53,181 nucleotides of DNA from NCBI GenBank assembly GCA_025201805.1, contig MU619261.1:8437-61617 (forward strand). Direction: 5' to 3'. Source of the DNA: Parasitella parasitica NRRL 2501 (taxonomy: Eukaryota; Fungi; Mucoromycota). The notes beneath the pieces are model-generated. The model was given only the letters and a program-made list of their open reading frames with translations. It ran no database searches and had not been told where the DNA came from. Position 1 is the stretch's first letter. Each line of letters starts with the position of its first letter. The translations under genes and the position numbers were made by a program. Shown here in pieces: positions 1-53,181 of this stretch.

Positions 1-1
1 T

Positions 2-62
2 CCCATTTTCGTATTCGTGACCCATTTTCCTAGTAGTGGCCCATTTTTGTAATCGTGTCCCA
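2..62. repeat. Short imperfect ~19-bp tandem repeat (CCCATTTT...GTG), truncated by window start
   Basis: cccattttcgtattcgtga / cccattttcctagtagtgg / cccatttttgtaatcgtgt / ccca. Confidence 0.6.
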
Positions 63-753
63 ACTCAATTTGGAAATGACCAAAATTTATTTTCATTGGC
101 CCAACCTAGTTTCGTCAACTGTAAGGATTTACACAATCTCTCTCAAAAATGAGCTTTTGCTGTGGTGTATACTAGTCGAAATTATTCAAATTTGATGCTG
201 AATTACCATTGTAGGTATTATTTATGCAAAATACACACTTTAAGCTGGAAAACGCAAATCTTTGATAAAAAATTTTACATCATTGAAAGAAAAATCCAAT
301 AGTCTCTAAATAATTTGGCAATTTACGATGGTAGGGTAATTTGTAGAGCCTTTAGAGTAACTTTAACCATTACGAATAGGTGAACAAAAGCCAGTTTTTC
401 ATGTGGTCTAATTCTTTAAAATAACAGCTTCCAACTTTTAATAAATATAAGAAAATAGGACGTAGTTGTTTCCATTTTCTTCAGTTTTGTAACTTTTCAC
501 TTTCATTAAATAATAACTAATTCTACTTTCTTAAATGTTCTCATCATTCATTTTTTTCCCAACTGCCCACGTTGCCGGCACTCTATCCTTCATCTTGCCA
601 GATAACCTTTTATGGAAACTTCTGGGCTATTTAATCAAGTAAAGGGTCAGCACGTCATTGGCAGTTGCAAACAGTAAATTAGTAGCTTGAAATTCAGGCT
701 GATTGACTCATTTATTTTTCTTTTTCCTACAATAATGATATATAGTGGAAGAC

Positions 754-2576
754 ATGGGAAGACTACAAGACAACCAGTATTCTGCACTACAACAGTCCAC
801 ACGGAAGCGCCCCAGCACAGCAAAGAAAATTGAAGATAGGGAGAAAGATGAATCCAAACTCCAAGTAAGATAATCGAATGGTTAATACAAATCATAATCG
901 CTATAGCAATGTATTCTCCTAAATTAAATATGTAGGCTACATTTTGTCCACCTTTAGACCCTTCTTTGATTCAAGCTATTTGGAATGATTCTTTCAACTA
1001 TGCTACCTCCTTCGATATACTGTCATCTTTAGCCAAAGAAGCAGATCAAACACTTGATCAGCAAGACGTACTGGCGTCTATGGAACAGCTTGATTTAGGG
1101 AGCGAAACTACTACCACTACAGCGACTGATACTACTACAGAAAGCGAAGAGGAAAACATCAATTTTTTGTTTAATTGCTTCCCCACATTTCCATTGCAAG
1201 ATTTAGTTGACGCTCTCAAATCACAAGACAATGATATCGAAAAGGCAACAGATATTTTATTGAATCGAGAGTTCATTCAACAAGTGGAGCGCCAAGGTGA
1301 CATTATAGAGCCAAGTAAAAAGAATGGCATCAGAGTCACTCCCACAACCAAGAAGAAGGTCAAGCCCAAGCAGAAAAGCTCGACATTGTGGACATCTGGA
1401 CAATTACCCGGTGTTGGTATATCGCAAGGACATACATCAAACCCTGCTGTACAATCGCAAAATATGCGTGAAATTATGGCTCGAGAAGAAGAAGATGCAT
1501 ATGCGGACATGGCAACAATGCCATTCAACGTGTGGCATCAATACGACACTACAATTAGTAATTTAGAGCGTTATTTTCCACGAGTACCTAAATCTACAAT
1601 TGCAGCGTGTGTTCAGCATTGTCGCGGTAATGTAATTGCTTCTGTGAAATCAATCATGAAAAGACACCCTGAAGGAAAGCCAGAGCGTGAGTTGACGTGG
1701 AGTCTAATCAAAGATTCAAATCATGTCAAACAAGAATTGGAAATCATTATGGTTGATCGCACACCGGACGACATTGCTCGAGTCGCTTTAGGAGTTGTCA
1801 TTAGTTGCAAAGATCAAAACAAAACCCTGGATCAAATGGTACAGATGGGCATTGAGCACTTTTTATCCTTTGATGTCAATCAGCTGGCGTTAGAAGCTCG
1901 ATTACAGAAAATGACTAAAGAAGCTGATATGATTCGAGCTAAACAAAAGAAACAAAATGTACCTGTGATACCGGAGTACTTACTCATCCATAATAAAAGA
2001 GACTATACTGAGGATGATCCGGAAGAATGCCGTGACATTGCCATGCAACTGATTATGGAACGAAATGAGTTGTTTAGAAAGGCGGCAGCAGCTTATCGAC
2101 AAGCTAAAAACAAAGGTCCTGGCGAAGGCGGCGTTGCTTTTTTTTATTCTGATAATGCAAGGCAAATTGATAGTAGAGCAAAAGATTGGAATATGAGAGC
2201 TGCGAGAGCCACTGTTCGTGGACATAGATTAAGGCAAAATGATGATCATTTGTTGGATTTACATGGGTTAACGGTAGCTGAAGCACAAGTAGTGGTAAGA
2301 GAAGGTGTAAATCAATGGTATTCTAGAAGCCAGATGCAGTCTTGTAAGTCTTTTTCTCGAACCTCTATCTGTCGTATCGGTAACATTGTAAATGTAGCAC
2401 GTCGTCAATGCAGATCTTTAAAGATTATTACTGGTGTTGGTAAACATTCGCAATATGGAGAATCTAAACTATTACCCTCTACACTAAAGATTTTGAGACA
2501 AGAAGGCTGGTTATTCGATATGCCAAATCCTGGCTGTATTTTTGTAAAAGGTGCCAAGCCAACCAATAGTAAATAG
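754..2576 (+). CDS. CUE-domain / DUF1771 / Smr-domain protein (Cue2/N4BP2-like RNA quality-control endonuclease)
   Basis: Exon 1 754-864 (MGRLQ...KLQ), intron 865-935 (gtaaga..tag), then ATFCPPLDPSLIQ in frame with ORF 966..2576. CUE-like motifs (FLFNCFPT..DIEKATDILL; LERYFP). Smr motifs LDLHGL and LKIITGVGKHS. In-frame 54-nt intron 2344-2397. Confidence 0.85.
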
Positions 2577-2682
2577 TTTGTGGCTTTTTGTGATTATGGC
2601 ATATGTAATCTACCTTCCTCTTATTTTTATAACTAAAGCACTCTTTTTGTCTCTTTATAATCTTTTTTTCTTTGATTCTTCA

Positions 2683-3954
2683 ATGTCTCTTTTACTAACG
2701 AAAATCTGTCATTATGCTTTATTAGTCGCCATAGAGGATGGAGAGCAATTCAGAGCACAAAGTGATAAAGATGTGTATGTCACATCTCGACTAAATATAA
2801 TACTTCCGCGCCAAGTAGATGATTTAATACCCTTCAATACGCGGCTTTCGACCAGACCAACTGCACTTTCGAAAAAGCCTCAATGGAGAACAACGCTCAT
2901 TTACTATATATCCAACCAAATATTATCTCGGCTCAAAAACAGTGAGGCCACATTGGATGTACTTAGTTTGTCAGAAGACTGTAGACAAGAAAAGTTAGGA
3001 TCAGTTACATTAAACATACAAGATGCAAAAAGCGTCCTTATGCGAAAGGGCAGTCGAGACATCTCACAAATTCAGCAATTTGTTGTTGATAAAGGCGACT
3101 GGATACCTATCCATGGAGGCACAGGAACAGGAAAGATCAAAGCAGGTTTATTTATTGTTGAGATGCCACATAGCACAGACAACAACAACTTTAGTGGGAA
3201 TAAGGAATTCGGAACACCGCTACAGATGCCAGTGCGATTCAATCAGAACAATAAAAGTAATATGGGAGAACTAGGATTGGAAATATGTTCTGATATGAGT
3301 GATCTATTCATCAACCTGAACGGAGACGAAGACCAGGAGCAGCAAGAGGAATCAATACTCGACTACCAAGAGTCTGATGGCGAGGTAGAGCAAGAGGAAG
3401 AAATATGCATAGCTATTGGATCAGGAACAGATAGATTTGGGTTTCTTTTTCGAATTATCCAAGCAAAACATATATCCTCAATATTAAACCAGTATTCAGA
3501 CATTGAAGAAGCATATTTCTATTATCAATTTGGAAATAGAGAGTATCAGTGTTTCGCTGAACAAGACCACGATAATTGGAGAGCTACCGAGTACCATGCT
3601 AATGTGCTACTTCAGGGTGATTTGCAAGATATCACAGACTGGTTATCCGAGCAGGATTCTATGGAGGTGTTTCTAGTTGTGAAGCAATCAAATCAAGAGG
3701 AAGATGTAATCATTGGAAAATCAAAAGTGTTCCTGAAGAAGAGAGACATTGGAATTTCACAACAATCCACTGTTATATATGACACAGATAAAACATGGCA
3801 TATCAATACGGAGAAGCAGTTTGCTCAATTACAATTGCAAATAGGCTTGACTAGAGGCTGGGAAACCATAGAAGATATTGGAAACCTCTCTAAGCATAAA
3901 TATGGGTATCCTAACCAAGACTGTATCTTTGATAACAATAGTGAAGTATTTTAA
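2683..3954 (+). CDS. Tandem C2-domain protein resembling CEP120 N-terminus (DUF3668-like)
   Basis: Likely start MSLLLTK at 2683. Two beta-rich domains (LLVAIEDGEQF..LSTRP..PQWRTTLIY..EKLGSVTLNI..WIPI; IAIG..TDRFGFLFRIIQAKHI..YFYYQFG) separated by an acidic linker. Resemblance recognised from memory only. Confidence 0.55.
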   Translation: MSLLLTKICHYALLVAIEDGEQFRAQSDKDVYVTSRLNIILPRQVDDLIPFNTRLSTRPTALSKKPQWRTTLIYYISNQILSRLKNSEATLDVLSLSEDCRQEKLGSVTLNIQDAKSVLMRKGSRDISQIQQFVVDKGDWIPIHGGTGTGKIKAGLFIVEMPHSTDNNNFSGNKEFGTPLQMPVRFNQNNKSNMGELGLEICSDMSDLFINLNGDEDQEQQEESILDYQESDGEVEQEEEICIAIGSGTDRFGFLFRIIQAKHISSILNQYSDIEEAYFYYQFGNREYQCFAEQDHDNWRATEYHANVLLQGDLQDITDWLSEQDSMEVFLVVKQSNQEEDVIIGKSKVFLKKRDIGISQQSTVIYDTDKTWHINTEKQFAQLQLQIGLTRGWETIEDIGNLSKHKYGYPNQDCIFDNNSEVF

Positions 3955-4487
3955 TATCGCTTTTGGTTGCCAAACTTATCACGTGACCTGATAGTGATGC
4001 AGTTACCAATACAAATAGGTTTTATTCACTTCAATTGCAAGATACCGTATAATAAAATTCGCTAAAGCATAGATCGAAATTAAATAGAAATTCGCGAGAA
4101 CAAGGTAGAGACACATATTGAAGGCCTGACTGTATATAAAAGAAGAAAAGGAGCTATTAGTGAGAAGATCGTTGGCAACATCACCGAACATTGGGCAATG
4201 CGTCTTAGCATTTAATGATGAAGAAATGTATTCCCAACCCGAGTTGTATTAGCCATGAATACATATCATCCAATCAAAGATGTGTCAAAATGTTTAAATC
4301 CGGGAATTAAACCAGAAAATCACTGAGTGAAAATAACAATCTCGAATTTACCTTGAAAATACAGTAACACTCATTCAGTGTTGGTGGTTTTACTGCCGGT
4401 AGTGCCTGTTGCTTTTTAAATATAGCTGTTATATTGAACTTTTCACATTTCTCTCTCCTTTTTCTTTCATACTTCTCTCTCAAGAAA

Positions 4488-5978
4488 ATGCTCATAACCT
4501 CATCACACACCATCGATTTATCTCCTTCTATTCGGAAAAAAGGGTTTCGCCAGCGGCAGGTGTCTAATTCCAATTCGCATTTCAAGCAGGCATTGTACAG
4601 AAACAGTAGAGTACATCGCATTACTTTGGGAAGTCAGCTAAGAGAATCAAACATACAAATAAATACTTGGAATTCTATCGATTTAAAACTGGTGACAGAG
4701 TTAGGTCTACCTGCTCAAATACCCAACTCTGGGGGATTTCCTGTAACATGTCAATTATTACAATTAAAACAAGGCCAATATTTTGCTCTTTCGCAAACTA
4801 ATTTCGTGGAATGTCGCTCATCTGGAGAAGAAGAAGCCGATTCTTGGTGTCAGCAAACATCTACTTCCGAAAACGACGAGTCATTTTCTTTTCAAAATAG
4901 CAACAACAACTTGATGAAGCTTCAGTATAAAATTTACGGGTCCTTATCCAACGTCAAGAAGGAATTTTATCTCCTTTTTGAACCAAATCAGTCCGAAAGA
5001 GAACGTATGAATTCAAAGGACAGAAGTCCTCTTTCTTTATGCTTGGGACCTTTTCAACTCTGCTGTCAAGAACCAGACGGTTTACAAGTGCAGCCATTAG
5101 TCATGTGGAATGATCATCCAAAAAATGCGGTAAACATGTATAGAGCTCTACCATTACCAAGACAAAGCCATTACATTTTGTTTCAAGAACTATGGGACAA
5201 CGGTACACCAGGAAAATTATGGGATTCAGCGTTGGTTATGAATCATGTCTTTAATACCCTGGCAGAAGTGGATAAGCATTATCTGTGTGGACGTCGAATC
5301 ATGGATCTGAGCGCAGGGTAACTAAAAACTATACAACACATTGACACTTTATTTTAAACAGTTTCAAAATTGATCAGCATTGGTGCTATCGGATTGACCA
5401 TTGCGCAAACATCACAAATTAACAATATACCGAATCCACCTCAAATTGTAATGACTGACCTGGAAGAAGCATTGCCTCTGATGAAATGCAACCAGCAGCT
5501 CAACAACATTCCAGAGACAGCTGTTGTATCCATTCAACGATTAGAGTGGGGCTCTGTGGACGATATCAATCAAGTTATGAAAGGCCATCGTCCCTTTGAT
5601 TATATCCTGATTTCAGATGTCCTTTACAATACCAAGGATTTTCCCGTTCTTATCAGCACTTTTAGACAGTTGGTAGAGAAGAATAGACATACGGTGATAA
5701 TCATGGGGTACAAACCTCGAGGCTTGAAGCAAAGTGAAGAGGATTTGTTTTTTGATGAATGTAGATATCATTTGAGACTAGAAACTTTGGATCTCGAGTC
5801 TTTTGCTAGAGTATTTTTTGATCAATCCCCAAGTACAGATAAAAAAGTAGCTTTTCTGAAGAAGAGCAAATTATTGCAAATGACAGGTGTTTGCCTGTAC
5901 AAAATTACCCACAAGAAGAGCAAATTTCGAATGAATTATCTCAGTAATAATACCACTCTAAATAATTTCAACCACTAA
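4488..5978 (+). CDS. Class I SAM-dependent protein lysine methyltransferase (METTL21/Methyltransf_16 family) with N-terminal extension
   Basis: GKLWDSA; motif I IMDLSAG|IGAIGL joined across intron 5318-5377; MTDL; LEWG; FDYILISDVLY. Confidence 0.85.
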
Positions 5979-7023
5979 TCAACGTATGATAATAAAACCA
6001 AACATCCCATCCAGAATATACGTTATACTCATTGATTCGTAAACGCAAAGCAAAAAATTGTATTCCCCCATAAATCAGTCAAAGAAACATATATTTTATT
6101 ATTCTTTCTGGTCAAAGTTACTTTCTTGAACCAGCATTCAAGGCAATCTTGTAATACAGCAATGCCCCACGCTTTGTAAAGTGTTCATAACTGTCATTTC
6201 GAACGAATATACATCATAGGAAAAGATCATCATTGTTAAGAATATATAGCATTCTTTATGTCAGGCTATGCAAACAAACTTTATGATGACGATTTCCATG
6301 CCTTGATTTAGATGTTTTCATTTGGCGAAATCACAAGATTCATCATATGCAGACATATGGTTTTAGAAAAGACATTATATATACATCTACCAACATTTCC
6401 CTCTAAAGCTATGTAAGGTAAGAGAATCCCAACAAATGGTTCGATTAAGGTTAGTGAAGAAGTCGTTGATATTCTATGATTAAGGGACATTAATGGCATT
6501 AATTTTTTCGCATATGCTGCAATTCCATTCATGAATATAAAATCGTTCTGCAACAAGGTTTTGCGTAATAAAAGAAGATGTCAAATCGAAAAAGGTAGAC
6601 TATTTTTACCAAGAATTTAATAAGTAATATAGTGGAAGGTTTACAGCAAACAGCTCTTGTTGAAAACATTTTGTAAAGTAGTGATATAATATGGATACTT
6701 CTTTTCGTCCTGTATAATAAGGAAGCCTAAGACACTACTGTCGTTATTAAACTCATCCAAATGCAATTTCTATATAATGTTTTTGTTATAAAACCCATTA
6801 CACTATGGCCCGGGCTTTTGTACCACTTGGCTTTGCAGGATAGCAAATTATTAGTTAGGAGGAAGGTTGATTAATTGATCCCGGGGAATGTGGAGGGTGA
6901 TGCATGTAGTGCAATGCTTAATTTATGACACTTTCGGTATAAATTGGCATAATGCGTATATTATATATATATATATTGCGCAAATTATCTTGATAGATAC
7001 GATCTCTGCACGGCTAGATATAC

Positions 7024-7572
7024 ATGACTTACAGCAAAAAAAGACCCAATACATGGAATCCTGGTAGTTCAACCAAGAAAACATCCTCACTTACTAGAGT
7101 GAAACGATGGAAATCACAACAAAAAAAAAGGTCCAGCAGGTCGAGCGCTGTTACTAATGATCGACACACAGTAATTACGATTTCTACACTCACATACAGC
7201 AATAAAAATTCGATATATTGGCATCACCAACAGGAAAATGATCATCGGCAAAACTCGCCTGATGTTTTCCACACTCAGTCGCTTCTGTTCCTATTTGGGT
7301 TTTTGTTCTTTCCTCTGTGGTGGATCGGTGGCTATTGCATAAAGTTTATTACAAATGATATAGAAGCATCAACAATCATTATTCACCCTTCCATGATTGC
7401 AAACGGTAAAACATCATCCAAGTTACTTTATTCGCGATATAAATTTACAAAGGATCCTTGCTTTGACGAGATTCTATTCTTTCATACATGCAACAGATTT
7501 ATGAGTATTTTCTCGATTTTTTTAGTTTTAATCGTTACATCCATGTTAGTCTGGTATTTCACACTGATTTAA
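7024..7572 (+). CDS. Small hypothetical membrane protein (2-3 TM)
   Basis: 182-aa ORF with basic N-terminus, hydrophobic LLFLFGFLFFPLWWIGG segment and C-terminal TM segment. Confidence 0.6.
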   Translation: MTYSKKRPNTWNPGSSTKKTSSLTRVKRWKSQQKKRSSRSSAVTNDRHTVITISTLTYSNKNSIYWHHQQENDHRQNSPDVFHTQSLLFLFGFLFFPLWWIGGYCIKFITNDIEASTIIIHPSMIANGKTSSKLLYSRYKFTKDPCFDEILFFHTCNRFMSIFSIFLVLIVTSMLVWYFTLI

Positions 7573-8077
7573 TCGCTCTTTTATCTTTCTAAATCATAAA
7601 CACGTTATCATGATTAAAGCGGTATTTATTTCAGGCAATAAATAGTTTTGATGAATGACATATATGGCGGGTGAAAACTGTATTTAACCTCCTCGGTAAA
7701 AAGGTCAATGAGTTAGGGCGGTTTATTATTAAAACTAATCTGTTGATTCATTATTGATTGGAGAAGTGATAGGAGTTGCATCTGATATGTTATTTGCAGT
7801 AATGGCAACAGTTATAGGTGCTGTCAGATTAGTGTCGGTATTAAACGTAACGGTTGCTGCTGTTGAGACTGTCGTAATAATGGAAAGGGATATAGGTGGA
7901 AAAATGCCATTCAATAGCTGCTGAAGATAGTTGTTGGTCCTGACTATAAAAGAATGGCTCGTATCTCTCATGTGAGTAAGGATGCGCATAGTAGCTATTG
8001 ACTAAAGAAGAGCGATCAGCACTAGAAAACCGCTTTTGATAGAACGAAGTGTCAAACGACGGAAGTGGAATTCTCTG

Positions 8078-9818
8078 CTATGGGTGTAAAAGTGCATTTT
8101 CTGCCGCCGTTTCAACAGGCCTGGTTTGAGGCCTTACTCCAGGTTGCTTGTGTTGACTGTAAGCACCTACAGCGTTGTAAGAAGAGGCAGTGTATTTGGT
8201 AACGATCTTTTTGAGAGCGTATGGCAGCGTCTTCCAAGGAAACACTTTGACGTCCTTTTCAATGTTGCGAGGTTTGGGATTAGGGAAGCTCATGATGAGC
8301 TTAAAGAAGTCAGCACTTTCAGCTTTGCATTTGCTAACATTCAAAGGACGGAACCCTTCCAAATTTCTGCGGATGCGATTCTTTTCTTCCACACTGAATT
8401 TGATATCCATCAGACATTCAAGCAGATAAATACAGTCGACAGAGGTAATGAAAAAATCATTGCGCTCCATCCAATATATACACGAAATTACAATGTTGCC
8501 GCTGTTGGAGGCATGTTCTCCTTGCGGAACTGGCTGGAAAGTAGCAGTGATTTTGTTACCGTGTTCTTCACGCCAAAATTGGACGAGACGACGGCGATAA
8601 CCCCATTCTTCAGAAGCCCAGCTTTTAGCCATAGCATCTAAATCGCCCATGATGTCAAAGTTGGCAAGACTGACGAGGCCGGGATAAGGTTGATAATTGA
8701 CTGAAGAAATGGTAGGTACATGCGTAGCTGGTTTGAATCCAAACACAGAAGTGCGGTTATTGTGGATGTGATGTTGACGAGATCTACCAGTAGAGTGAAC
8801 GGCATTGGCGATAGAGGTATAGACATATGGCATGGGCGATATGGATGCAGAAGGGGCAGCAGAAGCAGTAGTAACAACTTGTTTTAATCCACCAGTAAGC
8901 GTAATGGTAAACCTTCCATCACCGATTGAAGAGAAAAGGCCAAGACCAGCTGAGTTGCTATGCTGTTGTTGGGGCCGTGCGTGCTGGGCATATTCTGGAA
9001 TGAGAAAAATGTGTGAATTAATAACGATAAACTATAAAGAGCTCCAGAAATACTTTACTGTCAACAAATATGCCAGGTTGACCTTGAGTAGCTGCATGCT
9101 GCTGCTGATAAGCAACAGTGTAGGGCTGGTAACCTAATCCGTTGTACGGTGATGAGTTTCCAGCGGCAGGTGAATAGAAGCTTTGATAAGCAGTGATTGA
9201 CGAATTCAGAAAGTCATTGTTATCTGCCGTCGAAGATGAGAAATTAGATGAGATATGCATTGAGCCTCAACATACTTACCTTTGGGCTGATAAGAACAGG
9301 TATCCTGGTGGTAAGTTTGGCCAGTAGCAGAGATGTTAAGAAGAGAAACACCAGGACTACGTATTTCGTTCACCCCATCGAAATTAAAATCTGCTACAAT
9401 CCATGTTTTTGTCACCATGTTCGCATCCAAGAAGCAAATGCTGATAGGCACATTGGGTGTGGAATGATGAGTCTGCTGGAATGGAGGCACAGTCGCTACC
9501 AAAGAGGTAATGTCATGGGCCTGCAATTGTTTAGTATCCACCATCAGACTGTTGAATGCTAATTTGGCAGGAATATGAGGAGGCATTCTTTGAACAACAA
9601 CAGTAACAATTGTTCCTTCATTGCCTCGAGTAGGAGATAGCTCAATTAATTTGGGTCCTTGCAGTACACTGCTTTCACTCTTTTGCAGCAGTAGCTGCTG
9701 CTGATCTTCTGCCACAGATGGCCATTTCTTCTGAGGCTCCAGGCCAGAAGCTAAAAGGACAGTGGGAACTAATCAAAAAGCTGATAAGTATACTATTGAT
9801 ACTAGTTGATGCGTTCAT
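8078..9818 (-). CDS. Medusa (MedA/ACON-3)-like developmental regulator with N-terminal IPT/TIG-like domain
   Basis: Conserved ISCIYW..FITSVDCIYLLE..FSVEEKNRIRRNLEGF..PKPRNIEKDVKVFPW. ATG 9818; introns ~9802-9751, 9279-9224 and ~9056-8995. A further intron may extend the 3' end to ~7840 or lower. Confidence 0.8.
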
Positions 9819-10486
9819 ATTTACGATCTGATAAAGCATTATTATGCATTTCTGAACAAAAAATGTTAGACGTGGAACATGCCAGACAATTTCTCAGGTT
9901 ACCTGAAACTAGCAAAAATATTCGATGAATGTAAAACAAATGCGAAAAAGAAGAAAGGAAAATGAGAAACGTATCATAGATTTTACTTCTTATCTTTTCC
10001 AAAATAAGGTGGAAAAACGGTCCAAAATCTGACAGGATATTGAGTATCGCCTTCGAATAGCTTAATTATGCATGTCATTTCATGTTGATTGACCAAGTTT
10101 CATAGCATCAAAATCACACGTAGAATTTCAACTGTTTTTTGGTTTATTATTGTAGACTTTGATTTAATATGTATAAATTATGTATGAGCGTACAAGTTGG
10201 TCCATTCCTTGGCTAGCTTATGTTAGTCGTATACCGACAATCAGACAGGTTGAGCTCACTTACCTCTGCCAATGGCTTCCTTTTCGTTCTCTTTCCAATG
10301 AGAAGCAACGTCGTTTGCCAATGGATCATCTGGATTGGGTGCAGACAATAAAGCTTGTATAGAAAGAAGGACAGTGCGAATTTGTAGAGCAGGAGACCAC
10401 TTGTCTGAAAGAAATCATCAATGTTTCCTCCTCTTTCGAGAAACTACATTCTCCCTCCCTCTAACCTCCTCCTGTATCCCTAATTA

Positions 10487-10681
<195 letters not shown>

Positions 10682-11179
10682 TTACCTTCAAAAGGAGATT
10701 GTTGAGGACCAGCGATAATCACATCGAAATAGCGTAAATTATCTTCGTGAGGCGTTGCGCTGATGCCAGGAGCAGGGTCAGCTAATAAACGCTCGCTTTC
10801 CTATTTTATTGACACATTCACGTAATACATATAAGCACAAACAACTCTGAACCCCTGTATAACAAATAATGGATTCTTACTTTAACAATTCTTTTGGGAA
10901 GAGAAGACATTTACGGTACTCGATTAAAGTAGTGGGAATAAAGAAAAAAAGAGAGAGGAAAAGGAACAATACGACGAGCCAGTTACGTAAAGTCGTTCCA
11001 AAGTCAAGAGCGGTGCTTAAAAGCGGGCAATAATTTTTTTCAGAGGACGGTTTTTTAGTGGTATCTGGAGTTAGAATGACCAATGGAATTGCTATATATT
11101 CAACCTTCGAAGCGTATTCCGAAAGATATTCAATCTCCCAGGCTTAAGTATTTAATTTAAGAAAGCGTATTTGGAAATA

Positions 11180-11367
11180 CAGTGTTTCTACTTTAAATTC
11201 AGACGATGTTAATTTTTTTCTGGACGAATTGAAATTAATATTTAGACAAATAGCTTACCTATTTTGGAAACCAAAATAATTATTTCCAGATAAAAAAGAA
11301 ATTATTTTAGACGAATCAGATTTAATTATTGGACCATTATCTTACCTATTGTGGAAAAAGTAAAAAT
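11180..11367 (+). repeat. Left terminal inverted repeat (with internal ~87-bp tandem subrepeats extending to ~11410)
   Basis: cagtgtttctactttaaattcagacgatg...ggaaaaagtaaaaat is the reverse complement of 14796-14983; CTTACCTATT(T/G)TGGAAA recurs at 11254 and 11341. Confidence 0.95.
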
Positions 11368-11942
11368 TATTGTACAGATAAAAAAGGAAATTAGTTTGGA
11401 CAAATCAAAAGCTAATTTCTTTATATCAATGGATATTTTCATCAATAATCATTGTAAATTATTAGACTTAATTCGTGGATTATCTGAAGCAAAATTAGTA
11501 AATATTCATATGCTGTTTCATACGTGCTCCAACTAATAGTTGGATCCAAACTCTATTCTACTGTTGAGATAGATATATAATAAATAAAACAAAACGAAAT
11601 GAAAAGCCAGTAAATTCCAATAATCTTGTTCAATTACAAAAGCTTCTATTCAAACAGTCTGATGTGCTAGACATTGTTGTTTTCGAGATGTTTAATAAAA
11701 GACAAGCTGCTTCTTTGCTTAAGATAAACCAATATGGAAAACTGCCTTTATGAGCCCACGTGGTATGTAGACGAAGCCTTTTCTACTTTGGTGATGAGGA
11801 TAATCAATAGTAAATTGTTTTGATTTTGTCAATAAATCAGTCTTTGTAGTTTGAACTAAAGTTTCATCGGTCCGTCGAATTTCTAAAAGAAGACCTAGAA
11901 TATCTTTCAACATTTCTTTTCTCATCTACATTAATAAAAGTT

Positions 11943-14625
11943 ATGAAACGCAAACACGAAGACGAACAATCTGATGATCCAGAAAAAAAGATTTTAAAGA
12001 ATAAGTATCAAACGCGTACCTTACAAAAGTGTGTGTTTCTTACATTGTTTAGGTGCAGACCTGGTTAACCAAGAAATATCTACTTTAACATCATTTACTC
12101 CTTCTCATCATATCGCTTCTACTCATACTGATTCTACTGAGATTGCTTCTATTCATATTGCTTCTACTGATCTTAATCCTACTCATATTGTTTCATCTCA
12201 TACCGGCACCAATTCACCTAGTGATATGTCATCTTCTTCCAGTACCACTCCTATCATATCATAGAAAATTCAAAAGAAAATTGATAAGAGTCGTGCCTTA
12301 CAAGAGTTCAGGCTGCAACAAAAATCGGACAAACCAAAGCTGTGCCCCTCCTGCAAACAAGATACCCACGCACGGTCCACGAGCAATTTATGCCCCAATA
12401 AAAAGAAGAAAGAGACCAAGTTTGAGGCGGATGAGTTTCACTTAAAAACACTTGCAAGAATCAACTATTCGCAAAAAATCTGGCTCAAGTAGTAAAATAT
12501 ACTAATATGATTATTCATGTTGGTTCTCTTTTTGTAAACTTTGTGTTCCTGAAACTGCTTGGTAATGGCCAAGCGATACCTGTAATAGAGCAAAATATAT
12601 TCGCTTCCATGTTCGCCCTCATCACTGGTAATGGTAAAAAAGTGCCAAAATACTTGAAAGAATATTTTAATGACTTTTGCGATTTGACATCATTGGATCG
12701 TGAAAAAATTAAAGGGATTGAGTATTCCAGCCTCCTCAATATTGCGGCTAAACAATATGAAACCTTAACCAGAAATTACATACATGATACGCATGAAAGA
12801 AGATCAATAATGTACTTTTTGAAAACGATGTCAGATAAAAACTCAAACACTTACCGCAAAAATCTTCCGGTTGCCTCAAGGAAGGCTTTAGCCTATTACA
12901 TTTATCATAAAAAGCAAGGTTCGAGCCCAACATGGCCGTCGAATGTTCAAAATAGCCCAGAAAACATTGAGACTACAGAGAAATTACTTACCTTATGGTC
13001 AACGTATCAACCAGATACTTGGGACACGAAACCACTCTATTGCGATTCAGATACGCTCTACTCAAAACCTCATCTATTCTTCAAATGGGTTTATTTTCTT
13101 TCGGAAGAAGTCCACAAGAAAGTTGATATTATGGAAATTCAATTCATTCAAACTTTGAGCAGAAAGCGATTCCAATCTTTACAAGAACAAGTTCTGCAGT
13201 CGATTAACTCAAATGAGACGTTTGTATCAGGGAGAAAATTGTCCTTACTCACTGTACAGCAGATTTCAATTATCCAGCACTTTATAGATACCGTCAAAGC
13301 ACGGATTGAAGATGGAACATTTTTCCCGGCCAAATATACTGATCCTAGAGGTTATCGCTTTTTCACAATCGCTCATGTTTATACTATACAGAGCAAAGCA
13401 ATACAAATAGACGCCCAAGCACTGTGGAGGTTGGTTAAACAATCCGACGTACCATGGTATCGGTCAGGCAAAAAGACAGAAACCGAGCTAACAGAAGCCT
13501 ATCATAATCTTTTCCGTTTTTCTAAGCTTGGATTTCGAACAAGAGAAAGTCTGTCGACGGGCAAAAAACGTTTCAAGTAAGTTTCTTTGATTTTGTTGAG
13601 AAATAGCACTGACCTTGTATTAGTAATGTGATTACCACAGATGGCTATTCAGTTTGTTTTCATTTTATTCGTGCTGTAAAGAAGAAAAACGAAGGCTATG
13701 TTGAAAAGCAACCCTCAGACTTTATTAATGATATTCAACTTGGCTGCCAGATTTTTGCTATCGATCCAGGAATTCGTGATATTACAACAGCTGTCGACCA
13801 ATTAGGAAGAGAAAGAACAACAAGCTTAAAAGAGTACTACCACCTTTGTGGCTTTAATGTTGCTAGCACACAAAGAGAGCAACATAAGAAACAGCACATG
13901 AACGAATATCAGAAAATTTCCACTTAAAGCTCATTCAAGACAACTAATTTAGAAGATTTTGTAAAAGCATGTAAAGAACGATTTGATCTATACGATGATA
14001 TCAAAAAATATTATGACAGCGATGATCGGTAAGCGCTCAACATTAAATTTATTTACCTTTTACTAATACGTACGACTCTAGTTCCTCCAAGCTTAAGTTC
14101 AAATGTTACATAAAAAAACAAAAATGCATAGAAGAAATCTGCCGACGACTTACATATGGAAGCGCTAAATACGGTGAAAAGTCAAGAATGACAGAAAAGA
14201 AACAAAAAACTAGTTATATTCCACCTACTCCGATTGATCATGATATCAAACCTCGTAAAACAATTCTCGCCCTAGGAAATGCGATGTTCAATGGGAGTCT
14301 TCGAGGGAATAAACCAGCACCAGTAAGACGTATCAAGGAATCATTGAGGAAGCGCTGTGGGGAGACGTTAGATATATGCTTGATAGACGAGTACCTAACA
14401 AGCCAAGTTTGCAACATCTGTAAAGAACGCAATTTGGAAAATGTTACAACGGCCAAGTCAGTGCGAAGAGTACATGCCGTATTGCAGTATCAGCAAAACA
14501 CTTGTAATACGGTATGGAATCGCGACATAATGGCTGCAAATAACATATTGGACATCTTTCTCTTCGCTGTATTCAATAACAACGAGCGTCCAGACATATT
14601 TAAGCGACACACCTCACCCGTATGA
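11943..14625 (+). pseudogene. Fanzor1 (eukaryotic TnpB-like RuvC RNA-guided endonuclease), intron-containing, disrupted
   Basis: Probable start MKRKHEDE (11943). CCHC knuckle CPSC-x4-H-x7-C (12343-12393). ITTDGYSVCF; RuvC-I AIDPG (D 13763); ILALGN; IDEYLTSQVC (E 14389); Zn finger CNIC..YQQNTC; RuvC-III WNRDIMAANNI (D 14524). Introns 13577-13623 and 14029-14081 restore frame. Lesions: TAG 12262-12264, frameshift ~12438, TAA 13925-13927. Confidence 0.9.
12109..12198 (+). repeat. Six imperfect 15-bp tandem repeats encoding a 5-aa HIAST-type repeat in the Fanzor N-terminus
   Basis: catatcgcttctact/catactgattctact/gagattgcttctatt/catattgcttctact/gatcttaatcctact/catattgtttcatct. Confidence 0.75.
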
Positions 14626-15003
14626 TTGATATAACTCTCTCATACTCCTTACAGATGTAAGTATATATACATTCTAAACTTCAGTCAATATCCTAACCAT
14701 TATTTTCTTTTCACCCAAGCTTTTCTGCTTTTCTAAGGTAAATTCATGATCATACTATAATACCATCAAAAACTAACTTAAATTGTCTAATTTCCATTTT
14801 TACTTTTTCCACAATAGGTAAGTTAATGGTCCAATAATTAACTCTGATTCGTCTAAAATAATTTCTTTTTTATCTGAAAATAATTATTTTGGTTTCCAAA
14901 ATAGGTAAGCTACTTGTCTAAATATTAGTTTCAATTCGTCCAGAAAAAAATTAACATCGTCTGAATTTAAAGTAGAAAAACCGTAAACTAGTGACTTCCA
15001 AAT
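14560..15003 (+). ncRNA. Predicted omegaRNA locus (scaffold at element right end, guide in flanking DNA); boundaries approximate
   Basis: Position inferred from established TnpB/Fanzor architecture; no covariance model was run. Confidence 0.45.
14796..14983 (-). repeat. Right terminal inverted repeat
   Basis: Reverse complement matches 11180-11367; ends ...gaatttaaagtagaaaaaccg followed by TA. Confidence 0.95.
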
Positions 15004-16099
15004 GATACGTTCACAAATGGAATATGGACTAGCAATCTGTGCCTTGAATCAAACAAATATAAAGCAGCTCGAGGCGGGTCAAAATGACTGTGTACGTAAA
15101 CTGTATGGGGGATCTCGAACATCTTCAACGAAAGTGATGTTGCGTATGGCCAATCAGCCCTCAATGAAAGATAGATCAATAATTTTGCAAGCTAAATACA
15201 TACGTCGAGCACTACAACTACCAGAGGATACACTGTTACAAAAGCTACTACCGCATATCCAAACATCTGCCAGTCATTCTCAATGGTACAAATTAATCTC
15301 CAATCCTCTCTGGCAAAAATGTGAACCAGTGTTGGACAGATTAGACCGACGTACCTTTAACACCCTGAAGCGAGAATTCCTCCAGGATAGTTATGCCACT
15401 CTCTGCAATGGTCCGAATAGCCAAATGATTTCCACTTGCCGTCCAACTTTGGTGGTTGATCCTATTCTATGGCTACCAATGACACGTATGGAGCGTAGTC
15501 AGGTACTTCGATGGCGTCTTGGCTGGCTTCCAGGAGGCAAACCACGCCCTTGCCCTTTCCACCCGACAACTAATCTCTCTCGTGCTCACGTTACTGACTG
15601 TCTGCAGATACATCGCCGACTTCAGTTGCCTGAATCTATCCAAGACTCTCTTTCTTTCCTGCTTAACTTACTGCCACTAAAAAAGCCCACAAATGCTCAA
15701 TACAGCGCTTCCTGGGCATTCCGTTGGCCTGCAATCTGCTTGATCCTATTCGAATTAGATCATATTTTCCACAATGAAGACGTTCCTCCGGCTCCTCCTC
15801 ATATCGGTACTAGTTTGGTAGAATGGTTGCATAGGTAAAAGCTGCTAGTGTTTCTGACCTGTTTCTGGATTTTTTCTTTTTATTTCTCCTCTTTTATACT
15901 CTTTCATTTCAACTTATATTTGTTTCAATTTATAAGTTCTTACCTCTTCCATACTTTTTTCGTTTTCCCTCTTGACTCTTCAGAGGGTTTTTTCTTTCCT
16001 TCCACTTGGCGAACTGGTCCGGGCAATGCAGTTATTCCAACTATTGTGCTCATTATGACCATTTTTATTTTCCTTTTTATTTAATAAAATTTCTCATTT
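14995..16099 (+). mobile_element. 5'-truncated non-LTR retrotransposon (LINE-like) insertion with 16-bp TSD
   Basis: AACCGTAAACTAGTGA at 14979-14994 and 16100-16115. ORF 15002..15838 begins in an RT thumb-like region (IRSQMEYGL..QLEAGQNDCVRKLYG) and has a C-terminal Cys/His motif (RWRLGWLPGG..CPFH..H..DC). T-rich 3' UTR with AATAAA. Confidence 0.85.
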
Positions 16100-17795
16100 A
16101 ACCGTAAACTAGTGAAGCCCAGCTTTTTGGTTACTGAAATAAATCTAATTTGCGAACCGAAGCATGATTCTACAAGCTACTTATGGTAATCTTTTCAAAG
16201 GGATATCCTTTAAGAATAAAGACTTTCTCTACATGTCAAATTTAGCCAATTATAAAGCGAAGTTCAAAGCAATAAAAAAGCACTTAAAAGCACTTTTGTG
16301 ATAATCCTGCTTCAGATTGGACATTTAAAAAATTTAAAAAAACTTACAATCTGTTAAAAATGACTCGAAAAACATTTCCCTGTTCAAGCAAATTTACTTC
16401 GGCTACCAACTCTGCTTTGAGTATACCTAGCTCTTCGACAGCTAACAATGTCATAGTATGTACAACATTGTTTATGATATCATGTTTAATGACTTGTATA
16501 TTTTATCTTTAGGTGAAAGGAAATTATTGCAACGTAAGGATTTGAATTTTAATTATTTGGACTATTCACTCACATAAGTTATAGGCTGGTAGAGATATAA
16601 CGATAAATGAGACGTCCAAGAGAGATATCAAGAAGCAAAAGGTAAACTAATAATAGTAATAATATACAAAGAATGGGTTATTGTATAACTTTGTCTGGGA
16701 AGACTTTGAAGAAAGTAGAGAGCATGTCACTTTATCATACAATTTTTTCTTGACCTTGAAGGTATATTCCTAATTCTAAACGATTGAGAAGAAAAACAAA
16801 AACAAGTCTAATTTAATAATTTAGCGCTATCTCGAAAAGACAATAGAGACTAATGCTGTTTTAAAAAAGCCAGCATGAGGAAAAAGGAGAGGTGTACAGC
16901 GAAAAAAATGGTCAAGGTGTTCTTCGCCAGAGTAATTAGCAAAAAGCTTGTAACAAAGTACATTAATTGCCATAGCGTCAATCAAGTCCATATACCTCCA
17001 AATTTCTATGCAAATGAACATTTCAAAAGCTCATCTGAAAGTGACAATTAACCAAAATTAGTTTGTTTCTAGTAAATAGAATATGTGAGGTAAAGCAGCC
17101 AGTGTTTTAATTAAAGACATGCAACTATGTAAACATCTTGAAGTTTATTAGGTCTGCAAGTCAATGGGACAAAAGATAGCTAGGTTTTTTTTTTTTTTTT
17201 TTTTGGTATTATATATATAGTAAATGACTCAAGAGAAGGGTAATGTTCTACTACAAATAACATGTAGGTCAACCTTGTTTAAAAGCTGGATTTTATTGGA
17301 CAACCACAACATGCTTATTTTGAGCTTTACCACTGTCAATGTGCATTATCTATTATCTCAGAAGCATCGCTTGTCTCTACAAGAATTTTGATATTTATCA
17401 TCTTACCCGAATGATTGCCACACATCCGTTAGTGATTGACAAACTAGCACTTGCAATTACATTCTTCATTACAAGGATTACTGATAATTTTTCTTTTTTT
17501 TTGCGGGAAAACATACAACCTGTTGAGCAGGTACTATATTCAGCAACCATCACTATTAACCTTGTCTTTCGTAGTGTGTAAATTACCACAATCGTAGCAT
17601 GTCATTGAGAAGCAATATTTGATTCAACAAATGGCTTTTTCTATGTACAGCACCTTCTGCTAAAAGCAATAGACGCTTAATCTGCAGGAATACAGATGAT
17701 GAAAACTGCACAGAGTAAAACACTATAACATAGATGATAGCGCTCAAAACACCATCCATCTGCTCCAACATTTCTTTATTCAAGTATATGCAAAC

Positions 17796-18599
17796 TCACA
17801 TAAGACCACACCCACCTTTCTCTTCTAGAGGTGGGTTGTTTGCCTTCTCGATAGAGCCAATCAATAAATCAAATATTTTGGCTACGATAATTATCAAGAA
17901 CGTTAGAAACCTTATTTCCTTGGTAAAAAAACACTACTTACAAACATTCTCGTCATGCTTTGCTGATGTCTCTACAAAAGGACACTTCCATTGCACTGCC
18001 AGATCGCTGCCTTCTTTTTCTGTAACTTGTCTTTGGATGTTCAAATCAGACTTGTTACCAACAACAACACAAGGCACAGTCTCTAATCCGGTGAAATCTA
18101 AAATCTTGTCCCGAATAATCTTGATCATATCAAAACTAGATTTCGACGAAATAGAGTAGACTAGTACATAGCCGTGCATACTAGATGCGTGGTGTGATGA
18201 TAATATAGAGTATTCGTCCTAAATGCATTCTGTATGAAAAGCCTGTGTCTCTTCCCGCGCGACTGGATTTCAAGAAGTCTTACCTGACCAGCTGTGTCCA
18301 TGATTTCCACTTTGTATTCTAAATTTTATCGTTGAATATTGTATAAAGCTGTGTAGCATCTAACCTGTTTACCTAATCCCCGGTACTTGATTGTCTTTGT
18401 AAACGTATTTTCAATAGTTGGATAATAACTGTCAACAAAATGGTTTTCACAAAATTGGATAACGAGCGAAGATTTTCCTATTCCATTGACTACAATTAAT
18501 ACACTTTTTTCATTTCTTGGCAAAAAAAAAATAAGCGTCTTTACCAACTGCTCTTGTCCCTAAAACTGCAATACGTCTTGCCTTGGCTTGGTTTGACAT
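17796..18599 (-). CDS. RHB1: Rheb small GTPase (multi-exon)
   Basis: MSNQAKARRIAVLGTRAVG|KSSLVIQFCENHFVDSYYPTIENTF; DTAGQ; VGNKSDL; ETSAK; C-terminal CaaX CGLM*. Confidence 0.93.
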
Positions 18600-21500
18600 T
18601 TTCTATTGTGGAATTCTCTTTTGAAAAGTTTAAAATGGAAGAAAGAAGGAAAGGGAAAAAAATGAAATTGTGGTTTACCGAACCCTTTTGATTGTCATGA
18701 CAAACCCCGACCACTTTCAAAATGTTCAACCAACATGCCTTGATTGCATATTTTTACGCAAACATGATCTTGCTGTCGTGATTCGGGTCTGTTGTTTATT
18801 TGGTGGCTGATAAATAATACCCGCCAAAAGGTGATCTGTAGAAGGTTTTCACTTCGTTTCTGATCAAGTGACATTTCGTTTTCTTCGATTTCATGCACAA
18901 AGTTCTTTTATTCTGCTTGACAATTAAATGCATTAGAGGTGTTATCCTGGTTTGACTATAGATCTGATTTACAGGACGGTTGCCACGACAACCGAGTTGA
19001 AATAATGGCAATAGTTATATTCTACGGATACAACAACCATCTTTAAAAGAGGTACCCCAGTTACTTTGTGTCAGAAACAAAAATACGAGAAAGACGAACA
19101 CCTAATATATCATCAACAGCCGATATTTCTTTCTTATCTCTCTTTATCCGCAGAAAAATGGCATCAACTTGGTATCGTACTGAAATCGCACAATCGTTAC
19201 CGCATTTATAATGTTCGTTATCAATAGGGATTCAGAAAATTGGCTAATAAATAACTTCATAGTTATAAACGGCATACCTGGGGTCTCTTTTGTAAAGGAT
19301 GGCTGCAGACAAAAATACATTCAGGATAAGAGCAAAAGAGCACCTCAAGAAAGCCGTTGTCCTCACGAAAACGAGTGGAGGTAGAAAAAACGGCAATGAA
19401 ACAAGAAGTGCTATCTCTGTTTAGGTAAATAAGAATAGTGCCTATGCTTCTATTGTTTGCATACACTGCTTTAAACCAAGATAAGCAGTACTTGAATCAC
19501 AATGCCCGCGTTCAGCATTTCATTACTTACGGTTTCTGCTGACTTGACAAATTTCCCTGCCTAATTCTTCTTTAATCAAATTTTACTATTTAGATAACGT
19601 TATCGATTACGAATTATACATCTTGTATATTTAAAACTGAGTAGTATGGTTATTCAATATTATTTCACGGCAAATGTATTGGCAATTGAGAAACACATTT
19701 GCGCCACTCCGCAAAAGAAATATTAAGAAAAGGGTGATATAGGAATCTTGTTGTTTAGGAGTTGTATCCGGCATAAATGCGCAACATGTTGGTGAAAAGT
19801 GTCCATTGTTAATTCTTTTGCATAGATCATGTTTCCCAGGAGTCGATGAAATACCCTTGTCGATCTGGAATGACTGTCGGAATGTATTGATACGAATGCA
19901 TGTAAAATATTGTGAGAATTTGGGCTGAATTTAGTGCCGTTAGCGATAGTATCCTGAGAAATACGCTAAATGTCATTTTTTCTTACTTCTTCTCAGGTGC
20001 TCCAGTCTCAAGACTTCTGTTTTTGTTTGCGCATTAGGCTTGTGATTGTACATGACTTTATGTGCACGAAGGCTTTGGAAAAAAAAAACAATATTCAAGT
20101 GTAATGACAATTCATAGTAAATCCACATATTATACGGTAATTTTCTATGTGATATATTATGTATTTCTATTATCTTCAATCTACATATGAGTAGTAGAAA
20201 AAAAAAAAAAACTGCATTCTTTCAATTCCTTTGCAATAAAGCATCAATAAATCAAAAGCCCAAGTTACATAACATATGCTCACGTGGTATTTCATGTCAT
20301 GACCATTTTGCTTGAAACAGTAAGCTTTTTGTCAAATTATTAAGGTGCTACCCTGGATTCTACATGATCTATTCAAGTTTATCATCTGGTGTAATGGCGG
20401 TTGCTCCAGAAAAGCCATACAAACCACAAACCTCATTACATAACTCCATTCATATTTTATTATATTTACCTTTCCTCATCTTGAAATTTATGAATTTCAT
20501 CAATTTTAATTGTCGTTTAATTCAAAGTGTCTTGATGGTTTTGTTGCAAAGAAGAGAAACCCTGCTATAGCTTTTAGAATTTATTCTTGGGTAACCTGTA
20601 CCAAATACCCATACGTGCTTGTACATACTAGACAATCTTGATCAGTGACCCAAGTATAGCCTACTTGTGAAATTTGGTACTTCTCTTAGCCCACACATAG
20701 TAAAAAGAAGTAAGTTCTTCCGTTATCTCAACGACAATTAATATATAAAGAATCACGAAATATGATGAGGTTCACTTATATTTTGTAGGTTTAGGATGCA
20801 TTCTATCCTTAGATCTTAAATTCACACCTAAAAATGATCTTTTCAACCAAAAATAGTGTCACATGGAAATAGCTTTTGTGGCTATATTTCCAGTATCTCG
20901 GTTACCGTATGAATTCATATTGAGACATACCCAGATTACCTATTAGGATCACGCTTTGCTTTCAATTGAAAATAAGGGGCACATTCATTTACAGCGAGAA
21001 AAGAGGCTGTGAATTCAATCTCAGCAATGTGTTTTCAGTTGGCCCAAACAAGATTCGAGTTCTTTTCGCATAGTTCATTACTAGATATCTCATAAACGCA
21101 ATAGGTATATCGGATATGCATACCAAGTGTTTTAAGACAAAGAATAAATTCTGCATCCAACCATATAGATTACAAGGCTATAAAAACACCTTTTATTATT
21201 ACCAATTCGTAAATATTCAAAAAACGCCCTTTTTGATAGTTTTTGAGTAAAATCAAGCATATGTCGAGCACATTCAGCTCTATAAAGTTGACCAAACAAA
21301 CCATCCTGTCAATAACTACACGAAAATATCTTGTTCACAACTGTAGCTCTATTATTTCTGCCAAAAATTAAAATTTTGTCTCGACCAAAATGAATCTACA
21401 ATTTTCCGGTCCTATACTTAGAGGGCCAAAATGAAGCCATTCAAAAGGGTAAAAATCAATTCCGTTTTTCAAGCTTTTCTCGCTCAGAAATTGGTATTTT

Positions 21501-22666
21501 TTGACCAAACAAAAACCTTTTGGTAGCTATGTTGAAGCTTTATTTTTGTATTGCTATATCATGTATCTTTATATGCCATTTATTGCTCTGAAAGTAACGA
21601 AAATAAATTAAGCCGCTGCTAAAAACATATGAAAAAATAATTTTTCGGCATATCTATCTAAAAAATAATACATCTAGTAGGGAATCAGGTTTCAAAAAGA
21701 TTTTAATAATCACTCAAGCCAAAGTGTCATAGTAGTTTGTTGAGAAACAGGCGGACAAAGTTTAATCTAAAAAGACAAAATTGGATCAAACTTGTCGAAT
21801 TCAAGCTACACTATGACATGCTTACTACCAGTAGATGTACCAAAGTTTGCTTCATTACTTTATTTAGTAACTTGAACTTGATTTGATTGCAAAATTTGGT
21901 ACTTGTTATAGGGACATATGCTGTAAAATTTGGAAAATCTGCAAAATTTGGTTTTGAGAATATCTTGGCAGCAAAGATACATATCGAGAATCGAAAGACG
22001 TGGTAAGGTACAGTTATCATACTAATACTTGGATGTATACTTGTCTTGGACCCCAAATTCGTACCTAAAAATGACCCAGAAGGTTGACCCAAAGTTGAAA
22101 CTGAAAATCATATAGGAGGTTTGGGGATCTGCAGAGATTGTAGGCAATCAATAAATTTAATCTCAGCCGAATTTCTAATGTTTCCACCTTCTGATCAGCA
22201 GAACATTTCAAGGAAGTTAACCTACTTCAGTTTTCAATTCCTTGTACATCAGGGGATGGGGGTTTGTGGTGCCGCTCATCGAAACATTTCTTTCGAATAA
22301 CTTTACTTTTCATGGTTATAGTAACGGAAAATCAAATCTTGCTCTTTAACTATCTATAGTGTTTATACTTTGAAATCAGATGAAAAGAAAGTTAGTTTTC
22401 AGGCGAAGTAAAAAAAAGTGTTCAGATGCTTTACCTGTATAAATCTAAATTCCTTTATCAGAAAAACCGACATTCTTTAGTTCTTAAGCTTTTATGGCCT
22501 TCTTGGTGACACCTAGAGAATTTAAATCTCCATTCGTCCACATTGTCTAATAAACTATCTATTATGTAAAGATGTTTCCGGGCCGGATAGAAATGAGTGA
22601 AGCCCACTGAAAACTACCAGAGTGTCAAGTAGAATAGAAAACCTTCTCTTTTTCATACATCTCAAT

Positions 22667-23705
22667 ATGGTAAAGTAGATCAATAGAATCATGAGGATAC
22701 ATTTTAGAGGGTAGATAGATTGACAGCTGGGATGGATGGGATTGTAGAAGGGTCGATGGATATTGATGTTCATGCAACAGATCATTCAGAACTTTTGGTT
22801 CTCCAGAGGAGGATCAAAGTTTTGTAGATGTGAAATGGCAGAACATCAATTGTGATAGAGACAAATTACATAGAAGGACATTAATTAACACTATGTTTCA
22901 CTGATAGGCTCCTACCAAGAAGTCCACTGGCAAGAAGGTTGCTCCTTCTCCTTATGCTGTCAAGGGAAAGCAAACTGGCAAGACTGCTGCCAACCCTTTG
23001 ATTGAAAAGACCCCCAAGAACTTTGGTGTCGGTCAAGATGTCCAACCCAAGCGTGATGTCTCTCGCTTTGTCAAGTGGCCCCACTATGTCAAGCTTCAAC
23101 GCCAAAAGAAGATCATCTATCAACGTCTCAAGGTCCCTCCTGCTCTTAACCAATTCACTCAAGTTTTGGACAAGAACACTGCTACCCAAGTCTTCAAGTT
23201 GATGCACAAGTACAGACCTGAGTCCAAGAACGAGAAGCGTGATCGTCTCCGTGCTGCTGCTCTTGCCAAGTCTGAGAAGAAGGACGTTGCTAAGACTGAC
23301 AAGCCTGTTGTCATCAAGTATGGTATCAACCACATCACTGCTTTGGTTGAAGCCAAGAAGGCTCAATTGGTCGTCATTGCTGATGATGTTGACCCCATTG
23401 AATTGGTTCTCTGGCTCCCCGCTCTTTGCCGCAAGATGGGTGTCCCTTATTGTATTGTCAAGGGTAAGGCTCGTCTTGGTACACTTGTCCACAAGAAAAC
23501 TGTCACTGCTCTTGCTTTGACCGAAGTCTCTGAAGCTGACAAGGCCGAGTTGGCTACTATCGTCTCTGCTGTCAACACCAACTTTACTGAGAAGTGGGAG
23601 GATGTCCGTCGTCACTGGGGTGGTGGCATCATGGGTCCCAAGTCCAATGCTAAGATGGCCAAGCGTGCTGCCATTGCTGCTAAGGAAATTGCTGCCCGTC
23701 AATAA
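22667..23705 (+). CDS. RPL8: 60S ribosomal protein eL8 (L8/L7a)
   Basis: ATG-only first coding exon 22667-22669, intron 22670-22907, then [51 protein letters not shown]; strong codon bias. Confidence 0.97.
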
Positions 23706-24077
23706 ACATAACGTTCTTTTCTCTATTTTTTTGCACTAGAAAAAATAAAAATATAAAGGACATCTCTTTTTTTTTTGTCAATAGGGTCTGAATGTGATTC
23801 AAGTGGTAGGGATTAATGGCTGTGGGTGTCAGGGGAGAGGTGGGAAAGTGGGAAAGTGGGAAAATGGGATATTCTTTATTGAAATACGCTTCTATTTATT
23901 AAGCAATATCTCCTTTAAGAGTAAAACTATCATTCTCTGATCCCGTCAATTAAATTAAAAATCTAGGGACAATGCACGCGTACAACCATGTATAAAAGGC
24001 AGCCAGAGGAAGACATAGAGAAGAAAGAGGGTACTTTGCAAACGCATTTCTCTTCTTTCTATATTTACACACATCTA

Positions 24078-24785
24078 ATGGAAGATATACACTTTTTCAA
24101 CACATTGGTCGTCTGGACTAGAAGCGTCGTGCTTATCCTGTCTATATTAGTCGTCATCCTATCACTCAGCATCTACAATTACAGCGCCGTGCCCGTATTT
24201 TCACTGCTTGAAGAGGATGCCACCAACATTGTCACCAAAGGGCATCAGGTCATTTACGACATGATCCAAGACCGAAGACTGATTGCGACACTAGTGGCAG
24301 CTCAAGCATCTATATTCTGTCCCTTATTCCTTCTCATGAGCGCATGCAGCGCATCTACCATTTGCCATGAATATGTCACTAGACGATCATTTATCATTCT
24401 GTCAACCTCTGAAATTTGGCGTGCCATCACTGAGCAATTCTGTCAATTTTTGATGCCGTTGGGCCTTGCGATGAGTTGGATATTCTGCATTACCTTTGAC
24501 CAAAGAACAGAGGCCGCATTAGCAAATCAAAACATGATGGGATTAAATTTTGCAGACGACCATGCGTTGGCTATTTACGTGGCAAACGGGCTAAAATATA
24601 TTGTTATTGTGGTGCTGGTCATGGAAGTGCTGGCAATTTGGCTATCGTCTTACACATATGCAGTCATTTTATTCAAAGCTCAGTATCAACAGCAAAGCAT
24701 ACGACTATACGAAGATGGCGAGAATAGTGTGCAAGAATATGCCGGGTTTCTGGGCCAAGAACAAGAAAAATTTTTATTCATTTAA
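24078..24785 (+). CDS. Hypothetical ~4-TM membrane protein
   Basis: Four hydrophobic segments; TATAAAA at ~23991 favours ATG 24078 over 23988. Confidence 0.6.
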   Translation: MEDIHFFNTLVVWTRSVVLILSILVVILSLSIYNYSAVPVFSLLEEDATNIVTKGHQVIYDMIQDRRLIATLVAAQASIFCPLFLLMSACSASTICHEYVTRRSFIILSTSEIWRAITEQFCQFLMPLGLAMSWIFCITFDQRTEAALANQNMMGLNFADDHALAIYVANGLKYIVIVVLVMEVLAIWLSSYTYAVILFKAQYQQQSIRLYEDGENSVQEYAGFLGQEQEKFLFI

Positions 24786-25903
24786 CGAAACTACATATAC
24801 AATAAAACTGTTATATTTAATATTTGCTTTGTATCTACATGTGTACTAATAGTCTTCCAGTATATTGTTTATTCTAGAGATAATGCAAATGACCTATGAT
24901 AAAGACAACGCAGATCTGAGTATTGCCCCACGAGCGAGCAATCCTCTTGAAGTAGTTGAGGAAAGCATTTTCTATACAATTAGTCAAAGTCAATAATTAC
25001 ATCGATATCTTGACGCAAATCACCCGAAATGTGTATCTGACCAGATTATCTGGCATAGTATAAGAGAATGGTATTCTCAGAGCATATCTCGACGGGAAAA
25101 CGAGACACAGAAAAGACGTCTTGGTAAAATCTAATCAGTCAAGGATCACTAAATCATTGATAAGTTCCCCTTTTTTTTTTATATATGTTTCATAATTTTG
25201 GTGCTTTTTGATTCTTTTCTTGGCCATGAATGAAGTGACATTAATATGAATATTTTATACTCCCATAACACTCATTTACGTTTAAAATATACCTAAAACC
25301 TCACTTTTTCCCCCCTTGTAACCCCTCGTTCTCAAATTCTAAGTTTCTTGAAATTCGGAGATTTCTCCATGAAAAATACAGCTGAAAAAGTCGATAAGCC
25401 ATCAATCTGTAGCTAGACAGCATACGCATTCAAAAAAACATGAATTTCAAATAAAATGCAATGGCCTAGCTTATTATGCATTCTGTTGCTATATTTTGTC
25501 GTAAATGTAATGCAACCCCGATACCGTTATTCAAAAGGGTTTGGTATTGCTTAACCTTATTGCCTTAAACATTGGGTTAAAAAATTGCTACAAAAAGAAC
25601 AGAGGGCAGAGTTTGAGAAGCCAAAGAACCAGGATGTTGATGCGCTAATTGCGTACGTCGCAGAGTGTGATTTAAAGTAGAGTGTTCGGTGGGTGGCTTT
25701 CACATTGTAGAGCCAATCAAGAGGATAGCGAAAGGACGCAAAAAAAAAAAAGTTTATATTGATTGAAAATTTTTAATTTTGATACGACTCCTTCGTTTTA
25801 GCAAATTGACTTAGTCACCGCTGGTATGGTGATAACAAAGCGAAACGCTCCACAATTGCTTGATTATTAACGCTTCAACAATAGAGAATTCATAACTATT
25901 AGA

Positions 25904-26330
25904 ATGTCCTACGTCGCTAAGAACTCTACCCAAAAGCCTGGTCTTGAGGAACAAGATCAACCCAAGTAAGTTTTGCCATTTGCAGATGCAAATGATGAGT
26001 TCTGATGACTTTCATCTATCTAGGATCCACCGTATCCGTATCACCTTGACTTCTCGCAATGTTAAGAACTTGGAGAAGGTCTCTTCCGACCTTATCCAAC
26101 GTGCCAAGGATAAGCAACTCAAAGTTAAGGGTCCCGTCCGTCTCCCCACCAAGGTTCTTCGTATCACTACCCGTAAGTCTCCCTGTGGTAACGGTTCTGA
26201 GACTTTTGACCGCTTCGAGATGAGAATCCACAAGCGTTTGATCGATTTGCACTCTCCCTCTGAGATTGTCAAGCAAATCACCTCCATCTCCATCGAACCC
26301 GGAGTTGAGGTTGAGGTTACCATTGCTTAA
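25904..26330 (+). CDS. RPS20: 40S ribosomal protein uS10 (S20)
   Basis: [11 protein letters not shown]|[33 protein letters not shown]; intron 25966-26023; probable 5'-UTR intron 25824-25902. Confidence 0.97.
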
Positions 26331-26732
26331 ATATTTCACTATATTTAGTTATAGTCTCTGTAGCAAATGCTTGCCATCTCTTGCAGCCAGGTTTTTTGCA
26401 ATAAAAAAAACATCAAAATTACATTGTTTGCTCTGCATATTCGGTACAGTAATAGTTTGTGGTTATTCCAAACATTTTTAAGTTAAGGTAACATCTTTTA
26501 CTGAAATATAAAGATGTTGTCATCGCTGCAATGATTCCTCATCTAGTGTCCTTCACATGCACATCAGAAATAATCTGCTATGTATACAGTTTGGATACGA
26601 GCTAATCGCAAGCTAATTTCTGCGGGGAAGAGATAGGCATTATCGCGACCAAAATTCAACAGTGCAAAATCTTTTTTTTTTCTTTCTTTGTCAACATCTT
26701 TCCCTGGGTGTATACAAACAGAGACAGCAACA

Positions 26733-27932
26733 ATGGATGCAAACAATAAGCAGCCCAACGATAGCGGTGATTTCCCAGATATAACTCAACAAGAGGCTTT
26801 ATTATTACAACAACAACAACAACAACTGCAGCGGCATCATCAGCAGGAACTTGCTACTGCTGCCACTATCGATATCGAGATATCTCCAGAGCAACAGCGC
26901 AGACAGCCCTCACGTCTCCAGCAAATAGTGCACCAGTTGAGTAAACGAAAAATAAAAGCATTCATATACAATTGGCGTTGGTATTTGGCGCTTCTCGTTT
27001 TCATTATAATATCATCTGCGTTTATGGTTGCTCATCGCCGCCAGTTTTTGCAAGCATTAGAGACATTTAGCGATAAATTGACAGGCATGGGATACAGGTG
27101 AGTTTTTCAATGGTTGACGTTATGCAGCACAACTGATGCCACATATTGTATGTATAACAGTGGATACATCCTCTTGTCTGTTTTAATCTTTTCAAGCGCA
27201 TTTCCTCCGATCCTCGGGTACAGCACATATCAAACCCTATCTGGATTCACATTTGGATTTTCAATTGGATTCCCCATCTCTTATTTCAGTGCTTTGGCTG
27301 GAGCTGTTGTCTGTTTCCAACTGTCCCGTACTTTTCTCAAGGCGCGTGTTGTCCAAACTTTGTCGAAATACCCCAATCTAGAGGCTGCTGTGAAAGCCGT
27401 GGAAAAAAAGGGGTTTCGGCTGTTCTTGCTGATTCGATTCTCACCTTATCCTTTCAATTTGTTGAATGTGCTTTTCGCTGCCACCAACATCTCTCTGTTT
27501 CAATTTGCTGCAGGAACAGGTATATCGTTGCTTAAAATTGCATTACATGTGTATATAGGTGCAAATTTAACTTCGTTTGCTAAACATGTGCTGGGAGAGG
27601 ATCAAGATTTGTCAGAGTCAGAGCAGAGAGTGATGAAAATTAGGTTTGCTGCTGCTATTTTCTTCTCGTTGCTTGCTTTTGTAGTCATGGGTTATTTGTA
27701 TCGAGTAGCGAAAGCAGCTATTGCTGAGACTGCAGCCACTGATGAGGAGCAGATGTCCTTTTTGAATCATCAAGATGAGGAGGAAGGACTCTTGGATGCT
27801 GTGGACGACGGCAATAATAGTATAAATGAGTCTACTCTGCAAGTAAATACCAATTCGGTAGCAGATGAGCCTAGAGAGAGCGTTTCCTTGGATGCTTGGG
27901 ATGCTTGGGGAGATGACGATGATAATCACTAA
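26733..27932 (+). CDS. TVP38: TVP38/TMEM64 DedA-family (SNARE-associated Golgi) membrane protein
   Basis: FPPILGYSTYQTLSGFTFGF..GF; LLIRFSPYPFNLLN; intron 27098-27160. Confidence 0.85.
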
Positions 27933-28718
27933 GCTCAATCCAAGAAGAAAATTCTGGACAAGATAATCATAATATTTATTGACTGTAATGAAAACGATAT
28001 TCTCTCCTTCTTTTTGCTTACCAACGTGCATGTATGTTTTTCGATTCATCTCATGTTTTTTGCCATAAAACTCTCACACATTTATCAGATACCATTGACA
28101 GCATTATGAGGCTCATGAAAAATCTTATACAGTTTGGACATTGTATATATACGCGAAAATACATTTTTTCTATGAGGTAAAGCCACTTACAAAATATGGT
28201 CTGCCATATCATCAGATAATCCATGTTGTGCAACTAAAATGAGCGGACATCTTTCGCAAAATGGATTACTACATGACGCTATTCCAATGTTGATCATTCC
28301 TTAACATGTTGACCCTTTGTCACACTTGCTATCATTGGCGTTATGTGGCATCGAAAATATTTTCATCATGAGGTTACATACATAATATGTACGCTCGTTA
28401 TCCTCCTACAGCCAGCATTTGGACCCCTAAAAATTGCCATGTATGCGTATGTTTTTAACAAACAAACTGCTAATTATACGTGGACGTCTAACGTACTGTA
28501 GCACGCAAATATAAATATATTTCACTATCACAAACTATTTTAAATAATCTTTTAGTACCACTTGGATGAGTAATATAGAGTTTTTTCCTTTTGTCTCAAG
28601 ATGGAATATTAAGCTTTCTTATCGTTTATGCAAAAAATGAAACAAATGCGTGTCGATCGTATGCACTAATCTACCGTACGACTAGGGAAAAATCAACTTT
28701 TTAGCCCTTAGTGCGTTT

Positions 28719-28735
28719 GTGTGTGTGTGTGTGTG
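28719..28735. repeat. (GT)n microsatellite
   Basis: gtgtgtgtgtgtgtgtg. Confidence 0.8.
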
Positions 28736-28805
28736 CTACATACGCAATTTAGTATAAATACAGGGTCAAATCAGAAATTACAGTTTTTCTGTATCTTTTT
28801 CAAAA

Positions 28806-30482
28806 ATGAGAAAATCACTTGTATTGTCATCATTATTGGCATTTGGCTGCTACTTGACCGAGGCTAAAACTTATACTACAAAGGTCGTCATCTTGGGTGG
28901 TGGTGTCAGTGGTATTAGTGCCGCATTAAATTTGACAGCTAATGGTATTACCGACATCATGATGGTGGAGGCCAGGGATACTTTGGGTGGTAGAGCTCAA
29001 GATGTGCCATTTGGGGATATAAACGTTGAATTTGGCTGCAACTGGGTTCAAGGTCTGGGCACAAACCCTATCCATGAACTGGCTCTCAAGTATCAGCTTC
29101 GTACTGCTGTCACCAACGGCGACGATGTTGTCTTTTACGGTGAAAACGGCAAGATCAACGCAACTGAGAGATACAATGAAATGAACAAGTATTACGAAAT
29201 TTTGTCTCAAGATGCTGGTATGTCAATTTTGCGCATATGTTGCATTTCACTATACGCTAATACATCTTCATAGTCAAAAGAGTCCAAAAGGATCAAGTCG
29301 ATCTTTCTGGTAAAGTCGGCCTGGATATCGCTGGTTGGTATGCCAAAGACGCTATTGACGATGCCATTGAATACTATGTTTGGGATTGGGAGATGGGAGA
29401 ATCCCCAGAGCTCTCTTCCACCATCTTTGCTGTCGTTAATGATCAATGGACTTATGGCGAAAAAGCTTTTGGCCCTAATAGTGATGGAGATAAGTTTGTG
29501 GTTGATCCTCGGTATGTATACATGTCATGACTTATTAGGTTGCCAATTTTCTCATACAGTCTATAGTGGTTTCAAGCATATCTTCCAAGAAGAAGCCAAG
29601 ACAGTCTTCAAGCCTAATGATGAGCGCTTGCTGCTGAATACTGTTGTAACCAAGATTGAGTACAGCGATGCTGGTGTTACAGTTTATACCAATACTGGCG
29701 ATATCATCAATGCTGAATTTGCCATTTCAACATTCAGTATAGGTGTGCTTCAACACAAGGATATCGAATGGAGCCCCAAATTACCTGCATGGAAACTGGA
29801 AGGTATCTATGGCTTCCATATGGCCACCTATACCAAGATCTTCATGAACTTCCCTACTAAATTCTGGGATGAAAACCAATTCGTCGTTTGGGCTGATCCT
29901 GATCAACGTGGCTACTTTAATTCATTCCAAAATCTCAACATCAAGGGATTCTTGCCAGACAACTCTACCAGCAACATATTCTTTGTCACTGTTACTCAAG
30001 ACTTGTCTTATCGTGTTGAAGCCATGACTGATGACGAGGTCAAGGCCGAAGTTATGGTTGTACTGCGTCGCATGTATGGTAATAATATCCCTGAGCCTAC
30101 CGACTTCAAGTTCCCTCGCTGGCACAGCAACCCATTGTTCCGTGGTAGTTACAGTAACTGGCCCATTGGAGAATTGGATGAACACCATGTCAATATGAAA
30201 GCCTCTTTGAGCAACCGTGTCTTCTTTGCTGGCGAAGCTATGAGCGAGAAATTCTTTGGGTTCCTTCAGGTATATGAAAGAACATAGATAGTGACATAAA
30301 TTAAGCGCTTGTTTATTAACATTGATATTTTATGTTAGGGTGCCTGGTACAGTGGCGCTGAAACTGCCTTGAAAGTTGCTCAATGTATTCAGGGCAAATG
30401 CTCCCCATCTGAATACTACGAGGAAATTACAAACGCAAAGCTTCAAGCTAGCGTTGTTCGCAACTCCCTCTTACAGAAGTAA
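28806..30482 (+). CDS. Secreted FAD-dependent polyamine oxidase (flavin amine oxidase)
   Basis: Signal peptide; VVILGGGVSG; EARDTLGGR; VEFGCNW; YTKIF; FRGSYSNWP; FAGEA..GFLQ|GAW; introns 29218-29273, 29512-29566, 30270-30338. Confidence 0.92.
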
Positions 30483-32156
30483 TAGTTTATCAGTCTTATT
30501 AAATAAAAAAAAATCGCATTTGCTAATCCCATAAAAGATTTTGAGACGCTACAAGTAAAATCACAAATTTGAGTGAAATTATGATCGCTAAATTCAAAAC
30601 TATAATAGTCTTTGAGATGGCACCGATAATTGAGCTCGTGCCTTACTAAGATACGCCTCGTAAATACTGTCCCCCTTACATTTCACTTCAATGTCAAGTG
30701 CTTCTTAATTGTTGTTGACCCTACTGTTGAATTCTCAATCTACTCTACTCCTTGAGTATGGTGTTTCTTATTTCTCCATCAGTGCTTTGCTTTATAACAA
30801 GCTTAGCTCTCTCTAAAATCCTTCTTCTTATATCCTTATTAGAACTTGAATTATCTTTTTTTTTGCAGCCATAGTTTTGCTGGTAGATTGTGCTGCTAAA
30901 CCTTAGTTTTCTCCTGATCACGCTTGGTTGATTCTATAGAATGTGGTCTGTCATGATTATGATCTACTTTCTCTCTTTGATAGATGTAAAAGAACAGCTG
31001 GGCCCCCTTTCAAACATAGATAATAGTTAATATATAAGAATTAAAAAGATAGCTCAAAAAGCTCATTTAAAATAACCTTTACTCTTGGGTATTGTGATTT
31101 CGTTTTCTCTCAGATGTTTAGAGGCTACAGATAGTCTCTGGGTGGTTTCTAATTTTACAGAGGTGCCATACCTTAGCCTTGCGACTCCCGTAATAAAGAT
31201 TCTATGTGTAACAACGGAAAAATAGAGAATCAATGAACTCGAGGAGTATTAGGGCTGTTCAGGATCATCTCATCTGCTTGTAATGGAAATATTGTGTAAA
31301 TGCTCAGAAGCTGGACAACTTGACAACTATCTCTGAACAGTAAATGATTTATATGAGATTGAATTCAATATTAACAAAATATCTACTGTATATGTTACCT
31401 TTGAACACTTTAAATGTGAACTGTCAATTAAGCTATGTTATTGTACAATTTTTGGTGTCAACATGATTGACTATATCTTTGCCATTCTCGAATATAACAT
31501 TCTGAAGATATTGGTGTACTTCAACACAAGGAAATCCGAATAAAAACTAGAAGGTATATATCATCACTTATACCACGTTAGCCGGATCAATGTGGGTTTT
31601 ATATACTCCTGGAGACATTTAGACATTTATAGATATTACTTTTATGAACTCAAGACTGGAGATGTATTTGTGTTGTGCCCCATGTAGGGTAACAATATCC
31701 CTGAGCCTACTAATTCTTAATTTTCTCGTTGCCATAGCAACCCCCTTGTTTTCTGGAGGCTATGACAAGATACGCATCATGTCACTACAAGTATTGTCGA
31801 GTAGCGAAGCCATACGCACAAAGTTTGTTGGAGCTTTACAAGGCCTTCGATTTATAGTGGAGCTGAAGCTGCTCAATGCGCCGATAAAAGCAAAATGCCC
31901 TGAAGCTGTCTGTATGTCACGCACCAGAAGAGAATTGCCACTACAATTACTGTTGATGTCCCACTTTTAGACAAATAAGCCAGTTTTGATAACAATGACG
32001 ATAATTTATTATATAAATGAATATAAAAAGAACATGTTCCCAATTAAAAGATCTCCTTCTTGCTCCCACCACACAATATAACTAACGAAAATTTTCAGCA
32101 GCACTTGATACACATACACACATTTAGTATTTTTTTTTTTTTTTTTTTTCTATACG

Positions 32157-33739
32157 CTAATCCACATCCATTAAATCTCGGGGACGCTCACGATTGTTAT
32201 CAGAGTTGTTTTCAGCCTCAACTTCGGTAGAACTGCCTGAGGCTAAGCTACGCACCGAGCGAGGGTTCCTTCGTTGAGCATGATGATGGTAAAACAAAAT
32301 ATCTCCATCACGTGGAGCACGGGTAGCTATAGTAGGTGTAGTGTGATGATTTTGATTGGTAGTAACAGGAAGTGATGAACGTCTATGTTGAGCTGCTTGA
32401 TTGGTATTATTTTCTTGTCCATTATTATGTTCAGCAATAGGTATGGCCATGACATCTAAAGCAACGTTGTCTTCCAAATGTACGACTTGTTCAGCAGGTG
32501 GAGGCGGAGGCGGAGCAGCAGCAACGACTGCAGCTGCAGCTGCTTGTGTTGTTGACGATGTTGCTGTGGGATTGGGTGGTGTAAGATTAGTGTGAGGTCG
32601 TTCCACACACCACCAGCGATGACCATCAGCCCAGGCTTTTGACTGACATGACTTTGAACAATACTTTGCTTTTCGACTATGCAACAATTTAGAGCTCTGG
32701 TAGATATATCGAAAATGCAACCCTCTTCTTACCAGCGACGGCATTTGGCAAATTCGCGTGGGAACCGCTCCCATTTACCACATTGCATGTTTGCACATTG
32801 TCGAACACCTCCTCTTGCTTCGTCTTTTCTACAAGCATTTCTCATAATGACACCAGCCCAATAGATAATAGCAGCGGGATGAAGACGATGAGTGAACTTT
32901 TCAACGACAGAGAACACATTGAGGCGATGATTTGAGTGAAAGGCTTGACGAATTAATGGGTATTTAGATAGATAAGCGAGTAACTGCAGAGAGAGTAGAA
33001 TATCTTCTTCACGATGCAGTATTGCATCTGTTGATAGATTATTTAAAAGTGGGATGCTTGATAAAGAGGCGGTATAAGGCTTTGGTTTTGGCTTTCCAGT
33101 GCGAGTCATAAAAGTATTTCTCTTTGGGATAACGAATAACATATTTAGGCTAGTGTTCTTGGGCATTCTATTATTATCAACATGGTAGTTTATAGGGAAT
33201 CCTTTTTCTACAATGTTAGTAGAAGAGGAAGATGTCGGCATCGTCGGTAAAGTCAGAGCTGTAGGATGTTGTTGTTGGTGAAAATGATGATTTGTTTGTT
33301 GTTGTTGCTGTTGTTGCTGTTGCTGTTTCTTTTCTTGGTCTTTTTCCAGTTTTGCTTGATCCAGTGCATTCATAAAATTTTCGAGGATGGCCAATACAAT
33401 ATGTACAGCACCTGCTTCAACTACACGGGACCTAATAGCTTCAGTGCCACGTACGCCTACGTTTACAACACATTGAAAAGCTAGAGACCATTTCCATAAG
33501 GAATGTTTATCTGTATGTTGGCAAGTAGCTAAAATCTTAACGAGTCTTTCTAAACCACCATCAGCGGCCAGGATTTCACGAATACGTGGTGATGTTGAGG
33601 TCATGTAAGCAAGATGGGTAAGTGAGTTTACTAAGGGTAAAGTTGCTGTACAATCAAGAGCTCGACGATCATATAAGGTGGATGTGATAACTACAGCTGC
33701 TCTATTCTGCGCTGGAGAGCTAAAATTTGGTTCACGCAT
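32157..33739 (-). CDS. MUB1: MYND-type zinc finger protein Mub1/SamB
   Basis: TLYDRRALDC..PLVNSLTHLAYMTSTSPRIRE; GGVRQCANMQCGKWE..EFAKCRR|..KAKYCSKSCQSKAWADGHRWWC; intron ~32732-32678. Confidence 0.88.
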
Positions 33740-34625
33740 TCTCTCTCTTTTTTTTTTTTTTTCTGTATGAAGTGGGTGTATATAATCTAATTTTCTGTTT
33801 GGATACGATAAAAAAGAAAAAGAAAGAAGAAGAGGGAAATAAAAGAAAAGCGAAAAAAAAAAAATATTAATAATAAAATTTCTTGTTCAAGCTGTGGTTT
33901 TGGTGCGCCATTGATTATTACGTTTTTTTCTAATGTTGCCTGATTAACTTGCAAAGGCTACAGGTTTATTGTGTCTCCCTGTTTAATAAACACATTTTCT
34001 TTGTGATTTCCTTCTCCTTTTTTCATTCAATGTTACTTTTTACCTGACGAGTACTATCAATGTGGTGTCTACGATACAATGACCCGGAATTTCAATTGAA
34101 AACGTCATTCAATACCAATTGATTTGATCACTTTGATGACCAGTAAAGGTTAAAAAAAAGTTTGCTTCTTTAGAGCTATTTTTGTAACCACAACAATCAA
34201 TTTACAATCGCCATCATTTAGGTGCATTATATTGCGGAAAATCCGGTTCTGTATTATCGGACAGATTACAGCCTCAAAATCCGAGTTGGGTACTCCAAAC
34301 CCACAACATCAGCCAGTTTCATGTAACTCGTAATCGATGTTACAGTTACTCCTTCCTCATTTGCATTGAATAACAACAACAACGGATCAAATGAAATATA
34401 CTCCGCTTTTGGATAAAGCAAAAAACAGCTTTCAACAATAAGATACGCATACAATTTGGCAAATTAAAAAACTTTTGTATACAGCTCACACGGCATATAG
34501 CTTGCAATGACTTTCGATTTCGTTCGATCAACTTATAATGAGTACATAAAAATCGTTGAAAGTATGTATTGTTGGCCAAATTGTATAAAAAAGATAAGCC
34601 TCTTTATCATACTCCCTTGATTTTA

Positions 34626-36140
34626 TTAATTTTCCATATCCCCTGGCTCATGTAAACTATTTCTTTTCAACAATACACACTCTCCGCCATTTTCCAGGTC
34701 AATATTGTACTGATAAAAGTAGCCTTCTGCAGTAACCACAAGCACTTGCGGAGTAGTACTATAGCCAGATGCATAAACAAAGCATGATCAGATACAAAAG
34801 ATCAGTAAGCGTTTGAATTGAATAACTAAATACCTGCTTAAAGCAACCAAACTACGTACACCAACATTTGGTAATTTTAACGAAGCAAAATGACGAGAGG
34901 GTTCCCACATATCTGTTAATCTATCTGGTAAAAATGATCCCATGCTGCGTCCAATATTTTGAAGTGAGGATCTTCTTTGCCTGTGTATCAGGAACTTCAG
35001 ATTTGTGTACCTAGCATAAACCAAAACCGTAAAAAAAAAAAAGAAAGCTTACATGGAAGTTGTTGTTGCGGAAAAGTCACTCTTATCCAAAGAATGGTCG
35101 CCAGAGGTATCGTTGTTGGATGACAGCTTGAAAATATGAACTGTCTCGGTATCGCTTGAAACACACAGTAATGTACTAACAAGGTTAAAAGACATGGAGT
35201 AAATCCTGGCAGAGTAAGAGCCTCTTCTAAACTGATATACTTTATCTGCCCTTGGGATTGTAAATACACGTATTACTGTACCCTAATTTAAACATGCATG
35301 TAAGCATCCTTAATCATACAGGACGCATTATTGAATGCTTCGTACCTTTTCACTCGCAGTCGCCATCAATGTGCCTTCTAAGTTCATAGAAATGCAGCTT
35401 ATGGTAGATTTGTGTGCCTGCACTATATTTTCCAACTTCATTGTATTGGCATCGTAAATCTCGATATCTCCTATGCCATTGTAAGTGGGAGATGAGTTGG
35501 AGTAAGATGATGTTGTATAATAGTCTGAAGCTCGTAGCGGTTGGTAAGCCAAGTAACAGTTGTCACTTGAGGGAGATAATGCACAAATTGCTAAACCAAC
35601 AATAAGTATTTATTCTCTTTATTTCCTTGCCTTTGTATCGTATTTACCTTGAGGATTGGAAATTGTATCCAGTGTATGCAACAATTTCATGTTACTGATA
35701 TCATACACAAAAATTTGTTTTTCCAGTACAACAATCAATCTTTTCCGATTCATTTTGACTGATAAAATAGGGGTCTCAAAGGTCAATTCACAAATGGTGC
35801 TTTCTCGTTTCGTATTTTTGATGCGTAAGTGCACTGAAGGTGAATTGTCATTCAATCCAACCAACGCAACCAGGGATGTACAAAACAGCATCTCAATATG
35901 GCCTATACCGCTATCCACTATCCGTATGCGAAATAACACATAAATACGACGCGTATTGCACTCGTGGAATATTAACTCACCTTTAGAATAGCATTTTGCA
36001 AACGGATCACAATTATATATACGATAACCCAATCTTGTACCAACGGATATACAGCTGAAGTCTTGGTTAAAGTTGACGCTTGTGATTTGCTTTGACTCAT
36101 TCTCTTCTCTTATTGATTGCTCTTGATCGGTTATCGTCAT
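34626..36140 (-). CDS. ATG18: Autophagy-related PROPPIN (WD40) Atg18/WIPI, multi-exon
   Basis: [24 protein letters not shown]; [13 protein letters not shown]; AHKSTIS..ATASEK; FRRG lipid-binding motif (~35230); [13 protein letters not shown]; GGECVL. Confidence 0.92.
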
Positions 36141-39100
36141 AATTTGAAATTCTGTAACAAAGTAAAGGAAGAGAGCTAAAAAGTATTTTATATAAATATA
36201 TATATATACTTTTTTTTTTTAGAAAAAGGGAGTTATGTGTATGAGTACAACAGACTGTGTAACTATTTGATTTGCATATATTTATACGTTGCGCCGCTTT
36301 TGTTAATATGTATTTTTGATCTATGAAGTATGGCACGCAAAACTGTTACAGCAAAATTAGCAGTTGTATAATAAACAAATTTTATTAACATATGGAGTGA
36401 ATTAGCGTTGATGTATACTACTCGAATCATATGTGGTAGTATCCGGCGATTTTTGGTTTATCCCGAAATAAAACACGATGGTCAAGATATATAAATATGC
36501 TATAATCATCGCAAAATGTAGATGATGCCTAACTATATGAAGATCTAGCTTGAATACATTTTTTTTTATCTGTAATAACTGGCGATATCCAGACCTGAAG
36601 ACCTGCGTGTTGCGTGATTAAATTTGTAATATAAGCTTTCAGTTTGCTTTTGGCACTTGCGCTATTATTGATCTGCCATAATCATAGATAGGAGATCATA
36701 GCAATGTACTTCAATTGAAGATTGAAGATCGTCCAATGATGTGATGTGATACGCTTGTGTAAACTGGAGAATAAAGTATCGGTTTCAAATCAAGCAGGTT
36801 TTTTCTGTAACACAGATCTGTGCACCAGGATAAAGAATAAAGCACTGTCAAATCAAAGACATGTAGCCATTGTTGTATAACCTTATATCGTACCCTGTCA
36901 AGTAGATTGTCACTGCGAATTGGTATTGTCAATTAGTAATCTAAATAAGTCGCAATAAATTTATGCCATTGTAAAAAGTATAAACAGCAGATGCAATTTC
37001 GATCTTTAATAAAGTATCTTTAAGTTTTTGTATCTCGTTTACCTTTGATTTTATTATCTTTTATTTATCCAAAAAATAGTTATGAGCAAATATCTGATAT
37101 TTATGATAAATATTGAAAAATAAAACTGTTTTTGCAGATAACTTTTGATAGAGACATCGCCCAGTGGAAACCAAGGTATGCTCAGATAGCGATGATCATG
37201 CCTGTTCTTATGGCGCATACGACAATGTTTATTTTGCTCTTTATCAAAGTCTATCATTGATTATACTGTGATGAAGTACAATTATCTAGTAGTAAGGGTA
37301 GAATGATGTACTATGTTAATGGACGGTTGGTGTATCTAATTATTCACATTGCTATCAGGGTTATTAATTACTATATAATATATGTAGATATTATTGGACA
37401 AGAAGTAATTGACAGCAATGCGGCGATGTTTATATGAACTATAAACTTATATGTAAACAACGATCGGTAGTGACAGATCAGGTTTTCAGTGATAAGGATG
37501 ATTTATAGATAATAGATTTGCTAGTATATGAGAAATGTTTATGGTAATAAACTATAGTAGCTATTACAGATATTTTCACTAGCGTTCCAATATCTGGTAA
37601 AGGTTGAACTTATTTATAACAATTGGATGTTCATGTAAAATGAGACATCATGTAATGTGAATCATTACAGTACACTGTCAGATCAAAGATCAATAGCCTT
37701 GTAGTATAATAATACATCGTACACTATTAAGGATATGATGTTGCTTGCAAATTACTCTTATCGCTTAGTATCGACTAGTATTTTAAATAAGTCACCAAAA
37801 ATTTATGTAGTTAGTTGTAAAAAGTATAAATAGCAGATGCAAAGTTGAATCTTTAATAAGGTAATCTCAAGTTTTCGTAACTCGTTAATTCAAGGTTTTA
37901 TTTTCTACTTTTCTGATTTTCGATTTTGCAGATCTCAACACTTGGTATATGCTACGAGCTTACGCCGTATAAGATCTATGCTTCAGCAGATCTGTATTCT
38001 CAGTTTCCAGATACACACTACAAGACATATATTTATATTTCCATAATACCAGTTACAAATACATTATGTACTACAGACTTGTACAATATGTGCAATGCAA
38101 TAGATATATGCTCATGACATGCTATAGACATGCTACATATACCTATATATGCTAAGATGAATACCATGTGATATACACTCAGACATCATGCGCTATGAAT
38201 CTAGACTAAATAAGATTATACTAGAAATGATGTACGCTTATGGATTAATTTTAATAGTCTTCATATGGAAGATTGATCGGAGTACCTCGGGTAAAGTCTA
38301 TCTACTCACTCAGATAGATCTAAGTTATCTTTAGTCTGCTGAGATGTCGATTAGTACAAACTTACAATGCTATGATAATTAATCAGAATTGTCGTATACG
38401 TTAAATTACGAGAGTAGAACATTAACCCATAGCTCAAGTATATAAAGGTTCATCTACCTGACCACTAGATGAACTGGAGCTTTATACACTGTCGATTTAA
38501 TAATACAATTTATATCTTTATCAAGCTGACATTTATTGTTTTTTTATTTAGTGAATATTATACCAATCCCACAACATGATCAACTGAAACATGTTCCTAA
38601 ATTGTGTTCAGTATTTACTCTATTTAAATTTTGTCTTCTAGTTGGGAAATTGACATATCAAAGTTGCACTAAAATAATTTTTGAAGCCATATTACACTAC
38701 ATCTTCACTATCACACATATTATGACATTTTTCAAGTTACTTATTGAGTTCGTACTTTGTTTTTCAATTAAAATCAGCAGGTGTATAGCTACAAACATAA
38801 ACAGCAGTGTTGCCATTGATTCTATAACCAAGCATGATATTTTTACTGCTGAATATCTCAAGAAAGTAATATATGAATCGCATTGTAGCTACCAAGTAAT
38901 GAATCATGAATCAAAGCTCATAAATTAAAAAACTATGCGAATTTATTTTTCAGTTCTTGTTTCGGGAGCAGATACAAAATCACTACCTTATTTTTATTTT
39001 GTTTTATACAATAGTAGTAGCAACTACAAGTTATCAAAATATTGTCTTGACTAAAATTGACCTTTGTAATAAATTTCATCAACCAGCTTGCTGACAGCCG

Positions 39101-39793
39101 AAAAATAAAAGCATTTTCTCTTAGACATTTTTCACCTTGTTTTGGTAAAAGACTCTGTTTGGATTATCATTTAATAATGTGCCTTTGTGGAATATAAAAT
39201 TGTTCGTAAATGCTGTGAATACAATGGAAAATCAACAGCTGTAGTGAATACAGTCCTCCATTACTACGCAAATCAAAAATGCTCCTATTGTACCATAACT
39301 ATTCATAAATTACTAATTTGCTATTTAATATGTGGAATAGTAACAAATCCAAATTGAAGATCTAAATAACGGAATTAGAGGTGCCGTTAGCCGAGATTTG
39401 TTGGCGCGCACTCTCGCATTTACTTTTGATCATTACGACGATCCTTCTTTATTTAGAAGTAGCTTACGTTTTTCGCATTAATTCGAAGTTAACGTTTAGA
39501 AAGAATATAATTTTTTTGAAAGCATAATGTTGTCTATAAAGTAGACGTGTATACACTCTTCTAAAAAAATAAAGATTTCTCATTATTTAAACTAGTTGGA
39601 CCGACAATTGAAGATTTTATTTTGTTGGTTTATGTCACTTCCGAATCACTTACGTTCAATTTACCTAGTTTCCCGTTTAAAGGAATAAAAGCTGTCAGAA
39701 CTGTTTCAGTCAGCCTAGAAAGCGTATAAAAAGAAACTCAAAAGCGCAAGTTTCTCCTCATTTGTTAATCGACTCGCTTTTTTTCTATACAAA

Positions 39794-40675
39794 ATGTCTA
39801 CTGACAGAGTATTTGTTATTGGCGGTACTGGTAACATTGGTGTTAAAGCTGTGAATGATCTTGTCCATAACAAGGTTCCCGTTACTTTATATGCTCGTAG
39901 TCTCGAAAAGGTGGCCTCGCTATTCTCTCATGCTGGAGACTTGGTTAATGTAGTTCAAGGTGATTTCCAAGATTTATCTCCTATCAAAGAAGGTATTAAA
40001 GGCCACACCCGTCTCCTTTTGTTGGTTGCCGACTTTAATGGCTTTGCGAATATAAAGAAAACTATTGCAACGTATGCATACGAAGCTGGAGTGCAACAAG
40101 TGGTCGATATTTCCTCTTTTACTGTGAATATGGGCTGGAGATCAAGCTTTATTGGCACCCAACACTACTATGGCGAAAAGGCTATCTTTGACATCCCTAA
40201 TCGAGGTTATTTAGTGGCTCTCCGCCCTGGTCGCTTCATGTCTAATCACTTGCATATGGTACGCCCTATTGCAGACAATGGTCTTTACGACAATGCTGAC
40301 CCTGAGTCTCGACAAGGATTCATCTCCACAAACGATATCGGCGCTGTTGCTGCTGTTGTCTTGCGTGAAGATGTCAGGAAGCACGGTGATGCTGTCTACA
40401 AATTGACAGGTGATATTGTTACTTCTGTGGAGCGTGCTGCCATTCTATCTCAGGTGACTGGAAAGAATATCAAGTACATTCAGGTATCTTCAGTTCAAAA
40501 GTACAACAAAATGATGGAATCAGGCAAATTTCCTCATATCCTTGCAATGGATTTATGCGATAATTTGGAAGGTGTTGAAGATGACAAGGTCACTCCTTCG
40601 ATTGAAATTTTGCTTGGCAGAAAGCCTGAAACCCTTGCAGAATATCTTCATGCCAACAAGAACAGCATTGAATAG
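39794..40675 (+). CDS. NmrA-like NAD(P)-binding atypical SDR protein, intronless
   Basis: VFVIGGTGNIG; VVQGDF; LRPGRFMSN; ISTNDIGAVAAVVL. Confidence 0.88.
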   Translation: MSTDRVFVIGGTGNIGVKAVNDLVHNKVPVTLYARSLEKVASLFSHAGDLVNVVQGDFQDLSPIKEGIKGHTRLLLLVADFNGFANIKKTIATYAYEAGVQQVVDISSFTVNMGWRSSFIGTQHYYGEKAIFDIPNRGYLVALRPGRFMSNHLHMVRPIADNGLYDNADPESRQGFISTNDIGAVAAVVLREDVRKHGDAVYKLTGDIVTSVERAAILSQVTGKNIKYIQVSSVQKYNKMMESGKFPHILAMDLCDNLEGVEDDKVTPSIEILLGRKPETLAEYLHANKNSIE

Positions 40676-41280
40676 GTTTGCTTATAGTTGAATGAAATCG
40701 AATAAAACGTCTTTTCTAGTTTCTTGCCCTTGAAGGCCAAATAATTCGTTTTAATACAGCTATCATGATGCGTAATTGGAGTTTTCAAAAAATTACTTCT
40801 TGATTATAAAATGCTGCACCGCTGGCAACAAAGCCGTCGGCAATCTCCTTCATATTCCTACCTCAAGTCATCTGAATAAATATTTACTGTGCAGCAGAAA
40901 ATGTATATGAAAGCCCTTTATATATATATATAATGCTGGTCTCGGCTAAAAAGACTGCATTTAAATGATTCAGAACCAAGGAAACTCTTTAAATGCATAA
41001 ATCTCAAAGCAAAGCTTATAGCTTGATGTCTCGATTAGCCTACAGAGGTTGTGCCATCATTAAGTCATGTCATCTCTATTAGTCATGTTGTCGTGAAAGG
41101 ATCTTATATGTACAAACAAATGTCGCACCATCTGCTAATTCTATGTAATGATAGTGATAAAAATACGTCATGAGGGGTGGAATATCAAGTGTTTCTTGTT
41201 TTGTGTGTGTACAATTTTTAAAAAAAACTCCTGTTGAGTTTTTATCTCTTCCACCCTTTCTTCTACTATTCTTGTTGAGG

Positions 41281-44200
41281 ATGGAAGCGAGTATATTCTC
41301 ACCGAGTTTAATCAAAGGCTTAACAGACAAAATATATGATAGACGGAAAGCAGCTGCCCTGGAGATCGAGAGGTGAGTCGTAAAAGGGGTAATCATGACA
41401 ACGGTTTTGAAAGCTGAATTCTTAATATCCAGGCTTGTACGTGAAAACGAAGACTCGAATGAGAGAATCACTCAGATAGTGGATGCGCTGGTACAGGAGT
41501 TTGTCTACTCAAATAATCCTTATGCTCGTTATGGTGGTTTGATTGGATTAGCCGCGACATCAATAGCGCTTGGTCCTGTAAGTAACTCTATATAGATGTA
41601 ATTTTTGACACCTATACTCATGGATTTATGAAAGGGTGTTTCAAAGTATCTCGATATTATTGTACCGCCTATTCTGTCATGTTTTAGCAATCAAGATCAA
41701 AAAGTTCGCTACTATGCCTGTGAGAGCATGTATAACATTGCCAAGGTCGCAAAAGGCGAGGTATTGCGCTACTTTAATAGTACATTTGACGCTTTATGCA
41801 AGGTAAGCAGACTTTAAGAGCAGTATGACGATAGAAACATCGTTAACCGGGTGTGTTAGCTATCTGCCGATTCAGAGATTAGTGTCAAAAATGGTGCGGA
41901 ATTGCTCGATCGACTAATCAAGGATATTGTGTCAGAGCTGTCAACAACCTACGTATCACCCTACAGCGAACCTTATAACTTAATCGAAGCAGGTGGCAAT
42001 AAATTAGATACACCCTCTTCGTTACCACGCAACACAGCATTTTCTCTGCCTCGATTTATACCTTTGCTCAGCCAACGTATCTATGTCCGTAATTCAGCTG
42101 CAAGACAGTTTTTAGTATCTTGGATGTGCGTCCTGGATTCCATTCCTGACCTCGAATTGATCTCATTCCTGCCCGAATTCTTGGATGGCTTGATCAGATG
42201 TCTAAACGATGTGAGCGAGGACGTGAGAGTAGCTGCAAGTGGGCTACTACAAGATTTCTTAAACGAAATCAAAGAAGCAGCTGCCGCCCGCGCTATACAA
42301 ATAAAACATAAGCAACATAAACAATTTTTTAGCAAAGAAAAGGACAAAAAATCGGCAGAGAAGGCTACTTGTAACGAAGAAAATAGTGCTGGAACAGACC
42401 CAGACACAAAAGCGGAAGAAGCAGCGGAAGAAGCAGCAGAAGCAGCAGCAGAAGCAACACCAGAAGCAACATCAGAAGCAACAGCAGAATCAACAACAAA
42501 GACAACAACAGAAGCAGCAGCAGAAGAAACAGCAGCAGCAGCAGAAGAAGAAGCAGAAGAAGCAGTCGAAGAAAAGGAAAGGTTGATCAAAGAAGCGGGA
42601 GAAGAGAATGACAATGAAAACGATGAAAAAGACAAGACATCCATTGTCGATTCAGAAAATGATGGCCATGGAAAAGGCACCTATGTTCCCGGCCAAGGTG
42701 TTATTGTACAATACGGAAAGATAGTTGAGATTCTTGTGCCTCATCTTTCTTCTTCGGAGGAGGACATCCAAAAGACAGCATTATTATGGATCAATGCATT
42801 CATTGAAATCGCTCAAGATGTGATTATCCAATATACCCCTGAAATTATCAAGGCAGTTCTACCGTCCCTTGCTCATCCAGTGACACCCATTCGAGTCATT
42901 GCGCTTGAAACCAACCAAAACTTACAGCGGCTTGTGTTGGAAACACCTATACATTCAACACCTCCTGAGCCTACTACGAGCAAGAGTGACCCATCTGGTG
43001 GTGGCGGACAAAGTGTTGGTAGCGGTGGTGCTGGTTCGAACAAAAAACCAATCATGCTTTCAGCTATCACCAATTCAGCGACAATGATAGCGGCACAAGA
43101 TCCTTTTGATTACCAGGCAACAGTGGCGAATTTGAGATTGCAGTTCCTTAACCAAAACGAGGAGACTCGAGTTGCTAGTCTCGATTGGCTGTTGATGCTT
43201 CACAAAAAGGCGCCCAACAAAATACTGGCTTCAGATGACGGTACGTTCCCTGCACTTCTCAAGACTCTTTCGGATCCCTCTGAAGATGTGGTGCGTCGTG
43301 ATCTGCAGCTGCTAGCACAGATTTCTTCCTATTCGGACCATGATTATTTCAGAAGCTTCATCATGTCTCTATTGTCTCTGTTTAGTACAGATAGACGCTT
43401 GCTGGAAACTAGAGGAAGCTTAATTATTCGACAGCTGTGCATGAGTTTGGACCCAGAACGCATTTACTGTGCTATTGCAGATATTTTGGAGCAAGATGAA
43501 GACTTGGAATTTGCTAGCATCATGATCCAAAATCTGAACATCATACTGATCACTTCATCCGAGTTGGCTGATCTGAGAAAACGATTGAGAAATTTAGAGC
43601 ATAGAGACAACCAACGATTATTTAATGTGCTTTATCGGTCATGGTGCCATAATGCTGTGTCTGCATTTTCTTTGTGTTTGCTATCACAAGTGTATGAACA
43701 TGCAGCCAACATGCTGCAAATATTGTAAGTTGCCCTAATTGTTGCCCATGTCTTTGGCTGATGTGTGATTAGTGCTGAACTAGAGATTACGGTCAATATG
43801 TTGATACAAGTAGACAAGCTTGTTCAGCTGTTAGAATCCCCCGTATTTACATGTAAGTTTATACAAATGATTGCGGAATGGCACTTTTGCTCATATTCAA
43901 GCCAGATTTACGTCTTCAGCTTTTGGAGCCGGAAAAATATCCGTATTTATTCAAGTGTTTGTACGGTATTTTGATGCTACTACCTCAATCATCTGCATTT
44001 TCGACATTAAGAAATAGATTGAGTAGCGTATCATCGCTTGGATTTCTTCATGTCCTTCCAAAGACCTCTCCTGGCAATTCATCTACAACCACCAGTAGCA
44101 CATCAACTGATAGAAGAATCAGTAAATCTTCCACTACAAAGGTCGAAGAAATCAGCACAATCAAATACGGAGATCTACTGACGCATTTTAAATCAGTGCA

Positions 44201-44658
44201 ATCCAGACATGAAAAACAGAGGCGTCAATGTAAGTTGTGCACTTTTCGCGCGTAAATTAGTGATTTAATCTAACCAAGACAATAAAACAGCATTACAAAG
44301 CACATCGCGCGCAACCAGCTCAGCCAATGCTAGTTCTGTCAATATGGTGACGAGTGGCGTGGGGAGATCAAGAAGACCACGATTGGTGTATGGGGACGCT
44401 TCCCCTACTCAACAAACGCAGCAGCAGCAACAGCAGCAACAGCATCAAGCGTCTTCTTCACACGATAACAGGGGATTGGGTATCTCGTCTATCGCATCTA
44501 ATACCAGTAACATCGGCTCAGGTGGTATTCGCAGTGGTATGACAAGCTTAGGTTTGACTCCATCTAACAATTCGAATAATGAAAACACAACAGGCAGTGG
44601 TGTCAGTGGCAATGGGAACTCAAGATTGGCGGGAGGTAGAAGAAACCGAAGAGTTTAA
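41281..44658 (+). CDS. VAC14: Vac14 PI(3,5)P2 regulatory scaffold, multi-exon
   Basis: GLTDKIYDRRKAAALEIE; GGLIGLAATSIALG; VRYYACESMYNIAKV; LLETRGSLIIRQLC; LVQLLESPVFT; LLPQSSAFSTLRNRL. Confidence 0.95.
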
Positions 44659-44813
44659 ATAAACATTTGTAATATCATCAGGTTGTCTTGTAACGGTTAC
44701 ATAGAGGATTCCGTATATATAAAGTTTTGTGTTGTTTAAATATTTGGTATACTTGCCAGTAACTTTAGATGTTAACCTTAATTTGTATAAAGGATCTTTG
44801 ACTACGGCGAATG

Positions 44814-47800
44814 TCAACCATTGACGTTCGGGTAACTCTTTCTGTTACTTTGTTTCTGTTGGTTTAGAACCATCAATCGAAGTTGATGTTCAAGCTCACT
44901 ACACATATAATTAGTGCACTGTTATTGAATAGAACGATAGCCCCTTACATTGCTCGAAGTTGCCAATGGTTTCTCTCTCGTAATGTGAATTCGAGCTTTC
45001 TCTGTATCTGTACATCTGGAGATGGATGAGCTGGTCTTTCTATCTTATTTTGCTTGTACATATTTGCTAATTGCTCGAGTTCAGAGTTGTATTTCTATAT
45101 GTAGGGTATATAATATTAATAGCTGATATCAATAATGCAACTGAATCAACTTACATCGCATACTGTGCCCAGTTCAGAGACTGAATCATCTAAATCTGCT
45201 TTGAGCATGTCAATCTCCTCTTCTTTCTGTTGTTTATAGAGTTTTAGGTGTATGCACAAAAGGTTACACTTTTTTTCTGCACATGAACCAAACCTTTTGA
45301 AGCAGACAGGTCAGTATCCTCACTGTTTTGTTTCTTTCCTCCAGTTCTGATTCTGAAAAAGATTTGTTACATGCAGCAGAATCAGCACTGGTAGAATGAA
45401 GGTTCAGTTCTTTGGTACTCTTTGCGGCAATAGGTATAATCATATCAGATAATGGTCTAAGAGATGGCGCTCTTGTATTATTTACGAGCCTTTGGTGATA
45501 CGGCCCTTGTTCTTGCAATTGATAGTGAGGTACAAAGTTGTCAAGTGTAGATATAGTAGAGCTAGCCTGGCTTTGCAATGTAGAGAATCCACTCCCTGGC
45601 TCTGTCATAGCTGGTGTAGGTTCACGGACACTGAGAGGAGACCTTGAGCGACTTGATTGCAAATGATCGAATTTATTGTTGTTGTTGGTAAAAATGAAAT
45701 GTGATCTTTCAGGCACTCGCTTGTTGGTAGCAACAGACTGTATAAACGCATAATACACAGTAATTAGATATACTGAATAGCATAATGTAAATTTAATATA
45801 TATATATATATATATATATACCTGAATTTCATACGAGGCAGTGCGGCTGGGATGAAAGCTTGGCTGTATAGTAAGAATTCATCAATATCATTAATAGTTG
45901 CTGTGCATGAGCAAATTCTTACACTAAAATAACGCTGCCGATTATTGCTTGTAGATAATTCACTGCTTTGTGCTGATATGTCTTTAGGGGCTAGTAATTG
46001 CAATGCCAATGTTGATTCATGATTATGTTGCGATTTTCTAGAGCTGCTGCTATCTGTTGACGATGCTGACGATGAGTTGTGGTAGGCCGTGCTGTTTAAA
46101 GTCTCCAATCCCAGAACGTATTCGCTGTAAGCAGTCTTTGTCCGCGGTTTTATCGATGTCGAGCTAGGCATAGGAGAAGAAGCCGATGGAGTGCTAATAA
46201 ATGTTGGTGGGCCACCGCTGCTACTATCACTCCGTGCATGGCCTAATTTCTCCTTTTGCAATGATTTATTGGCAGGATTCGCAAGTGCAGCGAACAGCTT
46301 AAACGTTGATTTGCTCTTTTTGCGAACCAAATCTTGCTTTATCATTGAAAATCGACTATTTGAGCTGGTTGCTATCGGTGTAGGGGGTCGTGGAGTCGCA
46401 AGTGTTGTTGCCTCTGTGCTTGCTGCCGATCGTATTGATTTTGCTAAATCACGATCAAACGCAACCACTATGTCAAGTATGAGATTTTGCTCAGCAGCTG
46501 CAATAAATACTTACAGTTACCAAACAATTGGTTTTGTGCACTTTGTAATTGATGTGCGTCGTTGGATCGAAATGTCAGCAAGGATATTTCGTCATTCAAT
46601 GTGTTGCCAACAGCGCATTTACTACGGACAGCAAATCGATAATTGTCGTCTTTATCGTGAGGGACAATAAAGCCTACCATGCTGGGTGTTACAAAGCAGT
46701 TGCTTAGAATAGCTTCTATATTGATTGTATTTCTTTCAATATAAAATAAAGCAATTTCATTCTTTGATTTTTATTATTAAGCTTCTTTTGCGTACGATTG
46801 TATACGACAATTCATGTCATTGTAAATACCCTCTTACCTTATTCATGACTTGGTGATACTTTGAAGTTGGGTATATATTTGCGTAGAAATGGTGCTGGTT
46901 CCATTGACAGTAAGTGGATTGAATAAGCTCAACTGACCGATGATTAGTTATTTGATACAGACGTGTATATTCCTACAATGCGAGACTTACCACACTGCTT
47001 CATGTTGTTTTTGCATCTACCAAATTGATAAATAAAATGCCGCTTGATCCTGTCCATTTCTTGGAATTGCTCTCTATTGATGCTATTTCCGCCGCCTGTC
47101 TGATTCAATTGAAAACAATGCTTTTGTTGGTCATGCTGAAAATATGCCTCCAAAGACTTTTGTGTAGTTTGATCTGTATCAGGAGAGGAGATGAACGAAC
47201 CAAGGTTATTGCACACCAATGCAAAATTGTCTATAATATAGTTTGATTTAGGGAAACCTTTTCGTTTCAATATGCACGCATAAGTAGTCGTTGCTATGTA
47301 CCTGGAGATGCATCATAAATGTCAATATCGTTAACACTGGCCCAGCCAATAAACTTCATTTTTCCTGCGATGACTTCTTTGCGAATACAGAAATTGTTTC
47401 GTTCAGAATTTTCGTACATCCGCTGGCCTAATCCGCATAGATCCAGACCGTCTGCTTCATAAGATGGGCGTTTTACAACCATGATTTTATCTGAAAATAA
47501 AAACAAAGTTACTGGTTGCATAGGCCTAAATGTAGTTGGATCCAATTCGATTGTATCTAGATACCCCACCAAACGACGCTGAAAGCTGATCAAGGATTCC
47601 TATCGAGGGCACTTTGTTAGCATCAACCATTTTAATTTCTTGTCACAAACTTACTGGGCAATATTGAATAGCCTGCAAAAGACGGCGAAATACCTTCATT
47701 AGTTGCGTATGGATTTCTTCTGTCATGCTTGCTATTTCTTCAGCTTTCAAAAGAGAGCCATGCAATCCTGGTAAATCTGGATGATCGTCAGTGGTGTGCT

Positions 47801-48908
47801 TCATTAGCTCTGTATAGTATGCGAAATGAGTGTGTGGGATTTAATATCAATGACATAGCAATAGAGATACCCTTAAAATACATGGTATATCTTCCTACTC
47901 TCTGACTTGGCAATGCTAAATAATCGTACACTGTTTGATTTCCATTGCTCTGCCCGTCAATCGCTTTTTCTATGAAATGAAAGTAGCTTGGAACCTTCAT
48001 TTGCTTTTCGTTAATTATCTGTGCATTATTGACGCCTAACAGAAACTTGTTGTAGCATGTAAACCTGTGCATCTATTACAGATATGAGTAGAGGAACACT
48101 GGATGTGATGTTTGGCAGTGAATTACATGAAATAAACACAAATCACCCAGGCTTTCTTTTGTGGGATCGTATTGTATAAGATCATTGTAGAAATCCTCTG
48201 TTACCTGGACTAATTCATCAATATTCATGAATATATTTGCACACTCGTACTGCCCAATAATAGCTGTTTGCCTATCCTTGGCCCTTTGTCGAAGTGGTTC
48301 AACTATCAACTATTGTGTACAGATAATCTCTTTTAGGTTTATTTTCCATGGGTCGTGCATAATGACAACTTACGGAAACAAATGTTTTCAAGGTCGATAA
48401 ATAATTAGCTTCTGTTGTGATGAATTCTTCTAAAAGATGTCTTCTTCTTTCGTTGTTCTAGGCGAAGACAAGTCAGACTTGAATGCTATTTTCACCTACA
48501 TCTTTTTTTTTTTTCTGATCCATACCTTGACAAACTCCCTCTTTCGTGGTATAGATGGTGCAACATGGTAATGAATGGTAGACGGCGATGTAATGATTTT
48601 TTTGAATTGTTCATAGAGCCTGGAGTGTTTCCCTATTTTAATGTTTATTTAATTATCGTTGTTTATATGTATGATGGTTGAGGCACCTGAACTATTATCT
48701 GCTTTTAGATCGTGTACTAAAATATCATAATAGTGGCACTGTTTTCGAGAAATATTAAAATGTTGTACATTCAAAATAAAAGAAAACACACACATACCAC
48801 AGACCCAGAGTGTAAAGGCGTTTTTTGCTGGCTGCTGTTGTGATTATCGATTAATTGTCGAGAGTAAATGTAGCCAATACTATCGAGACTAATGTCAAGT
48901 TGCTGCAT
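44814..48908 (-). CDS. Dbl-homology (RhoGEF) + PH domain protein, multi-exon; 5' end uncertain
   Basis: RRHLLEEFITTEANYLSTLK; IFMNIDELV; YLALPSQRVGRY; PH-like LFLFSDKIMVVKR; Ser-rich region and C-terminal coiled coil. Confidence 0.8.
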
Positions 48909-50999
48909 AATTAGGACAAGGAGAAAAGAAGAAGCGAAAGGAAGAAATGAAAAGAAAACTAGCATCTTTACATGTAAGGATGGGCTAGGACTGTGTGTAA
49001 TCTCAGTCATTTCGATTGCTGATCATGGCACACGAGCTTAGAGAGCGGTACCGAGATTATTATAGAGCAAATCAGGCTGTTGTGCCTGTCAATTTTGTCA
49101 CACTTGTTATACCCTTAATCGTGTACGAGCGCAAAAAAGCAAACAAGGAAAGCATTTGTTGCTCCGAGCTAAACTATTGAATGCTTTGCAAAGATGAGAA
49201 TTAAGGTTGAGGTAACCTAGTGTAGCAATAGAAATATTTAGCGTTATATGAATCAAGACTCTTGAATTCAGTATGAATATGGCGTATGGATGTTCATTCA
49301 AAACGACGTTTTCAATCAACTAGGGTAAAAATGTATGAATCTAAAATCGGTTCACCAACAAATGAAAGCTTGCATGCAAATTGTTTGGATAATCGAAATA
49401 AGAGAGTTACACCAAGCAATATAGAGCCGGAAAGATGAATCTTGACCCTCCGAGCATTTTAGGTGCTATCTTCAGTGCATTTTTGATCATTAAAGTCAAA
49501 CTTTGACCAGATTCCATCTTACTCGAAAAGTAAGAGCGCAATGCAAAGCTGTTGGTTAAAAATGAACCAAAAACAGAGAGGAGAAGCCCTAAAAAAACAC
49601 ATCGCTACATCAGACATCACTACATCAGACACGTGAATTTTTTCCACAAAGGCAACAGCAGCTAAGACGGACCGAGATTTGTCAATGTAAATTAAAGTAA
49701 ACATATAAAACGATGTTTCTTTGGGTACGGCTTATCAGCTGATTGAACTGCATGTATATATGCTTTATTTATATATGAGTAACTCAAACGTGCTGCAACT
49801 TCCTAACTTTTTGAATTTGACATCAAATGAAGAGGGGTTCTTTTTGTTCTTTCCTTTTTGTGCTCTTTCTCCATATGGCTATGGTAAAATTCGCATTTCT
49901 AATACATATTAAAAGCCAACAGCATCTGCCTGTAAATCCATAATCCCATCAGTTGATGTATCCTACTTGAAAATTTCCTTGCTGCATCAGATTTCAACGC
50001 ATTATGCATACCTTTCTGTTTACCATTTACATATGTAGTAAATGCATACCATATATGTAGTATGTATAGCCAGGTTATTTAAGAGGAAATGATATTTTCA
50101 TTTATGTCATGTATGTTATGACACATGAGCATATATGTTGCAAAAGCTTATACTATATAACTCGATCAGCTATTGTGCGTATCGAGGTATTGTGAAATAG
50201 ATGAAATATAATGTTTTTTCATATTAGTAAATGTTTCAAGCTCAAAATTGGAGCTGCTGGTTTATTATTATTGAGATTATGACTGAGCTTTGTGTCCTTG
50301 CATTGTTGTCTAGACTTTAAACATCGTGATGTATAGCGTACACTTGATAAATCTTTATTCTCAGCACGAAAACCTTATTAATATAATACACATGTATTAT
50401 CGCGACTTTGGATGGCTTTTTAGAATATTAAAAATCAATGGATCCTAACATATAGATCACTGATAGTTTCGAAGGAGTTAGTTCAGCGTCTTCTTAATAT
50501 GTGAATAATTGTTGATATGACGATGAGACTTTGTTGCATGCATATAGTGGTATTATATTTATAGAAATAGACCATGATGTTTAAAATGTACATATTTTTG
50601 GCAGTTATTACTATATACAGCTGTGGTGAAGGGGAGGTGTTTTCATTCAAAACAGGAACAGTCATTAGCGATTGGCCATACCTTCTGCTATTTCAATCAG
50701 AACAAGCAAATATAAAAAGATTTGGGATGCGCAAAAATATATTAGAAGTATATAAGGCTATTTATCGCCTGGCTCTCTTCGATATAATCGATCCTTGAAA
50801 GGATTTGCCTAGAACCTTTCAAAGTAAAAAGCAGTAAGCTTCTTGTTGCTATAGAATAAAAATTATTTTGACAGTAGAAGGATTTACATCTTGTTCAGGT
50901 TTTTTTATAGCTTGTAGCATGGCAACACTAAATGTATTTACATTCAAGACATTCAAGCTGGCGCAATCTGTAAGAAGCTCAGGACAAGATTATGATTCA

Positions 51000-51724
51000 T
51001 TCACGGAACTGCTAATCGAAGTTTTTTTTGGAAGACATCCGATACAAAGTGGTCTCGCATTTGGTCGCTCGTTATCCCTTTCCTTTCTGTACCCTTTGTT
51101 ATAGCCAGTTGGAGGAAGACTTCCATCACTTCCTTTTCACTTATCCACTTAAACTCCAGGTTTGGCGGTCCATCTTTCAAACTTGTCTCTCTCCGCTTCC
51201 TCTCTCTGACCATGATCTTGTCAATCAGCTCGTCACCATCTTGGCATCCACCGATACTCCTTTCCTGCGTGTGGCCAAATGCCTTGTGCTTAACTTTCGA
51301 CAGATCAAAACTTTACATGCACGTTACTGACAGTCTGACAGGCTTGTTGGCGCATGATTTTCGATGGCATCCTGTTTCTCCCTCACTCAGTCATAAAGCG
51401 CACTGTCCGTTCCTTCTCCCGTCTGGGAGATGAAATACGGCCTGATTTTTAGATCTCCAGTTTCTTCTATGTTATTTCTTTGTCTACTGTTATTTATACC
51501 TAATCAGCCGGTACTTTGTTTTTCATCAGAACCTATTTGCGTAGTACATGAGAAATTTAGTATGAAAATTTGAGTTTTTTGCTTATTACTTCGTATTCAT
51601 GTATTTTCCTCCACGCAAATGTTTCCTTTCGACAGCTCTGATTTTTCGCTATATCATCCTCCAGGTTTGATAGCGGTCGTGACCAAATGTCTGCTAAAAT
51701 GTTTGTTAATTATGAAAAAAAAAA
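51000..51724 (+). mobile_element. Degenerate 3' fragment of a non-LTR retrotransposon (zf-RVT region)
   Basis: CTLCYSQLEEDFHHFLFTYPLKLQVW resembles the zf-RVT C-x2-C..ED..H.LF.CP motif with C->Y; A10 tail at 51715-51724. Confidence 0.65.
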
Positions 51725-53181
51725 CCCCGTTTTGCGCGTAACTTTTAATAACAAACATGGCGCCCTAGGGAAACCAAGTAGTGCTCATTATGCCAATCTT
51801 AATCAAGCATAAAATAGACTTTATTTTGCTGAGTATCAGTACGTATATGCGTTTATATGTAATTTTATATGAAAATTATTAATGTTTTCTGTCATGCTCA
51901 GAAATATTATATTTCTTTATAATAAGCGAAAAGTAGTACATATTATACGAGCAGGGTTGCATTCCTTCGCCGAACTGTTCATACACTTAAATATTTTTCT
52001 AGTAGACTTATTGACATTAATGAGTTCATGCTATTCAATATCATTATCGATCACACTTGCTGATAACAACTGCTTTAGCAAAAAAATGATTACTCTTTTA
52101 ATGATGTGATAACTCTATTATATTACATAATCTTTGAACCTTCACTTTACTACGACAGTGTATACATAAACAGTAGTTTTTGGTCCATATTGAAATTTTG
52201 CTAAAGATACCCACCATCCAAGATCAGTCATAGGTATATAAATGCTATGGAGTCAGGATCATTTGACATTTGCTTTAATTTTTTAGCATAACCATACACA
52301 AACGATTGCTGACAAAAAAAAGCACGAAATCGTACAAAAAATGCACACAAATGCCCATAGCTTTGCATAAAAAACAAACCAAACCATGTTTTATATTTGT
52401 GTGCTACTGCACGACGCATACATCAAATCTTAGTTAAAAAAGCAGTTACTTTTTGACTAAAATAGCAGCAGCGCCAATTTGTTTTTTTTTGCCTTGATAA
52501 ACGCCTTCTACTCTGCCACTTCAATTTATGTCAAAAGTATGCTCATAAAAAATTATAGGCTATTTTCGTACTAATTTTTAACAAATGTTCTGTAACAACT
52601 TATGGTATTTGGCCAGAAACTTTGTGAGAGATACCTCCCTGAGTTTACTTGTATACGCATTTTCAGTAATCATTGTTGACAGCTTATTCTGTGATTTTTT
52701 CTATAAAGTACTGAAATAATTGCATATTTCATTAAAACCTTTAGCTGTTTTATAATATAAAATAAAAATGTACAATTAAAACCGCAGACATATATATTCG
52801 TATATTGATAAAAAAAAAAGGACTTTACACAGCTTTTTTCCTGACTATCTATACTTTTAAGCGTGGATATCGGGTGTATGGCTATGTGACGAATTATTAA
52901 GCATGCAAAAACGACCATTAGTCATGTAATGCCCCATGAGTCAATAAAAACCCAGTTTTTAACAGAGAAAGAGGGATAGAGAATAATGTTTGATATAGAG
53001 TATCATAACTAAAAAAAATATTTTTAGAAATAAAAATATTTTATTTCCTTCAATTAAAAATGCAAAAAAGTCGAAAACCTTCCTAATTCAGAAGGTAATA
53101 ACTGAATATTTCCCTACATTTGAGACAGTAAAATTAAATCCTGACTTGCCACGAAATCTCGTTATTATTAGAGCCCTGAAG

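Follow-up and report, generated by a model that had tools for sequence, protein, structure and literature searches.

A defunct copy of a probable Tc1/mariner-type transposon with Fanzor1 as its sole gene belongs to a young, expressed family in Parasitella parasitica

Transposons that are flanked by TA and carry a Fanzor1 gene in place of a transposase have been known as a kind since 2013, when they were described by Bao and Jurka (PMC3627910, Additional file 1). In that work the elements ROr-1, ROr-2, ROr-3, MCi-1, and SPu-1 are all reported with TA duplications. ROr-1, ROr-2, and MCi-1 are listed as Mariner, with ROr-1 and MCi-1 aligned to Mariner transposases; for ROr-3 and SPu-1 the table gives no superfamily. 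SpuFz1 (8GKH) recognizes a CATA motif that overlaps the TA duplication, and its omegaRNA derives from the right end of the element (PMC10432273). An ATN motif was published for PpFz1 (9CF0, 9CF1), which was structurally solved from the same species as the locus described here (PMC11423790). The TnpB protein of IS200/IS605 elements (ISDra2) has a RuvC and zinc-finger core like that of Fanzor1, and in its working model, too, persistence of the element is aided by a guide taken from the right flank together with a left-flank motif; TnpB is, however, prokaryotic and resides in a single-strand HUH transposon that lacks both inverted repeats and duplications. What Fanzor naturally does for cut-and-paste transposons is discussed as still open (PMC10432273, PMC10530073).

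The locus studied here lies in a 53,181-nt stretch of contig MU619261.1 of P. parasitica NRRL 2501, referred to as the window. Positions 11178 to 14985 comprise a 3,808-bp element with TA at each side (left copy, 11178 to 11179; right copy, 14984 to 14985, both unstranded), which begins with TA followed by CAGTG and ends with AACCG followed by TA. An inverted-repeat search returned arms at 11178 to 11367 and 14796 to 14985 (190 nt, 96% complementary). Without the TA, each terminal inverted repeat (TIR) measures 188 bp (left, 11180 to 11367; right, 14796 to 14983; plus strand, as for all following features unless noted), with seven mismatches at 11181, 11184, 11235, 11250, 11286, 11321, and 11340. 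These boundaries, repeat lengths, and mismatches are exactly those proposed in a preliminary description of the locus made from the sequence alone. Each TIR contains two internal direct repeats of ~85 nt with the core CTTACCTATTNTGGAAA. The left tip reads CAGTG in the window copy and CAGTT or CAGTG in sibling copies, whereas the right tip is mutated to ACCG, where siblings read ACTG. A chance origin of this arrangement is excluded, because the 188-bp repeat is 96% identical between its arms and the same ends recur at ~10 other loci. Between the TIRs, open reading frame (ORF) and profile searches found one four-exon gene and neither other cargo nor a transposase inside the element, which bears out the earlier view of Fanzor1 as the only cargo. 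The gene is preceded by a noncoding leader at 11368 to 11942 (promoter or 5′ untranslated region), in which no ORF with a match to the family was detected and which is covered by an RNA contig spanning 11318 to 11960.

Compared by their descriptions, ROr-3 of Rhizopus oryzae and SPu-1 of Spizellomyces punctatus are likewise multicopy elements with TA duplications, inverted ends, and introns, but belong to other species and encode another protein family (720 and 633 amino acids, respectively, versus 849 codons here). The inverted ends of ROr-3 are 133 bp long, whereas those of the window element reach 188 bp and possess internal direct repeats. ROr-1 shares with the window element a terminus starting with CAGTG, a host of the order Mucorales, and a TA duplication. 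ROr-1, ROr-2, and MCi-1 could be autonomous where they encode a transposase, whereas the window element and its readable siblings have none.

When intact, the gene comprises 849 codons in four exons. Exon 1 (11943 to 12000; ORF frames and RNA contig) provides the ATG and a basic KRKH stretch (11946 to 11957). It is followed by intron 1 (12001 to 12058), delimited by the joint 12000>12059 in an RNA contig and by sibling alignment, whose donor is mutated from GT to AT at 12001 in the window copy; siblings read GTAAGT. Exon 2 (12059 to 13576) encodes a disordered, Ser/Thr/His-rich N terminus, a CxxC-H-C knuckle (12343 to 12396), a second basic, nuclear-localization-like stretch similar in kind to KRKH (KKKKETK, 12400 to 12420), and then the REC/WED half. 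Comparison with the RNA contig and the siblings revealed two lesions in this exon, a private TAG stop at 12262 to 12264 and, after 12436, a 25-bp deletion that is likewise private. Intron 2 (13577 to 13623, 47 nt) and intron 3 (14029 to 14081, 53 nt) have GT..AG borders and are absent from the RNA contig. The intervening exon 3 (13624 to 14028) contains the RuvC-I motif AIDPG (13757 to 13771) and a further private stop, TAA, at 13925 to 13927. Exon 4 (14082 to 14625, with the stop codon at 14623 to 14625) carries RuvC-II (DEYLTS, 14386 to 14403), the TNB zinc finger (CNIC, 14410 to 14421; Y-x4-C, 14482 to 14505), and RuvC-III (WNRD, 14515 to 14526). The zinc finger has lost one ligand, since the Cys at 14488 to 14490 is replaced, giving Y-x4-C where most siblings have C-x4-C. 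An alternative gene model, in which intron 1 was 24 nt long and the A-run near 12475 contained a 1-bp frameshift, was ruled out by the RNA contig and the siblings.

Sibling comparison indicates that the five gene lesions are private to the window copy or common to only a few siblings. With a mutated donor, two stops, a frameshifting 25-bp deletion, and altered zinc ligand and right tip, the window copy is inactive, i.e., a dead pseudogene of its family, its family membership being unaffected. The spliced ORF of the preliminary description stands in part: the three introns are real, but the spliced frame is not open. That description mentioned neither this nor the five gene lesions and the mutated right tip. 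The motifs AIDPG, DEYLTS, and WNRD were located in plus-strand frames as proposed there, and the C-terminal zinc finger is recognizable from CNIC and a profile match, with Tyr at the third Cys position in this copy.

Sequence and predicted fold together identify the gene as encoding a Fanzor1, a eukaryotic relative of TnpB/Cas12 in which the RuvC site is D-E-D and the TNB domain forms a zinc finger. Exon 4 matched Pfam PF07282 with 28.5 bits (cutoff, 26.3), and a phmmer search of exon 4 against the PDB gave GtFz1 (E value of 4e-4) and SpuFz1 (E value of 0.23) as the only credible sequence matches; in the alignment to both, the E, CxxC, and WNRD positions line up. The PDB sequence search found no match for the N-terminal piece, exon 3, or the relative P0033, and a search of the ESM Atlas gave no usable match. 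[quoted passage not shown] While the window copy was searched as single exon pieces, the full-length fold evidence comes from P0033, a relative of 863 amino acids that is collinear with the window protein and 25 to 40% identical to it, exon 3 sharing 40% identity with its residues 544 to 634. The P0033 model matched SpuFz (1.6e-16), PpFz (1.3e-13), and GtFz (7.5e-13); Cas12 followed at about 1e-6, TnpB at 8e-5, and Fanzor2 at 1e-3. The fold match to TnpB is thus far weaker than that to Fanzor1 (8e-5 versus 1e-16). Among 29 relatives, the D, E, and D residues (≥90% conserved) and the four Cys are nearly invariant. Features of a eukaryotic gene are present as well, namely, the basic stretches and three introns spliced out in the RNA contig. 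The assignment to Fanzor1 made earlier therefore passed both the profile check against PF07282 and the structural check, in which the top PDB and Foldseek matches were all Fanzor1.

SpuFz1 is the best structural match at about 14% sequence identity; unlike the window protein, it lacks a long N-terminal extension, has 633 amino acids, and resides between short repeats of 33 bp. PpFz1, of the same species and protein class, is among the top fold matches; it represents another lineage, because no sequence match to the window pieces was detectable. PpFz1 possesses a RuvC insertion through which it binds cyclophilin.

About 10 siblings that are 94 to 98% identical were found in the genome (C2, C4, C8, C35, C46, C77, C104, C158, and C188), and this high identity indicates that the family is young. 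Their common ends are TA|CAGT...ACTG|TA. TA is present at both ends in the window copy and in the complete siblings C188, C46, and C8, and at five further single ends (left, C35, C77, and C4; right, C104 and C2); the expectation that other copies would have the same termini and TA was thus borne out. C4 is truncated at its right end and internally deleted in its left repeat, and apparent tail splices removing the right repeat (14786 then GATCAATGG; 14899 then TTTAAAGTAAAAAAACGG) proved to be plain C4 genomic sequence. The 28-nt terminus occurs 17 times, exclusively in this family and its relatives (reversed control, 0), and in the readable genome neither this terminus nor the motif of the internal repeats occurs outside Fanzor-bearing relatives. 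Six of the seven TIR mismatches (about 1.6%) are private to the window copy, and the logic by which low TIR divergence had been read as a sign of recent insertion holds.

A 2,606-nt contig assembled from the public RNA run X1 skips 12001 to 12058, 13577 to 13623, and 14029 to 14081. Where the window copy has its two stops, the contig reads AAG and TTA; it also retains the 25 nt and has none of the lesions of that copy. Because the introns are removed and these lesions are absent, the family is transcribed and correctly spliced from sister copies, and the earlier suggestion that intact siblings may exist finds backing in this contig, which is free of the stops and the deletion.

The insertion sites display a one-sided flank. 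In the window, AAA (11175 to 11177, unstranded) precedes the left TA, giving A-A-A-T-A as a candidate target-adjacent motif. AA precedes TA at all seven readable left ends, whereas the mirror image, TT after TA, occurs at none of the six right ends. Although the sample of seven sites is small, the one-sided AA suggests a Fanzor target-adjacent motif, and it lies in the left flank, as do the motifs of TnpB and Fanzor. Tc1/mariner elements prefer A/T-rich TA sites. It is possible, if rather unlikely, that the AA reflects a mobilizing transposase whose choice of target or orientation is asymmetric, or an accident of sampling among the seven left and six right flanks that were readable, in a genome with 63% A+T. 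A symmetric transposase dimer would, however, be expected to show a palindromic preference, at odds with 0/6 TT in the right flanks, and at an A frequency of 0.315, AA at 7/7 sites would arise by chance with a probability of about 1e-7. The side and the type of the motif (A-TA) also match reports on Fanzor1 enzymes, i.e., CATA for SpuFz1 (PMC10432273) and ATN for PpFz1 (PMC11423790), the latter being compatible with the A-TA flank of the window element.

With good confidence, we regard the window copy as a dead, nonautonomous cut-and-paste transposon of the Tc1/mariner type with Fanzor1 as its sole gene and ~10 copies in the genome. The assignment to Tc1/mariner follows from the TA flanks, the CAGT...ACTG termini, and the inverted ends with internal direct repeats. 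Most likely, a Tc1-like transposase encoded at another locus mobilizes the element in trans. Mariner-type mobilization had been proposed before, and the TA flanks, CAGT termini, and repeat-within-repeat TIRs agree with it, but a cognate transposase was not found: in the readable genome, no transposase-bearing element was detected that has the 28-nt terminus or shares the motif of the internal repeats. The genome contains at least 171 DDE_3 matches, none of them linked to the terminus or internal motif of the element, and 11 Tc3-type transposase loci compared with the TIR by BLAST showed no TIR similarity. The same BLAST comparison, which also covered the window and the C35 locus, brought up no cognate transposase. 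A search with both flanks likewise detected no paralogous empty site, and the TA duplication is therefore deduced from the family pattern. The left flank belongs to a palindromic repeat (C48), of which it forms one arm, and on the right a LINE-like repeat begins 11 bp after the TA.

That neither a cognate transposase nor an empty site was found would also fit a superfamily other than Tc1/mariner, or a TA that belongs to the terminal repeat and is not duplicated. We consider this improbable given the TA at every readable end, the CAGT tips, and the long TIRs with direct repeats, which are classic for Tc1-like elements, as well as the TA-duplicating Mucoralean Fanzor elements, some of which encode a Mariner transposase (ROr-1, ROr-2, and MCi-1; PMC3627910), and the DDE_3 matches, of which the genome has at least 171. 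Spread that needs no transposase, in which guided cutting by Fanzor lets the element be copied into new sites, would account for the missing partner; inside the Spu-1 repeats, Saito et al. did not find a transposase either (PMC10432273). Such spread is very improbable, since the copies lie in unrelated flanking DNA, as is not expected of guide-dependent homing, and the long, well-kept TIRs with internal repeats point to transposase binding.

In the preferred reading as a Tc1/mariner-type element, a Tc1-like transposase acting in trans would move the element into TA sites. By analogy with characterized Fanzor1 systems, transcription of the 3′ tail and right end would yield an omegaRNA that takes its guide from the DNA immediately past the right TA, and the complex would cut a matching unoccupied site beside the left-flank motif, here A-A-TA. 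Such cutting might favor retention of the element or its restoration by copying. By itself, the window copy is an ordinary relic; the value of the family lies in its being young, transcribed, and spliced in the host species of PpFz1, in its one-sided flank motif, and in the divergent Fanzor lineages of this genome that ride related ends. With insertion sites that can be read, a nuclease that is expressed, and a motif open to testing, it could be used to probe whether Fanzor aids the persistence of an element. As a source of editors, it adds one more divergent Fanzor1, which at about 850 amino acids is not compact.

The 3′ tail (14626 to 14795), the presumed omegaRNA scaffold region, is covered by X1 contigs from 14627 to 14786. 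A 6-bp hairpin directly follows the stop codon, and donor-like and branch-like motifs are located in the tail. An Rfam search of the tail gave no match, and its thermodynamic folding was no better than that of shuffled sequences (z = −0.22); the contigs, by their nature, cannot reveal RNA ends. A conserved block after the stop in the relatives C33, C39, and C44, considered as covarying hairpins, is actually the C-terminal coding sequence of their proteins. A more doubtful proposal is that the right TIR doubles as one or more spliceosomal introns and that A-A-TA is a target-adjacent motif of the nuclease that selection maintains because Fanzor helps to retain this cut-and-paste element. If this were true, splicing would delete the 188-bp repeat and place the post-stop scaffold no more than 8 nt from the guide read from the flank. 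Four consecutive donor/branch/acceptor units can be delineated (14657 to 14719, 14738 to 14817, 14818 to 14904, and 14905 to 14976), and the support concerns removal of the first of them in one X1 contig, which passes from 14656 directly into the sequence of 14720 to 14737 and lacks the intron-like unit 14657 to 14719. The third and fourth units are the internal, putatively transposase-binding repeats of the TIR itself, read on the plus strand as AG|GTAAG at 14818 and 14905, with a final AG at 14975 to 14976, 8 nt from the tip.

The gene carried by the transposon at window positions 11178 to 14985 is a Fanzor1. Single exon pieces, rather than a joined or consensus protein, served as queries in every protein search. 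Exon 4 matched the Cas12f1-like zinc-finger domain TNB (PF07282) with 28.5 bits (cut-off, 26.3), and among PDB sequences it matched Fanzor1 of Guillardia theta (GtFz1; E 4e-4) and of Spizellomyces punctatus (SpuFz1; E 0.23), with no other credible match; Pfam and PDB sequence searches with the other gene pieces returned nothing. The columns of the RuvC-II glutamate, the CxxC, and WNRD line up in the alignments of exon 4 with GtFz1 and SpuFz1. The motifs listed in the preliminary description, i.e., AIDPG (13757 to 13771), DEYLTS (14386 to 14403), and WNRD (14515 to 14526), together with the zinc finger (CNIC, 14410 to 14421), were all located on the plus strand. An exhaustive phmmer search yielded 686 relatives of exon 4; a comparison of 29 full-length relatives shows the D, E, and D columns and the four cysteine columns to be nearly invariant. 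One 863-residue relative, P0033, is collinear with the window pieces, its residues 201 to 542 corresponding to 12438 to 13575, residues 544 to 634 to exon 3, and residues 681 to 862 to exon 4.

The AlphaFold model of P0033 (pLDDT 68, with a confident core) matched the structures of SpuFz (1.6e-16), PpFz of Parasitella parasitica (1.3e-13), and GtFz (7.5e-13), followed after a wide gap by Cas12 (~1e-6), TnpB (8e-5), and Fanzor2 (1e-3). For the model of a 379-residue piece of the window's own protein (pLDDT 82), the top seven matches were all SpuFz, PpFz, or GtFz, with probabilities of 0.99 to 1.00, and the rest were below 0.1. Profile and structure searches thus bear out the proposed Fanzor1 identity. 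The host species is already a source of Fanzor structures. The window protein is not PpFz1 itself, as no match could be detected between the two sequences, both from this species. For the N-terminal half, the homologues recovered all belong to Mucorales (Parasitella, Rhizopus microsporus, Mucor flavus, and Cokeromyces). The N-terminal extension also contains, between basic stretches, a C-x2-C-x4-H-x7-C knuckle (12343 to 12396) with weak Pfam hints only, to zinc-knuckle and zinc-ribbon families (E 0.08 to 0.18).

RNA evidence on the window came from the assembled contigs of a single public run, X1. These define four plus-strand exons, at 11943 to 12000, 12059 to 13576, 13624 to 14028, and 14082 to 14622, with the stop codon at 14623 to 14625. 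A 2,606-nt contig aligns to 12059 to 14615, joins 12000 to 12059 at its upstream end, and lacks the GT..AG introns at 13577 to 13623 (47 nt) and 14029 to 14081 (53 nt); since three short introns are missing, it must derive from RNA. The reading frame comprises 849 codons once 25 nt missing from the window copy are counted. The window copy is dead. Its intron 1 donor at 12001 is changed from GT to AT (GTAAGT in the siblings, i.e., the other genomic copies), stop codons stand at 12262 (TAG; AAG in siblings and RNA) and 13925 (TAA; TTA in siblings and RNA), and a private, frame-shifting 25-bp deletion relative to the contig and the siblings follows 12436. The third zinc-finger cysteine (14488 to 14490) is replaced by tyrosine, a change shared with the copy on contig C46. 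The RNA contig differs from the window copy at 40 listed positions over the whole stretch and at nine more; the 27 exon substitutions among those listed, to which the stop check applies, create no stop codon.

The placement of the element stood up at both ends, with TA followed by CAGTG on the left (11178 to 11184) and AACCG followed by TA on the right (up to 14985). The repeat search returned arms at 11178 to 11367 and 14796 to 14985 (190 nt including TA, 96% identity); without TA, the terminal inverted repeats (TIRs) measure 188 bp and differ at exactly seven positions. Each TIR contains two copies of an ~85-nt unit whose core, CTTACCTATTNTGGAAA, is almost confined to this family in a genome search. 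Siblings 94 to 98% identical reside on C2, C4, C8, C35, C46, C77, C104, and C188 of the 32.8-Mb genome, and a fragment lies on C158; the element ends are readable, most interiors reading N. Three siblings, on C188, C46, and C8, are complete (3,581, 3,719, and 3,770 bp, in order of size) and share the termini and the TA of the window element, with TA followed by CAGTTTTTCTAC at one end and GTAGAAAAACTG followed by TA at the other; the right tip reads ACCG in the window copy and ACTG in the siblings. The 28-nt terminus occurs 17 times, always in this family and its relatives, compared with no occurrence of a reversed control. Six of the seven TIR mismatches are private to the window copy, the sibling arms matching there. 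This amounts to ~1.6% private change, so the earlier suggestion of a recent element holds, though the window copy is dead. The C35 sibling (L031, C35:140078-142480) is interrupted by a 288-bp insert flanked by an 8-bp overlap (element positions 882 to 889), and farther inside it carries a Tc1-like DDE_3 match on the opposite strand.

Apart from the Fanzor gene, the element shows no coding potential or family match and no transposase, in agreement with its description as the only cargo. A Tc1-like transposase working in trans is suggested by the TA on both sides, the CAGT tips, and the long repeats, which themselves contain direct repeats. Of the earlier view of a non-autonomous, mariner-mobilised element, the lack of an internal transposase was upheld; a transposase-bearing element with the same terminus or internal repeat was not found in the readable genome, which has at least 171 DDE_3 matches, and the transposase partner is therefore one we infer. 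The situation is the same for Spu-1 (Saito et al., PMC10432273). Many identical DDE_3 (Tc1-like) matches occur genome-wide as inverted pairs 4 to 8 kb apart (e.g., C46:167897/175900, C128:47419/51283, C25:91988/96190, and C29:17151/23961).

The window element represents a new family of an already known kind, Fanzor-only with TA duplications. In 2013, Bao and Jurka described elements that carry only a Fanzor gene and have Mariner ends and TA duplications; their Additional file 1 tabulates mucoralean Fanzor1 elements with TA duplications, placing ROr-1, ROr-2, and MCi-1 in the Mariner class and assigning no superfamily to ROr-3 (133-bp repeats) and SPu-1 (PMC3627910). The genome shows at least 41 TNB matches in all. 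Ends 80 to 89% identical to the window's over the outer 70 to 140 nt bear other, very different Fanzor1 genes: a 5.3-kb element (L037, C77:44030-49380), which contains a nested reverse-transcriptase-like insertion, has a C-terminal exon 31% identical to the window's; a 1.1-kb deletion derivative (L038, C44:71032-72150) retains both ends and a TNB remnant; and further copies lie on C33 (L042) and C39 (L041). A second family of at least 19 copies (L045 to L063, e.g., C169:53356-53534) has a C-terminal exon ~47% identical. Similarity among its copies ends ~155 nt past the stop codon, and nothing of the window-family inverted repeat is seen there, indicating that a related nuclease rides different ends.

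For a putative omegaRNA, an Rfam search returned no match, and the 3′ tail folded no better than shuffled sequences. X1 contigs span 14627 to 14786, and contigs cannot show RNA ends. The tail and right TIR hold four consecutive intron-like units, with donor, branch-like YTAAC, and acceptor end at 14657, 14693, and 14719; 14738, 14773, and 14817; 14818, 14838, and 14904; and 14905, 14951, and 14976, respectively. One contig passes from 14656 straight into the letters of 14720 to 14737, where it ends, and so supports excision of unit one (14657 to 14719) from tail RNA; the X1 contigs gave no support for removal of the other three. AG/GTAAG is also merely the reverse of the TIR internal repeat core. 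Two loose contig ends considered as larger tail splices were rejected as genomic sequence of the C4 copy. A low-depth contig skips 14645 to 14697 (53 nt, CT..AC ends), which would be either a minus-strand GT..AG intron or a deletion carried by one of the copies.

AA precedes TA at all seven readable left flanks (GGAAA, CAAAA, TAAAA, CAAAA, GTGAA, ATAAA, and AAAAA), for which the chance probability is ~1e-7 (A = 0.315). A symmetric transposase preference would be expected to give palindromic flanks; the mirror TT followed TA at none of six right flanks. The AA-TA lies on the side where target-adjacent motifs of TnpB and Fanzor lie, and as a candidate motif it resembles published ones, such as CATA for SpuFz1 (PMC10432273) and ATN for PpFz1 (PMC11423790); according to Jiang et al., the motif agrees with the insertion site in some cases. 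Fanzor1 guide RNAs reach ~15 nt past the duplication, and the repeat and duplication are taken into the RNA scaffold (Yoon et al., PMC10711439). By analogy, the guide of the window copy would begin at 14986, only 11 nt before a LINE-like repeat.

This non-LTR retrotransposon fragment (14997 to 15838 and beyond) starts 11 bp past the right TA and contains a 278-residue open reading frame that gave no Pfam match; copies 99 to 100% identical lie on C51 and C2, the latter ~590 bp downstream of a Fanzor sibling. The left flank (11059 to 11177) is one arm, 84% identical, of an ~120-nt palindromic repeat found complete at C48:83122-83320, the element sitting roughly at its center, and the left flank of the C2 sibling likewise starts with this repeat. 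Upstream, ~2.3 kb from the element, lies a host gene with a 251-residue open reading frame (8078 to 8833, minus strand) matching DUF7082 (E 2.7e-68).
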